In this document: in pieces, positions 1 to 64,000 of the stretch
How the letters are laid out: every line of letters starts with the position of its first letter
Position numbering within the stretch: position 1 is the first letter of the stretch
Origin: Escherichia phage vB_EcoM_IME537
Length of the DNA: 64,000 nt
Sequence record: NC_054921.1
Direction: 5' to 3' (one strand)
The notes under the pieces: generated by a model
What the model was told of the DNA's origin: nothing
What the model saw: only the letters and a program-made list of their open reading frames with translations
The model's database searches: none
Position numbers and translations under genes: made by a program

Positions 1-1365
1 GGAGCTAGTACTAAGTATGGAAGCGATGGGTCAATGAATAGACCAACTGTTTCTGTGTTTAAAAATGTCGAGGTTCTCGACGAAAATGTAGGAATTCTTA
101 AAACTGCCATTGAAACATCTCAGGAAGATATTAAAACCATTCAAGGCATTTTAGATGTATCAGGAGATATAGAAGCGCTATCACAGATCAGTGTTAATAA
201 AAATGATATATCAAATTTAAAGACACTCACGAATGAACATACTGATATATTAAATGGTACAAATACTACGGTTGATAATATTCTTTCTGATATTGGTCCA
301 TTTAATTCGCAAGCAAATTCAGTTTATAGAACGATTAGAAATGATTTGTTATGGATTAAAAGGGAATTAGGACAATATGCTGGGCAAGACATTAATGGTC
401 TTCCTGTTGTAGGAAATAGCAGCACGGGTATGAAGCACCGCATCATTAATAATACAGATGCTATAACTTCCCAAGGAATACGTCTAAGTGATTTGGAAGA
501 AAAATTTATTGAATCTGATGTAGGTTCACTGACAATTGAAGTCGGAAATCTTAGACAAGAACTTGGACAAAGACCATCTTCATTCAGTGAAAGCATATAT
601 TCACGTGTGCATAATTTAGATCAATCTCAAATTAATCTTAGTTCCGAAATTAAATCTATCAAAACTTCTATTGGATATCCAGGAAATACTTCAATAATCA
701 CAGATGTTAACACTAATACACGAGAAGTTTCAGCTTTAAATGATGAACTAAATAAAAGCGGAGGTATTAAACAACGATTGACTGTCATTGAAACGTCAAT
801 TGGCTCAGATGATATTCCTTCTAGTATTAAAGGTAGAATTAAAGATAATACAACATCTATTGAGTTTTTAAATGGAATTGTTGGTGAAAACACTTCATCT
901 GGACTACGAGCAAATGTTTCATGGCTAAACCAAATCGTTGGAACTGATTCTAGTGGAGGTCAGCCTTCTCCTCCTGGGTCTCTTTTAAATAGGGTTTCAA
1001 CTATTGAAACCTCTGTTAATAGATTGAACAATGATGTTCAAAACTTACAAGTTGAAATTGGTAATAACACTACTGGAATTAAAGGCCAAGTTGTTGCACT
1101 AAATAAACTAGTAAGCGGCACAAATCCAAATGGTTCAACAGTAGAAGAGCGCGGATTAACTAATTCAATAAAAGCTAATGAAACTAACATTTCTTCTATT
1201 AATCAAGAAATGCGTAGTATTAAAAGTAATGTATCTTCATTACAGGGGGATGTTCAGACTTTACAGGAAGCAGGTTATATTCCTGAAGCTCCAAAGGATG
1301 GTCAAGCTTACGTTCGTAAAGACGGCGAATGGGTATTACTTTCTACCTTTTTATCACCAGCATAA
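1..1365 (+). CDS. wac: Fibritin (whisker/neck fibre), 5' partial; reading frame is open to position 1
   Basis: C-terminal foldon [30 protein letters not shown]; coiled-coil heptads; sits upstream of gene 13 as in T4. Confidence 0.93.
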
Positions 1366-1368
1366 CAT

Positions 1369-1384
1369 GGGGCCGCAAGGCCCC
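1369..1384 (+). terminator. GC hairpin GGGGCC-GCAA-GGCCCC after wac (no strong T-run; stabiliser or weak terminator)
   Basis: perfect 6-bp inverted repeat with GNRA-type loop, seen directly. Confidence 0.4.
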
Positions 1385-1396
1385 AAAGGATTTTAA

Positions 1397-3098
<1,702 letters not shown>

Positions 3099-3139
3099 TA
3101 AATATTATAAACTAATTAAAGCTCAGATTAGGAGAAATC

Positions 3140-6280
<3,141 letters not shown>

Positions 6281-6308
6281 TATTAAAGCATATTAAAGAG
6301 GATTAAAA

Positions 6309-8288
6309 ATGACTTTATTATCTCCGGGCATTGAGCTCAAAGAAACTACGGTTCAAAGCACCGTGGTTAATAACTCTACTGGTACAGCAGCTTTGGCCGG
6401 TAAATTCCAGTGGGGTCCTGCTTTTCAGATCAAACAGGTTACAAATGAAGTAGATTTAGTTAATACTTTCGGTCAACCTACAGCTGAAACTGCTGACTAT
6501 TTTATGTCTGCAATGAATTTCTTACAATATGGAAATGATTTGCGAGTTGTGCGTGCTGTCGATAGAGATACCGCTAAAAACTCATCTCCGATTGCTGGTA
6601 ATATTGAATACACTATTTCTACCCCAGGTAGTAACTACGCGGTTGGAGATAAAATCACAGTTAAGTATGTTTCAGAAAACATTGAAACGGAAGGTAAAAT
6701 TACCGAAGTAGATGCTGATGGAAAAATTAAGAAAATTAATATTCCTACTGCAAAAATTATCGCTAAAGCGAAAGAAGTCGGTGAATATCCAGCATTAGGT
6801 TCTAACTGGACCGCGGAAATTTCTTCGTCTTCCTCTGGTTTAGCTGCAGTAATAACTCTTGGAAAAATTATTACTGATTCCGGTATTTTATTAGCTGAGA
6901 TTGAAAATGCTGAAGCTGCTATGACAGCAGTTGAATTTCAAACAAATCTCGAAAAATATGGAATTCCAGGAGTAGTAGCTCTTTATCCAGGCGAGTTGGG
7001 CGATAAAATCGAAATCGAAATCGTATCTAAAGCTGACTACGCAAAAGGAGCTTCTGCATTACTCCCAATTTATCCAGGTGGCGGAACACGCGCATCTACT
7101 GCTAAGGCAGTGTTTGGATATGGACCACAAACTGATTCGCAATACGCTATTATAGTTCGTCGTAATGATGCTATTGTTCAAAGCGTTGTTCTTTCAACAA
7201 AGCGTGGTGAAAAAGATATTTACGATAGTAACATCTACATTGATGACTTTTTCGCAAAAGGCGGTTCAGAATATATTTTCGCAACTGCACAAAACTGGCC
7301 AGAAGGATTCTCTGGAATTTTAACTCTGTCTGGTGGATTATCATCAAATGCTGAAGTAACAGCAGGAGATTTGATGGAAGCTTGGGACTTCTTTGCTGAC
7401 CGTGAATCTGTTGACGTTCAGTTGTTTATTGCGGGTTCTTGTGCCGGTGAATCTTTAGAAACAGCATCTACTGTCCAAAAACACGTCGTTTCAATTGGGG
7501 ATGCTCGCCAAGATTGCTTAGTATTGTGCTCACCACCGCGCGAAACTGTAGTTGGAATTCCTGTAACTCGCGCTGTTGATAACTTAGTCAATTGGAGAAC
7601 CGCAACAGGTTCATACACTGATAATAACTTTAATATCAGTTCAACCTACGCAGCAATTGATGGTAACTACAAATATCAGTATGACAAATACAATGATGTC
7701 AATCGCTGGGTTCCATTAGCAGCTGATATTGCAGGTTTATGCGCAAGAACCGATAACGTTTCTCAGACTTGGATGTCTCCAGCTGGTTATAATCGCGGCC
7801 AGATTCTTAACGTTATTAAACTTGCTATTGAAACTCGCCAAGCTCAGCGCGACCGTTTATATCAAGAAGCTATCAACCCAGTAACTGGTACAGGTGGTGA
7901 TGGTTACGTATTATATGGTGATAAAACAGCTACTTCTGTTCCTTCTCCATTTGATCGTATTAACGTTCGTCGTCTGTTTAATATGTTGAAAACGAATATC
8001 GGACGTAGTTCAAAATATCGCTTGTTCGAATTAAACAACGCGTTTACTCGTTCATCATTCCGCACAGAAACTGCCCAATACTTACAGGGAATTAAAGCTC
8101 TCGGTGGAATTTATGAATATCGTGTAGTTTGCGATACAACAAATAACACTCCGTCAGTAATTGATAGAAATGAGTTTGTTGCAACATTCTACATCCAACC
8201 GGCTAGAAGTATAAATTATATCCAACTTAATTTCGTCGCAACTGCTACTGGTGCAGATTTCGACGAGTTAACTGGTCTTGCAGGTTAA
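6309..8288 (+). CDS. 18: Tail sheath protein gp18
   Basis: 659 aa, synteny. Confidence 0.95.
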   Translation: MTLLSPGIELKETTVQSTVVNNSTGTAALAGKFQWGPAFQIKQVTNEVDLVNTFGQPTAETADYFMSAMNFLQYGNDLRVVRAVDRDTAKNSSPIAGNIEYTISTPGSNYAVGDKITVKYVSENIETEGKITEVDADGKIKKINIPTAKIIAKAKEVGEYPALGSNWTAEISSSSSGLAAVITLGKIITDSGILLAEIENAEAAMTAVEFQTNLEKYGIPGVVALYPGELGDKIEIEIVSKADYAKGASALLPIYPGGGTRASTAKAVFGYGPQTDSQYAIIVRRNDAIVQSVVLSTKRGEKDIYDSNIYIDDFFAKGGSEYIFATAQNWPEGFSGILTLSGGLSSNAEVTAGDLMEAWDFFADRESVDVQLFIAGSCAGESLETASTVQKHVVSIGDARQDCLVLCSPPRETVVGIPVTRAVDNLVNWRTATGSYTDNNFNISSTYAAIDGNYKYQYDKYNDVNRWVPLAADIAGLCARTDNVSQTWMSPAGYNRGQILNVIKLAIETRQAQRDRLYQEAINPVTGTGGDGYVLYGDKTATSVPSPFDRINVRRLFNMLKTNIGRSSKYRLFELNNAFTRSSFRTETAQYLQGIKALGGIYEYRVVCDTTNNTPSVIDRNEFVATFYIQPARSINYIQLNFVATATGADFDELTGLAG

Positions 8289-8304
8289 TACGGTGCATTC
8301 TAAA

Positions 8305-8322
8305 GGCCTGTTTCGGCAGGCC
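8305..8322 (+). terminator. Hairpin GGCCTG-TTTCGG-CAGGCC after gene 18
   Basis: 6-bp inverted repeat directly downstream of the gene 18 stop. Confidence 0.4.
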
Positions 8323-8323
8323 A

Positions 8324-8390
8324 TATAAATACACTATATCCTTAATTCTTTAATTCTATATGCCCTAGGTTAAACATAGGGATATAAATA
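8324..8390 (+). promoter_or_regulatory. Two tandem late promoters (TATAAATA at 8324-8331 and 8383-8390) for gene 19
   Basis: two exact TATAAATA boxes upstream of gene 19. Confidence 0.55.
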
Positions 8391-8404
8391 CTACAGAGGC
8401 TAAT

Positions 8405-8896
8405 ATGTTTGTAGATGATGTAACACGAGCGTTTGAATCTGGTGATTTTGCTCGACCTAACTTATTCCAAGTAGAAATTTCTTATCTTGGACAAAATTTT
8501 ACGTTTCAATGTAAAGCCACTGCTTTACCAGCTGGTATTGTAGAAAAAATTCCAGTCGGATTTATGAACCGTAAAATTAACGTAGCAGGCGATCGCACAT
8601 TCGATGACTGGACTATTACAGTAATGAATGATGAGGCGCATGATGCACGCCAGAAGTTTGTTGACTGGCAAAGCATTGCTGCTGGGCAAGGAAACGAAAT
8701 TACTGGTGGAAAACCAGCAGAGTATAAAAAGAGTGCTATTGTACGCCAATATGCTCGTGACGCTAAAACTGTAACAAAAGAAGTCGAAATTAAAGGCCTG
8801 TGGCCTACTAACGTGGGTGAACTTCAGTTAGATTGGGATTCAAACAATGAAATCCAAACCTTTGAAGTAACTCTCGCTCTCGATTATTGGGAATAA
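8405..8896 (+). CDS. 19: Tail tube protein gp19
   Basis: 163 aa, synteny. Confidence 0.95.
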   Translation: MFVDDVTRAFESGDFARPNLFQVEISYLGQNFTFQCKATALPAGIVEKIPVGFMNRKINVAGDRTFDDWTITVMNDEAHDARQKFVDWQSIAAGQGNEITGGKPAEYKKSAIVRQYARDAKTVTKEVEIKGLWPTNVGELQLDWDSNNEIQTFEVTLALDYWE

Positions 8897-8903
8897 AATG
8901 AAT

Positions 8904-8917
8904 GGGGAGAAATCCCC
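8904..8917 (+). terminator. Hairpin GGGGA-GAAA-TCCCC after gene 19
   Basis: 5-bp stem, GNRA loop. Confidence 0.4.
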
Positions 8918-8928
8918 ATCCTGCTTAA

Positions 8929-10553
<1,625 letters not shown>

Positions 10554-10554
<1 letters not shown>

Positions 10555-10802
10555 TGGAAGGTTTAATTGAAGCTATTAAATCAAACGACCTCGTAGCCGC
10601 TCGTAAATTATTTGCTGAAGCCATGGCTGCAAGAACGATTGATTTAATTAAAGAAGAAAAAATCGCTATCGCTCGTAATTTCTTAATCGAAGGTGAAGAA
10701 CCTGAAGACGAGGATGATGACGAAGACGAAGATAGTGATGATAAAGACGACAAAAAAGACAAAGACTCTGACGAAGATGACGAAGACGAGGATGATGAAT
10801 AA
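10554..10802 (+). CDS. 67: Prohead core protein gp67 with poly-acidic C-terminal tail
   Basis: 82 aa; D/E-rich tail; ATGA-type coupling to gene 20. Confidence 0.85.
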
Positions 10803-11227
10803 TGCTTCTGATCCCTGAAACTCATGAATTAGTTCTCGAGAATGTCGAAGCACTTATTCCTGAAGCACAGGGTCGCTTTGACGAATTGTCTTCTGCTTTA
10901 AATAAAGACGATATAAATACAATTGTCGAGAATATGCTTGATGATGAAACTGATTTAGCGATTGCATTAGCTTCTATTAATGAAGATATGCCGCTAAATG
11001 AATTCATCGTTAAACATGTTTCTGCTCGTGGTGAAATTACACGTACTAAAGACCGCAAGACGCGTGAACGTAATGCATTTCAAACCACCGGGCTGTCTAA
11101 AGCAAAACGTAGACAAATTGCTCGCAAAGCTACCAAAACGAAGATTGCCAACCCAGCAGGTCAATCTCGTGCTCAGCGTAAGCGTAAAAAAGCTCTTAAA
11201 CGCCGTAAAGCATTAGGATTAAGCTAA
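10802..11227 (+). CDS. 68: Prohead core protein gp68
   Basis: 141 aa, synteny. Confidence 0.85.
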
Positions 11228-11865
11228 TGAATGAACCCCAATTACTAATTGAAACTTGGGGTCAACCTGGCGAAATTATTGATGGTGTGCCAATGCTTGA
11301 ATCTCATGATGGAAAAGACCTCGGTTTAAAACCTGGTTTATACATCGAAGGAATATTCATGCAAGCGGAAGTCGTCAATAGAAATAAACGTCTTTATCCA
11401 AAACGCATATTAGAAAAAGCGGTAAAAGACTATATCAATGAGCAAGTTTTAACAAAACAAGCTCTCGGAGAATTAAATCATCCTCCACGCGCTAATGTTG
11501 ACCCGATGCAAGCCGCTATCATTATAGAAGATATGTGGTGGAAAGGAAATGACGTATACGGACGAGCTCGTGTTATTGAAGGTGACCATGGTCCTGGAGA
11601 TAAATTAGCAGCTAATATTCGTGCCGGATGGATTCCAGGAGTTTCTTCTCGTGGATTAGGTTCATTGACTGACACAAATAAAGGTTATCGTATCGTAAAC
11701 GAAGGATTCAAATTAACTGTAGGTGTTGATGCAGTATGGGGTCCAAGTGCTCCAGATGCATGGGTAACTCCTAAGGAAATTACCGAATCACAGACGGCGG
11801 AAGCCGATACAAGTGCCGATGACGCCTATATGGCTCTCGCAGAGGCCATGAAAAAAGCGTTATAA
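11227..11865 (+). CDS. 21: Prohead core protease gp21
   Basis: 212 aa, synteny. Confidence 0.9.
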   Translation: MNEPQLLIETWGQPGEIIDGVPMLESHDGKDLGLKPGLYIEGIFMQAEVVNRNKRLYPKRILEKAVKDYINEQVLTKQALGELNHPPRANVDPMQAAIIIEDMWWKGNDVYGRARVIEGDHGPGDKLAANIRAGWIPGVSSRGLGSLTDTNKGYRIVNEGFKLTVGVDAVWGPSAPDAWVTPKEITESQTAEADTSADDAYMALAEAMKKAL

Positions 11866-11868
11866 ATA
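11861..11868 (+). promoter_or_regulatory. Late promoter TATAAATA for gene 22
   Basis: exact box overlapping the gene 21 stop. Confidence 0.5.
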
Positions 11869-11895
11869 TTATTATCTAAACAACAGGACTACAAA

Positions 11896-12705
11896 ATGCT
11901 TAAAGAACAACTGATTGCTGAAGCGCAAAAAATTGATGCTTCCGTTGCTCTTGATAGTATTTTCGAATCAGTTAATATTTCTCCGGAAGCAAAAGAAACT
12001 TTCGGCACTGTATTCGAAGCTACCGTCAAGCAGCACGCCGTTAAATTAGCTGAATCTCATATCGCTAAAATTGCTGAAAAAGCAGAAGAAGAAGTAGAAA
12101 AAAATAAAGAAGAAGCCGAAGAAAAAGCTGAGAAGAAAATCGCTGAGCAAGCTTCTAAATTCATCGACCATCTTGCGAAAGAATGGCTCGCTGAAAATAA
12201 ATTAGCAGTTGATAAAGGCATCAAAGCCGAACTGTTTGAATCCATGCTTGGTGGATTAAAAGAGCTCTTTGTTGAACACAACGTTGTTGTTCCAGAAGAA
12301 TCAGTTGATGTTGTAGCTGAAATGGAAGAAGAGCTGCAAGAACATAAAGAAGAATCAGCTCGTCTGTTCGAAGAACTCAATATGCGCGACGCATATATCA
12401 ATTATGTGCAGCGTGAAGTGGCATTGAGCGAAAGTACTAAAGATCTGACTGAGTCTCAAAAAGAAAAAGTCTCTGCTCTGGTCGAAGGTATGGATTATTC
12501 AGATGCATTCTCAAGTAAATTGAGTGCCATCGTAGAAATGGTGAAGAAATCTAATAAAGATGAAAGCACTATTACTGAGAGTATAAATACTCCTGATACT
12601 GAAGCAGCCGGACTGAATTTCGTCACTGAAGCTGTAGAAGATAAAGCTGCACCTGGTGCAGAAGATATTGTAAGTGTATATGCGAAAGTCGCATCTCGTT
12701 TCTAA
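11896..12705 (+). CDS. 22: Prohead core scaffold protein gp22
   Basis: 269 aa, E/K-rich coiled-coil composition. Confidence 0.9.
   Translation: MLKEQLIAEAQKIDASVALDSIFESVNISPEAKETFGTVFEATVKQHAVKLAESHIAKIAEKAEEEVEKNKEEAEEKAEKKIAEQASKFIDHLAKEWLAENKLAVDKGIKAELFESMLGGLKELFVEHNVVVPEESVDVVAEMEEELQEHKEESARLFEELNMRDAYINYVQREVALSESTKDLTESQKEKVSALVEGMDYSDAFSSKLSAIVEMVKKSNKDESTITESINTPDTEAAGLNFVTEAVEDKAAPGAEDIVSVYAKVASRF
12582..12589 (+). promoter_or_regulatory. Late promoter TATAAATA for gene 23, inside the 3' end of gene 22
   Basis: exact box about 135 nt upstream of the gene 23 ATG. Confidence 0.55.
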
Positions 12706-12723
12706 TTTTAAAGGTTAACACAA

Positions 12724-14289
12724 ATGACTATCAAAACTAAAGCTGAACTTTTGAACAAATGGAAGCCATTACTGGAAGGTGAAGGTTTACCGGAAATTGC
12801 TAATAGCAAACAAGCGATTATCGCTAAAATCTTTGAAAACCAGGAAAAAGATTTCCAGACAGCTCCAGAATACAAAGACGAAAAAATCGCTCAGGCGTTC
12901 GGTTCTTTCTTAACAGAAGCTGAAATCGGTGGTGACCACGGTTACAACGCTACTAACATCGCTGCTGGTCAAACTTCTGGCGCAGTAACTCAGATTGGCC
13001 CAGCTGTTATGGGTATGGTACGTCGTGCTATTCCTAACCTGATTGCTTTCGATATTTGCGGTGTTCAGCCGATGAACAGCCCGACTGGTCAGGTATTCGC
13101 ACTGCGCGCAGTATATGGTAAAGACCCAATCGCTGCCGGCGCTAAAGAAGCATTCCACCCAATGTATGGTCCAGATGCAATGTTCTCTGGTCAGGGTGCT
13201 GCTAAGAAATTCACAGCTCTGGCTGCTAGCACACAAACCACAGTAGGTGATATCTATACTCACTTCTTCCAGGACACTGGTACTGTGTATCTGCAAGCTT
13301 CTGCTCAAGTAACAATTAGTGCAAGCGCAACTGACGCTGCTAAATTAGATGCTGAAATTAAGAAACAAATGGAAGCTGGTGTACTGGTAGAAATCGCTGA
13401 AGGTATGGCTACTTCTATCGCTGAACTTCAGGAAGGTTTCAACGGTTCTACCGATAACCCATGGAATGAAATGGGCTTCCGTATCGATAAACAAGTTATC
13501 GAAGCTAAATCTCGTCAGCTGAAAGCTGCTTACTCTATCGAATTAGCACAAGACCTCCGCGCTGTTCACGGTATGGATGCTGATGCTGAACTGTCTGGTA
13601 TTCTGGCTACCGAAATCATGCTGGAAATCAACCGCGAAGTTGTTGATTGGATTAACTACTCAGCTCAGGTTGGTAAATCTGGTATGACCCTGACTCCGGG
13701 TTCTAAAGCTGGTGTATTTGACTTCCAGGATCCGATTGATATTCGTGGTGCTCGCTGGGCGGGTGAATCCTTTAAAGCTCTGTTGTTCCAGATTGACAAA
13801 GAAGCAGTTGAAATTGCTCGTCAGACTGGTCGTGGTGAAGGTAACTTCATTATCGCTTCCCGTAACGTAGTTAACGTTCTGGCTTCAGTTGATACTGGCA
13901 TTTCTTATGCTGCACAGGGTCTGGCTACCGGCTTTAACACTGATACTACCAAGTCAGTATTTGCTGGTGTTCTGGGTGGTAAATACCGTGTATATATCGA
14001 CCAGTATGCTAAACAGGATTATTTCACTGTAGGTTATAAAGGTCCGAACGAAATGGATGCTGGTATTTACTACGCTCCATATGTAGCTCTGACTCCGCTG
14101 CGTGGTTCCGATCCGAAGAACTTCCAACCAGTAATGGGATTCAAAACTCGTTACGGTATCGGTATCAACCCATTTGCAGAATCCGCTGCTCAGGCTCCGG
14201 CTTCTCGCATCCAGAGCGGTATGCCTTCTATTCTGAATAGCCTTGGTAAAAACGCTTACTTCCGCCGTGTATATGTTAAAGGTATCTAA
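12724..14289 (+). CDS. 23: Major capsid protein gp23
   Basis: 521 aa; near-identical to remembered T4 gp23 (MTIKTKAELLNKWKPLLEGEG...). Confidence 0.97.
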   Translation: MTIKTKAELLNKWKPLLEGEGLPEIANSKQAIIAKIFENQEKDFQTAPEYKDEKIAQAFGSFLTEAEIGGDHGYNATNIAAGQTSGAVTQIGPAVMGMVRRAIPNLIAFDICGVQPMNSPTGQVFALRAVYGKDPIAAGAKEAFHPMYGPDAMFSGQGAAKKFTALAASTQTTVGDIYTHFFQDTGTVYLQASAQVTISASATDAAKLDAEIKKQMEAGVLVEIAEGMATSIAELQEGFNGSTDNPWNEMGFRIDKQVIEAKSRQLKAAYSIELAQDLRAVHGMDADAELSGILATEIMLEINREVVDWINYSAQVGKSGMTLTPGSKAGVFDFQDPIDIRGARWAGESFKALLFQIDKEAVEIARQTGRGEGNFIIASRNVVNVLASVDTGISYAAQGLATGFNTDTTKSVFAGVLGGKYRVYIDQYAKQDYFTVGYKGPNEMDAGIYYAPYVALTPLRGSDPKNFQPVMGFKTRYGIGINPFAESAAQAPASRIQSGMPSILNSLGKNAYFRRVYVKGI

Positions 14290-14304
14290 TCTTTGACGAT
14301 TTAA

Positions 14305-14330
14305 GGGACCTTCGGGTCCCTTTAGTTGTT
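14305..14330 (+). terminator. Rho-independent terminator GGGACC-TTCG-GGTCCC followed by a T-rich run
   Basis: 6-bp GC stem, UUCG tetraloop, TTTAGTTGTTTTT. Confidence 0.7.
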
Positions 14331-14337
14331 TTTATGG

Positions 14338-14345
14338 TATAAATA
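14338..14345 (+). promoter_or_regulatory. Late promoter TATAAATA for gene 24
   Basis: exact box about 28 nt upstream of the ATG. Confidence 0.55.
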
Positions 14346-14372
14346 AATCATATAAACCAAAAGGAAAGCGCA

Positions 14373-15656
14373 ATGGCTAAAATCAACGAACTTCTGCGCG
14401 AATCAACCACAACGAATAGCAACTCAATCGGTCGCCCAAATCTCGTTGCTTTGACTCGCGCTACCACTAAATTAATATATTCTGACATTGTAGCAACGCA
14501 AAGAACTAATCAACCTGTTGCTGCTTTTTATGGTATCAAATACCTTAACCCAGATAACGAATTTACATTTAAAACTGGTGCTACTTACGCCGGCGAAGCT
14601 GGGTATGTAGACCGAGAACAAATCACAGAATTAACAGAAGAGTCTAAATTAACTCTCAATAAAGGCGATTTATTCAAATATAATAATATCGTTTATAAAG
14701 TATTAGAAGATACACCATTTGCTGATATTGAAGAAAGCGATTTAGAATTAGCTCTTCAGATTGCAATCGTTCTTTTAAAGGTTCGTCTATTTTCTGATGC
14801 TGCAGTAACAAGCAAATTTGAAAGCTCTGATAGTGAAATTGCGGATGCTAGATTCCAGATTAATAAATGGCAAACCGCAGTTAAATCTCGTAAACTTAAA
14901 ACTGGCATCACAGTTGAATTAGCACAAGATTTAGAAGCAAATGGATTCGATGCTCCTAATTTCTTGGAAGATTTGCTTGCAACCGAAATGGCGGATGAAA
15001 TCAATAAAGATATTCTGCAGTCTTTGATTACAGTATCAAAACGCTATAAAGTTACAGGAATTACTGATACTGGATTCATTGATTTGAGTTATGCATCTGC
15101 ACCTGAAGCTGGTCGTTCATTATACCGAATGGTATGCGAAATGGTTTCACATATCCAGAAAGAATCAACTTATACTGCAACGTTCTGTGTTGCTTCAGCT
15201 CGTGCCGCTGCGATTCTTGCTGCATCAGGTTGGTTAAAACATAAACCAGAAGATGACAAATATCTTTCACAAAATGCCTACGGGTTCTTAGCTAATGGTT
15301 TACCGCTTTATTGCGATACCAACAGCCCATTAGATTATGTAATCGTGGGTGTAGTAGAAAATATAGGTGAAAAAGAAATTGTTGGATCAATTTTCTATGC
15401 TCCGTATACAGAAGGCCTTGACTTAGATGACCCTGAACATGTAGGTGCATTTAAAGTTGTAGTTGATCCAGAAAGTTTGCAGCCATCTATCGGTTTATTA
15501 GTTAGATATGCTTTATCTGCAAATCCTTACACTGTAGCAAAAGATGAAAAAGAAGCAAGAGTAATTGACGGTGGAGACATGGATAAAATGGCGGGTCGTT
15601 CAGATTTGTCTGTTTTATTAGGTGTTAAGCTACCAAAAATTATCGTTGATGAATAA
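14373..15656 (+). CDS. 24: Head vertex protein gp24
   Basis: 427 aa, gp23 paralogue, synteny. Confidence 0.93.
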   Translation: MAKINELLRESTTTNSNSIGRPNLVALTRATTKLIYSDIVATQRTNQPVAAFYGIKYLNPDNEFTFKTGATYAGEAGYVDREQITELTEESKLTLNKGDLFKYNNIVYKVLEDTPFADIEESDLELALQIAIVLLKVRLFSDAAVTSKFESSDSEIADARFQINKWQTAVKSRKLKTGITVELAQDLEANGFDAPNFLEDLLATEMADEINKDILQSLITVSKRYKVTGITDTGFIDLSYASAPEAGRSLYRMVCEMVSHIQKESTYTATFCVASARAAAILAASGWLKHKPEDDKYLSQNAYGFLANGLPLYCDTNSPLDYVIVGVVENIGEKEIVGSIFYAPYTEGLDLDDPEHVGAFKVVVDPESLQPSIGLLVRYALSANPYTVAKDEKEARVIDGGDMDKMAGRSDLSVLLGVKLPKIIVDE

Positions 15657-15662
15657 AACAAA

Positions 15663-15684
15663 GGGACCTTTCGGTCCCTTTTTA
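15663..15684. terminator. Bidirectional terminator GGGACC-TTTC-GGTCCC with T-run, between convergent genes 24 and rnlB
   Basis: hairpin flanked by an A-run on one side and a T-run on the other. Confidence 0.7.
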
Positions 15685-15685
15685 T

Positions 15686-16690
15686 TTAACTTACCAATTC
15701 AATCCAAGCCGGACGAAGTACATCTTGTACCATTTTAACTAATTCCTTTTTAACCAAAGAAGGATTATCTGCTTGAGTTAGAGTAATACCTTCACGAGAA
15801 GTTTCTTCCAAAATATCTTGAACAGTTAGTCCCATCACCTTTCCAAAATCTTTTGGACCAATTTCACCAATTTTAGAAATAACGTTATTTACTCGGTTCA
15901 GTGTAACGTAGCAAGCTAAAATTCCCAGCAATTTATTATCAGCTTCTGACAGCTCAACTTTAGCTTTAATAGGCTTATCAGACTTTTTCTTTTCACTAAA
16001 TTTAGAGTTCTTGCATTTAATCGCTACGCGATTGCCATTAGGCATCCAAGAAGGATAACAAGGTTTCAATACATATCCTTCAGCGGTAAATACTTCGCCT
16101 TTTGCTTCGGCATTCCAAACGCATTTATTTGCATCAACTAATCCAGCGTGGTCTACCGTAAAATTATAATCTTGGACGACGGAATCTAAATCATTTGGCA
16201 GTTTAATAAGCTCTTCAAATTTACCGCGACCCAAAAGTGGAGCCATTTTAAATTTAAATGTATTACAGAATGATTCCATCATATAATCATCGACATAAGT
16301 CACATCACCACTTTCTGTAGTAACAATAATGTCAAATACATAAAAATCTTTATCGCCATAATCGACATTCTTCTGAATGCCAGGTCCAGCGAATTCGCCA
16401 AAGACTTGATAAGATACAACCGCTGAAGTTTCCATAATATCTTGTACTGCTTTAATGGAATCAGCGTAATTCTTTAGAATAATTTCATACCCAAAGAAAT
16501 CTTCAGCAGGAAGAATCGGTCCAGTACGTTTAGCACAAGTTGCTTTATCGCGTTCAATAATTAGTGAGAAATTTGTGCCATGAATCTTTTCACGAGCTAC
16601 CCATTCGCCGCCAGTCAATCCTAAACTGTAAAGTTTTTCAATGAATTTAGAATTGTAATGATTTTCAAGACTGCTATACTTTTTAAACAT
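15686..16690 (-). CDS. rnlB: RNA ligase 2
   Basis: 334 aa; nucleotidyltransferase motif I KIHGTN. Confidence 0.9.
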
Positions 16691-16699
16691 AATTAATCC

Positions 16700-16978
16700 T
16701 CAAAATGTAATTTCTAACCAATCACCATCACGCTGATCACTATTGACTTTAAAGCTAAATCCTTCTTTTCTCAGCCAATCACCAATTTCTTCAGTAATCA
16801 ATTTATCGCGAGCAGTGCAATAATAACTAAAATATGTTTTACCTTGTTCAGCTGCTTTATTAGCAAGTTCCGAAAAATCTTTAATAAAACACTCTAGTTT
16901 AAACTGCTTACTTTTAAGTGCTTTTTCGCGTAATTGATTAGCAAAAGATTCATTTTCATAAAGATCATACTGTTCCAT
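16700..16978 (-). CDS. Hypothetical protein (T4 24.2 position)
   Basis: 92 aa ORF with ATG, collinear. Confidence 0.6.
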   Translation of the reverse strand: MEQYDLYENESFANQLREKALKSKQFKLECFIKDFSELANKAAEQGKTYFSYYCTARDKLITEEIGDWLRKEGFSFKVNSDQRDGDWLEITF

Positions 16979-17180
16979 TTTTCACCTTTTTATTAATGTG
17001 TCTTTTTCTATAGACAACTTTTTCTCGAGTCTCAAATTTATTCTTAGCAGTCATAGCTCGAGCCCATAATACAGCCACTTCTTTTGCCTGTAAGTTTAAT
17101 TCACGAGCAATTTCAATGAATGACTTTCCAGACTCATGAAGAGTAAACACCACAACCTCAGTTCTCATAATCAATCTCAT
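16965..17180 (-). CDS. Small HTH-like protein (T4 24.3 position)
   Basis: 71 aa; SFIEIARELNLQAKEV resembles a helix-turn-helix. Confidence 0.55.
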   Translation of the reverse strand: MRLIMRTEVVVFTLHESGKSFIEIARELNLQAKEVAVLWARAMTAKNKFETREKVVYRKRHINKKVKNGTV

Positions 17181-17238
17181 GTTATCGAGTTGATGCCATT
17201 ATATACATCATTTTCTGAGTATGTTTTGTGTGCTTTCA

Positions 17239-17263
17239 AAATGAAGAAAGGGGCCGAAGCCCC
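17239..17263 (-). terminator. Terminator GGGGC-TTCG-GCCCC plus T-run downstream of hoc
   Basis: hairpin then TTTCTTCATTTT on the - strand. Confidence 0.6.
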
Positions 17264-17268
17264 TGAGA

Positions 17269-18400
17269 TTATGGATAGGTATAGATGATACCAGTTTCTA
17301 AAGCAGTTTTATGAATGATGTATCCATTACGCGATTCTTGAACATCAACTTCTGGATAGTCTTTCATCATCTTCTGAAGAGTGTAACGATGCAAGTAGTA
17401 CTTACTATCTGGGTCGTCAGTTTTCCAATCTTTACCTTCTTCAGTCATTTTTTGGATTTCATCCATAACCCACCAACCGCACCAGATATAAGCTGAGCTA
17501 CGATGTGGAAGAGGATGAACATAAGGTAATTCACCTTCTGGTTCCGGAGCAACTTTATCAGTTACCTGAACTTGGCCTTCTGCTGTAATAGTTTTGCTAT
17601 CATAATCAGTGGCAGTAACAGTGGCAGTAACTTCAATAGTTTGACTTCCAATAGATGATGTATCAACGGTGTATACATTAGTTGACCCTTCTACAGGAGA
17701 AGAATCTTTCTTCCATGAGTAAGTAATTTGTGCTGCGTCAGGTGCGCCAGTAACATTAGCAGTAAATGTAGCCGAAGCATCCTGCTGAACATTAATAGAA
17801 GGAGGAGTCAATGCAATCTGTGGATTCATTGTCTTCTTATTAACTGTCAATGATACTTCATTAGAAGTAACTTCTTTTGTATCATAATCTGTCGCTGTTA
17901 CTTGAGCTACACACTTAATTTTTTTTAACTCCGCTTGTAGTAGGAGTGTAATTGAATGTAGCACTAGTTGCTTCGCTCACAGGAGAACCATCTACATGCC
18001 ACTGATACGTAGCAGATGCACCTGATGGTTGAGAAGCTAAGGCAGCGGTAAATTCAACAGGAGTTCCAATTACTCCAGCAGCAGGACTAGCAGGAGTTAC
18101 AGCTAAGGTAGTTGTCTGTGTCTTATTTTGAACTGTGATAGTTGTAGAAGCTTCTGCTGTTTCGGGACTACTATCGGCAACTTGATTGGTTGCAACTACT
18201 TTAATAGTCTTTTGACCGGCAGGTCCTTTTAGTACATAACTAAAAGTTGCTTCAGCTCCATCCTGTGGAACATCGTCTACAGTCCAAGCATAGGTAATAG
18301 TTCCACCTCCAGTTTCACCACTGGGTGTAGCAGTAAACTGCTGAGTCTGATCTATAACTCCAGTAGGTGTTTTAGGAGTTATATCAACTGTAAAAGCCAT
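17269..18400 (-). pseudogene. hoc: hoc (outer capsid Ig-like decoration protein) disrupted by a +1 frameshift in an A8 tract (plus-strand T8 at 17919-17926)
   Basis: 161-aa N-terminal ORF (17915..18400) and 231-aa C-terminal ORF (17269..17964) in different frames together reconstruct a ~376-aa Hoc; one fewer A restores GVKKIKCVAQ. Confidence 0.8.
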
Positions 18401-18409
18401 AAGTTATCC

Positions 18410-19090
18410 TTATTTTAATGTTACGAAAGAAGAATTACGTGTTTCACGAATTAGAACTGATCCGTCACGATTAATGTAGTAAATTAAGCTAAATAAAGTT
18501 TGATGTGCCGACGCGTGTTCAAAACTAGTTGGGTGAGATTTCCAATCCGGAGTTTCAGCAATCCACTGGTAAATCCACCAAGGAACAGTGCAGAATCCTG
18601 GATTTTTTCCAATCAGCTGAAGATTCGGACTAAAGTTTTCCGGAAGAGTAAATACAGACGGCTTTTCAGATTCAATAATCTCAGCTACAGCCTGTTCGAA
18701 TTTTTCTTCAACAAAAGGAGTATCTTCAATCAAAACATCGGTATTTTCAGGAATTTTATCCGTTTCGACTACTTCAATTTTAATATCAGATTTAACCGGA
18801 GAATCAATCAGAAGTGCTGCCTCTGGATTGACTTCTTCATCGTCATATTTTAATCCCTCTGCAGCATCAGCAGCATTGATTAAGTCTTTAATAGATAACC
18901 CATCAGTCTCTGGCATAGGTTCACTAGCGAGCTTCTGGAGGGCTTCTTCAATATCAACAACGATATTATCAAAAGATTTATTCTTTTTGACCTTTATACC
19001 AAACTGTTCAGCATATTCAGCTAATTTAGCTTTAGCTTCTTTATTATCATCAAGAGCCTTCAGCTCTGCAATATAATCTTTATCTATCAT
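18410..19090 (-). CDS. inh: Inh, inhibitor of the prohead protease
   Basis: 226 aa, synteny after hoc. Confidence 0.75.
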   Translation of the reverse strand: MIDKDYIAELKALDDNKEAKAKLAEYAEQFGIKVKKNKSFDNIVVDIEEALQKLASEPMPETDGLSIKDLINAADAAEGLKYDDEEVNPEAALLIDSPVKSDIKIEVVETDKIPENTDVLIEDTPFVEEKFEQAVAEIIESEKPSVFTLPENFSPNLQLIGKNPGFCTVPWWIYQWIAETPDWKSHPTSFEHASAHQTLFSLIYYINRDGSVLIRETRNSSFVTLK

Positions 19091-19102
19091 AATATTTCCT
19101 CA

Positions 19103-19110
19103 GTATAAAT
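19103..19110 (+). promoter_or_regulatory. Late promoter TATAAATA for uvsW
   Basis: exact box 30 nt upstream of the uvsW ATG. Confidence 0.5.
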
Positions 19111-19140
19111 ATAGATATATTTATTACATGGTATTTAGAC

Positions 19141-20652
19141 ATGACTGACATTAAAGTACATTTTTATGATTTTAGTCACGTGAGAATTGATTGTGAAGAA
19201 AGTACATTTCATGAACTCCGTGATTTCTTTAGCTTTGAAGCTGATGGGTATCGTTTTAATCCGAAATACAAGTATGGTCACTGGGATGGACGAATCCGTC
19301 TTTTAGATTATAATCGCCTTCTTCCATTCGGCTTAGTTGGGCAAATTAAAAAGTTCTGTGATAACTTTGGCTATAAAGCTTGGATTGACCCGCAAATTAA
19401 CGAAAAAGAAGAATTATCAAGAAAAGATTTTGATGAATGGCTTTCTAAGTTAGAAATCTATTCAGGAAATAAAAGAATTGAACCACACTGGTATCAAAAA
19501 GATGCAGTGTTCGAAGGATTAGTTAATCGTCGCAGAATTCTTAATCTTCCAACATCCGCAGGTAAATCTTTAATTCAAGCTTTGCTTGCACGTTATTATT
19601 TGGAAAATTATGAAGGTAAAATTCTTATCATTGTTCCAACAACTGCTCTGACAACTCAGATGGCTGATGACTTTGTTGACTATCGTTTATTCAGTCATGC
19701 AATGATAAAGAAAATCGGTGGTGGAGCATCAAAAGATGATAAATATAAAAATGATGCACCGGTAATTGTTGGTACATGGCAAACTGTAGTAAAACAACCA
19801 AAAGAATGGTTCTCACAGTTTGGAATGATGATGAATGATGAATGCCATCTTGCCACAGGAAAAAGTATTTCATCTATCATATCAGGTTTAAATAACTGCA
19901 TGTTCAAATTTGGTCTATCAGGTTCATTACGTGATGGCAAAGCTAATATCATGCAGTATGTTGGAATGTTTGGTGAAATATTTAAGCCAGTAACGACTTC
20001 TAAATTAATGGAAGATGGACAAGTAACTGAGCTAAAAATTAATAGTATTTTTCTTCGCTATCCCGATGAGTTCACTACTAAATTAAAGGGAAAAACTTAC
20101 CAAGAAGAAATAAAAATTATTACTGGGCTCAGTAAAAGAAATAAATGGATCGCTAAATTAGCTATTAAGCTTGCGCAAAAAGATGAAAACGCTTTTGTCA
20201 TGTTTAAGCATGTATCACATGGTAAAGCTATTTTCGATTTAATTAAAAATGAATACGATAAAGTTTATTACGTATCAGGGGAAGTTGATACTGAAACACG
20301 CAACGTAATGAAAACCTTAGCTGAAAATGGTAAAGGAATAATTATAGTAGCTAGTTATGGTGTATTTTCTACTGGTATTTCAGTTAAAAATCTGCATCAC
20401 GTTGTTTTAGCGCATGGTGTTAAATCTAAAATTATTGTATTGCAAACAATAGGTCGCGTATTACGTAAGCATGGTTCTAAAACAATCGCAACGGTCTGGG
20501 ACCTCATAGATGACGCGGGCGTTAGACCAAAATCTGCTAATACGAAAAAGAAATACGTTCATTTGAACTATCTTTTAAAACACGGCATTGATCGTATTCA
20601 GCGCTACGCAGATGAAAAATTTAATTACGTAATGAAAACAGTTAATTTATAA
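19141..20652 (+). CDS. uvsW: UvsW SF2 helicase
   Basis: 503 aa; helicase motifs (Walker A PTSAGKS, DEAH-like MMMNDECH). Confidence 0.9.
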   Translation: MTDIKVHFYDFSHVRIDCEESTFHELRDFFSFEADGYRFNPKYKYGHWDGRIRLLDYNRLLPFGLVGQIKKFCDNFGYKAWIDPQINEKEELSRKDFDEWLSKLEIYSGNKRIEPHWYQKDAVFEGLVNRRRILNLPTSAGKSLIQALLARYYLENYEGKILIIVPTTALTTQMADDFVDYRLFSHAMIKKIGGGASKDDKYKNDAPVIVGTWQTVVKQPKEWFSQFGMMMNDECHLATGKSISSIISGLNNCMFKFGLSGSLRDGKANIMQYVGMFGEIFKPVTTSKLMEDGQVTELKINSIFLRYPDEFTTKLKGKTYQEEIKIITGLSKRNKWIAKLAIKLAQKDENAFVMFKHVSHGKAIFDLIKNEYDKVYYVSGEVDTETRNVMKTLAENGKGIIIVASYGVFSTGISVKNLHHVVLAHGVKSKIIVLQTIGRVLRKHGSKTIATVWDLIDDAGVRPKSANTKKKYVHLNYLLKHGIDRIQRYADEKFNYVMKTVNL

Positions 20653-20664
20653 GGGCTTCGGCCC
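20653..20664 (+). terminator. Hairpin GGGC-TTCG-GCCC after uvsW
   Basis: 4-bp stem with UUCG loop; weak. Confidence 0.3.
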
Positions 20665-20677
20665 TTTGGAGAAAAAG

Positions 20678-20908
20678 ATGTTACTAGGATTTAAACAATT
20701 TCTTTATGAAGCTTCTATTGATGAATTTATGGGTAAAATTGCCTCTTGCCAAACATTAGAAGGTTTAGAAGAACTTGAAGCTTATTATAAGAAAAGAGTT
20801 AAAGAAACTGAATTAAAAGATACTGATGACATCTCTGTGAGAGATGCTTTGGCAGGAAAAAGAGCTGAATTAGAAGATTCAGACGATGAAGTAGAAGAAA
20901 GCTTTTAA
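20678..20908 (+). CDS. uvsW.1: UvsW.1 small acidic protein
   Basis: 76 aa from ATG 20678 with RBS GGAG; the ORF-track start at 20666 is a TTG. Confidence 0.75.
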   Translation: MLLGFKQFLYEASIDEFMGKIASCQTLEGLEELEAYYKKRVKETELKDTDDISVRDALAGKRAELEDSDDEVEESF

Positions 20909-20917
20909 ATTAAAAAA

Positions 20918-20940
20918 GGCCCAACCAAAAAGGAAGGGCC
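20918..20940. terminator. Hairpin GGCCC...GGGCC between convergent uvsW.1 and the uvsY-side ORFs
   Basis: 5-bp inverted repeat, 13-nt loop. Confidence 0.3.
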
Positions 20941-20963
20941 AAAACTATAGACTAAAGGTCACA

Positions 20964-21131
20964 CTATAGCAAAAGTTGTGTTTCATTTAATTGTTCTTCC
21001 GAACTTTCTGAAACTGGTAGTTCTTTAATGTAATTATAGCAAGGCCCAGGATGTACAGGACCTTTGTCTGTTTCAACAACCAATGCAGAATCGATTGGAG
21101 TTTTACAGACAACACAAATCTTATCTGACAT
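20964..21131 (-). CDS. 55-aa Cys/His-containing small protein (uvsY.-2 position), absent from the ORF track
   Basis: ATG with GAGGAG RBS; MSDKICVVCKTPIDSALVVETDKGPVHPGPCYNYIK... has a CxxC...HxxxC pattern. Confidence 0.55.
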   Translation of the reverse strand: MSDKICVVCKTPIDSALVVETDKGPVHPGPCYNYIKELPVSESSEEQLNETQLLL

Positions 21132-21159
21132 GATTGTCTCCTCTAAATTATATATCTAT

Positions 21160-21384
21160 TTATATAACTCTCATATGCATATCAATGCCCATATCTTTAG
21201 AATAAAAATATTCATCAAGATATCCGGCAAATTTTCCTTTAATATAAAGTACATCTTCACCGCATGGGTGGTCAGCCAGGATACGAATATCCTGACGCTT
21301 GAGATTATACTTTTTCATTAAGAATTGAATTTCCGTTTCGAATTCTTCTTCATAATTAAAAGCATCATCAATGCTATATTTCAT
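21160..21384 (-). CDS. Hypothetical protein (uvsY.-1 position)
   Basis: 74 aa, coupled to the uvsY stop. Confidence 0.65.
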   Translation of the reverse strand: MKYSIDDAFNYEEEFETEIQFLMKKYNLKRQDIRILADHPCGEDVLYIKGKFAGYLDEYFYSKDMGIDMHMRVI

Positions 21385-21797
21385 TATTTTCCAGCCTCAA
21401 ATGCTCGCATGTCTTGAATATGCTTAATAGCAAATCCACGTGATTTAATAGCATCAAGAGCTCCGCTACAGAAATCCAATAAAATTCCCCAATATTGTAA
21501 TGAAGTATCAACTTTTAAAACGTCCTTATCAGCTGATAGAACTGTCTTCATTTCTGATTTTTCATAACGATCCATACTAAATTCATCACCATCTCCTCGT
21601 CCCGAGTAGTAGTCTAATTTAGCTTTAAGAGCAACTTTTTTCTGTGCTTCAATTCTAAGCATTTCCTTTTTAATACTTGAATGCTTATTAAGCCATTTAC
21701 TATATAACATCACATTATTAGCTGCTTCATACTGTAATTTAGTCGAATCTATAAACACATCTTTCTTCAATTCTTCTTGAAGATCTTCTAATTTCAT
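21384..21797 (-). CDS. uvsY: UvsY recombination mediator
   Basis: 137 aa, synteny. Confidence 0.9.
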   Translation of the reverse strand: MKLEDLQEELKKDVFIDSTKLQYEAANNVMLYSKWLNKHSSIKKEMLRIEAQKKVALKAKLDYYSGRGDGDEFSMDRYEKSEMKTVLSADKDVLKVDTSLQYWGILLDFCSGALDAIKSRGFAIKHIQDMRAFEAGK

Positions 21798-21837
21798 ATT
21801 GTTCTCTATTCAATTGTTATTGGATGGACTTAGATTC

Positions 21838-21866
21838 ATTATACCACGTTTATACGTGAAGCATTA
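21838..21866 (-). promoter_or_regulatory. T4 middle promoter for uvsY: MotA box TAATGCTTCA, 13-nt spacer, TATAAT
   Basis: - strand reads TAATGCTTCAcgtataaacgtggTATAAT; overlaps the gene 25 stop. Confidence 0.6.
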
Positions 21867-22262
21867 TACTCTGTTACTGGAAGCCAGTTGCAGTTTTATC
21901 TGCTCAATATCATCAGGGTTATCGATGACCGAAAAGCGTATTTCTACTATCAGAGTATAATCATCATAAACTGGTATTACATTAACTGCTAATTTATCAA
22001 TACGCGGCTCGTAGTTTCTTACTGCGCTTTCGATGTTACGCTCAACTGTATCAGCAGTAAGAGGAGTCATATTCTCAAAAAGTTGATCAGATAAATCGCA
22101 TCCAAATTCTGGGTCAAACGGTCTCGACCCTTTTCTGGTTGTGATAATTCCCAAAAGGCTATTTTTAATTGACCTTAATCCAAGAGATCTAGAAACATCT
22201 TTGTCCCAATCCATTTTCATTTCTGGGTCAATGTCAGAATAAAGCTTATTAATATTTGCCAT
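21864..22262 (-). CDS. 25: Baseplate wedge protein gp25
   Basis: 132 aa, synteny. Confidence 0.9.
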   Translation of the reverse strand: MANINKLYSDIDPEMKMDWDKDVSRSLGLRSIKNSLLGIITTRKGSRPFDPEFGCDLSDQLFENMTPLTADTVERNIESAVRNYEPRIDKLAVNVIPVYDDYTLIVEIRFSVIDNPDDIEQIKLQLASSNRV

Positions 22263-22888
22263 TACAATAGCTCAAAGAATTCTTTGAGTCCTCTTATTAC
22301 ATGAGCGTGAGATTTTCCACACTCTGGACATTTAATTGGAACAGCCAAATAAACAGTAGGCTTTAAAAGCATATCTTTTATAGCTACAATATCTGACTCT
22401 GTGATGATAGAATATAAATCTTCCAACTCTTTTTCATTCAAGTCTTCAATTGGAATGCTTTCACCGTTAGCATGAATCGTTTCTATGCATGATACTATCA
22501 TGTGGGCTATATTTTTATCATCAAAAATTTTAGGGTAATGGAACTTAATTTTGATGTCACCCAGTGTATACCAGAGGTCTTCTGGTGCATCTATTTGTGT
22601 ATGTAATAGATTTATATGGGTTGGTATTTCAGTTCCACAGGTGCACTTCCAGGAGTTTTCGTGATTAACTTCTCCAAGAGAATGCGCCCATAAATGAATC
22701 AATAGTAGTTCTGATTCTTGACGGTTTAAATCTTTTGCATTTGTACAGTCTTTGATTAGCTTTTTAACGATCTCTTCTACTGAACCGTTCTTTTTAGCAG
22801 TAATAAGTTCTAGATATTCTTTAAGAGTAAATGCGCGACAGTTGATTATTTTAGAACCAACTCTCACGTCAAATTTGTATTCATACAT
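22262..22888 (-). CDS. 26: Baseplate hub protein gp26
   Basis: 208 aa, synteny. Confidence 0.85.
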
Positions 22889-22909
22889 ATTTAGCTCCTT
22901 TATTTATCA

Positions 22910-22921
22910 TATTTATAAATA
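22910..22921. promoter_or_regulatory. Overlapping divergent late promoters: TATAAATA on the - strand (22917..22910, gene 26) and on the + strand (22914..22921, gene 51)
   Basis: TATTTATAAATA palindrome-like core between divergent genes 26 and 51. Confidence 0.55.
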
Positions 22922-22938
22922 GAATAAAAGGAGCATCT

Positions 22939-23688
22939 ATGGCAAACATTATTCGTTGTAAATTACCAGATGGTGTTCATCGTTTTAAACCATTTACGGT
23001 AGAAGATTATCGAGATTTTTTGTTAGTTCGAAACGATATAGAACATCGGTCACCACAAGAACAAAAAGAAATAATTGCTGATTTAATTGCCGATTATTTT
23101 GGAGACTATCCGAAGACTTGGCAACCATTTATATTTTTGCAGGTATTTGTAGGGTCAATAGGTAAAACTAAAGTACCGGTCACATTTGTATGTCCAAAAT
23201 GTAAAAAAGAAAAGACAGTTCCATTTGAAATATATCAAAAAGAATTAAAGGAACCTGTTTTTGATGTAGCTAATGTTAAAATTAAATTAAAGTTTCCTTC
23301 TGAGTTTTATGAAAATAAAGCAAAGATGATTACTGAAAATATTCATTCTGTTCAAGTAGATGAAACATGGTATGATTGGAAGGAAATTAGTGAATCAAGT
23401 CAAATAGAACTTGTTGATGCCATCGAGATAGAAACATTAGAAAAAATTCTCGATGCAATGAATCCTATTAATTTAACGCTACACATGTCATGCTGTGATA
23501 AGTATGTAAAAAAATACACTGATATAGTAGATGTGTTTAAGCTATTAGTTAACCCAGATGAGATATTTACTTTTTATCAAATTAATCACACACTCGTAAA
23601 AAGTAATTATAGTTTAAATTCAATAATGAAAATGATTCCTGCCGAGCGCGGATTCGTATTAAAACTGATTGAGAAGGATAAACAATAA
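22939..23688 (+). CDS. 51: Baseplate hub assembly protein gp51
   Basis: 249 aa, RBS AGGAG. Confidence 0.85.
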
Positions 23689-24863
23689 TGAGTATGTTGC
23701 AACGCCCAGGATATCCAAATCTCAGCGTTAAATTATTTGATAGCTACGACGCTTGGAGTAATAATAGATTTGTTGAATTAGCTGCTACTATTACCACATT
23801 AACTATGCGGGATTCTCTTTATGGCCGAAATGAAGGAATGCTGCAGTTTTATGATTCTAAAAATATCCATACAAAAATGGATGGAAATGAAATAATTCAG
23901 ATTTCTGTAGCTAATGCAAACGATATTAATAATGTTAAAACAAGAATTTATGGATGTAAGCATTTTTCTGTGTCAGTAGATTCAAAGGGTGATAACATCA
24001 TTGCTATTGAATTGGGAACTATTCATTCTATAGAAAATCTTAAATTTGGCAGACCATTTTTCCCTGATGCAGGTGAATCTATAAAGGAAATGCTTGGCGT
24101 CATTTATCAAGATCGCACATTATTAACTCCAGCGATAAATGCTATAAATGCTTATGTTCCTGATATTCCGTGGACTAGCACATTTGAAAACTATTTGTCA
24201 TATGTCAGAGAAGTTGCTCTAGCTGTAGGAAGTGACAAATTTGTGTTTGTGTGGCAAGACATCATGGGAGTTAACATGATGGACTATGATATGATGATAA
24301 ATCAAGAACCGTATCCAATGATTGTCGGTGAGCCATCTTTAATAGGTCAATTCATCCAAGAATTAAAATATCCATTAGCATATGATTTCGTTTGGTTGAC
24401 TAAATCGAATCCTCACAAACGCGACCCAATGAAAAACGCTACTATCTACGCGCATTCATTTTTAGATTCTTCATTGCCAATGATTACTACAGGAAAAGGC
24501 GAAAACTCTATTGTAGTGTCAAGGTCAGGTGCTTATTCTGAAATGACTTATAGGAATGGATATGAAGAAGCTATTCGTCTTCAAACTATGGCACAATACG
24601 ATGGCTATGCTAAATGTTCTACTGTCGGTAATTTTAACTTGACACCTGGCGTTAAAATTATTTTTAATGATAGTAAAAACCAATTTAAAACAGAATTTTA
24701 CGTTGATGAAGTTATCCACGAATTATCCAATAATAATTCAGTAACTCATCTATATATGTTCACTAATGCAACGAAACTGGAAACAATAGACCCAGTTAAG
24801 GTTAAAAATGAATTTAAATCTGATACTACCACTGAAGAAAGTAGTTCTTCCAATAAGCAATAA
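23688..24863 (+). CDS. 27: Baseplate hub protein gp27
   Basis: 391 aa, synteny. Confidence 0.9.
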
Positions 24864-25341
24864 AGAAGTTTCTATTCCTAAAATGGGTCTTAAACATTAT
24901 AACATTTTAAAAGATGTTAAAGGACCCGATGAAAATTTAAAACTTTTGATCGATTCTATTTGTCCAAATTTATCACCGGCAGAAGTTGATTTCGTTTCTA
25001 TTCATTTATTGGAATTTAATGGAAAGATTAAATCTCGTAAAGAAATAGATGGTTATACTTATGACATTAATGATGTTTATGTATGCCAAAGATTAGAATT
25101 TCAATACCAAGGAAATACATTTTATTTTAGACCTCCTGGAAAATTTGAACAATTTTTAACTGTGAGCGATATGTTATCCAAATGCTTGCTTAAGGTCAAT
25201 GATGAAGTTAAAGAAATTAATTTTCTTGAGATGCCAGCATTCGTTTTAAAATGGGCAAATGACATTTTTACAACTTTAGCAATTCCTGGCCCTAATGGTC
25301 CAATAACTGGAATTGGTAATATTATTGGATTATTTGAATGA
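24808..25341 (+). CDS. 28: Baseplate hub distal protein gp28 (overlaps the 3' end of gene 27 by 56 nt)
   Basis: 177 aa, [13 protein letters not shown]... Confidence 0.85.
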
Positions 25342-27110
25342 AAAAGCCACAAGAAATGCAAACGATGCGTAGAAAAGTTATTTCAGATAATAAACCAACA
25401 CAGGAAGCGGCTAAATCCGCTTCTAACACTTTATCTGGACTTAACGATATATCTACGAAATTGGATGATGCTCAAGCTGCTTCTGAATTAATTGCTCAAA
25501 CTGTTGAAGAAAAATCGAATGAAATAATTGGAGCAATTGACAATGTAGAAAGCGCAGTGAGTGATACTACTGCCGGTTCTGAGTTAATTGCTGAAACTGT
25601 CGAAATTGGCAATAATATTAATAAAGAAATCGGTGAATCGCTCGGGAGCAAATTAGATAAATTAACAAGTTTACTGGAGCAAAAAATTCAGACAGCTGGA
25701 ATTCAACAAACAGGAACCAGTTTAGCCACTGTTGAAAGCGCTATTCCTGTTAAAGTTGTTGAGGATGATACAGCTGAATCTGTGGGTCCTTTATTACCGG
25801 CTCCTGAAGCAGTTAATAATGATCCTGATGCTGATTTTTTCCCTACCCCTCAGCCAGTTGAACCCAAACAAGAATCACCAGAAGAAAAACAGAAAAAAGA
25901 CGCATTTAACTTAAAATTATCTCAAGCTTTAGATAAATTAACGAAGACTGTTGATTTTGGATTTAAGAAATCTATTTCAATTACTGATAAAATATCAAGC
26001 ATGTTATTTAAGTATACCGTCAGTGCTGCTATTGAAGCCGCTAAAATGACTGCAATGATATTGGCTGTTGTTGTTGGAATAGATCTGCTGATGGTTCATT
26101 TCAAATATTGGTCAGATAAATTTTCGCAGGCTTGGGATTTGTTTAGTTCAAACTTTACTAAATTCTCTAGCGAAACCGGAACATGGGGTCCTTTATTACA
26201 GAGCATCTTTAGTTCTATTGATGAAATTAAAAAATTCTGGGAAGAGGGAGATTGGGGCGGTTTGACGGTAGCTATTGTAGAAGGGCTTGGAAAGGTTCTT
26301 TATAATTTAGGAGAACTTATTCAGCTTGGAATGGCTAAATTATCTGCTGCAATTCTTCGAGTCATTCCTGGCATGAAGGATACCGCTGATGAAGTAGAAG
26401 GAAGAGCACTAGAAAATTTCCAAAATTCTACTGGAGCATCTCTCAATAAAGAAGACCAGGAAAAAGTTGCAAATTATCAAGATAAACGAATGAACGGAGA
26501 CCTTGGTCCGATAGCAAAAGGATTAGATAAAATTGCTAATTGGAAAACTCGTGCATCTAACTGGATTCGTGGCGTTGATAATAAAGAAGCACTAACTACC
26601 GACGAAGAACGCGCAGCAGAAGAAGAAAAATTAAAGCAACTTTCACCAGAAGAAAGAAAAAACGCTTTAATGAAGGCTAATGAAGCTCGTGCTGCGATGA
26701 TTCGTTTTGAAAAATATGCCGATTCAGCTGATATGAGTAAAGACTCAACAGTTAAATCAATTGAAGCCGCTCATGAAGACCTTAAAAAACGGATGAATGA
26801 CCCGGATTTAAATAATTCACCTGCAGTTAAAAAGGAGCTTGCTTCTAGATTTGCTAAAATTGATGCTACTTATCAAGAGCTTAAGAAAAATCAACCTGAG
26901 GCCAAACCTGAAACTTCTGCTAAATCGCCAGAAGCAAAACAAGTCCAGGTAATAGAAAAGAACAAAGCGCAACAAGCTCCTGTTCAACAAGCATCTCCTT
27001 CAATCAATAATACTAATAATGTTATTAAGAAAAATACTGTCGTTCATAATATGACACCTGTTACGAGTACAACTGCTCCTGGTGTATTTGGCGCGACTGG
27101 AGTTAATTAA
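25338..27110 (+). CDS. 29: Tail tape-measure / baseplate hub protein gp29
   Basis: 590 aa, ATGA coupling to gene 28. Confidence 0.9.
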   Translation: MKKPQEMQTMRRKVISDNKPTQEAAKSASNTLSGLNDISTKLDDAQAASELIAQTVEEKSNEIIGAIDNVESAVSDTTAGSELIAETVEIGNNINKEIGESLGSKLDKLTSLLEQKIQTAGIQQTGTSLATVESAIPVKVVEDDTAESVGPLLPAPEAVNNDPDADFFPTPQPVEPKQESPEEKQKKDAFNLKLSQALDKLTKTVDFGFKKSISITDKISSMLFKYTVSAAIEAAKMTAMILAVVVGIDLLMVHFKYWSDKFSQAWDLFSSNFTKFSSETGTWGPLLQSIFSSIDEIKKFWEEGDWGGLTVAIVEGLGKVLYNLGELIQLGMAKLSAAILRVIPGMKDTADEVEGRALENFQNSTGASLNKEDQEKVANYQDKRMNGDLGPIAKGLDKIANWKTRASNWIRGVDNKEALTTDEERAAEEEKLKQLSPEERKNALMKANEARAAMIRFEKYADSADMSKDSTVKSIEAAHEDLKKRMNDPDLNNSPAVKKELASRFAKIDATYQELKKNQPEAKPETSAKSPEAKQVQVIEKNKAQQAPVQQASPSINNTNNVIKKNTVVHNMTPVTSTTAPGVFGATGVN

Positions 27111-27118
27111 GGAATAAT

Positions 27119-28213
27119 ATGGCAATTGTTAAAGAAATAACTGCTGATTTAATTAAAAAATCCGGTGAGACAATTTCAGCCGGACAAAGCACTAAATCAG
27201 AAGTAGTAACTAAAACATACACAGCCCAGTTTCCAACTGGGCGTGCTAGTGGTAATGACACTACAGGGGACTTCCAGGTAACAGATCTATATAAGAATGG
27301 ATTATTATTTACTGCATACAATATGTCATCTAGGGATTCTGGAAGTCTTAGATCGATGAGATCTAACTACTCTTCTTCATCTTCGAGTATTTTAAGTACA
27401 GCTAGAAACACTATTAGTAGTACAGTATCAAAACTATCAAATGGATTAATATCAAATAATAATTCAGGAACAATAAGTAAAGCTCCTGTCGCAAATATTC
27501 TTTTACCGAGATCTAAATCTGATGTTGATACATCATCACATAGATTTAATGATGTTCAAGAAAGTCTTATCAGCAGAGGCGGAGGTACTGCTACTGGTGT
27601 GCTAAGTAATATTGCTTCAACCGCAGTATTTGGGGCACTGGAAAGTATAACACAAGGTATAATGGCTGATAATAATGAGCAGATTTATACGACAGCCAGA
27701 AGTATGTATGGTGGTGCTGAAAATAGAACTAAAGTGTTTACATGGGATTTGACTCCACGTTCAACAGAAGATTTAATGGCTATTATTAATATCTATCAAT
27801 ATTTTAACTATTTTTCTTATGGTGAAACAGGTAAATCTCAATACGCTGCTGAAATAAAGGGGTATTTAGATGATTGGTATCGTTCTACGTTAATTGAACC
27901 TTTATCTCCGGAAGACGCAGCTAAAAATAAAACACTATTTGAGAAAATGACAGCAAGTTTAACGAACGTTCTAGTAGTTTCAAACCCGACAGTTTGGATG
28001 GTGAAAAACTTTGGTGCAACATCTAAGTTTGATGGAAAAACGGAAATATTTGGCCCATGCCAAATACAAAGCATCAGATTTGATAAAACACCTAATGGTA
28101 ACTTTAACGGATTGGCTATTGCTCCAAACCTCCCTAGTACATTTACTCTCGAGATTACTATGAGAGAAATTATCACGTTAAACCGTGCTTCTTTATATGC
28201 GGGGACTTTTTAA
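27119..28213 (+). CDS. 48: Baseplate-tail tube junction protein gp48
   Basis: 364 aa, synteny. Confidence 0.9.
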   Translation: MAIVKEITADLIKKSGETISAGQSTKSEVVTKTYTAQFPTGRASGNDTTGDFQVTDLYKNGLLFTAYNMSSRDSGSLRSMRSNYSSSSSSILSTARNTISSTVSKLSNGLISNNNSGTISKAPVANILLPRSKSDVDTSSHRFNDVQESLISRGGGTATGVLSNIASTAVFGALESITQGIMADNNEQIYTTARSMYGGAENRTKVFTWDLTPRSTEDLMAIINIYQYFNYFSYGETGKSQYAAEIKGYLDDWYRSTLIEPLSPEDAAKNKTLFEKMTASLTNVLVVSNPTVWMVKNFGATSKFDGKTEIFGPCQIQSIRFDKTPNGNFNGLAIAPNLPSTFTLEITMREIITLNRASLYAGTF

Positions 28214-29178
28214 TGTATTCTTTAGAGGAATTTAATAATCAAGCAATAAACGCAGATTTCCAACGTAATAATATGTTTAGCTGCGTTTTTGCAACAACTC
28301 CATCAACTAAAAGCTCTTCGTTGATAAGTTCAATTAGCAACTTTTCTTATAATAACTTGGGCCTAAATTCAGATTGGTTAGGATTAACTCAAGGCGATAT
28401 TAATCAGGGAATTACTACGCTAATTACTGCTGGCACACAAAAACTGATAAGAAAATCAGGGGTTAGTAAATATCTTATTGGTGCCATGAGTCAACGTACA
28501 GTTCAAAGTTTATTAGGCTCATTTACAGTTGGTACATATTTAATTGACTTCTTTAACATGGCATATAACTCATCTGGATTGATGATATACTCCGTAAAAA
28601 TGCCAGAGAATAGATTATCCTATGAAACTGACTGGAACTATAATTCTCCTAATATTCGTATAACCGGAAGAGAATTAGACCCTTTGGTTATTTCATTTAG
28701 AATGGATTCAGAGTCGTGTAATTATCGTGCAATGCAAGACTGGGTTAACGCTGTTCAAGACCCAGTAACTGGACTGCGTGCTTTGCCACAAGATGTCGAG
28801 GCAGACATTCAGGTTAATCTTCATGCTCGTAATGGATTACCTCATACTGCTGTGATGTTCACCGGATGCATTCCAGTGTCAGTGAGCGCTCCTGAGTTAT
28901 CATACGATGGAGATAACCAAATAACTACATTTGATGTTACTTTTGCGTATAGAGTCATGCAGGCTGGAGCGGTTGATAGACAAGCTGCTCTTGAATGGCT
29001 TGAATCTGCTACTATAAATGGCATTCAAAGCGTTCTCGGAAATAGCGGAGGTGTTACTGGACTATCTAATTCGCTTTCACGACTTAGTAGATTAGGAGGA
29101 ACTGCAGGAAGCATTTCAAACATTAATACTATGACAGGAATTGTCAATTCGCAAAGTAAAATATTAGGAGCAATATAA
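28213..29178 (+). CDS. 54: Baseplate tail tube initiator gp54
   Basis: 321 aa, TAATG coupling to gene 48. Confidence 0.9.
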   Translation: MYSLEEFNNQAINADFQRNNMFSCVFATTPSTKSSSLISSISNFSYNNLGLNSDWLGLTQGDINQGITTLITAGTQKLIRKSGVSKYLIGAMSQRTVQSLLGSFTVGTYLIDFFNMAYNSSGLMIYSVKMPENRLSYETDWNYNSPNIRITGRELDPLVISFRMDSESCNYRAMQDWVNAVQDPVTGLRALPQDVEADIQVNLHARNGLPHTAVMFTGCIPVSVSAPELSYDGDNQITTFDVTFAYRVMQAGAVDRQAALEWLESATINGIQSVLGNSGGVTGLSNSLSRLSRLGGTAGSISNINTMTGIVNSQSKILGAI

Positions 29179-29182
29179 CAAT

Positions 29183-29206
29183 GGGGACCGAAAGGTCCCC
29201 ATATTT
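29183..29206. terminator. Bidirectional terminator GGGGACC-GAAA-GGTCCCC with T-run
   Basis: 7-bp GC stem, GNRA loop, ATATTTTTATTT. Confidence 0.7.
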
Positions 29207-29497
29207 TTATTTACGGAATGAAATAAAAGCAGCAACTGAAGCAACTAAACTGTCTTCAATATAAACTTCAATTTTTACCGGAGCTTCTGACTCAAATTTA
29301 CCTGTTACTACACCTTGGAAAATGCTTTCAGTCTGTTCTGGCTTTGAAAAATTTTCAGAAGGAAAAATTCCAAACTTTTTATCTGTTCCGAAAATTTTGA
29401 TAAATTCATCATAAACCACTTCGTTAAAAGCATTATCAGCAGGAATAACGCCTTCAACTACAAGTTCTTGACCTAAAAAGCGTAAAGAAGATTTCAT
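29207..29497 (-). CDS. Hypothetical early protein (alt.-3-like position) expressed from the early promoter cassette
   Basis: 96 aa, ATG with GAGG RBS inside the conserved leader. Confidence 0.6.
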   Translation of the reverse strand: MKSSLRFLGQELVVEGVIPADNAFNEVVYDEFIKIFGTDKKFGIFPSENFSKPEQTESIFQGVVTGKFESEAPVKIEVYIEDSLVASVAAFISFRK

Positions 29498-29506
29498 TTT
29501 GTGTTC

Positions 29507-29562
29507 CTCATGTTATGTCAGTAAGTCTACTATAACACAACACGAGGGACTTGTAAACTACA
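29507..29562 (-). promoter_or_regulatory. T4 early promoter cassette, copy 1 (-35 GTTTAC, 18-nt spacer, -10 TATAGT, leader with RBS)
   Basis: 52 of 53 nt identical to 43601..43656. Confidence 0.65.
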
Positions 29563-29917
29563 TTTTGAACTTTTTAGTACGCGTAATAGGCATGCGTCGA
29601 TTTTATACTGTTTCATTGTTTGAAGAGCAGTATCAAAACAGCATTAATGACACCAATTGGATTTCCACCCAAGTTTTTAAGCTTAACTAATGATAGTTTC
29701 TCATTAACACCTATCATTACGATATGCATCATTTTGTCGCCTGGTTTAACGTTTTATCTGTATCACCGCCAGAGGTGTATGTACAAAATCTAAATCCAGG
29801 AAGCACGCTTTCTTCGCCGGCTTGAATAGCAAAAATTTGTGGTATTTTATGCTTAGGATTTAAGTTAACAACCGGCGCCGAAGCGCCGTCAAATAATTAT
29901 GTAATAAGTTCCATGAT
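29563..29917 (-). pseudogene. Degenerate duplicate of the 5' ~350 bp of alt (Alt N-terminal ~117 codons) with stops and frameshifts
   Basis: about 75% DNA identity to 31620..31969; translation MELIT*LFDGASAPVVNLNPKHKIPQIF...TYTSGGDTDK...KMMHIV... mirrors the Alt N-terminus. Confidence 0.7.
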
Positions 29918-31969
29918 TTATCCTTGAACGAACTTGTAAGGCATGTTTGCAATATCTATGCAAGACGCAATAATTCCAAGAGATGATTCTACTTTCTGTT
30001 TAACATTTGATGAAACAAATGATGCAAAGTCAACTCTATCTTCTATATCACCTGTCATTGTAACCAATTCACCAGTTTCCATTAAACGGTCACCGTCATA
30101 AATTGCCGATTCGGTGAGTTCTTCTGTAGTCATAACTTCAGCTTGAATAAGCTTGTTGTTAGTTCTAACTGTTCCATCGTTGTAAGATGCATCGGTTATT
30201 TTATTAACTTTGACCATTAATCCACGTGGCAAAATGACTTCCATTTCATTTGAAGGCGCTAAACTTCCACCGGGTAAAACAACATTGACCTTATCAGCCC
30301 CAGTAATAACCCATCCAATTCCGACTAAATTATCGCTAGAATTAACAAGCCCTTCATCAGTTTTATCAATAGAAACACTTAGACGCTTTTCGTCTGGTAA
30401 AACACCTATAGATGAATCAGTCATCCAAGTACCAAAAATATTTGGATATAATGATGTTGACACAAAGTTTCTAAAATAAAAAACTCGATTTTTTACCAAT
30501 GCTTCATATATTGAAGGTAACATTCGTTGCGAACGATATAAAGTAATACCTTTTGGCAATCGATCACCATTTTTAAAGGCTGAATCTAAATTATCGATGG
30601 CTTGTTCTATTTCGGGTGCTGTCAAAATACTTGTACGCTCATCTGGATTATATAATCCCAAAAGAGCATTATTCATGTCTACATATCCTGAACCCACATA
30701 TTCACGAATTCCGCGTTTTTGAGCCGGTGTGTATTTAGATGAATCTTTATTTTCGACTATAGAATGCAATGACCATCCAACGGTAAGAGCATATCCACGT
30801 AATTCTCTTCGAATAATCTTTGTTTTTATTGCATTCCAAGAATTTTGCACTAACTCATTTGCAGCATCTTGATTTAAATGCGAATGCTTGTTAATATTTC
30901 TTTCTAACCAAGCACTTTTATATTTTTCTAAAGTATCATCGACTATAGAAGCAATAGTTTCTAAAGTTTTTATTGAAGTAATAGATTCTTTTCGTAATCT
31001 TTCTAAAGCTTTATTTTTTATTTCTGCATTAACATCAGATTCTTTATCTTCAGGAATTATAGAAGCTTCTCTGAATGCCATTCCAGCTGTAACACTATTA
31101 AGAGCATTCTCTAATGCAAATCCTGAAGTAGAAATAACGGTTAATTCGTTAGCATCAGAAATTAAAGGCGCGTCGGCGGGTTTATTTAATTCTGCTGCTG
31201 AAGCCTCAAATTTTTGAAACATTGGTGTTTCAAATCTAGAAGATTCCAATGACTGACTTTGTGCAATTGCTCTACGGGAAATTTTAACTTTAACTATTAC
31301 AGCTTGGTCAGAACGTTTATCGTTTTCTTGCGCAATAGATGCTGCAATTGCTTCATTTTTAGTTACTTGAACCCCAGTATCTTTATTGATATAAACATCG
31401 CCGACCTTCGATTCAACTTTAGTAAAGAGCTCGGTACTAATTTCCGGAACTCCTGGAATGTCTTCTAGTGATACATTTTTGCGATGTATAAGAATATATG
31501 CATACTTTTTATCGTAATCCCAGAGTTCCTTAAGAAGGACGTATCTGCCACCTGAACGACTACGGATAAGTCTATCAGCAATAACTTGAATTTGTCGAGC
31601 TTGACCAGCAGTTTTAGACTTAAGAATACGAAGCATACAAGCATCAATTTTATACTGACGCATCGTTTGCATTGCAACAGTAAAAACTGAATTGATGTAA
31701 TTAATTGGACTTGGACCGAGACCTTTTAATTTAGCAATTGAACCCTTAGCAGTTAATGTAAAAGGAACAATATGCATCATTTTATCGCCCATCTTTAAAT
31801 CACGATTAGTATCACCTCCAGATGTATAGGTACATAAACGAAAGCCTGGTTGTTCAATTGCGTCATCAACATGAACTGAAAAAATTTGCGGTATTTTCTT
31901 CTTTGGATTTAAGTTTGTAATTGGAAGAGTAGTATCTTCGTCAAATAATTCTGTAATTAGTTCCATCAT
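29918..31969 (-). CDS. alt: Alt, head-packaged ADP-ribosyltransferase
   Basis: 683 aa, MMELITELFDED...; synteny between gene 54 and gene 30. Confidence 0.9.
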   Translation of the reverse strand: MMELITELFDEDTTLPITNLNPKKKIPQIFSVHVDDAIEQPGFRLCTYTSGGDTNRDLKMGDKMMHIVPFTLTAKGSIAKLKGLGPSPINYINSVFTVAMQTMRQYKIDACMLRILKSKTAGQARQIQVIADRLIRSRSGGRYVLLKELWDYDKKYAYILIHRKNVSLEDIPGVPEISTELFTKVESKVGDVYINKDTGVQVTKNEAIAASIAQENDKRSDQAVIVKVKISRRAIAQSQSLESSRFETPMFQKFEASAAELNKPADAPLISDANELTVISTSGFALENALNSVTAGMAFREASIIPEDKESDVNAEIKNKALERLRKESITSIKTLETIASIVDDTLEKYKSAWLERNINKHSHLNQDAANELVQNSWNAIKTKIIRRELRGYALTVGWSLHSIVENKDSSKYTPAQKRGIREYVGSGYVDMNNALLGLYNPDERTSILTAPEIEQAIDNLDSAFKNGDRLPKGITLYRSQRMLPSIYEALVKNRVFYFRNFVSTSLYPNIFGTWMTDSSIGVLPDEKRLSVSIDKTDEGLVNSSDNLVGIGWVITGADKVNVVLPGGSLAPSNEMEVILPRGLMVKVNKITDASYNDGTVRTNNKLIQAEVMTTEELTESAIYDGDRLMETGELVTMTGDIEDRVDFASFVSSNVKQKVESSLGIIASCIDIANMPYKFVQG

Positions 31970-31989
31970 ATCCTCTCTAGTGTTTATTC

Positions 31990-31997
31990 TATTTATA
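31990..31997 (-). promoter_or_regulatory. Late promoter TATAAATA for alt
   Basis: - strand TATAAATA about 20 nt upstream of the alt ATG. Confidence 0.5.
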
Positions 31998-32002
31998 AAA
32001 TT

Positions 32003-32020
32003 AAAGGCCCGAAGGCCTTT
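32003..32020 (-). terminator. Hairpin AAAGGCC-TTCG-GGCCTTT
   Basis: 7-bp stem with tetraloop, downstream of the 62-aa ORF. Confidence 0.45.
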
Positions 32021-32207
32021 AATAATCTAACGGTAAGAGAGTACGATATATTTCAAACTTTGGACCTTTTTCATAGGCATCAAATGTTTCTGTGAATTTA
32101 TTATAAGCATATGCATCTACAAATTCGAGAATGACTTGTGATACAGAAGTAGAAACATCTCCACCTTCTTTTTGAGCAATGACAATTGTTTCTAAGTAAG
32201 CTTTCAT
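32019..32207 (-). CDS. Small hypothetical protein, coupled (ATGA) to the gene 30 stop
   Basis: 62 aa, ATG overlapping the ligase stop. Confidence 0.5.
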   Translation of the reverse strand: MKAYLETIVIAQKEGGDVSTSVSQVILEFVDAYAYNKFTETFDAYEKGPKFEIYRTLLPLDY

Positions 32208-33667
32208 AGACTAGTTACCTCATGAAAATCGCCAAATACATCTTCGAACGTATTAGCTTTAGTTTTATCTTCGCGTAAACGAATCGCAATCGGAAGAAAT
32301 AATTTAACGTAATCAGTGCGGCCATCAGATTTTAACCAACCGTTGCATTCGCACTCTAGAATTTTTCCAATATAATAATTTTGGTTTTCCATAATGCGAG
32401 TACGGTCAAGTTCATGCGATTTTACACCGGCTTTATCTTTTAAGCCTGAACCAGCATTTACCTTAATTTTTCCACACTCTGACTCAAGAATAAATCCACC
32501 TGCTTTAGTAGGGTCTTTACGGTGAGGATAAATTCCTACAATTTTTAAATCAACATCAATTACTTCTTTAAATTTATAGAGATTTTTTGAACGAGCATTT
32601 TCCCATAATCCATCGATATTTTTGAGAATAATACCTTCAAGACCTTGGTCAATATACTTTTTATAAATTACCTTAGCTTCATCTAGGTTATTTACTACCT
32701 GGTTTTCAATTAAAATTACTTTATCATATCCTGATGTCATTTGTTCTAGTTTAGAAAAACGTACATCATATTTCAAACGAAATGCAGGAAGACCGTATAT
32801 TTCTACCAACGGAACATAATCCCAGACCTGAAACTTCATACATTGGGCTTCTTTTTCAGAAATGGTTCCCTTTAAAGATTTATTGGCGATTCCATTAGAA
32901 GTAGTACGTGATTCAGCTACTTCGGCGAATTCTTTGGCTTTACTAATTTCAGGATAAGCATCAAAAAGAAAATCTAGTCCTTCTGGTTCCTTTTTAACTT
33001 GCTCATGGTATACCAATTCGCCATCAATTAACACACCTTCTGGATGAATCTGGCGGGCTTCAGCAGTCATTTTGATTAACTCTTCCTTAAGAAGATCTAA
33101 TCCTAGATATTCATTACCAGCTCGCGATAAAAGACGAACATCATCTAATTCATCGCCTCGGACTTCAGCAAAGCACCGAGCCCCATCAGCTTTTAACTGG
33201 GCAAAGGCTGGAAATTTGATATTCTTATTAATGCCTTTTTCATCATAAGAACTTGCAAGCATTTGAGGTTGTTCAGGAATTAAACCTGGCCAAACTTTGT
33301 TTGCAATAGATACTGAAGCACCGCATTCAAGGTCTCGCATCATCACTCGACGCAAAACTTCAACATCATCTTTTTTACCATCGGTGATATATCCAGTTAA
33401 TTCCTCAATTGCTGCATTTCCAGTCAATTTCCGAGTAGCTAATGTGAATTCAATGAAGTCAAGCATATCGGTAAGAGTCAACATTCCAAAACTCTGGGTA
33501 GCAATACCAGGTTTAGGCCATTTCTTGATATAATACTGTAACCCACGAGAATAAGTCAGACGATATACTCGTTTAAGCAATTCATTATCTTTATTCTTTT
33601 CAAGAATTGCTTGCTTCTGCTTAGTTGAACCAATAGATGCTATTTCGTTCAGAATTTTAAGAATCAT
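32204..33667 (-). CDS. 30: ATP-dependent DNA ligase gp30
   Basis: 487 aa; adenylation motif KADGAR. Confidence 0.95.
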   Translation of the reverse strand: MILKILNEIASIGSTKQKQAILEKNKDNELLKRVYRLTYSRGLQYYIKKWPKPGIATQSFGMLTLTDMLDFIEFTLATRKLTGNAAIEELTGYITDGKKDDVEVLRRVMMRDLECGASVSIANKVWPGLIPEQPQMLASSYDEKGINKNIKFPAFAQLKADGARCFAEVRGDELDDVRLLSRAGNEYLGLDLLKEELIKMTAEARQIHPEGVLIDGELVYHEQVKKEPEGLDFLFDAYPEISKAKEFAEVAESRTTSNGIANKSLKGTISEKEAQCMKFQVWDYVPLVEIYGLPAFRLKYDVRFSKLEQMTSGYDKVILIENQVVNNLDEAKVIYKKYIDQGLEGIILKNIDGLWENARSKNLYKFKEVIDVDLKIVGIYPHRKDPTKAGGFILESECGKIKVNAGSGLKDKAGVKSHELDRTRIMENQNYYIGKILECECNGWLKSDGRTDYVKLFLPIAIRLREDKTKANTFEDVFGDFHEVTSL

Positions 33668-33933
33668 TGTTCATCCTTTAGAGTTTGGTTTACAGCTCTA
33701 TTATAAATCAATTCATCATTAAGCTCAGTCAAAGACCTGTGGTACGTGGTTCTAACTTTATTTCCTTGCATCCAGTGCTTGACGTAAATGAAACCTTGCT
33801 CTACACATTTTTTAAAAATTCGTTCGTCTTTTTGAGCTCGGAATTCTGGATTGCATCTAAAAAATTGATTTACGTGACCGTAATCACGTGTAGTATTACC
33901 TTCATTTTCATAAATAGTATGAACAACAAACAT
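33664..33933 (-). CDS. Hypothetical protein (30.1 position)
   Basis: 89 aa, ATGA coupling. Confidence 0.6.
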   Translation of the reverse strand: MFVVHTIYENEGNTTRDYGHVNQFFRCNPEFRAQKDERIFKKCVEQGFIYVKHWMQGNKVRTTYHRSLTELNDELIYNRAVNQTLKDEQ

Positions 33934-34772
33934 TAGAATGCTCCTTGGAAAATATTATCACCACAAGTAGGTCTATTATACAAATACTCTATACCGCCGG
34001 GTTTAATATAGTTCCATGTCTGAAACGGATGCGTCTGATATGGATGATATAGATGATTATAAGGATTAAATCCAGGAGTTCTCCAGGTAGTGTTCCAAGG
34101 AAAAGAATCGTTTTTAATCATCTTTTCAATTACATCTTTTATAGCTTTTTCACTATCAAAACTTTCTTTATTTTCCTTTGGTGAAAAAAGCTTATTCTCT
34201 ACATCGTTCCATGTATAAACTCGCTGAGCAGTTTTTGGAATATTATCACGCTCTCCTCGAGCCATCCAATAAACCGGAACATTTAATATTTCACTCGCGT
34301 GGTCGCAGTGGTGAGCGAGATCGTCAATATAACAAATTACGTTATATTTCTCTTTTGCCTTTTTGAACAACTCTTCTTTTGAAGAATCATGACCACACAT
34401 CATTACTTCTGAGAAGGCACCAGGAAAAAGAGCATTCAAATTAAATTGACGATTCAACAGAGCGTCAATAGAATCGCCCAATGCTGTAACAGCTACAAAA
34501 TTATAATCTTCTTTTAATTTGTTAATTACACACAGGGCATCTTTATACGGAGACAAGTAACGAATAAAATCTGAACGATTGTATTTTTCAATTAACTTGA
34601 CGCCAAGTTCTTCGTCACAATTAAAGAGTTTACCTGGAGAAATAAATTTCTCATCTTGGATCATTTTTAAAATATGTTCTAATGGAAGATTATATTTCTG
34701 AGCAAAATAAGGAAGGCCTGATTGCCAGCTTAAACATACTCCATCAATATCAGTTAAAATAGTAGGCTTCAT
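33933..34772 (-). CDS. HAD-superfamily hydrolase-like protein (30.2 position)
   Basis: 279 aa; N-terminal DIDGV (HAD motif I). Confidence 0.6.
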   Translation of the reverse strand: MKPTILTDIDGVCLSWQSGLPYFAQKYNLPLEHILKMIQDEKFISPGKLFNCDEELGVKLIEKYNRSDFIRYLSPYKDALCVINKLKEDYNFVAVTALGDSIDALLNRQFNLNALFPGAFSEVMMCGHDSSKEELFKKAKEKYNVICYIDDLAHHCDHASEILNVPVYWMARGERDNIPKTAQRVYTWNDVENKLFSPKENKESFDSEKAIKDVIEKMIKNDSFPWNTTWRTPGFNPYNHLYHPYQTHPFQTWNYIKPGGIEYLYNRPTCGDNIFQGAF

Positions 34773-35233
34773 AGAGAGTCTCTTAATAGGTTTAACACAT
34801 CAATAAATTCAGCTTCGGTTAGTATTGTATCATCTTTTGTTAGACCACTAGCCATGCTGTGCTTCAAAACTTTTCCTTTCGAGGCTTGTAATGCATCACG
34901 AAAGCCCTTGTTTTGGATCGCTGCTTCAAAATATGCATTTGTGTATAATTCTTTCCACGCCGGGGAGTATCTTGAAAATGGAACTCCAAGCCAGAACAAC
35001 GTGCCACGGTCCTGAGCTCTAGCATAAGACCTTCCAGCTTGTTGGGCGGCAAGCCCGGATAACCCAAATATACGACGTTGTTGTTCAACATTTTTCACCT
35101 TGCACCCTTGGAGAAATCCTTCAAGACCTCCAAATTGGATACCATCCATAACAAAAGGCCATTGAGCGAAATTACTTAATGCACATGATGGCCATCTAAA
35201 ATTGCTTCTAATCTCTAACTCAGACATTTTCAA
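34769..35233 (-). CDS. NADAR/YbiA-family protein (30.3 position)
   Basis: 154 aa; LSNFAQWPFVMDG...EGFLQGCK matches the YbiA signature FSNFAAWP..VDG...SEHYFQAQK. Confidence 0.65.
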   Translation of the reverse strand: MKMSELEIRSNFRWPSCALSNFAQWPFVMDGIQFGGLEGFLQGCKVKNVEQQRRIFGLSGLAAQQAGRSYARAQDRGTLFWLGVPFSRYSPAWKELYTNAYFEAAIQNKGFRDALQASKGKVLKHSMASGLTKDDTILTEAEFIDVLNLLRDSL

Positions 35234-35426
35234 TGCTTATAATTTCAACATCAGCCCAATGACCATAGCAAGGAAGACGAAATTCAACTGGCCAGTTAGG
35301 GTCCTTTTCTAATATAATAGACTCAACTCGTGGTTCTTCATGTTCATCAGTATATGGATTTTTATCTGTTACTTTATATGTGACCTTAATGTACTGAATT
35401 CCAAAAATCTTATTAATTATATTCAT
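35220..35426 (-). CDS. Hypothetical protein (30.x block)
   Basis: 68 aa, coupled. Confidence 0.5.
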   Translation of the reverse strand: MNIINKIFGIQYIKVTYKVTDKNPYTDEHEEPRVESIILEKDPNWPVEFRLPCYGHWADVEIISIENV

Positions 35427-35620
35427 ACTAATTCCTTTAATCCGTAAATAGGAGATAATTCATCACCCATGCGAAGGTCTTCATTTCCATCTACCCAGGA
35501 AACAATATAAGCCTCTTTTATTTGAATACCACTCCATTTAAATGGAGGTAGAACCTTAGAAATTAATCCAGGTATACCAACTCCCTTTAATTCAACAGTT
35601 TGACCTAAAAAGAATTTCAT
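35423..35620 (-). CDS. Hypothetical protein (30.x block)
   Basis: 65 aa, ATGA coupling. Confidence 0.5.
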   Translation of the reverse strand: MKFFLGQTVELKGVGIPGLISKVLPPFKWSGIQIKEAYIVSWVDGNEDLRMGDELSPIYGLKELV

Positions 35621-35907
35621 TAAAACCTCATCTGAAAACCATGCGATTTAACATTACCGCCGCCAATATCAGAAATGTTAATTTCACGCGCAATTGAAGG
35701 GTCAATGTCAATTTCGCGATTGAGTTTAGTGATAGCTAAAGTATCGCGGCCATTTACAGTACGGAACTCTAAAGGGCAGACTACATTAACATAGTTTTTA
35801 ATCGATTCACTAGTAGGCTGCAAATGAGCAGGAAGGTCTTTAGGTGCCTTAGAGAAAACCACTTCACAGAAATTTTTGCGGGTATCAAAATAAGTAGTCA
35901 TAAACAT
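35620..35907 (-). CDS. Hypothetical protein (30.x block)
   Basis: 95 aa. Confidence 0.5.
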   Translation of the reverse strand: MFMTTYFDTRKNFCEVVFSKAPKDLPAHLQPTSESIKNYVNVVCPLEFRTVNGRDTLAITKLNREIDIDPSIAREINISDIGGGNVKSHGFQMRF

Positions 35908-35924
35908 AGTATTTTCCTCAGTAA

Positions 35925-35938
35925 GGGGCCGAAGCCCC
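35925..35938 (-). terminator. Intergenic hairpin GGGGC-TTCG-GCCCC (no T-run; probable RNA stabiliser or processing site)
   Basis: 5-bp stem with UUCG loop. Confidence 0.35.
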
Positions 35939-35948
35939 TCATTTTATT

Positions 35949-36314
35949 TTAAATATCAAATTCGTTAAGAACTACATCAAAGATTGCTTCAAGATGCTCA
36001 GGTTTAGCTCTGTTACTCAGAATATGACGAATCCAAGTTTTAACCAGAAGCTTGCGATTAACGCCATTCCAGCAAGGATGAGTCCCTAAATCGCGTTGAC
36101 GAAAATCATCATCCAATGCGATTTTAAAAGAAGAACCTTCTTTCGTGATTGAAACCGTGATGCCATTTTCAAATCGCATATAAACGTAGTTAGGAGTCAT
36201 ATACTGTTCAATTTCGCATACTGATCCATTTTGATGTTTCCAAAGGCAGATAGTATCAATAGAACCTGCAATACCGTTAGAAACATATTTACGTTCAAAG
36301 TTGATGTAATTCAT
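35949..36314 (-). CDS. Hypothetical protein (30.x block)
   Basis: 121 aa. Confidence 0.55.
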   Translation of the reverse strand: MNYINFERKYVSNGIAGSIDTICLWKHQNGSVCEIEQYMTPNYVYMRFENGITVSITKEGSSFKIALDDDFRQRDLGTHPCWNGVNRKLLVKTWIRHILSNRAKPEHLEAIFDVVLNEFDI

Positions 36315-36340
36315 TTTTATTCTCCGAGATGTTTAATTGC

Positions 36341-36380
36341 GGTACAGGTATATAATATCATATCCTGTACCAAAGTAAAC
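36341..36380 (-). promoter_or_regulatory. Early promoter (-35 GTTTAC) whose -10 region lies in the loop of an 8-bp inverted repeat GGTACAGG/CCTGTACC
   Basis: seen directly; upstream of the ORF starting at 36314. Confidence 0.5.
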
Positions 36381-36384
36381 TATT

Positions 36385-36753
36385 TTATGCAACTTTAATC
36401 CAATTATCTAAATTTAATTCACCTTTGGCTTTCATTTTTTCAATCAAGAGGTCAGCGGTAATACGACCATTTTGATACCACGTAACATCTTCAGAGTAAC
36501 CAGTTTCTTTATCTTCATAAGTCTCACAGCGAATTTTACCAAGAATCAAAGTTTTTAATTCGTATGTATCTCCAGTAAAAAAGTTAGTTAACATTATTTT
36601 CCAAGAGAAATCATCAGAAGGACCTTCAGGAGTCATACAATCTACGAATTCAAATTGTTCTTTATATAAATGCCACTGAAGTTCTTTAGTTTCAATAGCT
36701 TTATAGCCGTCGTGATCTTTACCTTTGATGTATGAGTTAAGATTGATTTTCAT
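36385..36753 (-). CDS. Hypothetical protein (30.x block)
   Basis: 122 aa. Confidence 0.55.
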   Translation of the reverse strand: MKINLNSYIKGKDHDGYKAIETKELQWHLYKEQFEFVDCMTPEGPSDDFSWKIMLTNFFTGDTYELKTLILGKIRCETYEDKETGYSEDVTWYQNGRITADLLIEKMKAKGELNLDNWIKVA

Positions 36754-36780
36754 TTTATTCTCCTTTGTTTGTGTAAGATA

Positions 36781-36810
36781 ATACTATCACAAAGGAACCA
36801 TACTGTAAAC
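36781..36810 (-). promoter_or_regulatory. Early promoter (-35 GTTTAC, 18-nt spacer, -10 TAGTAT)
   Basis: same architecture as the alc cassette; imperfect inverted repeat around the -10. Confidence 0.4.
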
Positions 36811-36828
36811 AACTTTGTGCAATCTTTG

Positions 36829-36860
36829 GAAAATAAAAAGGACTCCCGAAGGAGTCCTTA
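36829..36860 (-). terminator. Strong terminator AAGGACTCC-TTCG-GGAGTCCTT plus T-run
   Basis: 9-bp stem, tetraloop, TTTATTTTCC. Confidence 0.7.
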
Positions 36861-36862
36861 AC

Positions 36863-37039
36863 TTATGCTTTCTGCTTACCAAAACGAGAAGCATCATCTC
36901 GAAGAACCGCACGTGCTCGGCGCATGATCTTCTCAACAGTTTGATTGATACGAGAGTTCGACCCACGCTTGTAACCAGCGCGTTTAGAATCACCGACTTT
37001 CTTTTCAACTGCTTTCTTTGCTTTAGCTTGTTTTGCCAT
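36863..37039 (-). CDS. Small very basic protein (30.9 position)
   Basis: 58 aa from ATG 37039 (MAKQAKAKKAVEKK...); the ORF-track start at 37081 is non-ATG. Confidence 0.55.
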   Translation of the reverse strand: MAKQAKAKKAVEKKVGDSKRAGYKRGSNSRINQTVEKIMRRARAVLRDDASRFGKQKA

Positions 37040-37284
37040 TATAAATTCTCTTTTAAATGAAAATGCAGGACTTATTGGCATTGCCTGCGCAAGCCCTCAA
37101 GGGGAACATAGGTTTTTGGATATTTAACGACCAGGATAACCATAAACCCGTCATCATTCACATTCAAGAGGTACACCGTAAAACTGCCGGGGTCTTAAAA
37201 CTATAATGATTCGCAAATCATTAATCAGACAGTTCGACGGCTCCTCGATTTTAGCTCACACTAAGGCAGTGAATCTCCAATGAA

Positions 37285-37533
37285 TTACTTCAGTGTTACC
37301 ACAAAGTGACGAACTGCTTTTCGTGCAGCAGAAGCCAGAGGCTTAGCATATTTAAGTTCATCTTTTTCCTGAAGCTCAGCAGCTAATGCAGTTTGAGCAG
37401 GATTCAGATGTTTGAAATAACGCAGGATTTCAAGAGCTTCGGCTTCAACATCAATAGATGCGCCATAGTTTTCGTGACCATTATTCCATGCGTTTCGTTG
37501 CAGTTCAAGAGCGTGTTGTAATTGTTTAATCAT
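37285..37533 (-). CDS. rIII: rIII lysis-inhibition accessory protein
   Basis: 82 aa, synteny. Confidence 0.85.
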   Translation of the reverse strand: MIKQLQHALELQRNAWNNGHENYGASIDVEAEALEILRYFKHLNPAQTALAAELQEKDELKYAKPLASAARKAVRHFVVTLK

Positions 37534-37672
37534 TTAAAAATTCTCGTTAGAGATTAAAACTCGGTAGTCACGTTCTTCTGAATTTCATCTTCTTTCGACA
37601 GATCTCTCAGTTGTAGACTACCACGTAGAATTGTTCGGTTAACTTATTATTCCGACACCCAATTCATATTAT

Positions 37673-37680
37673 TATTTATA
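37673..37680 (-). promoter_or_regulatory. Late promoter TATAAATA just downstream of gene 31
   Basis: - strand TATAAATA. Confidence 0.4.
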
Positions 37681-38016
37681 TCACTTATAAAGACACGGAA
37701 TAGCTTTATAGTGACATGTTACGAATTTTTGTTTAATTTCTTTTGGCTGCTTAAGACCCAGAGCTACAAAAGGATGCGGAACGTTTCGAATTTGACCAAC
37801 TGGAAGAGAAGTCAAATCACCAACTTCGCAGAAACCTTCGGGAACATCAGGACCAACAGAGTGAATTACACACAGTTCAGGAACTTCACCTTGAACACGT
37901 TTACCGATAATAAGTCCTGATTCTGTAACTTCTTCATCACCGGCTTGTGCAGGTTCAGAAACTAAAATAACATATTCACCTACAGCACGAATTGGTAGCT
38001 GTTGTACTTCAGACAT
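37681..38016 (-). CDS. 31: Co-chaperonin gp31 (GroES-like)
   Basis: 111 aa, synteny. Confidence 0.9.
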
Positions 38017-38072
38017 CGTTTTTCCTTTTTGTTAACAGATGAATTAATAATAACAAATAATTCTTAAAGCAT

Positions 38073-38381
38073 TTATTTACCAATAAATTGAAGCAAATGC
38101 TCAACTTTCATGCCATTAACGGAAATCAATTTGTCAATAGAAAAACCTCGCCATGCACCGAGTTCAACATCAAATACCGGAATCATATCAGTAGATTCTT
38201 TCCGAGTAGATTCAGTCAATTTACCGGTTTGCATGGTTGGCATAAAGTCTGCATCACGAGTACCTTTCATAGTACGAATAGTACCATCAGACTTTTCAAA
38301 AACTACGTTTGAAACACCCATGGACAATTTAGTTTTCAAAATTTCACGAATTGCTACTTTCTGCTCAGTTGTCAGTTTCAT
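38073..38381 (-). CDS. Hypothetical protein (31.1 position)
   Basis: 102 aa. Confidence 0.6.
   Translation of the reverse strand: MKLTTEQKVAIREILKTKLSMGVSNVVFEKSDGTIRTMKGTRDADFMPTMQTGKLTESTRKESTDMIPVFDVELGAWRGFSIDKLISVNGMKVEHLLQFIGK
38077..38096 (-). promoter_or_regulatory. Possible middle promoter for gene 31 (MotA-box-like TTTGCTTCA)
   Basis: - strand TTTGCTTCA about 70 nt upstream of the gene 31 ATG; -10 unclear. Confidence 0.3.
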
Positions 38382-38618
38382 TTATTTACCTATCACAGTT
38401 TTAATATGGGTTGTTCCACGTTCTTTAAGTGTGGAAAGCAGTTTTTGGCATTTTTCTAAATCAGATTTCCAACTATACGGCCTATCAATACAAACCCATT
38501 CTGACTTATAATACTGCTTCCATTTAGAGAAAAAATATTTCTTATACTCTACAGCAAATGAGATGTTCTCGTTAGAATAAGAACTAATTGCTGTGAGCTT
38601 TACCAAACGAAATTTCAT
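38382..38618 (-). CDS. Hypothetical protein (31.2 position)
   Basis: 78 aa. Confidence 0.6.
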   Translation of the reverse strand: MKFRLVKLTAISSYSNENISFAVEYKKYFFSKWKQYYKSEWVCIDRPYSWKSDLEKCQKLLSTLKERGTTHIKTVIGK

Positions 38619-39199
38619 TATTCACCACAGAATTCGTTGATATTTTCCCAGTTTAACTTATTCAAGTTTTTCTTAGGAACATTAAACACTTCAATACCTG
38701 CATTTCGCAGAATATCATCCCAGCCAGGTTTATTTTTATCGTATGTTTCGCAATAAACCAGCTTTTTAATACCAGATTGAGCTATCGCTTTTGCGCAATC
38801 TGGGCAAGGAGAAAGTGTTACATACATAGTAGCACCTTCAATTGAAGAACCATTTCGTGCAGCAAACAAAATCGCATTTAGTTCAGCATGAATTTCATTT
38901 TTAGACGACCATTCAGAGTGAGCGCTACGGTGTTCTTTCGCCAAAACAAAACGATCAGTTGAACCAAACGATACACATTCAGGCTTATGACCTTGAATGA
39001 TAGTATGTTTAGGCTTATTCAGCAACCAACCTTGCTCAGCAGCATAATCACAGCAATTCACACCACCTGCCGGAGAACCGTTATATCCAGTAGAAATAAT
39101 ACGTCCATTCTTTTCAATTACTGCTCCTACCTTCCAGGAGCAACATTTGGATTCTTGTGATACTAAATATGCAATTTGAAGTACTGTACTCGCTTTCAT
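38618..39199 (-). CDS. cd: dCMP deaminase
   Basis: 193 aa; zinc motifs HAELNAI and PCPDCAK. Confidence 0.92.
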   Translation of the reverse strand: MKASTVLQIAYLVSQESKCCSWKVGAVIEKNGRIISTGYNGSPAGGVNCCDYAAEQGWLLNKPKHTIIQGHKPECVSFGSTDRFVLAKEHRSAHSEWSSKNEIHAELNAILFAARNGSSIEGATMYVTLSPCPDCAKAIAQSGIKKLVYCETYDKNKPGWDDILRNAGIEVFNVPKKNLNKLNWENINEFCGE

Positions 39200-39534
39200 T
39201 TCATAATCACCAGATAAGCAGATTTAGCAGTTTCAACACGATAAATTTCGTGACGAAGTTTAGTTATACTTTTAATAACAGAACTAATTATATTCTGCCC
39301 GTCTTTAAAGCGGTTTTTCTTATCAATAAAAATTGCACCAGCCATCTTTTTGTGAAGCTCAACTGGATACTTCGTCACAATAATAGCATCATACACAGAA
39401 GGATGAATACTATTCACCAGAGTATCATTCATTAAAGTTATTCTAATGAACTGTGCTGTGTCAGAGTCAAGCGCTCTATGATCGCCAGTATCATTTTCAA
39501 GACAATTATCAATTATATCAGTTAAATTCATCAT
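39196..39534 (-). CDS. Hypothetical protein (cd.x block)
   Basis: 112 aa, ATGA coupling. Confidence 0.55.
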   Translation of the reverse strand: MMNLTDIIDNCLENDTGDHRALDSDTAQFIRITLMNDTLVNSIHPSVYDAIIVTKYPVELHKKMAGAIFIDKKNRFKDGQNIISSVIKSITKLRHEIYRVETAKSAYLVIMK

Positions 39535-39767
39535 AGTACGCCATACACCCTTTGTGCTTCAACTAATCCATCAAAATCCAATTTAAGATGCGATATTTGA
39601 TCGCCATCACCTGGATTCACAATTACTAATACTGAACGAGGAGTTTCGGTAATAACACGAACCGATGTTTCAGGAAATCGTTCAGAAACCTTATTTACCA
39701 ATTCCTGCGCAAATAGCTTAACTTTTTCTTGGAATTCTTTAACAGTAATCGGTTTTTCACTTAGCAT
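39531..39767 (-). CDS. Hypothetical protein (cd.x block)
   Basis: 78 aa. Confidence 0.55.
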   Translation of the reverse strand: MLSEKPITVKEFQEKVKLFAQELVNKVSERFPETSVRVITETPRSVLVIVNPGDGDQISHLKLDFDGLVEAQRVYGVL

Positions 39768-40288
39768 GTTGATCCCAGCTCCTTACTTTCAACGTTTTTA
39801 ACTAATTTGACAGAAACTAATTCAGCATCTTGAGTAATCATTACTGGGCCTTCTTCATACTCTTCAAGATATTCTAGAGCTTTCTTTTTAGCTTCTTCCT
39901 TCGTATCAGTTTGAGCATAGATATAAAACATACAACCAGTAATACCTACTACTTTCCATTTAATTTCTTTATCAGTTTTAATTTCAAATTTACTGACAGA
40001 ATCATCTTTTTGAACTTCTTCGAAAAAAGAATATTCTAACATATAAGCAATTGAAAATAACGGGCTATCTTTATAGGATTCGCCCATTACATCAATAGCT
40101 TTATACCAGCAGTCATCAATTTCGCGTTTAATGCTAATAACATTCTTTGCAGGGTCAATTTTTACTTTAAATGAATTTTCCCCAATAAACTGGGCAATTC
40201 GTTTATTAGCCCCGCAAGTTTCATTAAAAATATCTTTATACCCAGTTTTAAAGCGATAAACCTTATCTTCTTCAAACCATTCGCTCAT
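39761..40288 (-). CDS. Hypothetical protein (cd.x block)
   Basis: 175 aa. Confidence 0.55.
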   Translation of the reverse strand: MSEWFEEDKVYRFKTGYKDIFNETCGANKRIAQFIGENSFKVKIDPAKNVISIKREIDDCWYKAIDVMGESYKDSPLFSIAYMLEYSFFEEVQKDDSVSKFEIKTDKEIKWKVVGITGCMFYIYAQTDTKEEAKKKALEYLEEYEEGPVMITQDAELVSVKLVKNVESKELGSTC

Positions 40289-40309
40289 TTCAATTTCCTC
40301 ATTTGTTTG

Positions 40310-40348
40310 GTAGAGCTATAATATCACAACTCTACCGTAAAGTAAACT
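40310..40348 (-). promoter_or_regulatory. Early promoter (TTTAC -35, -10 TATTAT) with a 7-bp inverted repeat GGTAGAG/CTCTACC around the -10
   Basis: seen directly upstream of the ORF starting at 40288. Confidence 0.45.
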
Positions 40349-40349
40349 A

Positions 40350-40625
40350 TTAAATCGCTTTGAATTCCGCAGTTTGAGATTCAAAACGAATGTCGCCTTT
40401 GATAACTAGCTCAGCATCAAGACCGAATACAACAATGATATGCGCGGAACCTGGATACAACGTGATGGCAACAGAATCCACCTGGTCTGGAAGCAAAGTA
40501 TTCAATACATGAGTCACTTGAGCATGAATTCGAAGCTCAGCTGCATTATCAAGCTTTTCAAACATATTATTAGCGATAATTTGGCTAAACACTACTTCTA
40601 CGATTTTAGAATAAGTCGGAAACAT
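40350..40625 (-). CDS. Hypothetical protein (cd.x block)
   Basis: 91 aa. Confidence 0.55.
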   Translation of the reverse strand: MFPTYSKIVEVVFSQIIANNMFEKLDNAAELRIHAQVTHVLNTLLPDQVDSVAITLYPGSAHIIVVFGLDAELVIKGDIRFESQTAEFKAI

Positions 40626-40627
40626 AT

Positions 40628-40828
40628 TTACCTCACATAATTTTCTTCAAGCCAATCAATAACATCCAACGCATTATCAAAAGTTGAACCATCTACTTTG
40701 TCTTCTGTTTCATAATCAAGAACATCTAAGCCTACTCTTCCATCAACAATAGGCCATAAACAAAATAGATATTTCTTTTCTTTTTCAATTTTATCACAAA
40801 GACGATAAATCTTTTCTATATTATTCAT
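40628..40828 (-). CDS. Hypothetical protein (cd.x block)
   Basis: 66 aa. Confidence 0.5.
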   Translation of the reverse strand: MNNIEKIYRLCDKIEKEKKYLFCLWPIVDGRVGLDVLDYETEDKVDGSTFDNALDVIDWLEENYVR

Positions 40829-41017
40829 AAGTTTTCCATGGTAAAGGTAGTTTAGTTTTCTTTACTGTTAGTTCAATATCAGGATTCTTTTCTCTTAATT
40901 TAAGGCATTCCTCCCAAGCTCTTATTTCACTAGTGAATACACAAAATTGCCCATTACTAGTACCAACTAAACCACTATTTACAATAACAATAGACCAAGT
41001 TTCATGATGCCACGCCA

Positions 41018-41018
<1 letters not shown>
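40821..41018 (-). CDS. Hypothetical protein coupled to the pseT stop
   Basis: 65 aa from the internal ATG at 41018. Confidence 0.45.
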
Positions 41019-42221
<1,203 letters not shown>

Positions 42222-42225
<4 letters not shown>

Positions 42226-42452
42226 TTATTTTTCTCAACTAATGATTGAATATAATCATGCAGGTCTTTAGATGCTTTACCCCACTTATTTTGGTATTCA
42301 TTTTTAAGATTAGCCCGAGATTGAGCTAATAAAACATCATTAGTTGGAGGTAAAGATTCTAATCGTTGAATCTGGCGTCCATAAATCATTGCAGCCATCT
42401 CGGATTCATAAATCAATCCTTTGAGATGTTCAAATTGATTCCATGAAATCAT
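42222..42452 (-). CDS. Hypothetical protein (pseT.x block)
   Basis: 76 aa. Confidence 0.55.
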
Positions 42453-42748
42453 TTACATTTATCCTCTTTTAGCTCTTGACGATAATAACATATCATAGTT
42501 TTTTGGTCATGTACATATCGTTTTACATCATTAAGCCAAATACGAAATTCCTGGGAATCTTCAAATGGCATACCAACCCAAGCTTTACCATCAATAACTT
42601 TAACTTGCCAGGATAGTTTAGCTTCATCATATGACTTTATTTGCACAGGCCAATTAGGATGAACTGTTTCTTTCTTTACTTCTAGAGGCTTTGTCGAACA
42701 ACCAACTAGAAGACCAATAGATAATATTACTGCCGATAGTTTAATCAT
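42449..42748 (-). CDS. Outer-membrane spanin (Rz1-like lipoprotein)
   Basis: 99 aa; signal peptide with lipobox LLVGC. Confidence 0.65.
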   Translation of the reverse strand: MIKLSAVILSIGLLVGCSTKPLEVKKETVHPNWPVQIKSYDEAKLSWQVKVIDGKAWVGMPFEDSQEFRIWLNDVKRYVHDQKTMICYYRQELKEDKCK

Positions 42749-43098
42749 TTAGAAAGGTCCTGGATGTCTTCTGCGAACTTGTTGAAGGAGTTGTTGATTT
42801 GTTTTTCAACCAATCCTGGCTTATGAGCCACCACATCCGCCTTCTTTGCATCTTTGCGCAGTTTTTCATTTTCACGCTCAATAGCAGCAATTGCCTCACG
42901 ATTTTTATTATTCATCGCATCAATATAATTATACTGAATTCGCAAATTATCTAATGCTAAAGCGTTTTCATTGGCCGTTTTTGTAATTTCAGTAACCGAT
43001 GTTTCTAATCTTTCTACCTTATTTTTTAAAATAATAGATGTTCCGCCAAATGCTATTACAAGTAATAGCAATCCAGCTGTAAAATTACTTACATGCAT
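42745..43098 (-). CDS. Inner-membrane spanin (Rz-like)
   Basis: 117 aa; N-terminal TM helix AGLLLLVIAFGGTSIIL then coiled coil; adjacent to the lipoprotein. Confidence 0.65.
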   Translation of the reverse strand: MHVSNFTAGLLLLVIAFGGTSIILKNKVERLETSVTEITKTANENALALDNLRIQYNYIDAMNNKNREAIAAIERENEKLRKDAKKADVVAHKPGLVEKQINNSFNKFAEDIQDLSK

Positions 43099-43595
43099 AA
43101 AGTTTTAATAACCTCTACAATATCGTCTTGAGAAAGACCGTTAATTAAAATATGATGTTCAGCCGGAGATTTAGAAATTTTAAAGCATGCCTCAACATCT
43201 TCTGCCATATCTGATGCACTACGATTTGGATTACTAATTCCAAGACGATGTTTTCCCGTCAAAGGATTAACGATGATGTAGCATTTACAGCTATTAATGT
43301 GAACATTAGGTTGAGTCTGATTAATAAACACATCACAATCATATTTCGCAAGCTGATTTTCTAAAAAGACTTTCATCTCCTCAACCGCATCAGGAAGCAT
43401 ATCACGGGCTTGCTCAAGACGACGATTTCGATATTCTTTAATGGTCGTTTTCCGCTTGACTTGCTTAGCTAAATCTTTCTTAAGATCAGTGATATATCCA
43501 ACTCGACGATTTCCTTTGAATACAGAAATCCCATCTGTAGTATCACCGTATGCTTCAACGACCATCTCAGTAGTAATAAGCTGCAAATCCATCAT
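43089..43595 (-). CDS. alc: Alc, host transcription shutoff protein
   Basis: 168 aa; position between rnlA and the spanins, directly downstream of an early promoter. Confidence 0.75.
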   Translation of the reverse strand: MMDLQLITTEMVVEAYGDTTDGISVFKGNRRVGYITDLKKDLAKQVKRKTTIKEYRNRRLEQARDMLPDAVEEMKVFLENQLAKYDCDVFINQTQPNVHINSCKCYIIVNPLTGKHRLGISNPNRSASDMAEDVEACFKISKSPAEHHILINGLSQDDIVEVIKTLCM

Positions 43596-43600
43596 AAAGT

Positions 43601-43656
43601 CCTCATGTTATGTCAGTAAGACTACTATAACACAACACGAGGGACTTGTAAACAGC
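43601..43656 (-). promoter_or_regulatory. T4 early promoter cassette, copy 2 (GTTTAC...TATAGT plus leader with RBS) for alc
   Basis: 52 of 53 nt identical to 29507..29562. Confidence 0.65.
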
Positions 43657-45244
<1,588 letters not shown>

Positions 45245-45252
45245 AATAAAAT

Positions 45253-45266
45253 GGGCCTTGCGGCCC
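45253..45266 (-). terminator. Hairpin GGGCC-GCAA-GGCCC between nrdB and denA
   Basis: 5-bp stem, GNRA loop. Confidence 0.4.
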
Positions 45267-45271
45267 ACTCC

Positions 45272-46441
45272 TTAAAAATATTTTTTAAAACTCATCATAA
45301 CTTTATCATCAACATCATTATCAATCTGTGCTACAAGGTAAGATGACAGTTCTACTTCTTGCGGCGCGGATTGAACATTATCAGAATTAAGGTATTCACG
45401 AATCCAAGGATACGGATGTTTAACCGGAGCATCGGTAATTGGGCATGGAAGACCGCACTGTTTCATACGAGATACAGTTAAGTAATCAATAAAGCTCCAC
45501 ATGCTATTTGTATTTAATCCAGGAACATCGCCATCTTTAAATAAATGAACTGCCCAGTCTTTTTCTTGGCGGTTAACTTCCATGAAAATATCAACTGCTT
45601 CTTGTTCACACTCTTGAGCAATTTTAACCCATTCATCACCATCAGTGCCAAGTTGAAGTTGACGAATAATATATTGGGTGCCTTTAAGATGAAGCTGCTC
45701 ATCACGCGCAATGAACTTCATAATCTTGGCATTACCTTCCATGATTTCCATGTTCTTATGGAAGTTAAAGGTACATGCGAAAGATACGTAAAAACGAATA
45801 GCTTCCAATGCATTGATTACATGCAAGCAGAGGTAAAGAGATTTCATTAATGCTCGTTTAGTACATTCAACAACTTTGCCTAACTCTTCTTTACGAAATC
45901 CTTCTGATAAAATTCCTTCATAATCTTCAACCGCGTTTTGGTATTCACGAGTCTTAACTAGAACATCATCGTAATAGCGACCAATGGACTCGGCACGTTT
46001 CATAATAGCTTTATCTAATACAATCTCATCAAATACCTTTGATGGGTCAGTATAAAGATTTCGCATGATATGAGTATATGAACGACTGTGAATAGTTTCA
46101 CTAAAAGTCCATGTAGCAACCCATGTATCAAGACTTGGATCTGAAATTAATGACATAAGTACTGCAGACGGTGCACGACCCTGAATGCTATCTAGAAGTG
46201 ATTGATACTTCAGGTTATTAGTAAAAATATCTTGCTGATACTGAGGAAGCTTGTTAAATTGTGCAGCATCCATCATTAAGTTTACTTCTTCAGGACGCCA
46301 GAAAAATGATAAAGATTTCTCTGTAAGTTCTTCAAATACTCGATGCCGTTGAATATCATAACGCGCAATACCAAGACCTGAACCAAAAAACATAGGTTCT
46401 TTTAAAACATCAACTGGATTTGTATTAAAAACTGTAGACAT
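45272..46441 (-). CDS. nrdB: Ribonucleotide reductase small subunit NrdB, intronless
   Basis: 389 aa from ATG 46441 (MSTVFNTNP...); single continuous ORF. Confidence 0.93.
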   Translation of the reverse strand: MSTVFNTNPVDVLKEPMFFGSGLGIARYDIQRHRVFEELTEKSLSFFWRPEEVNLMMDAAQFNKLPQYQQDIFTNNLKYQSLLDSIQGRAPSAVLMSLISDPSLDTWVATWTFSETIHSRSYTHIMRNLYTDPSKVFDEIVLDKAIMKRAESIGRYYDDVLVKTREYQNAVEDYEGILSEGFRKEELGKVVECTKRALMKSLYLCLHVINALEAIRFYVSFACTFNFHKNMEIMEGNAKIMKFIARDEQLHLKGTQYIIRQLQLGTDGDEWVKIAQECEQEAVDIFMEVNRQEKDWAVHLFKDGDVPGLNTNSMWSFIDYLTVSRMKQCGLPCPITDAPVKHPYPWIREYLNSDNVQSAPQEVELSSYLVAQIDNDVDDKVMMSFKKYF

Positions 46442-47172
46442 TAATTTTTCCTCTTTAAAATTCTGCCGTGTTTCCAACCTGGCGGTATAATATCATCTTT
46501 ACCTATAAGCGTGCATTCACTTCCATTATTAATCCATTTCTTACCGCGGATTCCTTTATAATCTCTTGGTTTTATTTTGTCAAACTTTGCATCAAGTTGA
46601 TATGACCATCTAAATCCATAAGCATATTGAAATTTACCCTCGGCACAATATTTGATATTTGACCCGTTTCCATTAACTGACCGGGACGCTGCCGCAATAG
46701 AGTGAAAGGTTTCTATGAAATCCCCATCTAATGAGAATTTATGTATTTCTACAGATGGGCACGCATATCTATTCACGTTAGATACATGCTGTTTAGTTTC
46801 GTTTTTATGATGCTTGCCTAGCATCCCTTTAGGATGAGGATTATTTTTCCAATATTTCTTAAAGAACTCAGAATTAGCTTTAGCAAATAATTTTCTGTGT
46901 AAGCTGTACAATCTGTTATTAATTCTATTGCCAGCTTTATCTGTTGCCATTAACGTTAACGCAGAGGCAAGACCAAAATGGCCTTCATTTATCTTACATA
47001 GTAATAGATGAGCTATAAAATGTTCTCTGGCTGTTAATTCAACTAAATTTTCCTTATCATCAGAACCTCCCATACATTTAGGGATTATATGATGTGTCTC
47101 TTTATATTCTAGTAAAGATTCCCGAGCCTGAGCTCGGGAAATTAGGTCGTTATAGATTTTTTGATAATTCAT
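46441..47172 (-). mobile_element. mobE: Free-standing HNH homing endonuclease (mobE position between nrdA and nrdB)
   Basis: 243 aa; HNH motif ETHHIIPKCMGGSDDKENLVELTAREHFIAH; TAATG overlaps at both ends. Confidence 0.8.
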
Positions 47173-48161
47173 TACAATTTACACGCTGCGCAATCATCGG
47201 CTTTTGGAGTTTCTATTTCATAATCATCAGTACCGGAACCATCACGAGTATTATGATAATAGAAGTTTTTAATGCCATAATACCATCCGTATAGCATGTC
47301 ATCAATCATTACAGACATTGGAACTTTTCCTTTTGGAAAAATCTGCGGGTCATAATATGTATTTGCTGAAGCTGATTGACATACCCATTTCAGCATAATA
47401 GCTACTTGCGTAAGATAAGGTTTATTACCTTTTTTAGCTAATTTCCACGTATAATCATACAGGTCTATGTTATGCTCAATATTGGGCACGACTTGATTAA
47501 AGGAGCCCTCTTTTGATTCTTTAACAGAGACTGGTCCACGTGGAGGCTCGATACCGTTTGTACTGTTAGAAACTTGGGAAGATGACTCACATGGCATAAG
47601 TGCTGATAATGTGCTATTACGGATGCCAAAGAGCTTAAGGTCTTCCCGCAGCGACGACCAGTCACAAACGTATTTTGGAGCTGCGATTTGGTCAATCTTT
47701 TTATTGTACCAGTCGATAGGTAATTCGCCTCGAGACCAACGGGTGTCTGAATAATATTCGCAAGGTCCTTTTTCTTTGGCGAGCTTAATGGATGCTTTAA
47801 TGAGTCCATACTGTAATCTCTCAAATAGTTCATGTGTTAAATCGTTAGCATCTTCATAAGAAGCAAAATTACTTGCCAGCCAAGCTGCATAGTTAGTAAC
47901 ACCTACGCCAAGGTTTCGACGCTTTTTAGCTTTTTCTGCTTCAGGAACTGGATATCCTTGGTAATCCAAAAGATTATCAAGAGCACGAACTTGGACTTCT
48001 GCCAATTCATTAATTTTATCTTGGTCTTGCCAATCGAAGTTATCTAACACAAATGCAGATAACGTGCAGAGGCCCACTTCACCTTTGTTTTCAATAACTT
48101 GTATTGTTGTATACTCATCATCTTCGTAAAATTCATCTACAAATTCATAATCAATATTCAT
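47172..48161 (-). CDS. nrdA: NrdA C-terminal piece (carries GLCTLSAF and the C-terminal YY...CAAC tail)
   Basis: 329 aa; begins with a 23-aa acidic non-conserved head, then the conserved class I large-subunit sequence. Confidence 0.88.
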   Translation of the reverse strand: MNIDYEFVDEFYEDDEYTTIQVIENKGEVGLCTLSAFVLDNFDWQDQDKINELAEVQVRALDNLLDYQGYPVPEAEKAKKRRNLGVGVTNYAAWLASNFASYEDANDLTHELFERLQYGLIKASIKLAKEKGPCEYYSDTRWSRGELPIDWYNKKIDQIAAPKYVCDWSSLREDLKLFGIRNSTLSALMPCESSSQVSNSTNGIEPPRGPVSVKESKEGSFNQVVPNIEHNIDLYDYTWKLAKKGNKPYLTQVAIMLKWVCQSASANTYYDPQIFPKGKVPMSVMIDDMLYGWYYGIKNFYYHNTRDGSGTDDYEIETPKADDCAACKL

Positions 48162-48861
48162 TTAATTCTTCTACCTTTTTTCGAGATATTCCTAGAGCTT
48201 TAGATGCTCGATGTATTGATTGATATTCTATACCGTTTATTTTTACAGCAATTAAGTTATGGGGTTTTAATCCCTTTGGATGAGGTTTACTGACGTATTC
48301 TTGATTATCGTTTTCAGAGATATTATCAAGCTTTCGACACTTAAAGCCTTTATGTTGAGACCTTTTGCCTTTGCATACGGCCGACATTGCCGAAGCATTG
48401 AGTGAATGTAGTTCGCAAAATTCTCTTAGGCCTTTATGGATTTCTTCATGACCGTCCGGGAAAGTAAATACCCAAGTTGTTTGAAGTTTTTCTCTATGCT
48501 CGTCAGTTACCGGAATACCTTTGTTCCAAGCTGGTTTGCCTTTATTATTTTCAGATACAGAAATAGCCAATTTTCTTCTAAGCCACCCATGGCGTTTATT
48601 GGTGTTCTTTCGTTCAATATTATCTTCAGAATAAACACACATCATATTAGCGGCAAATACCAATTTATGATTATCTGGATATATCTTTACTAATAATTGA
48701 TGAGCTATGTAATGCTCTTCGGGTGTCAAATCTACCAGGTTTTCCTTTGTATCAGAACCACCAATACACAGAGGTATAATATGGTGTGATTCGGTATAGC
48801 AATCTAATTTTCTGTTCTTAGCTTTAGAAATAAGGTTATTGTAAATTTTAGAATAATCCAT
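48151..48861 (-). mobile_element. Second HNH homing endonuclease (mobE paralogue) inserted inside nrdA
   Basis: 236 aa; HNH motif ESHHIIPLCIGGSDTKENLVDLTPEEHYIAH; own RBS AAGAGGAAAA; C-terminal HTH-like RASKALGISRKKVEEL. Confidence 0.85.
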
Positions 48862-48906
48862 AACTTTTCCTCTTGTTATGGATTATTTATTAACGGTCTG
48901 TGTACT

Positions 48907-50340
48907 TTATTTGCTTTGAATTATACCGCCAGGATTAGCTTCATAAAACTTAGCTACATCCGACTTCTTAATTTTGATTAAACGGGTTTGTTGGCTATTG
49001 ACATCATTAGTTGGAATAGCAATTTCACAACACAAGTTGCTCTGACGAATAGGTGCCTTTTCGCGAATAAACGGAGTATAGTTATTCGTATTATCAATGA
49101 ACTGCACATAAATCCTTGCTGTTCCTGATCGTTCAGTCATGAGCAATTCAAACAGTTCACGGGCTTTAATACGCTTTTTACGAATATTAGGGTCTTTTTC
49201 TGCGGCTTCATATAATTCACGGAAACGGTCTTGGTCTTTAAAATAAGAATAATAAAGCTCGCCACCCATTTCGTGTGGACTGAACAAAGTAATGTAGTCG
49301 TTCTTTCCGAATCGTTCCATCATTAGGTCATTCAGCTGGACACCATAATCCATATGGCGGATACGGTTTTCTTCTACACCTTTGTTATTTTTCAAAACGA
49401 GAAGATTTTCAACTTCCAAATGCCAAATAGGATAATAAGCAGTAGCAGCACCGCCACGAATTCCGCCCTGTGAACATGATTTAACAGCAGTCTGAAAATG
49501 TTTCCAAAAAGGAATAACACCAGTATGGCGTACTTCACCTGTGCCAATCTTAGAACCTTCGGCACGAATCATACCAACGTTAATGCCGATTCCAGCTCGC
49601 TTGGAGATATATTCAACAATTGAAGCAGAAGCTTTGTTGATAGACTTCAGCGAATCACCTGCCTCAATAACAACGCATGAACTAAACTGTCGAGTTGGAG
49701 TACGACATCCAGCCATAATAGGAGTTGGCAATGAAATCTGTCGAGTGGATACTGCTTCATAAAAACGGATAACGTGTTTTAATCTATCAACAGGTTCATC
49801 TTGATGCAATGCCATTCCAATAGTCATAAACGCAAACTGTGGAGTTTCATAAATTTGACCAGTGGTTTTATCTTTAACGAGATATTTTTCTTTTAATTGC
49901 ATCGCCCCGGAATAAGTAAATTCCATATCCCGCTCATGCTTAATTTTTGATTCTAAAAATGTAATTTCTTCTGCTGAATATTTTGACAGCAGTTCAGGGT
50001 CATATTTACCTTCATTTACACAGTAAGAAATATGGTCAATAAATGAACATGGTTCATATTGCCCGTAAACATGCTTACGAAGAGCAAACATTAAACACCG
50101 TGCAGCTACATATTGATAATCAGGCTCTTCAACTGAAATAGAATTCGCAGCAGCCTTAATGACAATAGTCTGAATGTCATCAGTTGTCATTCCATCACGG
50201 AGATATGATTTAATATTTTCATATAATTCATAAGGATCTACAGATGTTCCTTCAGCTGCCCAAGATAAAACTTTAATAATTTTTTGCGGGTCAAAGCTTT
50301 GAGAAACACCACTACTTTTGATAACATTAATTAATTGCAT
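48907..50340 (-). CDS. nrdA: NrdA N-terminal piece (carries the active-site SNLCCEIAIP)
   Basis: 477 aa; MQLINVIKSSGVSQSF...; conserved sequence ends at ...IPTNDVN followed by a 29-aa basic tail and stop. Confidence 0.88.
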   Translation of the reverse strand: MQLINVIKSSGVSQSFDPQKIIKVLSWAAEGTSVDPYELYENIKSYLRDGMTTDDIQTIVIKAAANSISVEEPDYQYVAARCLMFALRKHVYGQYEPCSFIDHISYCVNEGKYDPELLSKYSAEEITFLESKIKHERDMEFTYSGAMQLKEKYLVKDKTTGQIYETPQFAFMTIGMALHQDEPVDRLKHVIRFYEAVSTRQISLPTPIMAGCRTPTRQFSSCVVIEAGDSLKSINKASASIVEYISKRAGIGINVGMIRAEGSKIGTGEVRHTGVIPFWKHFQTAVKSCSQGGIRGGAATAYYPIWHLEVENLLVLKNNKGVEENRIRHMDYGVQLNDLMMERFGKNDYITLFSPHEMGGELYYSYFKDQDRFRELYEAAEKDPNIRKKRIKARELFELLMTERSGTARIYVQFIDNTNNYTPFIREKAPIRQSNLCCEIAIPTNDVNSQQTRLIKIKKSDVAKFYEANPGGIIQSK

Positions 50341-50612
50341 AAGTCCTCAACTTGAAAATCGTCTTTAAACAATCGGTTAACTATATGAGCTATTATATCA
50401 CCATGACACGGCTTTGGTTTACATGTGCATCCTAGCCTCATTCCACGTAAAGGCTCTAAATGTGCTTTAGTTATTTCTCCGGATTTAATTCGACGTATAA
50501 AATCTTTTTTGAATAATTCAATGGCAGCCTCCCGGCTGCCAGCATCTTTACCGACGTAATTTCCCCAAAATGTACCACGGTGAATATTAACATCAAAGTC
50601 GGATTTATATTT
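50331..50612 (-). pseudogene. Conserved-looking ORF region (...GTFWGNY...LGCTCKPKPCHGD...) with no in-frame start; apparently disrupted
   Basis: 93 sense codons directly after the in-frame TAA of the upstream 87-aa ORF; the only nearby ATG (50659) is in another frame across an A5 tract. Confidence 0.5.
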
Positions 50613-50876
50613 TTATTCACTACTTGGCATAGACGGCCCGCGCGGTGATAATTCGTCATATTGTTTTTCCGTTAAAACAGTAATATCATAGTAACAATCA
50701 GAAGAAGTTTTAACCGTAGAAATTTTATTATCAAAATACTCACGAGTCATTTTATGAGTATAATATTTTTTGCCATAAATGATAATAGGCTGATTTGGTC
50801 CTGGAACTTCTAACTCGCTTGGGTTAGGAAGTGTAAAAAGAACTACACCAGAAGTATCTTTAAATCGTAAAATCAT
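50613..50876 (-). CDS. Hypothetical protein (nrdA.x position), in frame with the downstream disrupted region
   Basis: 87 aa ORF. Confidence 0.5.
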
Positions 50877-50899
50877 ATATCCTCACAATTAATAATTAA

Positions 50900-51759
50900 T
50901 TACACCGCCATTTTTCCTTTAATAGGAGGGTGTGATTCGTAACCTTTAAGAACGAAATCTTTAGGCCTGAGTTTAAGAACATATTCCAATTGTTCTTTAG
51001 TAGAAAGATAGCGGAATTTATAAGGCAATCCGCCTATTACCAGTTCACAAAGCTCTTTAGGTTCACGACGTAAAATTTCTTTACACTGTTCTATGTGATT
51101 CATATAGATATGAGTATTACCACCAGAAAATATCAAATCTCCTGGAATAAGATTACACATCTTAGCTACAATATGAACTAATGCAGCATATGATGCAATG
51201 TTGAATGGCAAGCCCAAGAACACGTCAACACTTCTTTGATACCACTGCAAATCCAAATAGCCATTACGCACATTAAACTGATAAAACATATGACAAGGTG
51301 GTAATGCCATATGTTTAAGTTCAGCTGGATTCCATGCTGAAACAATTTGACGCCTATCATTCGGCAGTTTTTTAATACGATCAATAACTTCTACAATTTG
51401 GTCTACACCGCCAAAATCACGCCACTGTTTTCCATAAATTGGACCAAGTTCACCACTATGATATCCTAAATCTTTTGCTTGATTTTCGTAATTTTCATCC
51501 CAGACTGTTTTGCCTTGAATTAATGAATCATGCTGAATTAATCGTAAATCATTTACGTTAGTACTTCCTGACAAAAACCATATTAGCTCAGCAATACAAG
51601 CTTTCCAGGCGAGCTTCTTAGTCGTTACTGCAGGAAAACCTTTAGTTAAATCCCAGCGTAATTTAGTACCGAACAAAGCAATTGTTCCTGTGCCTGTTCG
51701 GTCATCGGTTTCATAACCGTTTTCCAGGATATCTTTAATTAAAAATTGGTATTGTTTCA

Positions 51760-51760
<1 letters not shown>
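50900..51760 (-). CDS. td: Thymidylate synthase, intronless
   Basis: 286 aa from ATG 51760 (MKQYQFLIKD...); active-site PPCH; continuous ORF. Confidence 0.95.
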
Positions 51761-52792
<1,032 letters not shown>

Positions 52793-52803
52793 ATTATCTC
52801 CTA

Positions 52804-53136
52804 TTAAAAAGGATCAGGAACATATCCACTAGCTTTAATCATTTTAACTAATGTTACCATTCCTTTGTTAACTGCTTGTGAGATTTCATCAAAAACTTCA
52901 TCATTAAAAAGTTCTAGCACACCCTTCTGAACTTTTAATTTACAGCCAACAATTTCGTCATCGCCTATAGTAAATTCATTACCGCCAATTCCACCGAAAA
53001 ACTTAATTACCCCAGTTAACTGTCTTCCACGAGAATATGGGTCATGTGATAAAGTAATATGAGTCACCCCAGGTACAGTTTTAAATTGGCAGCGAATGTT
53101 TACTTGGGAAATTCCAGTTACATGAACGTCAGACAT
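52804..53136 (-). CDS. Hypothetical protein (frd.2 position)
   Basis: 110 aa. Confidence 0.6.
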   Translation of the reverse strand: MSDVHVTGISQVNIRCQFKTVPGVTHITLSHDPYSRGRQLTGVIKFFGGIGGNEFTIGDDEIVGCKLKVQKGVLELFNDEVFDEISQAVNKGMVTLVKMIKASGYVPDPF

Positions 53137-53146
53137 AATGTTTTCC

Positions 53147-53389
53147 TCAGACAGACTTTTTCACAATTTTCCAATCAGCTTTAAACTGATCAACGTCAGA
53201 ATGATAAATCCAGAATCCTGCGCTTTCTCCATCCTCATAAAGAGGGCATCCATCGCATTCATCTTCCCATCCCATATCACGCAAAAGACGTTCAGCTTTT
53301 TCAACAAGTTCAGAATCTTTACCGATGATATTAAAATACCATTTACCCCTAACTTCTGAATCTTTAATGCTCTGACGTTGTAATCTCAT
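53147..53389 (-). CDS. Hypothetical protein (frd.3 position)
   Basis: 80 aa, RBS GGAG. Confidence 0.6.
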   Translation of the reverse strand: MRLQRQSIKDSEVRGKWYFNIIGKDSELVEKAERLLRDMGWEDECDGCPLYEDGESAGFWIYHSDVDQFKADWKIVKKSV

Positions 53390-53399
53390 TTTATTCTCC

Positions 53400-53468
53400 T
53401 TAGCAAGCTTTAATCAAAAGGTATAAGCAAACTAACATAACTGCTGCCATAATATAAGGTGCGAACAT
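53400..53468 (-). CDS. Possible 22-aa hydrophobic micro-ORF (MFAPYIMAAVMLVCLYLLIKAC)
   Basis: ATG with GGAG 9 nt upstream; stop immediately before the frd.3 RBS. Confidence 0.25.
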   Translation of the reverse strand: MFAPYIMAAVMLVCLYLLIKAC

Positions 53469-53498
53469 TTTCTTTTCTCCATTAGTTTTGATAGGGTA

Positions 53499-53528
53499 AT
53501 AGTATCACACTACTACCCTTCTGTAAAC
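53499..53528 (-). promoter_or_regulatory. Early promoter (-35 GTTTAC, 18-nt spacer, -10 TACTAT)
   Basis: same spacing as the alc cassette. Confidence 0.4.
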
Positions 53529-53914
53529 TACTTTTTGAAAGTTTTTCGCAAAAGTTCAATGATTTCGTCTACATTGTTTTCGTCAACAATGCAGTGAATT
53601 TTTGTTACGCCAGAAACCTTGTCTTTGACTTCATCTTCTTCAGAAGTTGGTTCTTTATACTCGCGGAAACAATAAAACTCTTCTTCACTAAGTTCAAAAT
53701 AATCATCACCCATACCATCATCATTATAGATTTCGCCATTAGCACAAATGATTTCAGTTACATAATCAAAGCCATCTAAACTTGATATTGATTTAACTTC
53801 AAACCAACCACCATTTTCTTGAATGATGCCGACCATATTAGCATTTGATGAACTAATATCAATGAAAGATTTAATACGATGTGGATTTAACTCATATTTT
53901 TTGCCAATTTCCAT
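53528..53914 (-). CDS. Acidic hypothetical protein in the slot downstream of gene 32
   Basis: 128 aa from ATG 53914 (RBS GAGGA); ORF-track start 53929. Confidence 0.55.
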   Translation of the reverse strand: MEIGKKYELNPHRIKSFIDISSSNANMVGIIQENGGWFEVKSISSLDGFDYVTEIICANGEIYNDDGMGDDYFELSEEEFYCFREYKEPTSEEDEVKDKVSGVTKIHCIVDENNVDEIIELLRKTFKK

Positions 53915-53936
53915 TTTGATTTTCCTCATTTTGATA

Positions 53937-53952
53937 GGGGCTTGACAGCCCC
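53937..53952 (-). terminator. Hairpin GGGGC-TGTCAA-GCCCC
   Basis: 5-bp GC stem. Confidence 0.3.
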
Positions 53953-53959
53953 TTGATAA

Positions 53960-54190
53960 TTATTGTTCAATCAGTCCCATGTAAAATTCTGCATCTTCAG
54001 CATCCATACCATCACAGTATTCATTAGCCATAAATCGTTCAAGAACTTCTAAAGGACCTTCAATAACAATAGAAAAATTGCAATAATTGGGATCATCATG
54101 AATACTTGTGATACTAAGTTCAGGATAACGATTACGAATAATTTCTTCAATATATTCAAAATCAACGATGTCAATATCAACTTTAGCCAT
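53960..54190 (-). CDS. 76-aa acidic protein with its own RBS (AGAGGA), in frame with the gene 32 readthrough
   Basis: ATG at 54190..54188; [16 protein letters not shown]... Confidence 0.5.
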
Positions 54191-55168
54191 ATTGTTTTCC
54201 TCTTTAATCATCAGCAGTATTGCCGATAGTTGTATAGTACCATAGTCCTTGTTGTATGTAAACCGTTTTGTGAAAAAAAAAAATGGGTCCGTGTCATCAG
54301 CACTAGATGAACTGCCAGAGCTTGAGCTCATAAAATCATCTTCAGTTTTTGTTTTGAAGTCATCAACATTAAATGCATCCAAATCATCAGCAACTTTATC
54401 AGCTTTCTTAGCGGCAGTTGCTGCGGCACCGCCCATAGCAGCAGTTCCCATAACTTGACTGAACTTAGTGCTCAGTTCTTCAAACGATTTGAATTTATCT
54501 TTAGAAGTCATTTCAGAAAGGTCAACCATTTGTTCGAACAGTTCTTTCTGGAAAGATTCATCATCAATGTTTGGAATCGCAGATTGATTCAGGAATTTAG
54601 ATTCGTCGTAGTTACTAAAACCAGAAACTTGTTTAACTTTCAGTACAAAGTTAGCACCTTCCCACGGACAAGTTACATCAACCGGAGTTTCACCCATTTC
54701 AACATCAACTGCAATCATTGCATTGATTTTATCCCAGATTTTCTTACCGAAACGGTATTTAAATACTTTACCTTCATTTTCTGGAGCAGCTGGGTCTTTT
54801 ACAACAAGAATGTTAGCCCAGTAAGAAGTTTTACGTTTAACAAGACCGTACTCTTTATTGTCAGTGTTATACAAATCATTTTTACTGATGTACTGACATA
54901 CTGGGCAAGAATCGTAATCACCGTGGGTAGATGAACAGTTTTCAATATACCATTTACCATTTTTCTTGAAACCGTGATTTACAAGAATTGCGAATGGTGC
55001 TTGTTCATCATTTTTAGACGGAAGAAAACGAATTACTGCTTGACCGTTACCCGCATTGTCGAGTTTCAGTTTCCACTCGCCTTTATCTTCAGAAGAAAAA
55101 CCACCTTTATTTCCAGCCAGTTTAGCCATTTGCGCAGCGAGTTCAGCAGTAGATTTACGTTTAAACAT
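53960..55168 (-). CDS. 32: ssDNA-binding protein gp32 as read (402-aa ORF; conserved gp32 ends near 54287, after which there is no stop and the frame runs through a T11 tract into the 76-aa ORF)
   Basis: first ~294 aa match gp32 (zinc ligands H64, C77, C87, C90; ...[14 protein letters not shown]); 3' boundary unresolved. Confidence 0.85.
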
Positions 55169-55267
55169 TTTTATTTCCTTTTTAATTTAATTAACAGTTG
55201 GTGCTATGACGATGTATGACCTCATAGCTGGTCAGTGAGATAATTATAATCTATTTATAATAAGCAA
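55169..55267 (-). promoter_or_regulatory. Gene 32 leader: autoregulatory translational operator (pseudoknot region then A/U-rich tract) plus late promoter TATAAATA (55253-55260)
   Basis: GCTGACCAGCTATGAGGTCATACATCGTCATAGCACC followed by AATTAAATTAAAAAGGAAATAAAAATG. Confidence 0.6.
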
Positions 55268-55921
55268 TTAGTACTTGCAAGATTTCACAGTTTCAATAAA
55301 AACACTTTTAGCTTTCTGTGAATCAATATTTAAAATTTTTCTATAAGCCTTTAACTTTATAGAATAATTATTCCAGACTAAATTATCAGTCTGTTCATCA
55401 TGTTTATCGATTATATTTAAAAACGAATCAAGCAAGATAAACGTCTCAAACGAAATTATATTCGATTGAAGTAGTTTAAAAATATAACTTGATTGAACTT
55501 TTGGATTATATTCAAAAATTTCTTTAAAAGCAGAAACTTCAACTTTTTTACTAAAATAATAAATGTTGCGAATATCTTCTTCAAACTTAAATTTAATTTG
55601 CTTTAAGCGTCCGATATATTCACGATAAAACACAAGTGCATCAGCGTCAGAGATGTCACCAATCCAAGCATCTTGGTTAGCAACAAGATTGCTTATAAAG
55701 ATTAAAGCAAGTTCCTTTAATTTATATTTTTCTGATAACTTCTGGAAAAAATACTTATCCCTTCGCTTTTGATAAGCGGCATCAGACACCCGCATGCACC
55801 AATTATACTTAATTACATCATACTTTCCATTCATATGTTGTTTTATCATTAAGTATAATTTATAAACTGATTTACCATCAATGTATCTTTCACCACCAGC
55901 AGGCATGCGGAGTTTAATCAT
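55268..55921 (-). CDS. 59: Helicase loader gp59
   Basis: 217 aa; ATGA coupling to gene 33. Confidence 0.9.
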   Translation of the reverse strand: MIKLRMPAGGERYIDGKSVYKLYLMIKQHMNGKYDVIKYNWCMRVSDAAYQKRRDKYFFQKLSEKYKLKELALIFISNLVANQDAWIGDISDADALVFYREYIGRLKQIKFKFEEDIRNIYYFSKKVEVSAFKEIFEYNPKVQSSYIFKLLQSNIISFETFILLDSFLNIIDKHDEQTDNLVWNNYSIKLKAYRKILNIDSQKAKSVFIETVKSCKY

Positions 55922-56256
55922 AATAGAAAATCTAATGTATTAGTTTTTTCACAACGAACAACAGAAGGACGTAAAAGATTTTCGTCAATAGCTTCTGACT
56001 GAATTTTTTCAATTATACCCGAAGGAATAAATTTAGCAAATTGAGTTTCAGGAATAGAATTTTCTTCTAAGAATGCTGTTGTAGCTTCAAGATAACTCAT
56101 TCCAAACTCTTCTACCATTTTTTCAATAATAAATCCATTTTCTTGGCGGTCAAGAAGCTTTGCTATTTCATCCTTTTCTTTCTTAATTGAAAGTTCTTTT
56201 TCTGAAAGACCGGTCTCATCGACCGGACGAATATCATTTAGAGAAAACTGTGTCAT
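55918..56256 (-). CDS. 33: Late transcription co-activator gp33
   Basis: 112 aa from ATG 56256 (MTQFSLNDIRP...). Confidence 0.85.
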   Translation of the reverse strand: MTQFSLNDIRPVDETGLSEKELSIKKEKDEIAKLLDRQENGFIIEKMVEEFGMSYLEATTAFLEENSIPETQFAKFIPSGIIEKIQSEAIDENLLRPSVVRCEKTNTLDFLL

Positions 56257-56503
56257 AAAGTTCAACTACCTCTTCGGTTTCAGCTTCAAACACATCACGG
56301 TTATCTTTATGATACAAAGCTAACAGACGATTAAACATCTTACCATCAACGCCAAGTTCATCTTTGGCACGAATTCGAATATCTTTAATCAATTCATTAT
56401 AACCAGAAATTTTCAGTTTATGATCAGATGCTTCTTTAATAAATTTAGCTAAGTCTTCGCCATGGATAGCTTCATCAAATTCAACCATTTCTTTTTTAGC
56501 CAT
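56234..56503 (-). CDS. dsbA: dsDNA-binding protein DsbA
   Basis: 89 aa, synteny. Confidence 0.8.
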   Translation of the reverse strand: MAKKEMVEFDEAIHGEDLAKFIKEASDHKLKISGYNELIKDIRIRAKDELGVDGKMFNRLLALYHKDNRDVFEAETEEVVELYDTVFSK

Positions 56504-56511
56504 TATTCACC

Positions 56512-57429
56512 TCAAAATTCATTAATGCTATTAGTTAATTTAGAAAGACCCGCTTTTACAAAATATGAATAAATTTTGCCACGCGGTGGTAATTTATATG
56601 AATTATAGTAATTCACAATGTTTGAAGCAATATTATCAGGAATATAATCAAAATCAATTAGAACTAAATTTTCTTTATAACGATTGTATTCAGATTCAGT
56701 GAGAAGCACCTTAGCTTGCTCACGGTCATTAGCAATAGCTTCAACAATAGAGGTTTTCATTGAAGGAGTTCGTTCACCTTCAACTCTGGTAAACCAAAAG
56801 TCAGATCGTACTTTAACTGAAGCGACGTTATCCTTTTTATCACCCTTAAGAATTTTAGTCATGCAATCAATTTCAGCAGAACCGCTTTTAATTTTAACCC
56901 ATTTCTTGTGCATCGGTGACCATTGCTTAACATTTGGATATTTGTGAAGCTGTGTAAAGTCACCATCCGATGAAATGATTAAAATCTTGTGTCCTTCTAA
57001 AGAGAACTTTTTAACAAGAACAGCAATGTGGTCATCTGCTTCATACTTATCAATATCCATAACAATGTATGGCATATAAGCTTTTAATTCATCTATAACT
57101 TTATGGCTGGATTCAAAATAACCTTCCCAGTCCCAAGTAGATTCTTCTCGTGCCTTTCCGCGGTTTTTCTTATAATAATAAGCGAAATCACGACGCCAGT
57201 ATCCAGATTTCGCGTTATCAATACACAGTACAATTTTAGTGTATCCAAGCGTTTTTGCTTTTTTGACATTAAACTTAATTGAGTTCAATATCAAATGACG
57301 AACCATTGATAAATTAATTTTTTCTTTATCTGGGAAGTTTACTAGAGCAGTTGAAAGCGCAATTTGACTAAAGTCAATTAAGCAAATTCCTTCTTTGTAA
57401 TCTTCATCCAGCATCATTTCTAAATCCAT
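56512..57429 (-). CDS. rnh: RNase H (5'-3' exonuclease, FEN family)
   Basis: 305 aa from ATG 57429 (MDLEMMLDEDY...). Confidence 0.9.
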   Translation of the reverse strand: MDLEMMLDEDYKEGICLIDFSQIALSTALVNFPDKEKINLSMVRHLILNSIKFNVKKAKTLGYTKIVLCIDNAKSGYWRRDFAYYYKKNRGKAREESTWDWEGYFESSHKVIDELKAYMPYIVMDIDKYEADDHIAVLVKKFSLEGHKILIISSDGDFTQLHKYPNVKQWSPMHKKWVKIKSGSAEIDCMTKILKGDKKDNVASVKVRSDFWFTRVEGERTPSMKTSIVEAIANDREQAKVLLTESEYNRYKENLVLIDFDYIPDNIASNIVNYYNSYKLPPRGKIYSYFVKAGLSKLTNSINEF

Positions 57430-57450
57430 ATGAACCTCGTTCAATTAGTG

Positions 57451-57486
57451 AGATTTCTATTATACCATCCAAATCTTAAAGTAAAC
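57451..57486 (-). promoter_or_regulatory. Early promoter for rnh (GTTTAC, 16-nt spacer, extended -10 TGGTATAAT) with 6-bp inverted repeat AGATTT/AAATCT around the -10
   Basis: seen directly. Confidence 0.55.
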
Positions 57487-57489
57487 AAG

Positions 57490-57497
57490 TATAAATA
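57490..57497 (+). promoter_or_regulatory. Late promoter TATAAATA for gene 34
   Basis: exact box about 35 nt upstream of the ATG. Confidence 0.55.
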
Positions 57498-57531
57498 CTT
57501 ATTATTGAAAACACAATAGGAGCCCGGGAGA

Positions 57532-60500
57532 ATGGCCGAGATTAAAAGAAAGTTCAGAGCAGAAGATGGTCTGGACGCAGGTGGCGATAAAATAATCAAC
57601 GTAGCTTTAGCTGATCGTACCGTAGGAACTGACGGTGTTAACGTTGATTACTTAATTCAAGAAAACACAGTTCAACAATATGATCCAACTCGTGGATATT
57701 TAAAAGATTTTGTAATCATTTATGATAACCGCTTTTGGGCTGCTATAAATGATATTCCAAAACCAGCAGGAGCTTTTAATAGTGTACGCTGGAGAGCGTT
57801 ACGTACCGATGCTAATTGGACAACTGTTTCATCAGGACCTTATCAATTAAAATCAGGCGAATCAATTTCAGTTGATACTGCAGCTGGTAATGACATTACA
57901 TTTACTTTGCCATCTTCTCCAATTGATGGAGATACTATCGTTCTTCAAGATATTGGTGGAAAACCTGGTGTTAACCAAGTTTTAATTGTAGCTCCAGTGC
58001 AAAGCATTGTAAACTTCAGAGGCGAACAAGTACGTTCAGTACTAATGACTCATCCAAAATCGCAGATAGTTTTAATTTTTAGTAATCGTCTGTGGCAAAT
58101 GTATGTTGCTGATTATAGCAGAGAAGCTGTAGTCGTAACACCGGCAAGTCTTTATCAGGCGCAATCTAACGATTTTATCGTACGTAGATTTACTTCTGCT
58201 GCACCAATTAATGTTAAACTTCCAAGATTTGCTAATCATGGCGATATTATTAATTTCGTCGATTTAGATAAACTAAATCCGCTTTATCATACAATTGTTA
58301 CTACATACGATGAAACGACTTCAATACAAGAAGTTGGAACTCATTCCATTGAAGGCCGTACAACGATTGACGGTTTCTTGATGTTTGATGATAATGAGAA
58401 ATTGTGGAGATTGTTTGACGGGGATAGTAAAGCACGTTTACGTATTATAACAACTAATTCTAGTATTCGTCCAAATGAAGAAGTTATGGTATTTGGTGCG
58501 AATAACGGAACAACTCAGACAATTGAACTTCAGCTTCCGACTGATATTTCTGTTGGTGATACTGTTAAAATTTCCATGAATTACATGAGAAAAGGACAAA
58601 CAGTTAAAATCAAAGCTGCCGGTGAAGATAAAATTGCTTCTTCAGTTCAATTGCTGCAATTCCCAAAACGCTCAGAATATCCGCCTGAAACTAAATGGGT
58701 TACAGTTCAAGAATTAGTTTTTAATGGTGAAACTAATTATGTTCCAGTTTTAGAGCTTGCTTATATAGAAGATTCTGATGGAAAATACTGGGTTGTACAA
58801 CAAAACGTGCCAACTGTAGAAAGAGTTGATTCTTTAAATGATTCTACTAGAGCAAGATTAGGCGTAATTGCTTTAGCTACACAAGCTCAAGCTAATGCTG
58901 ATTTAGAAAATTCTCCACAAAAAGAATTAGCAATTACACCAGAAACATTAGCTAACCGTACTGCTACAGAAACTCGTAGAGGTATCGCAAGAATAGCAAC
59001 TACTGCCCAAGTGAACCAGGACACTACATTCTCTTTTGCTGATGATATTATCATCACTCCTAAAAAGCTGAATGAAAGAACTGCTACAGAAACTCGTAGA
59101 GGTGTTGCTGAAATTGCTACGCAGCAAGAAACTAACGCAGGTACTGATGATACTACAATCATCACTCCTAAAAAGCTTCAAGCTCGTCAAGGTTCTGAAT
59201 CATTATCTGGTATTGTAACCTTTGTATCTACTGCAGGTGCTACTCCAGCTTCTAGCCGTGAATTAAATGGTACGAATGTTTATAATAAAAACACTGATAA
59301 TTTAGTTGTTTCGCCTAAAGCTTTAGATCAGTATAAAGCTACTCCAACACAGCAAGGTGCAGTAATTTTAGCAGTTGAAAGTGAAGTAATTGCTGGACAA
59401 AGCCAAGAAGGATGGGCAAATGCGGTTGTAACGCCAGAAACGTTACATAAAAAGACATCAACTGATGCAAGAATTGGTTTAATTGAAATTGCTACGCAAA
59501 GTGAAGTTAATACAGGAACTGATTATACTCGTGCAGTCACTCCGAAAACTTTAAATGACCGTATAGCAACTGAAAGTTTAAGTGGTATAGCTGAAATTGC
59601 TACGCAAGTTGAATTCGACGCAGGCGTCGACGATACTCGTATCTCTACACCATTAAAAATTAAAACTAGATTTAACAGTACTGATCGTACTTCTGTTGTT
59701 GCTCTATCTGGATTAGTTGAATCAGGAACTCTCTGGGACCATTATACCCTTAATATTCTTGAAGCAAATGAGACACAACGTGGTACACTTCGTGTAGCTA
59801 CACAAGTTGAAGCTGCTGCAGGAACATTGGATAATGTTTTAATAACTCCTAAAAAGCTTTTAGGTACTAAATCTACCGAATCGCAGGAAGGTGTTATTAA
59901 AGTTGCAACTCAGTCTGAAACTGTAGCTGGAACGTCAGCAAATACTGCTGTATCTCCAAAAAATTTAAAATGGATTGTGCAGAGTGAACCTACTTGGGCA
60001 GCTACTACCCTGGTAAGAGGTTTTGTTAAAACTTCATCTGGTTCAATTACATTCGTTGGTAATGATACGGTAGGTTCAACACAGCCATTAGAATCATACG
60101 AGAAAAATAGCTATGCAGTATCGCCATATGAATTAAACCGTGTATTAGCAAATTATTTGCCGTTAAAAGCAAAAGCTGTAGATAGTAATTTACTGGATGG
60201 TCTAGATTCATCTCAGTTCATTCGTAGGGATATTGCACAAACGGTTAATGGTTCACTAACCTTAACCCAACAAACGAATCTGAGTGCCCCTCTTGTATCA
60301 TCTAGTACTGCTACGTTTGGTGGATCAGTTTCGGCAAATAGTACACTAACCATTTCTAATACAGGAGCCCCGACCAGTATCGTTTTCGAAAAAGGTCCTG
60401 CATCTGGGGCAAATCCTGCACAGTCAATGAGTATTCGTGTATGGGGTAACCAATTTGGCGGCGGTAGTGATACGACTCGTTCGACAGTGTTTGAAGTTGG

Positions 60501-61401
60501 CGATGAAACATCTCATCACTTTTATTCTCAACGTAATAAAGACGGTACTATAGCGTTTATCATTAATGGTACTGTAATGCCAATAAATGTTAATGCTTTA
60601 GGTTCTTTGAATGCGAATGGCGTTGCAACATTCGGTAGTTCAGTTACTGCTAATGGCGAATTTATCAGTAAATCATCGAATGCTTTCAGAGCAATAAATG
60701 GTGATTACGGGTTCTTTATTCGTAATGATGCTGCTAACACTTATTTTATGCTTACTGCATCTGGTGATCAGACTGGTGGATTTAATGGATTACGTCCATT
60801 ATCAATTAATAATCAATCTGGTCAGGTTACAATTGGTGAAAGCTTAATCATTGCCAAAGGTGCTACTATAAATTCAGGTGGTTTGACTGTTAACTCGAGA
60901 ATTCGTTCTCAAGGTACTAAAACTGCTGACCTATACACCCGTGCACCGACATCTGATACTGTAGGATTCTGGTCAATCGATATTAATGATTCAGCCACTT
61001 ATAACCAGTTCCCGGGTTATTTTAAAATGGTTGAAAAAACTAATGAAGTGACTGGGCTTCCATACTTAGAACGCGGTGAAGAGGTTAAATCTCCTGGTAC
61101 GCTGACTCAGTTTGGTAACACACTCGATTCGCTTTACCAAGATTGGATTACTTATCCAACGACCCCAGAAGCGCGCACCACTCGTTGGACGCGTACATGG
61201 CAGAAAACCAAAAACTCTTGGTCAAGTTTTGTTCAGGTATTTGATGGGGGTAACCCTCCTCAGCCATCTGATATTGGTGCTTTACCATCTGATAATGCTA
61301 TAATGGGGAATCTTACTATTCGTGATTTCTTACGAATTGGTAATGTTCGCATTATTCCTGACCCAGTGAATAAAACGGTTAAATTTGAATGGGTTGAATA
61401 A
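57532..61401 (+). CDS. 34: Long tail fibre proximal subunit gp34
   Basis: 1289 aa, synteny. Confidence 0.95.
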   Translation: MAEIKRKFRAEDGLDAGGDKIINVALADRTVGTDGVNVDYLIQENTVQQYDPTRGYLKDFVIIYDNRFWAAINDIPKPAGAFNSVRWRALRTDANWTTVSSGPYQLKSGESISVDTAAGNDITFTLPSSPIDGDTIVLQDIGGKPGVNQVLIVAPVQSIVNFRGEQVRSVLMTHPKSQIVLIFSNRLWQMYVADYSREAVVVTPASLYQAQSNDFIVRRFTSAAPINVKLPRFANHGDIINFVDLDKLNPLYHTIVTTYDETTSIQEVGTHSIEGRTTIDGFLMFDDNEKLWRLFDGDSKARLRIITTNSSIRPNEEVMVFGANNGTTQTIELQLPTDISVGDTVKISMNYMRKGQTVKIKAAGEDKIASSVQLLQFPKRSEYPPETKWVTVQELVFNGETNYVPVLELAYIEDSDGKYWVVQQNVPTVERVDSLNDSTRARLGVIALATQAQANADLENSPQKELAITPETLANRTATETRRGIARIATTAQVNQDTTFSFADDIIITPKKLNERTATETRRGVAEIATQQETNAGTDDTTIITPKKLQARQGSESLSGIVTFVSTAGATPASSRELNGTNVYNKNTDNLVVSPKALDQYKATPTQQGAVILAVESEVIAGQSQEGWANAVVTPETLHKKTSTDARIGLIEIATQSEVNTGTDYTRAVTPKTLNDRIATESLSGIAEIATQVEFDAGVDDTRISTPLKIKTRFNSTDRTSVVALSGLVESGTLWDHYTLNILEANETQRGTLRVATQVEAAAGTLDNVLITPKKLLGTKSTESQEGVIKVATQSETVAGTSANTAVSPKNLKWIVQSEPTWAATTLVRGFVKTSSGSITFVGNDTVGSTQPLESYEKNSYAVSPYELNRVLANYLPLKAKAVDSNLLDGLDSSQFIRRDIAQTVNGSLTLTQQTNLSAPLVSSSTATFGGSVSANSTLTISNTGAPTSIVFEKGPASGANPAQSMSIRVWGNQFGGGSDTTRSTVFEVGDETSHHFYSQRNKDGTIAFIINGTVMPINVNALGSLNANGVATFGSSVTANGEFISKSSNAFRAINGDYGFFIRNDAANTYFMLTASGDQTGGFNGLRPLSINNQSGQVTIGESLIIAKGATINSGGLTVNSRIRSQGTKTADLYTRAPTSDTVGFWSIDINDSATYNQFPGYFKMVEKTNEVTGLPYLERGEEVKSPGTLTQFGNTLDSLYQDWITYPTTPEARTTRWTRTWQKTKNSWSSFVQVFDGGNPPQPSDIGALPSDNAIMGNLTIRDFLRIGNVRIIPDPVNKTVKFEWVE
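58960..59176 (+). repeat. Direct repeats inside gene 34 (24-bp ACTGCTACAGAAACTCGTAGAGGT twice; ATCACTCCTAAAAAGCT twice)
   Basis: exact repeats encoding the reiterated TATETRRG and ITPKKL motifs. Confidence 0.7.
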
Positions 61402-61409
61402 GAGGTATT

Positions 61410-62525
61410 ATGGAAAAATTTATGGCAGAGTTTGGACAAGGATATGTCCAAACGCCATTTTTATCGGAAAGCAATTCAGTAAGATACAAAATAAGTATAG
61501 CGGGTTCTTGCCCGCTTTCTACAGCAGGACCGTACGTTAAATTTCAGGATAATCCTGTCGGAAATCAAACATTTAATGCAGGTCTTCATTTAAGAGTTTT
61601 TGACCCTTCTACAGGAGCATTAGTTGATAGTAAGTCATATGCTTTTTCGACTTCAAATGATACTACATCAGCTGCTTTTGTTAGTTTCATGAATTCTTTT
61701 TCAAACAACAGACTTGTTGCTATATTAACTAGCGGAAAGGTTAATTTTCCTCCTGAGGTAGTATCTTGGCTAAGAACCGCAGGAACGTCTGCTTTTCCAT
61801 CTGACTCTATATTGTCAAGATTTGACGTATCATATGCTGCTTTTTACACTTCTTCTAAAAGAGCTATTGCATTAGAACATGTTAAATTAAGCAATAGAAA
61901 AAGCACAGATGACTATCAAACTATTTTAGATGTTGTATTTGATAGTTTAGAAGACGTTGGAGCTACAGGATTTCCTAAAAGAACATACGAAAGCGTTGAG
62001 CAATTTATGTCAGCGGTTGGTGGAACTAATAACGAAATTGCACGTTTACCAACTTCATCCGCGATAAGTAAACTCTCTGATTATAATTTAATTCCTGGCG
62101 ATGTTCTTTATCTTAAAGCACAGCTATATGCTGATGTCGATTTACTTGCGCTTGGAACTACAAATATATCTATCCGTTTTTATGATGAATCGAATGGATA
62201 TATTTCTTCAACACATGCTGAGTTTACTGGACAAGCTGGGTCATGGGAATTAAAGGAAGATTATGTAGTTATTCCAGAAAATGCAGTAGGATTTACGATA
62301 TATGCACAAAGAACTGCCCAAGCAGGTCAAGGTGGCATGAGAAATTTAAGCTTTTCTGAAGTATCAAGAAACGGCGGAATTTCAAAACCTGCTGAATTTG
62401 GCGTCAATGGTATTCGAGTTAATTATGTCTGTGAATCTGCTTCACCTCCGGATATAATGGTACTTCCTACACAAGCATCGTCTAAAACTGGTAAAGTGTT
62501 TGGGCAAGAATTTAGAGAAGTTTAA
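61410..62525 (+). CDS. 35: Long tail fibre hinge protein gp35
   Basis: 371 aa, synteny. Confidence 0.9.
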   Translation: MEKFMAEFGQGYVQTPFLSESNSVRYKISIAGSCPLSTAGPYVKFQDNPVGNQTFNAGLHLRVFDPSTGALVDSKSYAFSTSNDTTSAAFVSFMNSFSNNRLVAILTSGKVNFPPEVVSWLRTAGTSAFPSDSILSRFDVSYAAFYTSSKRAIALEHVKLSNRKSTDDYQTILDVVFDSLEDVGATGFPKRTYESVEQFMSAVGGTNNEIARLPTSSAISKLSDYNLIPGDVLYLKAQLYADVDLLALGTTNISIRFYDESNGYISSTHAEFTGQAGSWELKEDYVVIPENAVGFTIYAQRTAQAGQGGMRNLSFSEVSRNGGISKPAEFGVNGIRVNYVCESASPPDIMVLPTQASSKTGKVFGQEFREV

Positions 62526-62530
62526 ATTGA

Positions 62531-62556
62531 GGGAGCCTTCGGGTTCCCTTTTTCTT
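62531..62556 (+). terminator. Terminator GGGAGCC-TTCG-GGTTCCC plus T-run after gene 35
   Basis: 7-bp stem (one G-U pair), tetraloop, TTTTTCTTT. Confidence 0.6.
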
Positions 62557-62564
62557 TATAAATA
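62557..62564 (+). promoter_or_regulatory. Late promoter TATAAATA for gene 36
   Basis: exact box about 24 nt upstream of the ATG. Confidence 0.55.
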
Positions 62565-62587
62565 CTATTAAAATAAAGGGGCATACA

Positions 62588-63244
62588 ATGGCTGATTTAA
62601 AAGTAGGTTCAACAACTGGAGGCTCTGTCATTTGGCATCAAGGAAATTTTCCATTGAATCCAGCCGGTGACGATGTACTCTATAAATCATTTAAAATATA
62701 TTCAGAATACAATAAACCACAAGCTACTGATAACGATTTCGTTTCTAAAGCTAATGGTGGTACGTATTTAAATAAAGTAATTTTTAATAAAGGAATGACT
62801 GTTCCTGGTGCAGGGTCAGGTGACAATGGTATTTTTGCTGGTCCTGGTGATAATGCCACGTATGATACTACAAATATGGATATTGTTTCTTGGTATGGTA
62901 TTGGTTTTAAATCATCACAAGGAACAGCAGGTAGAACTGTAGTAATTAACACGCGAAATGGAGATATTAGCTCAAAGGGTGTAATTGAAGCATCACAAAT
63001 ACGCGCAACTTCATTATCACCAGTAAATAATTATGACCTTACACGGAAAGATTATGTTGATGGAGCAATAAATATTGTTACAGCAAACGCAAACTCTAGG
63101 GTATTACGCTCTGGAGACACTATGACAGGAAATTTGACTGCGCCAAACCTTTTTTCACAGAATCCTGCATCTCAACCCTCGCATGTTCCGCGATTTGACC
63201 AAATTGTTATTAAGGATTCTGTTCAAGATTTCGGCTATTATTAA
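62588..63244 (+). CDS. 36: Long tail fibre distal small subunit gp36
   Basis: 218 aa, synteny. Confidence 0.9.
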   Translation: MADLKVGSTTGGSVIWHQGNFPLNPAGDDVLYKSFKIYSEYNKPQATDNDFVSKANGGTYLNKVIFNKGMTVPGAGSGDNGIFAGPGDNATYDTTNMDIVSWYGIGFKSSQGTAGRTVVINTRNGDISSKGVIEASQIRATSLSPVNNYDLTRKDYVDGAINIVTANANSRVLRSGDTMTGNLTAPNLFSQNPASQPSHVPRFDQIVIKDSVQDFGYY

Positions 63245-63252
63245 GAGGACTT

Positions 63253-64000
63253 ATGGCTACTTTAAAACAAATACAATTTAAAAGAAGCAAAACTGCAGGA
63301 GCACGTCCTGCCGCTTCAGTATTAGCCGAAGGTGAATTGGCTATAAACTTAAAAGACCGCGTACTTTTTACTAAAGATGACCAAGGAAATATTATTGATC
63401 TTGGTTTTGCTAAGGGCGGTAGTATTGACGGGAATGTTATTCATATAGGAAATTATAATCAAACTGGTGATTATACTTTAAATGGCACCTTCACTCAGAC
63501 AGGTAATTTTAATTTAACTGGTATTGCTCGAGTAACTCGCGATATTATTGCCGCCGGGCAGATTATGACTGAGGGCGGAGAACTTATTACAAAAAGTTCA
63601 GGTACAGCGCATGTTCGTTTTTTCGATGGCAATAGCCGCGAACGTGGAATCATTTATGCCCCGGCTAATGATGGTTTAACTACACAAGTACTTAATATCA
63701 GGGTTCAAGATTATGCTGCAGGAAGCGAAAGCACCTATGCATTTTCAGGCAGTGGACTATTTACTTCACCTGAAGTATCAGCATGGAAATCTATTTCGTC
63801 TCCACAAATTCTAACCAACAAAGTCATTACTAATAATAAATCTACGGGCGATTATGACATCTATTCGATGGCAGACAATGTTCCACTGTCTGAAAGCACT
63901 ACTGCTATTAATCATCTACGTGTCATGCGCAATGCAGTTGGTTCTGGTATTTTCCATGAAGTTAAAGATAATGATGGAATAACATGGTATAGTGGAGATG
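63253..64000 (+). CDS. 37: Long tail fibre distal large subunit gp37 (receptor-binding), 3' partial
   Basis: MATLKQIQFKRSKTAGARPAASVLAEGELAINLKDR...; runs off the window. Confidence 0.9.
   Translation, partial: MATLKQIQFKRSKTAGARPAASVLAEGELAINLKDRVLFTKDDQGNIIDLGFAKGGSIDGNVIHIGNYNQTGDYTLNGTFTQTGNFNLTGIARVTRDIIAAGQIMTEGGELITKSSGTAHVRFFDGNSRERGIIYAPANDGLTTQVLNIRVQDYAAGSESTYAFSGSGLFTSPEVSAWKSISSPQILTNKVITNNKSTGDYDIYSMADNVPLSESTTAINHLRVMRNAVGSGIFHEVKDNDGITWYSGD

Follow-up and report, generated by a model that had tools for sequence, protein, structure and literature searches.

The hoc locus and its reading frame

In the stretch of Escherichia phage vB_EcoM_IME537 DNA analyzed here (NC_054921.1; 64,000 nt, hereafter the window), the genes inh (18410..19090), hoc, DUF2774/24.3, 24.2 and rnlB follow one another in this order, with hoc on the inh strand; the inh-to-rnlB order around hoc is the same in GEP001, T6, T2 and ACG-C40. 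The whole hoc locus (17269..18400, on the minus strand, as are the parts described in this section) spans 1132 nt, a length of 1 mod 3, and carries one extra A; its repaired translation is 376 aa long. At the DNA level, the best matches to the locus have 92-97% identity and coincide with genes annotated as Hoc in hundreds of Tequatrovirus records. In the repaired protein, a PKD domain (residues 101-157) and an I-set domain (residues 193-277) both score over the Pfam cut-offs, and the gp23-contacting or conserved Hoc residues listed in PMC10385173 are kept (Y293, H295, H299, R300, Y304, W306, W309, W310, Q354, Y360 and ESRNG at 355-359). Gene order, Pfam domains and contact residues uphold the identification of the gene as hoc in the first-pass annotation of this DNA.

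The reading frame falls into two parts. The 5' ORF (17915..18400) comprises Hoc codons 1-160 plus Asn and then meets a premature TAA made by the frameshift (17915..17917). Its 161-aa product, ending in ...TTSGVKKN, spans Ig-like domain 1 and part of domain 2; the PKD match (residues 101-157) ends at profile position 57/80 in a Pfam scan. The slipped tract is an A8 homopolymer (17919..17926, gene nt 475-482; T8 on the plus strand). Downstream of it, hoc (17269..17918, codons 162-376) runs in the +1 frame to the natural stop with no further lesions, and the mechanical ORF of that frame (17269..17964) includes ...QAELKKIKCVAQVTATDYD.... In relatives, the intact A7 state encodes Lys-Lys-Ile as AAA AAA ATT; codon Ile161 of the repaired Hoc consists of the last A of the run (17919) and TT (17917-17918). 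Deletion of one A yields a continuous 376-aa Hoc with the junction GVKKIKCVAQ, and A8 versus A7 is the sole frame-disrupting difference between the window hoc and the closest intact alleles. The earlier description of the break, with 161 N-terminal codons closed by GVKKN-stop, the remainder of Hoc in another frame, a plus-strand T8 at 17919-17926 and repair by removal of one A, is confirmed by these coordinates in every part.

The segment holding the gp23-contact and conserved residues (17272..17559) is not in the frame of the start codon, and the Ig domains and the capsid-binding domain do not share one uninterrupted frame, the break being at codon 161. The locus is the hoc gene, yet as written it is predicted to encode no functional Hoc. 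Two short elements adjoin these parts: a Shine-Dalgarno-like GGAG (17929..17932), of a type able to promote +1 frameshifting though here a feature of sequence context only, lies 2 nt upstream of the A run, and a terminator-like hairpin (17249..17264; AGGGGCTTCGGCCCCT, then a T-rich tail) lies directly 3' of the hoc stop codon.

Tract length among relatives and the stability of other runs

Only a small minority of hoc homologues are out of frame. The closest relatives, GEP001 (97.0%), PD112, HY01 and ZJUN4, have A7 and an intact hoc, and a pure A run persists in >200 records. In T4-type alleles the run is broken by AGA (Arg), giving AAAAGAA; alleles with a duplicated domain carry a second copy of the motif, also AAAAGAA and of normal length. 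At least 12 further lineages carry A8 or A6 instead. A8 is found in ACG-C40, SRR34396944, ERR3531242 and in one allele common to ERZ28582271, SRR8865578 and ERZ28496081, and one A8 allele is present in both metagenome and Logan assemblies; A6 is found in CE1, UPWr_E2, SRR29423813, PM107, PM108, 101117BS1 and T2. PM105 is of the +1 type (GVKKN) and two ENA contigs are of the -1 type (GVKKSSV), these states being read from the protein tail only. The slipped alleles of PM105, PM107, PM108 and 101117BS1 come from single-lab batches. Because the backgrounds of slipped alleles are 82-92% identical in protein sequence to the N-terminal fragment of the window, most of these alleles are separate events. 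The tract slips toward both longer and shorter forms in many lineages of Tequatrovirus, and each singly shifted allele that was examined keeps its frame intact downstream.

Slipped alleles make up a few percent of records. Among metagenome matches to a degenerate pattern, the two IMG/VR and four JGI hoc copies are all A7 (0/6 slipped), the remaining 22 matches being unrelated sequence. Exact 22- to 24-base searches of IMG/VR for A8, A7 and A6 gave no match, in a collection that holds few such alleles. The exact hoc allele of the window has no match in public records, and a look-up of its 161-aa product was also empty.

The slips at the hoc tract in T2 and T6 are real. T2 hoc has A6 at the tract plus two further frameshifts, and seven separate deposits, as well as the RefSeq copy of one, agree at 100% identity over 1251 nt. 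T6 hoc is shifted by +1 at the same position (AAAAAGAA versus the T4-type AAAAGAA) and is identical over the full 1132 nt in AP018814 and MH550421; a Logan contig from SRR24085887 has the T6 tract sequence and the same 161-aa product. In both pseudogenes the gene is broken where it is broken in the window and, in T6, one extra A likewise leads to a 161-aa product ending in GVKKN-stop. The differences lie in what surrounds the break: T2, with its two additional frameshifts, is in advanced decay, whereas the window hoc, otherwise undamaged, bears only one lesion, in a pure run; in T6 the run is interrupted by a G (AAAAAGAA), so reversion is less likely than in the pure run of the window. Early work reportedly described T2 capsids as lacking Hoc; the literature searched yielded no paper that explicitly describes hoc frameshifts or the absence of Hoc from T2 or T6.

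Other homopolymers were compared by anchoring their flanks, and split genes were tested by tblastn. Across 13 assemblies, 2237 pairwise comparisons of runs of at least 6 bases within ±10 kb of hoc revealed variation only in the hoc tract and one intergenic run, and 786 comparisons over a ~50 kb scope had the same outcome. The hoc tract is the only coding run that varies in the 2237 comparisons, this variation being between genomes, not within a population. Every other window run of at least 6 bases with an anchor in relatives is as long as expected, and so are the three other A7 runs, at 12098, 23508 and 44721; hoc is the only gene that is intact elsewhere yet split by a frameshift in the window. 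For the essential gene 51, a sample of 60 records drawn from across 360 contains 0 length variants of its A7 tract. Queries with A8 and A6 variants of gene 51 returned no variant, with weak statistics (p about 0.07-0.1), and the comparison of 5/102 hoc rows with 0/60 gene 51 rows (one-sided Fisher p = 0.095) is weak alone; a gene 51 protein search placed 354 sequences in one cluster, which could hide truncated members.

Long A/T runs are rare in this DNA. The window contains five A8 words (two loci) versus 29 ± 7 in shuffles and 10 A7 words versus 84 ± 13, and runs of at least 7 bases are ~8-fold depleted genome-wide. Because long runs are so strongly depleted, the hoc run is not a chance product of AT-rich DNA. 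Only two runs of at least 8 bases occur in the 64 kb, the hoc A8 and an A11 at the end of gene 32. The A11 was created by a deletion, with an odd junction and a fused gp32 for which an exact look-up gave no match. Downstream of the hoc tract, the window differs from GEP001 by 15 synonymous and 3 non-synonymous substitutions, and three of the four window-unique codons there are silent; since the substitutions are mostly synonymous, the slip appears to be recent.

Origin of the extra A and its predicted effect

The window probably carries a genuine +1 frameshift in hoc, produced by replication slippage at a recurrent hotspot and leaving the capsid without Hoc. The first-pass annotation had offered a real hoc-minus allele as one of three explanations, and the recurrent variation of the tract, the T2 and T6 alleles and the stability of other runs favor it, the A8 of this phage itself being seen in one assembly. 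DNA polymerase would have slipped on the longest homopolymer of hoc, changing A7 into A8, and translation would stop after 161 residues. The capsid-binding domain of Hoc comprises residues 281-376 (PMC10385173); because the 161-aa product would lack this C-terminal domain, which binds the center of gp23 hexamers, virions without Hoc fibers are expected. Null mutants of hoc are fully viable (PMC3012670), and since Hoc is dispensable, the phage should likewise remain fully viable. The slip in the window would be evolutionarily very recent, at a tract that acts as a recurrent hotspot in both directions. Homopolymers of at least 6 bases in T2, T4 and T6 are hypermutable, with a mean mutant-read frequency of ~3e-4, and frameshifts in such runs revert 1e3-1e4 times more than point mutations (bioRxiv 10.1101/2025.10.21.683753); the run in the window may similarly return to A7. 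The hoc slip fits these hypermutable loci, and no paper giving hoc that role was found. The tract is a real but fairly ordinary mutational hotspot.

A homopolymer sequencing error, another of the explanations offered earlier, now stands as a minority reading: it is rather unlikely that the true state of the phage is A7 with hoc intact, the extra A being a miscall in the consensus. The A7 run would be among the longest homopolymers of the window, where indel miscalls are likeliest, and the exact allele is matched nowhere else, so that the A8 of this phage rests on one record. The lack of decay in the downstream frame fits an error as well as a very recent mutation, the odd junction and deletion at the end of gene 32 cast some doubt on assembly quality, and some other slipped alleles come from the single-lab batches named above. 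However, every other anchorable run of the window, the three A7 runs included, has its expected length and no other conserved gene is split. Errors would be expected equally at the A7 runs of the essential genes 22 and 51, yet none is seen in the 13 assemblies or the 60 gene 51 records. The T2 tract is slipped reproducibly across seven deposits, and metagenome and Logan assemblies share one slipped allele; because these cases show that real slips are common at the hoc site, a real slip is the default expectation. If the A8 is real, a useful full-length Hoc might still be made from it, by RNA polymerase dropping an A or by a ribosomal +1 shift on AAA-AAA-A, but such a rescue is highly improbable. 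The required shift is indeed +1, tRNA-Lys can re-pair perfectly one base forward in the A run, and the GGAG 2 nt upstream loosely resembles the prfB +1 frameshift stimulator. By contrast, AAU, which comes next in the 0 frame, is an ordinary sense codon and offers no obvious pause, the stop following one codon later, and the GGAG also precedes the run in in-frame alleles, where it encodes Gly-Val. A programmed +1 frameshift would be conserved among homologues; the out-of-frame arrangement of hoc is not, and shifted homologues go in both directions, A6 needing the opposite correction. A -1 frameshift at the tract was rejected, since it yields KKKLSV-stop, not Hoc. Slippage-rescued genes such as Shigella mxiE and Thermus dnaX resemble hoc in being out of frame and split at an A/T run. 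In Citrobacter, a tssM frameshift is said to be rescued by transcriptional slippage at a run of nine or more bases, with the arrangement conserved across lineages. Endosymbiont genes with poly(A) tracts are rescued by slippage as well, also at runs of nine or more in a conserved arrangement. The runs of mxiE and dnaX are of nine bases, the typical threshold for slippage, whereas the hoc run has eight and its arrangement is not conserved; runs of eight As are a proposed site of productive transcriptional slippage in some IS elements and a reported one in human apoB, but selection against such runs is evident at about nine bases in many bacterial genomes (PMC1088944). E. coli RNA polymerase gave no deletion-type rescue on the poly(A) runs tested and no slippage below eight As (PMC6260861), and the A8 on the sense strand, with one base fewer needed, is not long enough in the required direction. 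It is just as improbable that Hoc works in two pieces, an internally started downstream segment decorating the capsid as domain 3 plus the capsid-binding domain. Gene callers do annotate the downstream ORF in CE1, T6, UPWr_E2 and others, natural short forms of Hoc with fewer Ig domains exist (in-frame deletions, 164-282 aa), and short proteins resembling Hoc, with one or two Ig domains, have been described (PMC10385173). Yet the 18 nt before each of the three in-frame internal starts (TTG184, ATG191 and TTG197) contain no Shine-Dalgarno-like motif, and internal initiation of the C-terminal fragment was rejected on this ground; translational coupling is unlikely, no start codon in the Hoc frame being adjacent to the premature stop, and the GTG that does adjoin this stop was rejected as a reinitiation site because it is in the wrong frame.

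The third explanation offered earlier, a slippage-prone on/off tract, stands as far as a mutational hotspot is concerned; no evidence was found for a selected or programmed switch. Such a contingency locus, in which selection would keep the run a pure A7, populations would mix Hoc-plus and Hoc-minus members and the window allele would be the OFF state, is unlikely. Unlikelier still is that the A7 run serves as a selected, reversible switch hedging mucus-adhering, highly antigenic Hoc-decorated particles against bare ones, a reading in which the OFF state would have been captured in the window, in T6, in T2 and in a few percent of isolates. A contingency locus has a repeat of at least 6 bases within an ORF, as found here (A8, and A7 in intact relatives), and +1 and -1 variants in excess of other repeats, which the hoc tract shows between genomes. 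Slippage both ways in many lineages, an intact downstream frame in singly shifted alleles, as expected of short-lived or reverting OFF states, and the persistence of the run in >200 records despite the ~8-fold genome-wide depletion of runs of at least 7 bases all speak for selection, and plausible trade-offs exist between mucus adherence and virion clustering or dispersal on the one hand and high antigenicity on the other. Reversible homopolymer switches have been established by experiment in T2 agt (an A-run) and T4 rIIA (A6) (Gomez, Barrick and Waters, bioRxiv 10.1101/2025.10.21.683753). As in hoc, an A-run within a Tequatrovirus ORF repeatedly gains or loses one base, inactivating a gene that is non-essential in the laboratory; by contrast, reversibility, an elevated rate and a fitness trade-off were measured in agt and rIIA, whereas hoc is known from fixed differences between genomes. 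hoc is absent from the main text of that study, and its tables list only other 6-base hoc runs. Against selection for the run, Lys-Lys-Ile with AAA for both lysines always yields a pure A7, making such selection needless, and the AGA (Arg) of T4-type alleles interrupts the run, so Hoc function does not require it. The frequency of slipped alleles, a few percent of records and 0/6 in JGI and IMG/VR, fits a mutation-selection balance in a weakly selected gene, the three frameshifts of T2 are one-way decay, and no advantage of Hoc loss is documented in the literature searched. If the switch were nonetheless confirmed, capsid decoration would count as phase-variable in a phage group that is among the best studied.

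Comparison with other slippery runs and implications

Frameshift hotspots at A-runs are classical in T4, with the rII hotspots and the Streisinger slipped-mispairing model; the rate of slippage rises with run length. Replication slippage would be the mechanism in hoc as well, but the classical hotspots are known from laboratory mutant collections in rII and lysozyme, whereas hoc presents standing variation of a structural gene in natural isolates. In Campylobacter phages, longer poly-G tracts in receptor-binding proteins mediate phase variation, which has been shown, with effects on host range. These tracts share with hoc an on/off change of a virion surface protein through a homopolymer; hoc differs in that its run is a short one of As and its product a decoration protein, for which any benefit of switching would be hypothetical.

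Hoc underlies the 'bacteriophage adherence to mucus' model, and both phage display and vaccine design use it as a standard platform; it is also relevant to the persistence and immune recognition of therapeutic T4-like phages. A few percent of sequenced Tequatrovirus isolates, together with T2 and T6, appear to be Hoc-less through one slippery run. This is the biologically expected result of homopolymer instability in a dispensable gene, useful if unsurprising. Phage stocks may drift between Hoc-plus and Hoc-minus states during propagation, and comparisons of mucus binding or immunogenicity among T-even phages should begin with a check of the hoc tract. Annotation pipelines that report two 'capsid and scaffold proteins' at the locus hide the phenotype.

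The interrupted hoc gene

The phage is a Tequatrovirus (T4-like phage), and its best matches, ~98% identical across 22 kb, are PD112, GEP001 and CE1. The capsid-decoration gene hoc (17269-18400, minus strand; 1132 nt, a length of 1 mod 3) lies directly after inh (18410-19090), and a terminator-like hairpin (17249-17264) lies 3' of its stop codon. The first hoc ORF has 161 codons and ends in TTSGVKKN-TAA; an A8 run in the coding strand (plus-strand T8, 17919-17926; hoc gene nt 475-482) shifts the frame, and past the run Hoc reads on in the +1 frame as far as its normal C-terminus, TGIIYTYP. With one A removed, the gene encodes a 376-aa protein that carries two Ig-like domains, PKD and I-set, and keeps all T4 Hoc capsid-contact residues listed in PMC10385173 (Y293, H295, H299, R300, Y304, W306, W309, W310, Q354, Y360 and ESRNG 355-359). 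By position, domains and conserved residues the locus is hoc. The first-pass annotation had placed the split after 161 codons at GVKKN-stop, with the rest in another frame, and had proposed that loss of one A restores a protein of ~376 aa; frame, tract and repair all match the sequence, and that description is therefore exact.

Judged by its reading frames, the window hoc as written encodes no functional Hoc. The A8 frame would yield only domain 1 and a cut PKD domain, 161 aa in all, the PKD match stopping at profile position 57 of 80. The Hoc capsid-binding domain comprises residues 281-376 (PMC10385173), so the 161-aa product should be unable to attach to the capsid. Phages with null mutations in hoc remain fully viable (PMC3012670); this phage would be expected to be normal and infectious, its capsid lacking Hoc.

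For full-length Hoc to be produced, the frame would have to move by +1; a move by -1, also considered as a rescue, runs into KKKLSV-stop. Transcriptional rescue, in which some mRNA carries one A fewer, is very improbable: in a reporter study of E. coli RNA polymerase, slippage was undetectable on fewer than eight As and deletion-type rescue was not detected on any poly(A) run tested (PMC6260861), and many bacterial genomes show selection against runs of this kind from about nine bases on (PMC1088944). Ribosomes could conceivably shift +1 on AAA-AAA-A, with a GGAG located 2 nt 5' of the A run, but that GGAG simply reflects Gly-Val codons found in intact alleles too, the next codon is AAU, an ordinary sense codon and no stop, and the out-of-frame arrangement is unconserved, with A6 alleles requiring the opposite correction; such a shift has scant probability. 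Equally slight is the chance that the downstream part of hoc is translated on its own, since no Shine-Dalgarno-like motif precedes any of its in-frame internal start codons.

Recurrent slips at the tract

The closest hoc alleles (GEP001, 97.0%; PD112, HY01 and ZJUN4) read GTT AAA AAA ATT, an A7 tract encoding V-K-K-I in an intact gene, and the six hoc copies recovered from metagenome contigs of IMG/VR and JGI are all A7. In T4-type alleles, e.g., TB004, a G breaks the run (GTA AAA AGA ATT; K-R-I). A search of a large protein collection, with the 161-aa fragment as query, brought up a series of N-terminal Hoc fragments, all terminating at the tract. Those of the +1 type (GVKKN-stop or GVKKNQVCSSSNCGRL-stop) come from T6, PM105, ACG-C40 and several Logan/ENA assemblies, and those of the -1 type (GVKK[L/S]SV-stop) from CE1, UPWr_E2, PM107, 101117BS1 and several Logan/ENA assemblies. 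At the DNA level, A8 is present in the window, ACG-C40, SRR34396944 and ERR3531242, and as one metagenome allele in ERZ28582271, SRR8865578 and ERZ28496081; A6 is present in CE1, UPWr_E2, SRR29423813, PM107, PM108 and 101117BS1. The tract is slipped in 5 of the 102 GenBank rows whose run length is readable from the alignment span. The slipped alleles have backgrounds 82-92% identical in protein to the N-terminal fragment of the window, which argues that most slips are separate events.

Two classical phages carry broken copies. T6 hoc (1132 nt) has a +1 shift at the same position as the window, with the tract GTT AAA AAG AAT TAA, compared with four As before the G in T4-type alleles, and the same GVKKN-stop end. 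The T6 deposits AP018814 (Japan) and MH550421 (E. coli B host) agree with each other at all 1132 nt; the Logan assembly SRR24085887 contains the T6 tract sequence and encodes the same 161-aa product, but a script comparison of its full 1132 nt gave no byte-identical match. In T2, hoc is a pseudogene that carries three frameshifts: one near codon 60, one at the A-run (A6; GGAGTT-AAAAAA-TCAAGTG, ending in GVKKSSV-stop) and one near codon 331. Seven separate deposits of the T2 region (PV958097, LC348380, MH751506, AP018813, OM339528, PV648363 and PV648364), and the RefSeq copy of one of them, agree at all 1251 nt; a further 1-bp deletion in the T2 hoc region is listed in Supplemental Table 4 of 10.1101/2025.10.21.683753. 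The T2 and T6 records show that slips at the tract are real heritable alleles, not only consensus errors. Annotators have split the T2 region (NC_054931, 105359-106609) into two or three 'Hoc-like' fragments or passed it over, and have entered CE1 hoc as a pair of 'capsid and scaffold' genes.

Where an allele has a duplicated Ig domain, it is the pure A-run copy of the motif that has slipped; the second copy reads AAAAGAA and has normal length. The number of Ig domains in Hoc varies, with in-frame deletion forms of 164, 182, 224, 232 and 282 aa and forms with a duplicated domain 2, e.g., a 472-aa protein, presumably by recombination between repeated NKTQTTTLAVTP and SGVK(K/R)IKC segments.

Replication slippage, sequencing error or switch

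The evidence suggests that the window hoc most probably went from A7 to A8 by a real and recent replication slip at a recurrent hotspot, which would leave the phage without Hoc. The main rival, a single one-base consensus error, is unlikely. Runs of at least six bases, each anchored by its flanks, were compared pairwise between the window and GEP001, CE1, T6 and ACG-C40 over ~50 kb (786 comparisons) and among 13 assemblies within 10 kb on either side of hoc (2237 comparisons); the hoc tract was the only coding run that varied, and hoc alone, among genes intact elsewhere, is split by a frameshift in the window. A generally error-prone assembly is ruled out by these controls; a single isolated miscall in the window is compatible with them. 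T2 and T6, with slips at the same tract in separate deposits, also speak against an error. The A7 runs of genes 22 and 51 had constant length wherever they were located, and in 60 records, drawn at even spacing from 360, the gene 51 run never varied in length; the population contrast between hoc and gene 51 alone gives p ~0.1. A model in which runs slip everywhere and survivors persist only in dispensable genes agrees with the controls. Among the 13 assemblies one further run, A5/A6 and taken as intergenic, was variable. Besides hoc, the only window homopolymer differing from the relatives in the 786 comparisons is a T-run (plus-strand A-run) at ~36835-36840, five bases long as against six in GEP001, CE1, T6 and ACG-C40; it lies 3' of the terminator-like hairpin sequence TCCTTCGGGAGTCC in apparently non-coding DNA.

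Slippage at hoc would be recent. Downstream of the tract, the window and GEP001 differ by 15 synonymous and 3 non-synonymous codons, and only four codons, three of them silent changes, are unique to the window among four relatives. This comparison gives no sign of relaxed constraint, which places the slip very recently relative to allele divergence, as expected for a high-rate, possibly reversible hotspot; a sequencing error would look no different.

This genome strongly avoids long A/T runs: it has 5 A8 words where dinucleotide-preserving shuffles give 29 ± 7, and 10 A7 words where they give 84 ± 13. The 64 kb contain, besides the hoc run, only three A7 runs, assigned to genes 22, 51 and rnlA from size, order and the annotation of relatives, and an A11 at the gene 32 end; the intact-state A7 of hoc is therefore among the longest homopolymers of the region. 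Homopolymers of at least six bases in T2, T4 and T6 have been shown experimentally to be hypermutable by polymerase slippage, with a mean mutant-read frequency of ~3e-4 per run and with run-based frameshifts in agt and rIIA reverting 1e3-1e4 times as often as point mutations; hoc is absent from the main-text discussion of that study, whose tables give only other 6-base hoc runs (10.1101/2025.10.21.683753). By mechanism the tract probably groups with those T-even homopolymer hotspots, or 'contingency loci', as well as with the classical frameshift hotspots of Streisinger type. Like the former, it is a run of at least six bases within an ORF, and here, in between-genome sequence data, its ±1 variants exceed those at other runs. 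A literature search found no report of the recurrent hoc slip or of the broken hoc of T2 and T6. T2, T6, the recurrent slips and the run-length controls support the first-pass reading of a hoc-minus allele or slippage-prone tract. It is doubtful that selection maintains the run as an on/off switch of capsid decoration: Lys-Lys-Ile with AAA at both lysine codons is enough to produce a pure run, T4-type alleles make do with an interrupted one, and T2 hoc is in one-way decay. The slip is not surprising, but it is useful in practice for annotation and Hoc-dependent work.

Other irregular genes

Gene 32, for the ssDNA-binding protein (53960-55168, minus strand), encodes 402 aa in the window; T4 gp32 has 301 aa, and the annotated CE1 gene 909 nt. 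At the junction (~54270-54290; A11 at 54273-54283) the window lacks, relative to CE1, ~65 nt comprising the last eight codons (LDDLLNDL), the stop codon and the 5' arm of a terminator-like hairpin, and a further 12 nt of T-rich tail. These deletions create T11 on the coding strand and fuse the gene in frame to the small ORF that follows (Frd.3-like). Each of the best 25 phage records matches the region as two separate segments, which together span ~72 nt more than the query, and look-up found no record of the fused protein elsewhere; the deletion may be genuine or an artefact of assembly.

ACG-C40 (JN986846, 15832-16836) has rnlB (RNA ligase 2) annotated in two pieces beside its split hoc, two disrupted non-essential genes inside 3 kb. 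In CE1 (ON229909, 43487-46339), gene 17 (large terminase) is annotated as two pieces around a 600-nt ORF, and the ribonucleotide reductase beta-subunit gene is likewise in separate pieces; both interruptions resemble insertions of a mobile element or intron, and the window shows neither. At ~29569-29914 on the minus strand, the window keeps what several frameshifts have left of a second Alt-like (ADP-ribosyltransferase) paralogue; GEP001 and T6 have this paralogue as an intact 685-aa ORF, and CE1 and ACG-C40 have the same decayed remnant.

Follow-up and report, generated by a model that had tools for sequence, protein, structure and literature searches.

Why does one stretch of regulatory DNA stand, nearly letter for letter, before two dissimilar genes ~14 kb apart in a T4-like phage, and what might it do there? 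The window analyzed, a 64-kb stretch of a Tequatrovirus (T4-like) genome, contains a 54-nt direct repeat on the − strand, one copy preceding alt.-3 (copy A) and the other preceding alc (copy B; Table 1). Delimited by gap-free extension, the copies are identical at 53 of 54 positions and differ solely at cassette position 33 (A/T). A 53-mer with W at this variable base has two matches, both on the − strand, at 29506–29558 and 43601–43653, and no chance match appeared in 100 shuffles even at three mismatches. No longer near-exact dispersed repeat occurs in the window. The answer we favor, and consider fairly probable, is that the repeat is a duplicated early promoter–leader with a hairpin that masks the Shine–Dalgarno (SD) sequence, its alc copy being ancestral, copied to alt.-3, and homogenized by gene conversion.

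A preliminary description of this DNA had reported a cassette present twice with one mismatch, placed one copy before alt.-3 and the other before alc, and noted that the former adjoins a decayed alt duplicate. Pattern match and gap-free extension confirm the repeat, both gene assignments are right, and the remnant of a second alt gene indeed abuts copy A. Its coordinates need small corrections at the ends: the downstream end was 1–2 nt short and the upstream end (29562, 43656) 3–4 nt too far.

Homology between copies A and B ends abruptly at both sides. In the 1.5-kb flanks on each side of both copies, nothing turned up beyond noise-level matches that are short and not colinear, and at E ≤ 100 the Alc and Alt.-3 proteins do not match each other. 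Unrelated flanks and dissimilar downstream proteins rule out a segmental duplication; the earlier view of a cassette, rather than of two segments homologous along their whole length, stands. The 3′ end of the cassette lies 7–10 nt ahead of the downstream ATG, and where the second alt gene is intact in other phages its TAG stop overlaps cassette base 1. Because the neighboring stop and ATG sit so close, each copy is essentially a complete intergenic control region, from upstream stop to downstream start. The copy A region is 99.3% identical to Salmonella phage GRNsp7 and 97.5% identical to T4. The second alt remnant beside it consists of roughly 348 nt from the start of the gene and 19 nt from its end, joined by a ~1.7-kb deletion with 9-nt microhomology that ends just upstream of the cassette. 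This T4-type reduced second alt occurs in ~89 of 502 phage records; the paralogue is full-length (685 aa) in most others, and only one alt gene is present in ECML-134.

Table 1. Elements of the cassette and neighboring genes (cassette numbering 1–54 along the − strand; window coordinates refer to the 64-kb stretch)
Feature	Cassette positions	Window coordinates	Strand	Remarks
−35 TTTACA	2–7		−	
Spacer, 17 nt	8–24		−	
TGT (extended −10)	22–24		−	
−10 TATAGT	25–30		−	
SD GAGG	50–53		−	Also written GAGGA
Copy A		29505..29558	−	Whole intergenic region 5′ of alt.-3; probably derived: alc type, unlike outgroup alt.-3 promoters
Copy A −35 TTTACA		29552..29557	−	Inside T4 early-promoter motif GTTTAC
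Copy A extended −10, TGT then TATAGT		29529..29537	−	
Copy A predicted transcription start		29522	−	A 7 nt past −10 hexamer; promoter geometry
Copy A hairpin 5′ arm CCTCGTGTTGTGTT		29534..29547	−	Anti-SD; in promoter spacer, upstream of predicted start
Copy A hairpin 3′ arm GACATAACATGAGG		29506..29519	−	Includes SD GAGG, 29506–29509
Copy B		43600..43653	−	rnlA–alc intergenic region; probably ancestral: architecture kept before alc elsewhere
Copy B −35 TTTACA		43647..43652	−	Consensus scan
Copy B extended −10, TGT then TATAGT		43624..43632	−	Consensus scan
Copy B predicted transcription start		43617	−	Promoter geometry
Copy B hairpin 5′ arm		43629..43642	−	Anti-SD
Copy B hairpin 3′ arm		43601..43614	−	Includes SD GAGG, 43601–43604
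alt.-3		29207..29497	−	96 aa; driven by copy A
Second alt gene remnant (T4 alt.-1/alt.-2)		29559..29917	−	TAG overlaps copy A base 1
alc		43089..43592	−	167 aa; driven by copy B; alternative ATG 43595
rnlA (gene 63)		43657..44781	−	Upstream of alc; stop ends 3 nt before copy B; 5′ end set by T4's 1125-nt CDS (mechanical ORF to 44817)

The consensus scan finds TTTACA-17-TATAGT with TG at both sites, matching the consensus at 10 of 12 positions; some phages have TATAAT in place of TATAGT at copy A. This arrangement, together with the early expression of alt.-3 and alc in T4, agrees with the earlier reading of the repeat as an early promoter with leader and ribosome-binding site. The predicted start at cassette position ~37 was placed by rule of thumb, and a literature search for start-site data on the two promoters returned nothing relevant. 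The sequence 5′ of copy B is very A/T-rich and that 5′ of copy A moderately so; the repeat itself begins at the −35. With ordinary T4 early promoters (GTTTAC ... TGn TATAAT) the module shares the GTTTACA −35, the 17-nt spacer, TGn, the −10, and early downstream genes. It differs from them in that copies A and B remain identical through the non-consensus spacer, start region, and leader, and identity through these parts therefore reflects homology, not consensus similarity.

Short-word blastn of the full-length 54-mer against GenBank returned 498 phage records (1037 places in 540 records). The ~498 Tequatrovirus genomes carry two copies each, at the same two loci, and the same search found no full-length cassette outside Tequatrovirus. 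T4 carries both copies, which differ at no more than 2 of 54 bases from those in this window. Genomes that appeared to have a single copy when megablast was run with the cassette proved, on direct reading and by short-word blastn, to be a word-size artifact, and a weak Mosigvirus match to cassette positions 12–42 (E = 0.3) falls in the rI/tk region and is not an orthologue. Pattern scans of IMG/VR and of metagenomes gave 8 loci each, too few for population statistics; GenBank intervals were used instead.

Folding bears out the stem-loop previously noted in the cassette and reveals what had been missed, that its 3′ arm is the Shine–Dalgarno sequence. Cassette positions 12–25 pair with 40–53 (14 bp, of which three are G–T/G–U) and 28–31 with 36–39 (4 bp), leaving the −10 box and the expected start (~A37) in the loop. 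The cassette folds as DNA at −9.6 kcal/mol (z about −4), and the hairpin alone as RNA at −22.0 kcal/mol. In read-through RNA the hairpin is predicted to dominate both the MFE and the centroid structure at both loci, with a probability of an unpaired SD of at most 0.008. When an RNA starts at the predicted site, it has no 5′ arm, and its folding is not significant (−4.8 and −2.2 kcal/mol; z −1.0 and −0.1). The SD of the short copy A RNA is still mostly paired in the ensemble (P unpaired ~0.07), in a 5-bp helix of ~−2 kcal/mol that is trivial against the −22 kcal/mol hairpin. Pair-breaking variants within Tequatrovirus are 16G>T, 18G>A, and 29G>A. The RegB motif is GGAG; the SD of Tequatrovirus is GAGGA, and we do not consider a RegB cleavage site in the cassette likely.

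The hairpin probably restricts synthesis of each protein to mRNA started at that protein's own early promoter; the working we propose is built on structure and covariation. The 5′ arm, with its anti-SD CCUC, lies in the promoter spacer, just past the −35. Host RNA polymerase initiating at the module's own promoter would produce mRNA without the 5′ arm; the ribosome site would therefore be free, and Alc or Alt.-3 would be made immediately after infection. Transcripts reading in from rnlA or from the late gene alt would carry both arms, fold, and hide the SD, so that later read-through RNA would be translationally silent. Expression classes recorded in T4 bear on this scheme: alt is late as RNA and as protein; alt.-1/alt.-2 give middle RNA with no protein detected; alt.-3, which follows the late gene alt, is early as both RNA and protein, as is alc; and rnlA has early RNA and late protein. 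These classes fit a working early promoter right before alt.-3, with read-through RNA later. A scan found no terminator-like site between rnlA and alc.

The proposed logic is that of T4 e, soc, 49, and I-TevI, but with an early rather than a late promoter in the hairpin. In these genes, and in mobE of phage Aeh1, the SD of long transcripts is locked in a helix, and a promoter within the DNA for the 5′ strand or loop gives proximal transcripts from which the 5′ arm is missing and which are translated (Uzan and Miller 2010, PMC3014915); alc and alt.-3 are absent from the gene list of that paper. The cassette resembles these cases in that the SD is, by prediction, paired in upstream-initiated RNA and in that the internal promoter, given its inferred start, would yield RNA without the 5′ arm. 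It departs from them in timing: their internal promoter is late (gp55) and their silent RNA early, whereas the cassette, known here from its sequence, has an early sigma-70 promoter, and its silent RNA would be middle or late read-through. The same mechanism would hold with opposite timing. alc and alt.-3 would accordingly join the short list of T4 genes whose translation appears promoter-dependent, with the logic inverted, early-only versus late-only.

Because alc is conserved well past Tequatrovirus, its upstream region can be followed in other genera, and we collected it from records of Dhakavirus, Mosigvirus, and Karamvirus as well as from contigs of IMG/VR. Every lineage retrieved except Mosigvirus shares one layout: stop codon, GTTTACA, a 5′ arm starting with the anti-SD, the −10, and a 3′ arm whose end is the SD. 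The arms vary in sequence among Dhakavirus, Karamvirus-like phages, EcS1, Cronus, and the L046/L061 lineage but remain complementary and always end at the SD (arm pairs TCTCCATTTGGTT/AACCAAATGGAGA, TCCTCATTTTGTTG/CAACAAAATGAGGA, and TCTCCTCAG/CTGAGGAGA), with folds of −15.6 to −28 kcal/mol. Raw MAFFT alignment followed by RNAalifold recovered no consensus structure from these upstream sequences because the stem register differs between lineages. We therefore registered each sequence on its own predicted stem, a procedure that favors pairing, and used for covariation the 11 rows that keep register, as MAFFT had shifted the loop-padded 15-sequence alignment. Across these 11 rows standard pairs fill 84.8% of cells versus 69.3% in shuffles (0/500), nine pairs have changed on both sides versus 0–3 with the partner slid, and the covariation score is 0.459 versus 0.190 in shuffles (0/500). 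By our own count over the 15 sequences, columns 12–16 are paired in all 15, a single column showing as many as four pair types, and overall 83% pair versus 34–50% in slid controls.

The SD constrains the 3′ arm. Nothing in the promoter demands a particular sequence of the 5′ arm, which occupies the spacer and yet stays complementary; this persistence points to selection for SD masking. An SD within the 3′ arm best explains the conservation of the stem-loop. The alc gene of Mosigvirus has no SD-masking hairpin, and the hairpin is therefore dispensable in at least one genus.

How copy A came to stand before alt.-3 can be read from the outgroups. The gene is conserved in other genera at the same position, after alt and before gene 54, and every outgroup alt.-3 promoter is of another early type, with a short spacer-confined hairpin (e.g., CCACAaggaTGTGG) that leaves the SD unmasked. 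The alt.-3 loci of outgroups and of Tequatrovirus can be aligned as orthologous sequence up to GTTTACA and again from ACATGAGGA onwards. Since outgroups keep the hairpin at alc and a different promoter at alt.-3, we infer that, in the ancestor of Tequatrovirus, the alc module took the place of the inner part of the alt.-3 promoter then resident. The exchange was probably a short recombination patch with its ends in the motifs common to both promoters, GTTTACA and ACATGAGGA. The alc promoter of Mosigvirus JS09 (L037, 3710–3814; L053) resembles the short spacer-hairpin promoters found before alt.-3 elsewhere, which suggests a promoter replacement in the opposite direction.

The two copies have also remained alike since. 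We compared 24 A and 22 B copies, with both available from 21 genomes, in a sample partly chosen for carrying variants: 12 of 54 positions vary, none is a fixed A/B difference, and at six (positions 15, 16, 27, 29, 32, and 33) the two loci have a polymorphism in common. The variant set A29/A32/T33, which creates a perfect TATAAT, occurs at both loci in vB_EcoM-G28, PP01, UFV09, and ZCEC15, four genomes that may represent a single event, and at locus A only in three others. The A–B distance is 2.0 within a genome versus 2.44 between genomes (permutation P = 0.012); orthologous A–A copies differ by 2.63. Because fixed differences are absent, polymorphisms are shared, and the same rare variant set stands at both loci, the comparison indicates that occasional gene conversion between loci 13–15 kb apart keeps the copies alike, although the 13 changes among Tequatrovirus copies are too few for a clean split between conversion and recurrent mutation at some sites. 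In the Dhakavirus IMG/VR contig UViG_2706795356 (L054, L067), alc and alt.-3 share an identical 32-nt leader, ACCTTACACAAACATGAGGAGAACATTATGAA, behind promoters that differ; the two leaders share only 10 nt in five sister contigs. This leader represents an independent, partial exchange between the alc and alt.-3 loci in another genus.

An account without gene conversion would put the likeness of the copies down solely to strong purifying selection on every position, or to their having converged toward the consensus of T4 early promoters. T4 early promoters do have an extended consensus in common, and the −35, extended −10, and SD region are invariant in all copies. We nevertheless regard this account as highly improbable: variation within the genus proceeds at a rate similar to that of the surrounding genome and never separates A from B, the six shared polymorphisms include the same three-site set at both loci of the same genomes, and the spacer and loop differ freely between genera and are therefore not fixed by promoter function. 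A different objection concerns the hairpin, which might act mainly as an attenuator or terminator, or as a 3′-end stabilizer for rnlA and alt, with the SD incidental. PeSL stem-loops (see below) are terminators in reporter assays (Arbiol et al. 2010, PMC2839356), and the vB_EcoM_ASO78A record (MZ726795.1; L005, 2520–2569) annotates the copy A hairpin, by a prediction program, as a rho-independent terminator. As the stem has no T-tail, this annotation is probably wrong. The sequence itself leads us to reject an intrinsic terminator: neither locus has a T-tract after the stem, and the scan that picks out the real bidirectional terminator at 29181–29202 passes over the hairpin. Across lineages, moreover, the stem register shifts (i+j = 60, 62, 65) with the 3′ arm always on the SD and the 5′ arm always anti-SD. 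Hairpins that span the −10 in other early promoters of the window stop short of the SD, and inclusion of the SD is therefore a specific feature. A hairpin serving mainly termination or 3′-end stability is, on this evidence, unlikely.

The preliminary description had likened the repeat to the promoter-early stem-loops (PeSLs) of T4-type phages, thought to mediate the shuffling of accessory genes, and a further rival reading would make the cassette a mobile PeSL, a portable recombination site that swaps accessory genes, for example via mini-circles. The architecture supports the comparison: the upstream stop, −35, −10, stem-loop over the −10, and SD fit the PeSL description, and inverted repeats extend across the −10 in most of the window's strict GTTTAC early promoters. 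Sequence has passed between the alc and alt.-3 promoter regions more than once, and ~50 bp of shared sequence suffices for T4 recombination (cited in Arbiol et al. 2010, PMC2839356). Shuffling of accessory genes, however, is not supported by the distribution. Each of the ~498 genomes has two copies, not dozens, at fixed positions; none of 498 genomes shows a chimeric junction, whether rnlA–cassette–alt.-3 (deletion) or alt2–cassette–alc (duplication or circle); and a comparison of segments between phages, which had been suggested as a check, places alc and alt.-3 at the same positions in Dhakavirus, Mosigvirus, and Karamvirus, showing that the promoter moved and the genes did not. The alt-paralogue deletion and the vB_EcoM-G28 duplication both end at microhomology outside the cassette. 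A crossover between the copies would delete or duplicate ~14 kb with the essential genes 30 (ligase) and 31, a loss or gain that may explain why only non-crossover products are seen. The T-even elements are, besides, analogues rather than homologues of PeSLs (Arbiol et al. 2010, PMC2839356). We judge a mobile PeSL to be very unlikely.

Set beside the PeSLs of RB49 and phi1 (Arbiol et al. 2010, PMC2839356), the cassette is alike in being an intergenic promoter, stem-loop, and SD that runs from stop to ATG, and in exchange between copies. PeSLs, however, number ~50 and sit in hyperplastic regions among variable ORFans, whereas the cassette has two copies before genes conserved across genera. Their stem is rich in G/C tracts (polyG/polyC) and acts as a terminator or attenuator; that of the cassette is AT/GT-rich, with no T-tail and no terminator call. 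PeSL recombination yields insertions, deletions, replacements, and mini-circles, whereas we found no chimeric junction or rearrangement at the cassette. The elements of T-even internal-protein loci, as far as the account of Repoila et al. (1994) given by Arbiol et al. (PMC2839356) goes, combine an early promoter of T4 type with a stem-loop that is weaker, AT-rich, and variable in size, a form common to most early promoters in the window; in that account they flank highly variable genes, whereas the cassette flanks two conserved, syntenic ones.

A duplicated, SD-masked early promoter homogenized by gene conversion would be a clean natural case of a whole promoter and leader copied onto another gene and kept in step by conversion over ~14 kb. 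It would also imply that T-even regulatory cassettes can exchange without gene movement, a refinement of the PeSL shuffling model. C-terminal extensions of Alt.-3 lead to T4 escape from the CmdTAC defense, and the reading predicts that Alt.-3, which can mutate to defeat CmdTAC, runs on the same schedule as the host-shutoff protein Alc.

A bolder extension would join three proposals: a small class of proteins translated only immediately early (Alc, Alt.-3, and the ORF at 36753), the recruitment of alt.-3 into the Alc regime, and a targeted "promoter conversion" driven by hairpin DNA. SD-masking hairpins with embedded early promoters would confine these proteins to the first minutes of infection; copying of the whole promoter and leader would have brought Tequatrovirus alt.-3 under Alc's control regime; and hairpin DNA, for instance a cruciform cut by a phage nuclease, could drive repeated, independent exchange in two genera, making the exchange targeted rather than a passive outcome of homology. 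Taken as a whole, this extension is distinctly unlikely.

Several further features of the region are recorded here. The early promoter of the ORF at 36753 (36753–36810, − strand; GTTTACAGTATGG...TAGTAT) is the third in this window with an anti-SD in its spacer: there TTCCTTTGT is complementary to ACAAAGGAG, the SD downstream, and the fold has −12.1 kcal/mol. The promoter precedes a 122-aa ORF that starts at 36753, in the position of gene 30.8, and has a cassette-like design in unrelated sequence. The strict GTTTAC early promoters at 53528, 40347, and 36380 (− strand) carry 11–16 bp inverted repeats centered on the −10 and short of the SD, an arrangement similar to the PeSL class whose stem-loop overlaps the −10. 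The terminator at 29181–29202 is a perfect 9-bp GC-rich bidirectional hairpin, ATGGGGACC gaaa GGTCCCCAT, between the convergent gene 54 and alt.-3. In vB_EcoM-G28 (MG867727.1; L019, 16345–16749), a 351-bp tandem duplication that takes in the 3′ end of rnlA, the cassette, and ~148 nt from the start of alc has produced a third cassette copy and a truncated alc fragment; the duplication reaches from 150 nt upstream of the cassette to 148 nt downstream of it, and we rejected the cassette as its mediator.

Follow-up and report, generated by a model that had tools for sequence, protein, structure and literature searches.

A pseudogene downstream of alt in Escherichia phage vB_EcoM_IME537 is very probably the stump of a full-length second alt-like gene

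Results

Genes and transcription signals at the alt locus

The window, meaning the whole 64,000-nt stretch of Escherichia phage vB_EcoM_IME537 DNA (NC_054921.1) that was analysed, belongs to a Tequatrovirus (T4-like phage). The region around the stretch under study is 96-99% identical to Tequatrovirus genomes, the closest being GRNsp7, PD112 and CE1, and T4 stands at 96.4% identity. On the minus strand, gene 30, encoding DNA ligase (32204-33667), is followed by alt.1 (32019-32207), alt (29918-31969), the stretch under study in the slot of alt.-1 and alt.-2, and alt.-3 (29207-29497), which is the same order as in T4T; gene 54 lies on the plus strand and is convergent with alt.-3. The alt.1 product (62 aa) matches Pfam PF24647, 'Phage blade protein' (E=2e-29), and the first 4 nt of alt.1 are shared with the end of gene 30.

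The alt ORF encodes the head-packaged ADP-ribosyltransferase (683 aa), matches Pfam ADPrib_exo_Tox (PF03496) with E=2e-33, and is 96-99% identical to alt of T4 and its relatives. Alt is an internal head protein that is present in about 40 copies per head, is injected with the DNA and is non-essential; the gp21 protease cleaves off its short N-terminal propeptide (PMC9026906). The next gene downstream of the stretch, alt.-3, is intact (96 aa, DUF5498). T4 escapes the CmdTAC defence system through mutations that extend the C-terminus of Alt.-3, whereas deletion of alt.-3 leads to no escape (PMC11618068).

An early promoter of the sigma-70 type was predicted at 29557-29529 on the minus strand, with TTTACA and TATAGT separated by 17 nt and a TG upstream. 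It scored 10/12, the best in the region, and shows the features of T4 early promoters (GTTTAC-type -35, 17-nt spacer and TATAAT-like -10). An earlier note on this DNA had reported an early promoter cassette directly after the alt-like stretch. The cassette is there, and the same sequence stands directly after the stop codon of an intact second alt-like gene (alt2, described below) in phage W143 and is an annotated promoter in phage Lutter; we identify the predicted element as the native alt.-3 promoter, which adjoins the remnant without belonging to it.

Just upstream of alt, at 31990-31997 (minus strand), lies the motif TATAAATA, which we take to be the T4 late-promoter consensus. A scan placed a bidirectional terminator hairpin between alt.-3 and gene 54 (29181-29202), which carries a terminator annotation on both strands in phage e11/2; transcripts that cross the remnant likely end at this hairpin. 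Given the late promoter upstream of alt and the terminator after alt.-3, the remnant, which sits below the former and above the alt.-3 promoter, is probably transcribed passively within the alt late transcript, and it would have no function of its own.

The stretch after alt is homologous to the 5' end of alt

The homologous stretch runs on the minus strand from an ATG at 29914, three bases past the alt stop codon, to a TAG at 29560-29558. The earlier note had placed it at 29563-29917; alt-like sequence does lie there, and its true bounds are 29914 and 29558. Local alignment of the reverse complement of 29500-29930 with the alt 5' end gave a score of 115, about 39 standard deviations higher than that of 200 shuffled sequences (20.7 +/- 2.4, maximum 29), with 73% identity over ungapped columns and 68% when gaps are counted. 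In blastn against the whole 64-kb window, the remnant matched only the alt 5' end, at 31767-31969 (203 nt, 70%, E=3e-19) and at 31638-31712 (E=0.002). A tblastn search with Alt recovered three collinear pieces in three different frames (29917-29732, 29753-29628 and 29643-29569), with a joint E of 1e-29. The concern, raised in the earlier note itself, that self-comparison might find nothing and the resemblance be a chance one over-interpreted by eye can therefore be dismissed outright, as the shuffles and both E values speak against it.

The peptides that had been read across frameshifts and stops (MELIT*LFDG..., GFRFCTYTSGGDTD, MMHIV... and QYKIDACLLRVLK) were all present in the translation. 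The remnant covers the N-terminal part of an alt-like gene, including the region of the MELITE prohead-protease propeptide motif. Its 5' segment (29578-29914, minus strand) comprises codons 1 to about 113 of the second alt-like gene and corresponds to alt.-1 plus most of alt.-2 of T4. Two single-base repairs were sufficient for the stretch to translate into 116 residues, 113 of which (113/116) are identical to the N-terminus of intact Alt2.

An intact second alt-like gene occupies the same slot in relatives

The earlier note had asked whether any relative carries an intact second alt-like gene here. Phages W143, phiC600P9, UGKSEcP1 and ECp13 do: a full-length second ADP-ribosyltransferase gene of 2058 nt (685 aa) lies between alt and alt.-3. 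With alt2 as the query, 496 phage records matched, and the match spans at least 80% of the gene in 400 of them, including T2, T6, RB7, RB14, RB27 and RB51. Among the matches listed, the remaining ones cover only nucleotides 1-348 of alt2 (T4, RB55, Lutter, HY03 and others), except for sutha and SP21535. Two of four IMG/VR contigs carried intact alt2. The RefSeq name of the gene is 'Alt-like RNA polymerase ADP-ribosyltransferase', and the RB14 and RB51 records give the name 'alt.-2' to the intact 685-aa gene.

Identity of the window stretch is 94-95% to nucleotides 1-348 of intact alt2 and only about 70-73% to the adjacent alt; its 5' segment is 94.6% identical to W143 (segment L002, 2565-2988). 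Intact alt2 in T2, T6, RB14, RB51, W143 and others is orthologous to the parent of the remnant and occupies the same slot. These genes keep codons ~117-679, including the PF03496 domain, whereas the remnant consists of codons 1-116 and the last 20 nt.

Intact Alt2 and Alt share 41% amino-acid identity overall and are alignable along their full length, which indicates that the whole gene was duplicated, and long ago; the two paralogues are old and their duplication is not recent. Conservation is visibly much higher over the N-terminal ~235 residues than in the remainder. In Alt2, the PF03496 domain covers residues 414-620, wholly inside the part that is deleted from the window. The Alt2/Alt alignment contains LYRGQ, FVSTSL and EAEVILPRG in this domain, presumably the R, S-T-S and E-x-E catalytic motifs of the ART class. 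T4 Alt (gpAlt) is thus a paralogue of the remnant's parent gene, with which it shares the MELITE N-terminus while being only 41% identical overall. Unlike T4 Alt, the remnant has neither a catalytic domain nor an open reading frame: only codons 1-116 and the last 6 are kept, and PF03496 is absent from this stretch. Judged by its sequence, the remnant is a descendant of the Alt-type ADP-ribosyltransferase family and not a working member of it.

A deletion between 9-bp direct repeats very probably accounts for the stump

The alignments of the window to the 5' part and to the 3' part of alt2 overlap by 9 nt, and these 9 nt are CTAAAAAGT. The window holds a single surviving copy of this direct repeat, at 29569-29577 (minus strand), which marks the junction. 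In the intact genes, each deletion endpoint carries CTAAAAAGT, with exactly 1699 bp from one copy to the other; UGKSEcP1 and ECp13 have two perfect copies, and the 5' copy is one base off in W143 and phiC600P9. Past the junction repeat lie the last 11 nt of the paralogue (29558-29568, minus strand), which were aligned to the 3' end of W143 alt2 and include its original stop codon TAG (29560-29558). From the junction on, the window is 96.7% identical to the last 20 nt of alt2 and the downstream intergenic region. Since the last 20 nt of the remnant and its flank match the 3' end of the intact gene, the main decay event was a single 1699-bp deletion, which was out of frame because 1699 mod 3 is 1. 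The same junction was found in all 20 remnants examined (20/20), with the F25 copy lacking one A, indicating a single origin; an IMG/VR scan for the junction returned two contigs.

The earlier note had suggested a tandem duplication, followed by decay, of the N-terminal, capsid-targeting part of an internal-protein gene; on this model, only that part of alt would have been copied, and the partial copy would then have decayed through point mutations and frameshifts. The decayed alt-like copy itself is confirmed, and such a history would fit the presence of N-terminal sequence only, placed in tandem with alt at ~70-73% identity. However, the stretch is far closer to the 5' part of alt2, a separate and full-length gene that most relatives carry; the final 20 nt correspond to the 3' end of alt2; the deletion endpoints fall on 9-bp direct repeats of the intact gene; and the paralogues are alignable over their full length. 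We therefore regard duplication of the N-terminal part alone as hardly credible. The stretch 29558-29914 (minus strand) is very probably a pseudogene, the stump of a full-length second alt-like gene that was deleted between 9-bp repeats.

The repeats suggest a microhomology-mediated mechanism. In a T4-type ancestor, slippage during replication or illegitimate recombination between the CTAAAAAGT repeats, 1699 bp apart, would have removed codons ~117-679 and with them the entire catalytic domain. What survived would have been codons 1-116, the final 20 nt including the original stop codon, and the native alt.-3 early promoter.

Later lesions reduced the coding capacity of the stump

T4 alt.-1/alt.-2 lies at the same locus, has the same 1699-bp deletion junction and the same one-base loss in an A-run, and is about 98% identical in nucleotide sequence to the window. 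As in T4, the window remnant is on the same strand as alt and is flanked by the alt stop codon and the alt.-3 early promoter. The comparison with the T4 alt.-1/alt.-2 region that the earlier note had suggested thus identified one and the same locus. Compared with T4, the window carries two extra lesions, the codon-6 change GAA>TAA and a one-base loss in a T-run.

These lesions bear on whether the stump might have been retained for a function, either through alt.-2 as a small protein (in T4 also through alt.-1 with its MELITE motif) or through its hairpin as a 3' stabiliser or pause site. We consider this very unlikely, although alt.-1 and alt.-2 are annotated ORFs in T4 and 17 of the 20 examined remnants keep the alt.-2 ORF open.

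The nonsense codon TAA at codon 6 (29897-29899, minus strand), which alignments show to be GAA in T4 and the intact copies, was present in ten of 18 aligned remnants and in PD112 too. It truncates alt.-1 of the window from 61 codons to the pentapeptide ORF MELIT*. The exact 51-mer that carries it was found in 43 of 477 phage records, and its identity in 43 records argues against a retained function. The stop replaces the glutamate codon itself, so that the window has neither the MELITE cleavage motif (L/I-x-E) nor an open frame; T4 alt.-1 and intact alt2 both retain MELITE. To call this N-terminus capsid-targeting, as the earlier note did, is reasonable by analogy, with the paralogue keeping MELITE and the window having a stop in place of its glutamate.

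The A-run has lost one A (AAAAA>AAAA, 29752-29755, minus strand), which is the frameshift that splits T4 alt.-1 from alt.-2. The loss is common to the window, T4T, 15 other aligned remnants, PD112 and F25, and is absent only in EC128. EC128 (ON210139.1) is the only remnant examined that keeps the AAAAA run, and it has the codon-6 nonsense.

The T-run has likewise lost one base (TTTTT>TTTT, 29635-29638, minus strand), a second and lineage-specific frameshift that cuts alt.-2 of the window from 67 to 39 codons. Outside the window, the exact 67-mer with this change was found only in PD112, CE1 and 235Ecol030PP; because these three other deposited phages share it, a sequencing error is unlikely.

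The open alt.-1 (61 aa) and alt.-2 (67 aa) frames of T4 are therefore missing from the window. These ORFs do not define the locus, and their loss fits the status of a pseudogene. Other lineages carry lesions of their own, namely a 7-nt tandem duplication (AGAAACT) in HY03, a one-base loss at the junction in F25, and ATG>GTG in LH2. The window/PD112 lineage and HY03 have each lost the intact alt.-2 frame through a separate event, and F25 has an altered Alt.-2 C-terminus, which again argues against a retained small protein. After the deletion, drift removed the A in all carriers but one, introduced the codon-6 nonsense in about half, and removed the T in the window's own lineage, leaving a locus one step further decayed than that of T4.

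In HY03 (NC_031047.1), the Alt-like CDS beside the remnant is annotated at just 645 nt, and alt appears fragmented.

The hairpin lies in former codons of the second gene

Folding identified a GGCGC-UUCG-GCGCC hairpin at 29887-29874 (minus strand), 31 nt past the alt stop codon, as the dominant local fold. It occupies the former codons G10-A-S-A-P14 of the paralogue. The earlier note had described a perfect hairpin that replaces codons; it is indeed perfect, and it replaces nothing, as the same 14 nt encode GASAP in every intact copy aligned (W143, phiC600P9, UGKSEcP1 and ECp13). An origin of the hairpin as a product of decay was rejected on this ground.

Extra-stable C(UUCG)G tetraloop hairpins were reportedly described in T4 by Tuerk and colleagues in 1988. 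The remnant hairpin has the same loop and closing C-G pair as this class. It arose within coding sequence (G-A-S-A-P) and has no T-tract, the next bases being GGTTGTTAAC. Because no T-run follows, the terminator scan made no call there, and the annotation of e11/2 has no terminator at this position; a role as a rho-independent terminator was rejected for want of the T-tract. The window, at 36% G+C, contains seven perfect C(UUCG)G hairpins with 5-bp stems, starting at 14306, 17250, 20652, 29874, 32005, 35925 and 36842. Of these, the hairpin at 32005-32018 separates alt.1 from the alt late promoter and has a terminator annotation in phage e11/2.

The hairpin sequence is identical in the aligned intact copies and in all aligned remnants. 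When IMG/VR was scanned for synonymous GASAP codon variants, three contigs came up, too few to be informative, and all had the same hairpin. This invariance, together with membership of the C(UUCG)G class, whose 32005-32018 member is annotated as a terminator in e11/2, might be taken to favour a retained function of the hairpin. Against it, the T-tract is missing, the codons of the intact gene fully explain the hairpin sequence, and phage sutha lacks the entire 5' part of the stretch, hairpin included. That the hairpin was co-opted as a 3' stabiliser or processing barrier, or that alt.-2 acts as a small Alt-N-domain protein interfering with or assisting the head packaging of Alt, is a speculative proposal that we think improbable.

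Substitution patterns differ between intact and remnant copies

In four intact copies, 22 synonymous changes and one non-synonymous change were counted over 339 nt. The same 339 nt in 18 remnants showed 17 synonymous, 13 non-synonymous and one nonsense change (Fisher p=0.0015 against the intact copies). Among remnant-private changes, eight were synonymous and 14 non-synonymous or nonsense (p=2e-5). Relative to the intact copies, the remnants thus appear to have a relaxed ratio of non-synonymous to synonymous changes, in a sample of only four intact and 18 remnant sequences in which some polymorphisms are common to both groups. A relaxed ratio also weighs against a retained function.

We also looked for raised diversity of the remnant as a sign of decay, and no acceleration was visible: pi was 0.019 in the remnant, compared with 0.033 and 0.026 in the flanking genes. 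A diversity no higher than that of the flanks might speak for a retained function. We read it as the mark of a young, single-origin deletion haplotype and not of constraint. A value no higher than in the flanks is expected for a young haplotype and is no proof of neutrality, which leaves a small opening for residual function.

Discussion

The stretch between alt and alt.-3 is the alt.-1/alt.-2 pseudogene that is already annotated in T4, and as such it was known before. The GenBank record of T4T (HM137666) notes of alt.-1 and alt.-2 that they 'together reflect a deletion and further frame shift in the second copy of gene alt', and Nolan et al. (2006; PMC1524935) listed the same two T4 ORFs as a paralogous duplication of alt. 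The mechanism of the deletion can be read straight from perfect 9-bp repeats that lie 1699 bp apart.

Phage sutha (PV245934.1; segment L007, 925-3128) lost alt2 in another way. The first ~1930 nt of its alt2 are gone, and the last 128 nt (38 codons) are kept. The junction lies at another microhomology, AAGTTCGT(T/C)CAA, which is found in the end of alt and inside alt2, and the ~1.9 kb between the two sites was deleted. This deletion is independent of the T4-type deletion; alt2 has thus been lost at least twice, which shows that the gene is dispensable.

The alt gene itself occurs in two allele types, one of ~682-684 aa (T4 and the window) and one of ~697 aa (UGKSEcP1, sutha, Lutter, Eco_EL and RPN226), with only ~74% nucleotide identity between them in the catalytic half. 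This comparison was made between window positions 29918-31969 and segments L008 (601-2694) and L007 (925-3015), and drew on the alt lengths in deposited records. Both types are found with intact or with deleted alt2. The linkage of the same deletion to two very different alt alleles indicates that the locus has recombined among backgrounds, as a mosaic.

Beyond annotation, the stump is of little importance. The model phage T4 belongs to the minority that lacks a second head-type ADP-ribosyltransferase, and the intact gene is the more interesting subject for study; our literature searches turned up no work that addresses what the intact second alt gene of T2, T6 and most relatives does. A correct annotation would label the region as a pseudogene remnant of a second alt-like gene, and not as 'hypothetical proteins' or 'ADP-ribosyltransferases', the names used in many deposited genomes. 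In GenBank, the labels given to the remnant ORFs vary among 'hypothetical protein', 'ADP-ribosyltransferase', 'RNA polymerase-ADP-ribosyltransferase Alt' and none at all.

Follow-up and report, generated by a model that had tools for sequence, protein, structure and literature searches.

Two Mob-type HNH homing endonuclease genes in the nrdA-nrdB operon of a T4-like coliphage, one of which splits nrdA

In phage Aeh1, the RNR gene nrdA is found as 'genes in pieces', arranged as nrdA-a, then mobE, then nrdA-b (Friedrich et al. 2007 PNAS; Crona et al. 2011 NAR, PMC3045599; Gibb & Edgell 2007, 2009). RNR activity and dimerisation of the large subunit both require the tails that the two NrdA fragments carry (PMC3045599), and a hairpin lies over the mobE ribosome-binding site (PMC2988022). 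A mobE gene is also described in the T-even phages T4, RB2, RB3, RB15 and LZ7 (Wilson & Edgell 2009, PMC2790892; Edgell, Gibb & Belfort 2010, PMC2988022), where UAAUG combines the stop codon of nrdA with the AUG of mobE (PMC2988022). That of T4 is promoterless and mobile, it contains a weak terminator mapped by experiment ~27 nt past the AUG (9-nt stem, 4-nt loop), and its product nicks the nrdB gene of T2 at nt 122-126 (PMC2790892). Two further systems bear on the comparison, namely mobA, which splits the T4 topoisomerase gene 39/60 and adds C- and N-terminal extensions to its products (preprint 10.1101/2022.08.31.505936), and the 'HEG islands', i.e., homing endonuclease genes that bracket essential genes (Barth et al. 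2023, PMC10448857).

The DNA analyzed here, referred to as the window, is a stretch of 64,000 nt from Escherichia phage vB_EcoM_IME537 (NC_054921.1), a T4-like coliphage (Tequatrovirus) whose nrd-region genes all lie on the minus strand. A first-pass annotation had called two open reading frames at the positions listed for HNH-1 and HNH-2 in Table 1, and both are real genes. We conclude, with a probability of roughly 0.85, that the nrdA-nrdB operon of this Tequatrovirus was invaded twice, independently, by different Mob / I-HmuI-like HNH homing endonuclease genes. Element 1 (48081-48993, 913 nt) stands in place of 9 nt of nrdA (codons Pro-Asp-Ala) and consists of 28 basic-tail codons and a stop, a 45-nt spacer with a predicted hairpin, HNH-1, and an overlapping start with 27 acidic-head codons. 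Element 2, an RB3-type mobE, stands in place of the nrdA-nrdB spacer, which in mobE-less phages is 51 nt long and has its own signals. Both elements are of kinds already described, and the window adds a member to each.

Table 1. Features of the nrd region of the window, in the direction of transcription.
Feature	Length	Coordinates	Strand	Basis or property
nrdA-N (nrdA-a equivalent)	477 aa	48907..50340	-	Pfam and collinearity
Basic C-terminal tail of NrdA-N, QQTRLIKIKKSDVAKFYEANPGGIIQSK	28 aa	48910..48993	-	pI 10.0, net +4
HNH-1 translation-control region		48852..48891	-	RNA fold and motif scan
HNH-1, nrdA-splitting HNH homing endonuclease	236 aa	48151..48861	-	Aeh1 MobE homology
nrdA-C (nrdA-b equivalent)	329 aa	47172..48161	-	Pfam and collinearity
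Acidic N-terminal head of NrdA-C, MNIDYEFVDEFYEDDEYTTIQVIENKG	27 aa	48081..48161	-	pI 4.1, net -8
Recoded nrdA segment adjoining the insertion		48033..48080	-	GAAGTGGGCCTCTGCAC vs GAAATTGGATTGTGTAC in unsplit genes
HNH-2, RB3-type mobE, free-standing HNH homing endonuclease	243 aa	46441..47172	-	identity to RB3 mobE
Intrinsic terminator-like hairpin in the mobE 5' end		47119..47140	-	scan: 9 pairs, 4-nt loop
GAGG Shine-Dalgarno for nrdB, within the last mobE codons		46450..46453	-	read from AAAGAGGAAAAATTAATG
nrdB, intron-less	389 aa	45272..46441	-	Pfam

Both nucleases fall in PHROG 655, 'homing endonuclease' (E=3e-60 and 5e-57), and the catalytic HNH motif (HH...N...H) is intact in each (SHHIIPLCIGGSDTKENLVDLTPEEHYIAH and THHIIPKCMGGSDDKENLVELTAREHFIAH); the corresponding Pfam HNH matches (E=9e-4 and 3.5e-3) lie just below the gathering score. 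As had been noted from the sequence, the two proteins have an N-terminal module in common, with 49/105 identities (47%, E=5e-24, BLASTP) confined to residues 1-105. Past residue 105 BLASTP finds no significant similarity, and according to Pfam each protein has a C-terminal DNA-binding region of its own type; that is, the architecture is modular and member-specific. In HNH-1 the HNH domain is followed by an I-HmuI NUMOD-like region and a weak match to the I-TevI-type DNA-binding helix-turn-helix, and in HNH-2 by NUMOD1. The AlphaFold model of HNH-1 (pLDDT 87.7) has I-HmuI as its best PDB match (1U3E, E=5.7e-5). There is no third member of this nuclease family in the window.

The label 'mobE-family' given to the pair applies insofar as both are Mob-type HNH homing endonuclease genes, but only the downstream gene is mobE in the T-even sense. 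The upstream gene is the Tequatrovirus counterpart of the Aeh1 'mobE' that splits nrdA. HNH-1 and Aeh1 MobE are homologous over their full length (109/229 identities, 48%, E=3e-61), and in a search of 50,697 phage records no full-length match outside the 33-record clade of HNH-1 itself ranks above Aeh1 MobE. Full-length relatives are solely other nrdA-splitting nucleases, i.e., Aeh1 MobE and metagenomic ones; three of the latter, 53-67% identical to HNH-1, each split nrdA alike. HNH-2, by comparison, aligns with Aeh1 MobE over ~150 aa only, at 35% identity.

The comparison of flanking DNA with other nrd regions that had been proposed maps the HNH-1 insertion within nrdA. Alignments with the unsplit nrdA of T4, T2, G50 and PST and with Aeh1 place it downstream of the codon for the C439-equivalent active-site cysteine and upstream of that for the C462-equivalent one, and the split point (...PTNDVNS | EVGLCTL...) is common to the window and Aeh1. 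NrdA-N comprises the ATP-cone, the all-alpha domain and the first half of the RNR barrel (Pfam), with SNLCCEI as the active-site finger equivalent to E. coli C439; NrdA-C comprises the second half of the barrel, the C462-equivalent cysteine and a C-terminal CxxC. Codons 1-449 of nrdA-N are collinear with the unsplit genes of G50, T4, T2 and PST, from which they differ by 57-68 synonymous and 2-4 non-synonymous codon changes. Codons 28-329 of nrdA-C are likewise collinear with codons 453-754 of unsplit nrdA, with 27-37 synonymous and 2-6 non-synonymous changes. Both pieces are under strong purifying selection. The segment adjoining the insertion is recoded, with ~16 differences from G50 within 49 nt, and the sole amino-acid change is I to V; it is probably a remnant, or an immunised half, of the nuclease target site, the identity of that target being itself inferred.

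The tail and the head at the split are encoded by the inserted cassette and are not ancestral nrdA, i.e., the unsplit genes have neither. The basic tail is homologous to those of Aeh1 and of three metagenomic split nrdA genes, with the core L(I/F/V)K(I/V)(K/R)K(S/K)(D/E)(V/I)x(K/D/Q)F, and the core of the acidic head, E(F/V)YED(D/E)EYTT, is kept in Aeh1 and in the lineages L031, L032 and L033. Computed in the same way, the Aeh1 tails have pI values of 9.9 (N fragment) and 4.1 (C fragment). Homologous, charge-complementary tails are thus found in five lineages, whose NrdA proteins are 49-77% identical to that of the window. By analogy with Aeh1, the oppositely charged tails probably let the two NrdA pieces reassemble; RNR activity of the split enzyme and the function of the tails are here carried over from the Aeh1 experiments and would hold to that extent.

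HNH-1 starts 45 nt past the nrdA-N stop codon (48909-48907), in a region predicted to fold into a 13-bp hairpin whose arms span 48887-48875 and 48864-48852. The AUG (48861-48859) lies in the 3' arm, and the Shine-Dalgarno GAGG (48872-48869) sits in the loop. The fold of 48945-48845 has an energy of -19.2 kcal/mol (z=-3.5), and none of 200 shuffled sequences was equally stable. A late-promoter-like AATAAATA (48891-48884), matching at only 7/8 positions, overlaps the 5' arm. Covariation gave no support for the hairpin among the 5 variants compared, because the region is invariant in them. At its 3' end HNH-1 is entangled with nrdA-C, the ATG of which (48161-48159) is found 11 nt inside the gene, before the HNH-1 TGA stop (48153-48151).

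Several of these details have parallels in Aeh1. Besides the split point, the nuclease and the tail and head, the spacer is 45 nt here vs 46 nt in Aeh1, the overlap of the nuclease gene with nrdA-b is 11 nt vs 14 nt, and the start site of the nuclease gene is predicted to lie under a stable hairpin, the 5' edge of which carries a late-promoter-like motif. Nevertheless, the Aeh1 hairpin pairs the Shine-Dalgarno, whereas in the hairpin predicted for HNH-1 the AUG is paired and GAGG stays unpaired in the loop. Aeh1 is a Cinqassovirus of Aeromonas, with NrdA only 49-58% identical to that of the present Tequatrovirus of E. coli, and between its nrdA-b and nrdB there is a 42-nt spacer and no gene, where the window has a second nuclease gene. 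In contrast to Aeh1, moreover, the HNH-1 element is polymorphic among near-identical Tequatrovirus phages, and recent mobility is therefore visible. The likeness to mobA is more general: in both cases a Mob-family gene in a split essential gene has out-of-frame flanks that extend the upstream fragment C-terminally and the downstream fragment N-terminally, but the host gene is another one, element 1 lacks a translational-bypass cassette, and its tails are shorter, at 27-28 aa vs ~44.

The second nuclease gene is located between nrdA and nrdB. It is 100% identical at the nucleotide level to that of G50 and others, and 96.2% identical over 831 nt to RB3 (AY262130.2), where the coding sequence is annotated as MobE. 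The nrdA-C stop TAA (47174-47172) overlaps the mobE ATG (47172-47170) as TAATG, and the mobE stop TAA (46443-46441) overlaps in the same manner the true nrdB ATG (46441-46439); the TTG at 46477 given by the ORF lister as the nrdB start was rejected. No promoter or Shine-Dalgarno of its own is evident for HNH-2, and ribosomes therefore probably re-initiate on it at the stop of nrdA-C. The claims that both genes are translationally coupled and use the signals of the host genes thus hold for HNH-2, which has a TAATG at each end, but not for HNH-1, whose start is preceded by a spacer and by a ribosome-binding site of its own, with the AUG in a predicted hairpin. Like the T-even mobE genes, HNH-2 combines the nrdA/nrdB position and the UAAUG with a 9-bp/4-nt terminator-like hairpin ~30 nt into the gene (TTCCCGAGC-TCAG-GCTCGGGAA, followed by TCTTT).

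The T4 reference mobE, however, is similar to the HNH-2 gene over the first ~170 nt only (57 codons; blastn). Its protein is 62% identical to HNH-2 over the first 105 aa, wholly within the first ~57 residues, and the remainder consists of NUMOD3 repeats and a Cys/His cluster where HNH-2 has NUMOD1. Since the homology is not full-length, HNH-2 is a variant allele whose DNA-binding half differs. It also differs from T4-type mobE in that its stop overlaps the nrdB start directly. The T4 reference mobE (141 aa) and nrdB.1 (83 aa) appear to be a broken copy of a 213-aa gene that is intact in L037 and L032. In the window, 46316-46320 corresponds to T2 nrdB nt 122-126, the T4 MobE nick site. Within nrdB nt 96-129, 13 positions separate the window from T2, PEC04 and G50, and none separates it from the mobE-less phage PST; self-immunity is therefore not accounted for, and we count this against our preferred explanation. 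Because HNH-2 has only ~57 residues in common with T4 MobE and a different DNA-binding region, its target may not be nrdB nt 122-126.

Among ~540 Tequatrovirus records matching nrdB, HNH-1 is found in 33 and HNH-2 in 55. A tract of 936 nt that contains HNH-1 (48064-48999) is 100% identical to PEC04, and one of 965 nt that contains HNH-2 (46347-47311) is 100% identical to G50, with flanks that differ by 3-5% from both phages. Both elements have thus spread horizontally in recent times. In the lineages outside Tequatrovirus, the nuclease is the more similar the more similar the NrdA (nuclease/NrdA identities of 48/58, 53/64, 61/68 and 67/73%), a pattern that long vertical co-descent would fit no less than repeated transfer. 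The two elements do not occur together in any INPHARED isolate genome; at least two public read assemblies have both. These are L045 (SRR14610590) and L044 (SRR23253345), which were assembled independently and are collinear with the window over 5.7 kb at 95-96% nucleotide identity; in L044 the HNH-1 gene has a premature stop beside an intact mobE. L037 and L032 have an analogous double arrangement with T4-type MobE.

The first-pass annotation had interpreted the pair as duplication and retargeting inside the nrd operon, i.e., mobE would have been copied locally and the copy would have gained a new DNA-binding region and a target in nrdA. The 47% identity of the catalytic modules, the common PHROG and the distance of 1 kb between the genes point in this direction, as does the 'transposition-like' move of mobE from an intergenic site into nrdA proposed for Aeh1 (PMC3045599). 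A tree built from the N-terminal 100 aa, however, places HNH-2 with T4-type MobE (92%) and MobD (80%), and a small clade joining HNH-1 and HNH-2 appears in 0/300 bootstraps. Of the 19 comparators, HNH-2 is the most distant from HNH-1, whose module shares 56-67% identity with nucleases of other loci vs 46-47% with HNH-2. Recent tandem paralogy is therefore rejected. Many phages also have one element without the other, the perfect-identity tracts around the two match different phages, and the nrdA-splitting lineage is old and crosses genera. On these grounds any common origin is ancient and lies outside this operon: the two genes were acquired independently, and local duplication is highly improbable. 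An assembly chimera of co-infecting HY01-like and G50-like phages could also bring the elements together, and would be in keeping with their exact identity to different isolates and with their separate occurrence in INPHARED. Yet neither PEC04 nor G50 is an exact match to the flanks or to the 1 kb of nrdA-C that separates the elements, so that the window is no simple splice of those two; the same gene order recurs in L045 and L044, and the analogous one in L037 and L032. We consider a chimera extremely unlikely.

Two other readings concern the split gene itself. T4 can dispense with its nrd genes in laboratory hosts, and the premature stop in L044 shows that decay does occur in this region; the phage might have given up its aerobic RNR large subunit and depend on the host enzyme, with the pieces and tails decaying. 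This is very unlikely in view of the intact state of both nrdA pieces in all 33 isolates and four other lineages, the overwhelmingly synonymous codon changes, the retention of the tails in lineages with such divergent NrdA, and the full activity of the homologous Aeh1 enzyme (PMC3045599). Alternatively, the intervening sequence might be a degenerate intein or group I intron that is spliced out, restoring a continuous NrdA. Inteins and introns are frequent in RNR genes, and a degenerate split intein has been raised as a possible origin of the tails (Crona et al., PMC3045599). But a stop codon ends NrdA-N, the nuclease gene is in another frame with its own start, and the tails lack the initial Cys/Ser and the final His-Asn of intein blocks. 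Furthermore, no Rfam family, group I introns included, matches 45000-52000 even at E<=1, and NrdA-a and NrdA-b of Aeh1 were purified as separate proteins (PMC3045599). The probability of splicing is, in our view, close to negligible.

Under two independent invasions, and by analogy with Aeh1, the NrdA fragments would be translated apart and then associate into a composite active site, the oppositely charged tails being required for assembly of the (a/b)2 large subunit; the insertion would therefore be phenotypically neutral. The hairpin would hold the level of HNH-1 low, perhaps with relief late in infection. In a mixed infection, HNH-1 would nick or cut unsplit nrdA near the insertion point, and repair would then copy the whole cassette, tails included. 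Element 2 would contain a weak internal terminator and give nrdB a ribosome-binding site and the second TAATG. For nicking sites and regulation, this scheme draws on the Aeh1 and T4 experiments. The arrangement resembles the HEG islands in that two nuclease genes stand on either side of 1 kb of an essential gene, and in that relatives have the intron nucleases I-TevIII and I-TevI in this region. That concept, however, comes mainly from ICP1 and from T5orf172 and IPA-HNH nucleases, while here both are Mob-type HNH, and one nuclease gene makes the bracketed piece itself, by splitting the gene.

We tentatively propose, as a possibility somewhat short of an even chance, that basic tail, nuclease gene and acidic head make up one portable nrdA-splitting element, which brings along an antidote to the fragmentation of the gene and entered T4-type nrdA from a more distant lineage. 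Where an operon contains both elements, as here, either nuclease could then drag the other element and the 1 kb of nrdA-C into naive phages, and a decayed copy could persist by trans-homing, like the defunct I-TevIII beside T4 mobE; the stop-interrupted HNH-1 adjoining an intact mobE in L044 may be such a case. The most useful by-product of the analysis is the set of tails conserved over five lineages, moving together with the nuclease gene.

The two nuclease genes of the nrd operon, HNH-1, a homing endonuclease gene that splits nrdA, and HNH-2, an RB3-type mobE, specify products that align over their first 105 residues, with 47% identity (E=5e-24), but not past that point. The first-pass annotation, which had described a shared N-terminal module followed by different C-terminal regions, is borne out by this pairwise alignment. 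According to Pfam, HNH-2 combines HNH and NUMOD1 domains; in HNH-1, the HNH domain is accompanied by an I-HmuI NUMOD-like domain and, as a weak match, an I-TevI-type DNA-binding domain. PHROG 655 includes both proteins, and a search of the 64-kb window for a third member of this family found none; the assignment to the mobE family of HNH endonucleases was correct. HNH-2 indeed shares a TAATG with the nrdA-C stop on one side and with the nrdB start on the other. Both genes had also been called translationally coupled. This is only half right, because the AUG of HNH-1 lies 45 nt past the nrdA-N stop and has its own GAGG; the overlap of HNH-1 with the nrdA-C start is limited to its last 11 nt. 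Except for the coupling of this upstream gene, the observation is sound, and both elements belong to described kinds, namely mobE and the nrdA-splitting cassette of Aeromonas phage Aeh1.

Features of the nrd region of the window, in order of transcription
Feature	Coordinates	Strand	Product	Remarks
td	51772..50900	-		first in transcription order, followed by two small ORFs
nrdA-N	50340..48907	-	477 aa	45-nt spacer downstream
HNH-1	48861..48151	-	236 aa	
nrdA-C	48161..47172	-	329 aa	
HNH-2	47172..46441	-	243 aa	
nrdB	46441..45272	-		true ATG at 46441; intron-less

The resemblance of the two genes had been ascribed to a local duplication and retargeting within the nrd operon. In a neighbor-joining tree built from residues 1-100 of 20 family members (300 bootstraps), HNH-2 clusters with T4-type MobE (92%) and then with MobD (80%), while HNH-1 clusters with its own variant only. 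The two were placed in a common small clade in 0 of 300 bootstraps, and HNH-2 is the farthest comparator from HNH-1 in the sample. The HNH-1 module is 56-67% identical to nucleases at other sites, e.g., those in Klebsiella phages and the one that UFV05 carries between genes 45.2 and 46. Perfect identity to phage PEC04 extends over a 936-nt tract that contains HNH-1, and perfect identity to phage G50 over the 965 nt (46347-47311) that contain HNH-2; outside these tracts the region matches neither phage. A near-identical backbone devoid of one element was sought to map the acquisition tract; the best candidate, SH-2, is about 3% diverged. Tree, distances and identity tracts thus point to separate acquisition, and from these sequence comparisons we conclude that HNH-1 and HNH-2 were acquired independently, with no duplication within the operon. 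By the same kind of comparison, the family has evidently evolved by recombination that joins a conserved HNH head to various DNA-binding bodies, T4- and RB3-type mobE being a clear example; 'retargeting' therefore fits the family, not an event in the nrd operon.

HNH-1 is found in 33 phage records, all of them Tequatrovirus, at 90-100% nucleotide identity, and always between two nrdA ORFs (33/33). Outside this clade, its next full-length relative, the best among 50,697 phage records, is MobE of Aeh1 (48% identity over 229 aa, E=3e-61); the match of HNH-2 to the same protein is limited to the N-terminal ~150 residues (35%). The Aeh1 locus has the same anatomy, with nrdA-A (473 aa), a 46-nt spacer, mobE (237 aa) and nrdA-B (323 aa), the last overlapping mobE by 14 nt, compared with 11 nt in the window. 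A protein search returned further relatives that match HNH-1 over its full length, at identities grading from 67% down to 53%, and the three that were inspected all lie between nrdA-N (474-476 aa) and an overlapping nrdA-C (324-327 aa). IMG/VR scans, with an alignment of HNH-1 and its Aeh1 counterpart or with HNH-1 alone, recovered only Aeh1 and relatives of the N-terminal module, and no HY01-type cassette. Searches of PDB sequences gave marginal matches for HNH-1 (McrA HNH, E=0.0035; I-HmuI, E=0.099) and nothing useful for HNH-2. For HNH-1 a fold search was more informative: with an AlphaFold model of pLDDT 87.7, the sole significant PDB match was I-HmuI. Among phage isolates, the full-length relatives located outside nrdA (~35% identity) all lie between uvsW and uvsW.1, in phage G8 (L024, 1501-2193) and about 25 similar records. 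In T4 the uvsW locus consists of two ORFs and in some phages of a single one, an indication that the HNH-1 subfamily occurs repeatedly at gene-splitting positions.

Relative to the unsplit nrdA of T4, T2, G50 and PST, 913 nt (48993..48081) replace 9 nt coding for Pro-Asp-Ala. The insertion is in the loop ...CCEIAIPTNDVNS/PDA/EIGLCTLSAF..., which links the equivalents of E. coli C439 and C462 and is also where Aeh1 nrdA is split. It adds a 28-residue tail to the N fragment (QQTRLIKIKKSDVAKFYEANPGGIIQSK; pI 10.0, net charge +4) and a 27-residue head to the C fragment (MNIDYEFVDEFYEDDEYTTIQVIENKG; pI 4.1, net charge -8). The first 17 nt past the junction are recoded, with 6 changes and one I-to-V substitution, the pattern expected if they were the immunized or co-converted half of a target site; the nick or break site of HNH-1 is predicted near nt 1340-1380 of T2 nrdA (codons NDVNSPDAEIGLC). 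In five of five lineages, the tail has the core L(I/F/V)K(I/V)(K/R)K(S/K)(D/E)(V/I)x(K/D/Q)F and a pI of ~10, and the head has the core E(F/V)YED(D/E)EYTT and a pI of 4.1; the NrdA proteins of the tail-bearing lineages are merely 49-77% identical to that of the window. The tract of perfect identity to PEC04 (48064-48999) spans the nuclease gene and both added peptides, and the flanking nrdA sequence differs by ~4-5%. Therefore, within Tequatrovirus, the tails belong to what moves. A literature search found no published analysis of tails traveling with the nuclease gene; as an idea, their co-mobility is partly anticipated and thus not wholly new.

Codon differences from unsplit genes are mostly synonymous, with 57-68 against 2-4 non-synonymous in nrdA-N and 27-37 against 2-6 in nrdA-C. 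An Rfam search (E<=1) revealed no intron or regulatory RNA, the single match being a chance-level L20 leader; NrdA-N closes with a stop codon, and the nuclease gene is in another frame. In Aeh1, the NrdA fragments co-purify as an active enzyme, which cannot do without the tails either for its activity or for dimerization of the large subunit (PMC3045599). Because of this pattern of codon changes, the lack of an intron, the stop codon and frames, and the Aeh1 biochemistry, a functional two-piece large subunit is most likely the state of the split nrdA.

Upstream of HNH-1, a 13-bp hairpin is predicted that pairs AAUAAUCCAUAAC with GUUAUGGAUUAUU; its stem takes in the start codon and its loop the GAGG (-19.2 kcal/mol over a 101-nt stretch, z=-3.5). 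A comparably strong hairpin covers the ribosome-binding site of Aeh1 mobE, for which PMC2988022 cites an experimental demonstration of translational repression. The spacer is invariant in the window, PEC04, F2, e11/2 and 236Ecol005PP, so the hairpin is without covariation among the variants compared. Overlapping its 5' arm, AATAAATA (48891-48884) matches the T4 late promoter at 7 of 8 positions. A late transcript starting just past this element would be without the 5' arm, which is the arrangement of I-TevI and Aeh1 mobE (PMC2988022); by analogy, we hypothesize that HNH-1 may escape the hairpin through a late promoter. A scan for sigma-70 promoters gave 22 sites, compared with 22.1 in shuffled sequence, so no promoter is claimed from it.

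The 831 nt around HNH-2 are 100% identical to G50 and several other phages. Their identity to RB3 record AY262130 is 96.2%, and the gene bears the name mobE there, an annotation by the Sjöberg laboratory. HNH-2 has the UAAUG overlap with nrdA, without a Shine-Dalgarno sequence, which is a published hallmark of mobE (PMC2988022). About 30 nt into the gene is a terminator-like hairpin (47140-47119; 9-bp stem, 4-nt loop), and the terminator hairpin of T4 mobE has been mapped experimentally (PMC2790892). Coupling to the nrdA-C stop and this internal terminator are the likely brakes on HNH-2. The nrdB Shine-Dalgarno sequence, GAGG (46453-46450), lies within the last codons of HNH-2. Identity with hef, which replaces mobE in phage U5, was rejected, since hef is VSR-like according to a preprint and HNH-2 has an HNH motif.

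The T4 reference MobE differs from HNH-2, however, in that nucleotide similarity ends ~170 nt into the gene and the rest is unrelated, the T4 type carrying NUMOD3 repeats and HNH-2 carrying NUMOD1. With T4 NC_000866 (L007, 4717-5417) and two assemblies (L037, 4690-5331; L032, 5169-5810), HNH-2 has only its first ~57 codons in common (window 47003-47172). In the T4 reference genome, the T4-type gene is present as two pieces, mobE (141 aa) and nrdB.1 (83 aa). In L037 and L032, a 213-aa gene with HNH and NUMOD3 is intact, its last 83 aa being 92.8% identical to nrdB.1; judging by this alignment, the T4 reference pair looks like a frameshifted copy of the 213-aa gene. With a common HNH head and unlike DNA-binding bodies, 'mobE' is therefore a position-defined name for several alleles.

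T4 MobE nicks T2 nrdB at nt 122-126 (PMC2790892), which corresponds to window 46320-46316. Around this site (46313-46346, nrdB nt 96-129) the window has 13 differences from T2, PEC04 and the mobE-carrying G50 and RB3, and matches the mobE-less phage PST exactly; the border of this diverged patch coincides with the end of the G50-identical tract, at nrdB nt 95. Another nrdB patch (45800-46000, nt 442-642) lies just 5' of the site of the group I intron with I-TevIII in relatives. Its identity to PEC04 and G50 is no more than 70-77%, and it represents a common alternative allele that ime09, Shfl2, UFV13 and others share at 96-97%. Two patches of the intron-less td, 50940-51060 and 51200-51235, diverge strongly from SH-2, PEC04 and G50, with identity as low as ~65%; the latter presumably lies near the T4 td intron and I-TevI site, and both may be traces left by homing or loss of an intron. 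Relative to PEC04, an AA insertion at 50611-50612 frameshifts the DUF4326 gene nrdA.1 (~50331-50659, minus strand) after 16 codons, which could be a real polymorphism (a shorter ORF of 95 aa is annotated in some relatives) or a homopolymer sequencing error. In Escherichia phage 236Ecol005PP (L028, 836-1627), the nrdA-nrdB spacer holds a gene for a D12-class N6-adenine DNA methyltransferase (Pfam E=1e-23), adjoining an HNH-1-split nrdA. The spacer is a hotspot, with cargo beyond nucleases.

Coverage of 45200-50400 by any INPHARED record is at most 86%, so no INPHARED record has both elements. Among ~540 matching records, 33 carry HNH-1 and 55 carry HNH-2, counts that take in duplicate records, and co-occurrence was observed in 0 where ~3 would be expected by chance; the absence among isolates is at most weakly suggestive of a negative association. 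Exact-protein look-ups identified the same double arrangement in two independent read assemblies, from SRR14610590 (L045) and SRR23253345 (L044), which are collinear with the window at 95-96% nucleotide identity. Thus, the double arrangement is real and recurrent, and rare among isolates. HNH-1 of L044 (812-1522) is an e11/2-type variant broken by a stop into ORFs of 129 and 106 aa, with the tails, both nrdA pieces and mobE intact; this reflects either decay of the nuclease or an assembly error.

For annotation, these results mean that 'mobE' now spans at least three different proteins (the T4, RB3 and nrdA-splitting types), and that the two nrdA ORFs in such genomes are not to be labeled as pseudogenes. 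The split reductase of Aeh1 has so far been treated largely as a one-off, and the same design is now seen in ordinary T4-like coliphages, in which crosses and engineering are straightforward; since T4, or T2 with both sites empty, can serve as partner in crosses with HY01-type phages, these are a tractable test system. Conservation of the tails in five lineages, together with their co-mobility, supports the notion of a selfish element that carries the peptide glue that neutralizes its own damage. Within a tractable phage group, the region is an example of double invasion in a well-preserved state, and its double occupancy provides a natural setting in which to ask whether neighboring homing endonucleases help one another or compete.

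Follow-up and report, generated by a model that had tools for sequence, protein, structure and literature searches.

Does an nrdA gene that is broken within its active-site region by a homing endonuclease gene still give rise to a working large subunit of ribonucleotide reductase (RNR), and if so, what brings its two pieces together? The question is raised by Escherichia phage vB_EcoM_IME537, of which we analysed a 64,000-nucleotide stretch of record NC_054921.1 (the window, to which all positions refer). The genes concerned and their parts are as follows.

48907..50340, minus strand: nrdA-a (N piece), 477 aa
48994..50340, minus strand: nrdA-a core (ATP-cone, all-alpha domain, first RNR barrel half), C-terminal ...SNLCCEIAIPTNDVNS
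48151..48861, minus strand: mobE-split, predicted HNH homing endonuclease gene, free-standing, 236 aa; Aeh1 MobE orthologue
47172..48161, minus strand: nrdA-b (C piece), 329 aa
47172..48068, minus strand: nrdA-b core, the second barrel half; begins at C32 (= C462) and includes the C-terminal YY and CxxC
46441..47172, minus strand: canonical T4-type mobE in the nrdA/nrdB slot, 243 aa; a neighbour of the cassette described below, not part of it

A sequence-only reading of this DNA had recognized a class Ia nrdA in two minus-strand open reading frames (ORFs) with a break between the positions that correspond to C439 and C462 of E. coli R1, and the ORF list, Pfam searches and R1 alignments of both pieces agree with it on both counts. 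The nrdA-a product matches the Pfam ATP-cone, Ribonuc_red_lgN and Ribonuc_red_lgC families above their cut-offs, and the RNR barrel is divided at about position 220 of the Ribonuc_red_lgC profile, with nrdA-a aa 220-446 covering profile positions 1-221 and nrdA-b aa 24-303 covering positions 219-523. E. coli R1 residues 6-455 align with nrdA-a aa 5-450, and residues 453-760 with nrdA-b aa 23-328. The domains expected of a class Ia NrdA are present and every R1 residue listed here is conserved: NrdA-a C222 corresponds to R1 C225 and its N435, C437 and E439 to R1 N437, C439 and E441; NrdA-b C32 corresponds to R1 C462, and the Y730 and Y731 equivalents and a C-terminal cysteine pair are also present. 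Placed end to end, the two pieces are 99% identical (aligned positions) to intact T4-type NrdA outside the short tails described below. The endonuclease ATG lies 45 nt after the nrdA-a stop codon, and its ORF overlaps nrdA-b by 11 nt.

The proposal that the gene separating the pieces is a free-standing HNH gene and has a ribosome binding site (RBS) of its own is likewise borne out by the ORF list and the sequence, the RBS being AAGAGG, 7 nt 5' of the ATG. The mobE-split protein is 48% identical to MobE of Aeromonas phage Aeh1 over 229 aa (E = 3e-61). The best non-self GenBank matches of Aeh1 MobE are exactly the coliphages with a split nrdA (44-48% identity), and its next tier of matches (31%) is found at a different locus; among GenBank phages, the coliphage proteins and Aeh1 MobE are mutual closest full-length relatives. 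The mobE-split protein scores 32.2 bits against the Pfam I-HmuI_NUMOD-like family (cut-off 27), with weak, below-cut-off matches to the HNH and NUMOD1/I-TevI DNA-binding families. Its H26-H27...N41...H50 motif shows little or no variation across 61 homologues, and its AlphaFold model (pLDDT 91.7) has I-HmuI (1u3e, E = 9e-5) as its sole significant PDB match. From the profile match, the motif and the model, mobE-split is predicted to encode a modular HNH homing endonuclease like I-HmuI, a type in which NUMOD-like and helix-turn-helix DNA-binding modules come after the HNH (beta-beta-alpha metal) motif. A second HNH gene had also been placed in the canonical mobE slot; it is indeed there, its start overlapping the nrdA-b stop in TAATGA, and it resembles mobE-split in its N-terminal ~100 aa only.

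The split reductase of phage Aeh1 is the textbook case of a harmless homing endonuclease breaking an essential gene, and the Aeh1 insertion is harmless because the endonuclease supplies its own protein "glue". The Aeh1 nrdA-a/mobE/nrdA-b products have been characterized biochemically (Crona et al. 2010/2011 NAR, PMC3045599; an earlier study, Friedrich et al. 2007 PNAS, is cited there). The Aeh1 holoenzyme has normal specific activity, its mature proteins keep their tail peptides and the two chains purify separately, and deletion of the tails lowers activity about 2000-fold (946 vs 0.4 U/mg; PMC3045599). The IME537 locus is homologous to that of Aeh1 part for part. Both nrdA genes are broken at the same point, after the C439 and before the C462 equivalent; the three products are 473/237/323 aa long in Aeh1 and 477/236/329 aa in IME537, the gap is 46 nt in Aeh1 and 45 nt in IME537, and the overlap is 14 nt and 11 nt, respectively. 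The earlier suggestion that the split position is that of Aeh1 thus holds, and given the MobE similarity above and the homologous tails it is moreover the same element. The phage backbones differ, IME537 being a Tequatrovirus (E. coli/Shigella T4 type) and Aeh1 a Cinqassovirus, and the canonical mobE that stands between nrdA-b and nrdB in IME537 is absent from Aeh1.

What was inserted can be delimited by comparison with the intact nrdA of phage vB_EcoM_G2540-3, which is 97% identical in the flanks. A cassette of 925 nt (48069..48993) stands in place of 21 nt, the P-D-A-E-I-G-L codons, and contributes the following to the ends of the two nrdA pieces.

48907..48993, minus strand: cassette 5' end, the basic C-terminal NrdA-a tail, QQTRLIKIKKSDVAKFYEANPGGIIQSK, 28 aa plus stop
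48084..48161, minus strand: acidic N-terminal NrdA-b head, MNIDYEFVDEFYEDDEYTTIQVIENK, 26 aa, with its start inside the mobE-split 3' end
48069..48083, minus strand: cassette 3' end, a diverged copy of the host codons preceding C462, with GEVGL for AEIGL

Across the 18 nt that encode A/G-E-I/V-G-L-C there are 5 differences, against ~97% identity in the flanks, with the Cys codon itself (48066..48068) unchanged. The recoded segment 48069..48083 lies within a stretch that is ~100% common to IME537 and the Mosigvirus AV111. The AV111 cassette is 98-100% identical to that of IME537 but the nrdA core is only 77-79% identical, and this shift in identity coincides with the cassette ends; the cassette therefore travels as a unit. 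It is self-contained, bringing along conserved assembly tails of its own, and was recently transferred between nrdA genes sharing 77-79% identity.

Both tails are missing from intact nrdA in the G2540-3 alignment. The NrdA-a tail has a net charge of +4 and a pI of 10.0, and the NrdA-b head a net charge of -8 and a pI of 4.1; the pI values reported for Aeh1 are 10.4 and 3.8 (PMC3045599). The tails of the two phages align (KMLFKVKKSEVDKF in one with TRLIKIKKSDVAKF in the other, and YEVYEDEEYTTVEI with DEFYEDDEYTTIQV), although their distal halves are unlike (…YEANPGGIIQSK vs …KLMVATDQYKSLRY). The Aeh1 authors reported in 2010 that the tails had no database match (PMC3045599). We find the NrdA-a tail motif x-L-[IVF]-K-[IV]-[KR]-K-x-[DE]-[VI]-x-x-F kept in Aeh1 and eight metagenome relatives, and the NrdA-b head motif ...ED[DE]EYTT[ILV][EQ][IV] in all relatives. 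All eight metagenomic MobE homologues examined (51-67% identity) are flanked by N and C pieces of NrdA with the same tails, and the tail charges are opposite in 14 of 14 loci. In these 14 loci the nrdA-a stop and the nrdA-b start are also kept along with Shine-Dalgarno (SD) sequences, an SD-like sequence lying 5' of the nrdA-b ATG in every one. Finally, the tails have a dN/dS of 0.02-0.11 (pS 0.6-0.84 vs pN 0.06-0.25). These patterns indicate that the tails are translated and under strong purifying selection at the protein level.

Might the insertion nonetheless have killed nrdA, with the phage relying on the host or on NrdD for reduction? T4 nrdA is dispensable, its mutants being viable in the laboratory, and a broken gene might accordingly last for some time. 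Against this, both ORFs are intact in ~27 isolates and in eight divergent metagenome loci, with cassettes up to ~50% different, every catalytic residue is retained in cores that match intact NrdA as closely as noted above, and the tails, which would be junk in a dead gene, are those with the low dN/dS. The Aeh1 version, moreover, is fully active (PMC3045599). We consider it improbable that the IME537 gene is dead.

An even less probable explanation is that the cassette is a group I intron, so that the two pieces would be exons and splicing would join them into one uninterrupted nrdA mRNA. Group I introns, some with endonuclease ORFs, do occur in the td, nrdB and nrdD genes of T4-type phages (PMC2988022), and Rfam detects a td intron in the relative G2540-3. 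Simple splice rules cannot decide against an intron here, because inspection by eye will always turn up a U-ended 5' exon and a G-ended intron that keep the frame. However, Rfam Intron_gpI has no match in 44000..53000 at E <= 10 and none at the gathering score in the whole 64-kb window, although the control search found the td intron of relative L001 (40.2 bits, E = 1e-7; the copy in L026 was missed). The cassette leaves only ~130 nt 5' and ~80 nt 3' of the endonuclease ORF, and what is conserved in these two segments is the protein and not the RNA, synonymous change being saturated. The conserved nrdA-a stop and nrdA-b SD and ATG also speak against splicing, as do the tail peptides that remain in the mature, separately purifying Aeh1 chains (PMC3045599).

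The tails might instead be the halves of a split or degenerate intein, with protein trans-splicing ligating a normal NrdA, and this we judge to be just as improbable as an intron. The gene topology is that of the fractured genes of marine phages, in which split-intein halves also dock electrostatically (PMC2677866); Crona et al. raised such an origin as possible (PMC3045599); and relative L019 has an nrdA intein 13 residues upstream. With 28 and 26 aa, however, the tails fall far short of intein halves in length. Gln occupies the first tail position, where an intein has Cys or Ser, the junction is not preceded by His-Asn, and Leu stands directly before C32. Pfam intein/HINT models gave no match to the pieces at E <= 1 or to the concatenated tails of seven variants at E <= 10, and the L019 intein, used as a control, scored 4.6e-13. 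Known NrdA split inteins are in another position, directly before the C439 equivalent (PMC2677866), and Aeh1 NrdA-a and NrdA-b stay separate chains with their tails (PMC3045599).

A sequencing or assembly artefact of IME537 might come to mind, as the same 64-kb window has a suspicious local defect elsewhere, where gene 32 lacks ~75 nt of its end; but it can be dismissed, since 31 independent GenBank phage records from several laboratories show the same 3.2-kb arrangement (82-97% identity).

We therefore return to two chains held together by their tails: IME537 very probably carries an nrdA in pieces of the Aeh1 type, with a mobile cassette whose tails would let the two chains assemble. Expression, the lack of splicing, assembly and activity are here carried over by analogy from Aeh1, whose cassette proteins are ~48% identical to those of IME537. 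The cassette has taken the place of 21 nt in the loop that joins the C439- and C462-bearing barrel strands. Its 5' end adds the basic tail codons and a stop in frame with the upstream nrdA half, and its 3' end, overlapping mobE-split, provides a new RBS, an ATG, the acidic head and the five recoded codons before C462. If IME537 behaves as Aeh1 does, an NrdA-a/NrdA-b heterodimer would rebuild the active site, with C222 and C437 on one chain and C32 on the other, and an active (a/b)2 large subunit able to bind NrdB2 would require the oppositely charged tails.

The spacer upstream of mobE-split bears on how the endonuclease might be expressed.

48862..48906, minus strand: nrdA-a/mobE-split spacer, 45 nt, with a late-promoter-like box and the endonuclease RBS
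~48884..48891, minus strand: late-promoter-like box TAATAAAT, one base from the TATAAATA consensus
48852..48887, minus strand: 13-bp RNA hairpin (MFE fold) with the SD in its loop and the mobE-split AUG in its 3' arm

The box is TATAAATA itself in relatives L013 and L019, and L014, L018 and L020 have near variants (AATAAATA, GATAAATA). It is overlapped by the 5' arm of the hairpin. In an alignment of five divergent variants, 98.4% of cells in the hairpin are paired, with compensatory changes at three pairs, compared to 25-44% in slid controls. Thus the predicted hairpin, beside a late-promoter-like box, appears to occlude the mobE-split translation start. Aeh1 also has a hairpin at its mobE translation start and a late-promoter-like box, but there the SD is buried, whereas in IME537 the AUG is buried and the SD is in the loop. 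The IME537 pattern agrees with the hairpin and late-promoter control reported for Aeh1 mobE (PMC2988022, PMC2677866). By the same analogy, the hairpin would silence the endonuclease early, and late on the enzyme would be made from transcripts that start within the hairpin's 5' arm; the endonuclease would then cut cassette-free nrdA in co-infecting phages, and we propose that repair of such a cut would copy in the whole cassette.

Two other kinds of broken phage genes resemble this one. In the MobA element of T4 topoisomerase genes 39/60, as in IME537, a Mob-family HNH gene lies within an essential gene, the upstream piece gains a C-terminal and the downstream piece an N-terminal extension (bioRxiv 10.1101/2022.08.31.505936; PMC3045599), and the element's own homologous copy substitutes for a short run of host codons. 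The MobA element differs, however, in its target gene, in its extensions, which at ~44 aa exceed those of IME537 and have no sequence relationship to them, and in a translational bypass cassette to which nothing in IME537 is comparable. The fractured split-intein genes of Dassa et al. (2009, PMC2677866) share with IME537 the order of N piece, endonuclease and overlapping C piece; they have a hairpin and a TATAAATA box 5' of the endonuclease gene, of which IME537 has a near-match, and their extensions dock electrostatically as do those of the Aeh1 type. They differ in that true split inteins ligate the halves, whereas IME537 is without intein motifs and the Aeh1 chains stay separate; in that the endonucleases are GIY-YIG or Vsr-like rather than HNH; and in that their NrdA split inteins, located as given above, do not coincide with the IME537 break. 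It is conceivable, though doubtful, that the cassette is a relic of a split intein that was invaded by an HNH gene, lost its splicing chemistry and kept the electrostatic docking of its halves, on which it would now depend; no motif supports such an ancestry and the peptides are very short. Were this so, introns and inteins would be joined by a third "harmless" kind of intervening sequence, one whose repair of its host takes place in the quaternary structure and which is now spreading between phage genera.

The sequence-only reading overrated the novelty of this locus: Aeh1 has been characterized (PMC3045599), ~27 sequenced coliphages with a split nrdA are annotated as having two nrdA CDSs and a homing endonuclease, and "MobE_split" insertions are mentioned in passing in a 2022 preprint (bioRxiv 10.1101/2022.08.31.505936). 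The finding of a split nrdA overturns nothing. What matters is that the tails form a conserved family under strong protein-level selection that moves with the endonuclease as one cassette across genera, and that in T4-type coliphages the system comes with a host amenable to genetics and with cassette-free relatives that are nearly identical (97% flanks), which would make homing crosses, tail mutagenesis and structural work on how the tails rebuild the large subunit far easier than in Aeh1.

The nearest relatives of the IME537 cassette are in Tequatrovirus and Mosigvirus phages of the HY01 type (HY01, PEC04, SH-1/2, UFV-AREG1, fPS-2, fPS-90, vB_EcoM_112, F2, AV111 and others), whose records annotate two RNR alpha CDSs and a homing endonuclease; the split-type MobE of HY01, PEC04 and AV111 is 100% identical to that of IME537, and the tails are identical. 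A canonical mobE beside the split cassette is absent from all of the HY01-type records compared, and IME537 has both, a minor novelty; in PEC04, for example, nrdB follows 51 nt after nrdA-b, where IME537 has mobE. The canonical mobE of IME537 contains a terminator-like hairpin (47119..47140), and an internal terminator-like hairpin has likewise been described in T4 mobE (PMC2988022). The gene is 100% identical to one in phages G50, IsaacDaniel and Ec_O157kw, and NrdA is an intact 754-aa protein in SH7 and IsaacDaniel, the closest relatives of G50 among the matches listed. IME537 thus combines an HY01-type cassette with a mobE identical to that of G50 and IsaacDaniel.

In the window, the large subunit of class Ia ribonucleotide reductase is encoded in two halves with an endonuclease gene between them, and the ORF list and the sequence give the same three minus-strand ORFs in 47172..50340 that the sequence-only reading had described:

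48907..50340, minus strand, NrdA N piece (NrdA-a), 477 aa
48151..48861, minus strand, HNH ORF (mobE-split), 236 aa
47172..48161, minus strand, NrdA C piece (NrdA-b), 329 aa

The HNH ORF starts 45 nt past the N-piece stop codon and has, as that reading also claimed, its own ribosome binding site (AAGAGG, 7 nt upstream of its ATG); the ATG of the C piece is placed 11 nt within it. By Pfam the N piece comprises the ATP-cone, the all-alpha domain and barrel-profile positions 1-221, and the C piece comprises barrel-profile positions 219-523; in an alignment with E. coli R1 they cover residues 6-455 and 453-760, respectively. Thus C225, N437, C439 and E441 lie on the N-piece chain, and C462, Y730/Y731 and the C-terminal cysteines on the C-piece chain, a division of these residues that had been proposed earlier and with which the R1 alignment agrees. 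Outside their tails, the joined pieces are 99% identical to the intact 754-aa NrdA of T4-type phages, and a protein search with the fused sequence matched solely near-identical intact T4-type NrdA proteins.

The limits of the insertion were set against the intact nrdA of phage vB_EcoM_G2540-3, to which the flanks are 97% identical: a 925-nt segment, 48069..48993 (the cassette), stands in place of 21 nt, the codons P-D-A-E-I-G-L immediately 5' of C462. In order, the cassette consists of 28 codons and a stop at the end of the N piece (the N tail, QQTRLIKIKKSDVAKFYEANPGGIIQSK), a spacer of 45 nt, the HNH gene, the first 26 codons of the C piece, which intact nrdA lacks (the C head, MNIDYEFVDEFYEDDEYTTIQVIENK), and a recoded stretch of host sequence in which GEVGL replaces AEIGL; of the 18 nt that end with the C32 codon, 5 are changed. 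The cassette-free site in intact T4 nrdA reads ...AATGATGTGAATAGT / CCTGATGCTGAAATTGGATTGTGC..., and the tail-bearing ends of the two predicted chains read ...KSDVAKFYEANPGGIIQSK (NrdA-a) and MNIDYEFVDEFYEDDEY... (NrdA-b).

Results on phage Aeh1 were reportedly given by Friedrich et al. in 2007, and are taken here by way of PMC3045599, PMC2988022 and PMC2677866. This kind of arrangement is already known from Aeh1 (2007, 2010), in whose locus nrdA-A (473 aa) and mobE (237 aa) are separated by 46 nt and nrdA-B (323 aa) overlaps mobE by 14 nt. The break lies where it does in Aeh1, as had been noticed, and across 229 residues Aeh1 MobE and the HNH protein of the window share 48% identity (E = 3e-61). 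The only close full-length relatives of Aeh1 MobE in a tblastn search of 50,697 phage records are those of the split-nrdA coliphages (44-48%), and the next tier, 31% identical, adjoins uvsW. The split nrdA of the window carries the same element as Aeh1. The tails are likewise homologous to those of Aeh1: the N tail is ...KMLFKVKKSEVDKF... in Aeh1 and ...TRLIKIKKSDVAKF... in the window, and the C head is ...YEVYEDEEYTTVEI... and ...DEFYEDDEYTTIQV..., respectively. Crona et al. found at the time no database match to the Aeh1 tails, which have opposite charge (pI 10.4 and 3.8) and whose deletion lowers activity about 2000-fold by hindering assembly of the (a/b)2 large subunit (PMC3045599).

The tails are present in all eight loci that were looked up, and in all eight the N-tail motif x-L-[IVF]-K-[IV]-[KR]-K-x-[DE]-[VI]-x-x-F and the C-head motif ...ED[DE]EYTT[ILV][EQ][IV]... 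are kept. In all 14 loci the N tails are positively charged (net +4 to +7) and the C heads negatively charged (net -7 to -13). No locus lacks the stop codon of the N piece or the ATG of the C piece, and each has an SD-like sequence 5' of this ATG. Over the 30 best-aligned tail codons pS is 0.6-0.84, near saturation, versus a pN of 0.06-0.25, and dN/dS is 0.02-0.11 where dS could be estimated. This pattern is what would be expected of translated, functional peptides rather than of intron RNA or junk.

We considered, and rejected, a group I intron at the nrdA break. Rfam reports no Intron_gpI at E <= 10 in the region, nor any at the gathering score in the whole window, and the td intron control is positive in locus L001. 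That call (L001:414-644, 40.2 bits, E = 1e-7) was not matched by one for L026, which holds the same td intron in the opposite orientation; Rfam negatives for ORF-containing introns therefore need caution, and since the L026 copy went unreported the intron negative weighs less than the coding evidence. There is too little non-ORF sequence for an intron, and what exists evolves as protein. An intein or split intein in the tails was also rejected: neither piece, nor the concatenated tails of 7 variants, has a Pfam intein match, while the intein control in L019 was found; the tails are far too short for intein halves and lack Cys/Ser1, a terminal Asn and the block motifs; and known NrdA split inteins are located at the C439 equivalent (PMC2677866). 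That nrdA is simply a dead gene is contradicted by intact ORFs in about 35 loci, by the retained catalytic residues and by the selection on the tails. A sequencing or assembly artefact is excluded by the occurrence of the split in 31 independent records.

The same 3.2-kb arrangement is found in 31 isolate records at 82-97% identity; a count based on MobE gives 33 records, which represent about 27 distinct phages. The carriers among isolates are Tequatrovirus species and the Mosigvirus AV111, and in their records two CDSs are annotated as RNR alpha and one as a homing endonuclease. In a collection of 5.8 billion proteins, 12 clusters are full-length MobE-split homologues (51-89% identity), and in 8/8 loci looked up (51-67% identity) the MobE homologue is flanked by NrdA N and C pieces. 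A scan of IMG/VR with the MobE alignment gave no full-length match beyond Aeh1 itself, and a census of head-bearing C pieces, made with short queries, gave 1 match by word-index search and 2 by exhaustive HMMER, neither count being informative.

Identity to the window was computed segment by segment. The nrdA cores of AV111 are 76.9% (N) and 78.9% (C) identical to those of the window, while within the cassette the N tail is 99.0%, the spacer 97.8%, and MobE and the C head 100% identical; mismatches number 5-10 per 30 nt but drop to none from about 1320 to about 2260 in gene coordinates, which are the ends of the cassette. In fPS-2 and 236Ecol005PP the cores are 95-97% identical and MobE merely 88-89%, with differences clustered at aa ~118-197, the region with the NUMOD-like DNA-binding module. 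High cassette identity between diverged cores indicates that the cassette, tails included, was exchanged recently between diverged nrdA backgrounds, as would be expected of homing. The tail selection and these comparisons of movement as a unit add modestly to the published work. The cassettes of fPS-2, PTE-Eco05 and 236Ecol005PP are mosaic, differing from the window almost only in 48271..48510 (MobE aa ~118-197), with 5-15 mismatches per 30 nt over most of this block and 0-1 in the remainder of the gene, a pattern that suggests an exchange of modules or a changed target specificity.

Among 61 MobE-split homologues the HH...N...H motif shows little or no variation. Pfam places I-HmuI_NUMOD-like above its cut-off, with weak HNH, NUMOD1 and I-TevI DNA-binding matches, and an AlphaFold model built from the 61-sequence alignment (pLDDT 91.7) has I-HmuI (1u3e, E = 9e-5) as its sole significant PDB match. 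Spacer RNA and the first codons of mobE are predicted to form a 13-bp hairpin (48852..48887) that places the SD in the loop and the AUG within the 3' arm. The helix is kept in 5 divergent variants (98.4% of cells paired, three pairs changed on both sides), compared with 25-44% paired in slid controls. Its 5' arm overlaps a late-promoter-like box, which is TAATAAAT in the window and TATAAATA in the relatives L013 and L019; L014, L018 and L020 have the close variants AATAAATA and GATAAATA. Counts in a sigma-70 promoter scan were not above chance level. The same arrangement is reported for I-TevI and Aeh1 mobE, where the start is hidden in early read-through transcripts and late transcripts, starting within the hairpin, are translated (PMC2988022; PMC2677866). 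By analogy, the mobE-split start would be hidden early, and late transcripts from within the hairpin's 5' arm, at about 48880, would be translated.

The further HNH gene said to occupy the canonical mobE slot between nrdA and nrdB is present:

46441..47172, minus strand, canonical mobE, 243 aa

The resemblance to Aeh1 MobE or mobE-split is confined to its N-terminal ~100 aa, and phages such as G50 and IsaacDaniel have a 100% identical gene. Its start codon and the stop codon of nrdA overlap in the sequence TAATGA, and within the 5' end of its coding region lies a terminator-like hairpin, 47119..47140 (minus strand), TTCCCGAGC-TCAG-GCTCGGGAA with a T-rich tail after it; both features are known for T4 mobE (PMC2988022). 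The HY01-type cassette together with canonical mobE is the one particular feature of the window: the combination occurs in 0/31 GenBank split-nrdA records, canonical mobE is found in 112 of about 820 related records, and among metagenome loci the mobE slot is occupied by a gene in L014, L016 and L019. Its rarity could reflect chance, shared ancestry or incompatibility.

In L019 (metagenome contig ERZ14207129 NODE_16) the N piece has 614 aa (L019:1607-3451), with a mini-intein (…DILVHN / CLEIAIP) directly before the C439-equivalent cysteine; the MobE-split tail follows 13 residues further on, so that a single gene holds both an intein and a gene-splitting cassette in its active-site region. In the window, the gene 32 (ssDNA-binding protein) ORF, 53960..55168 (minus strand), has 402 aa versus about 301. 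Relative to 493 related phages it is missing about 75 nt, with the junction near 54283..54300, namely the final LDDLLNDL (8 codons) together with the stop codon and the stem of the terminator, so that the ORF continues in frame into the downstream Frd.3-like gene; the stretch may truly be deleted, or a hairpin or T-run may have caused an error in the assembly. Finally, td (50900..51772) and nrdB (45272..46477) are continuous in the window, without group I introns, and the close relative G2540-3 contains the td intron that carries I-TevI and has its nrdB annotated as split.
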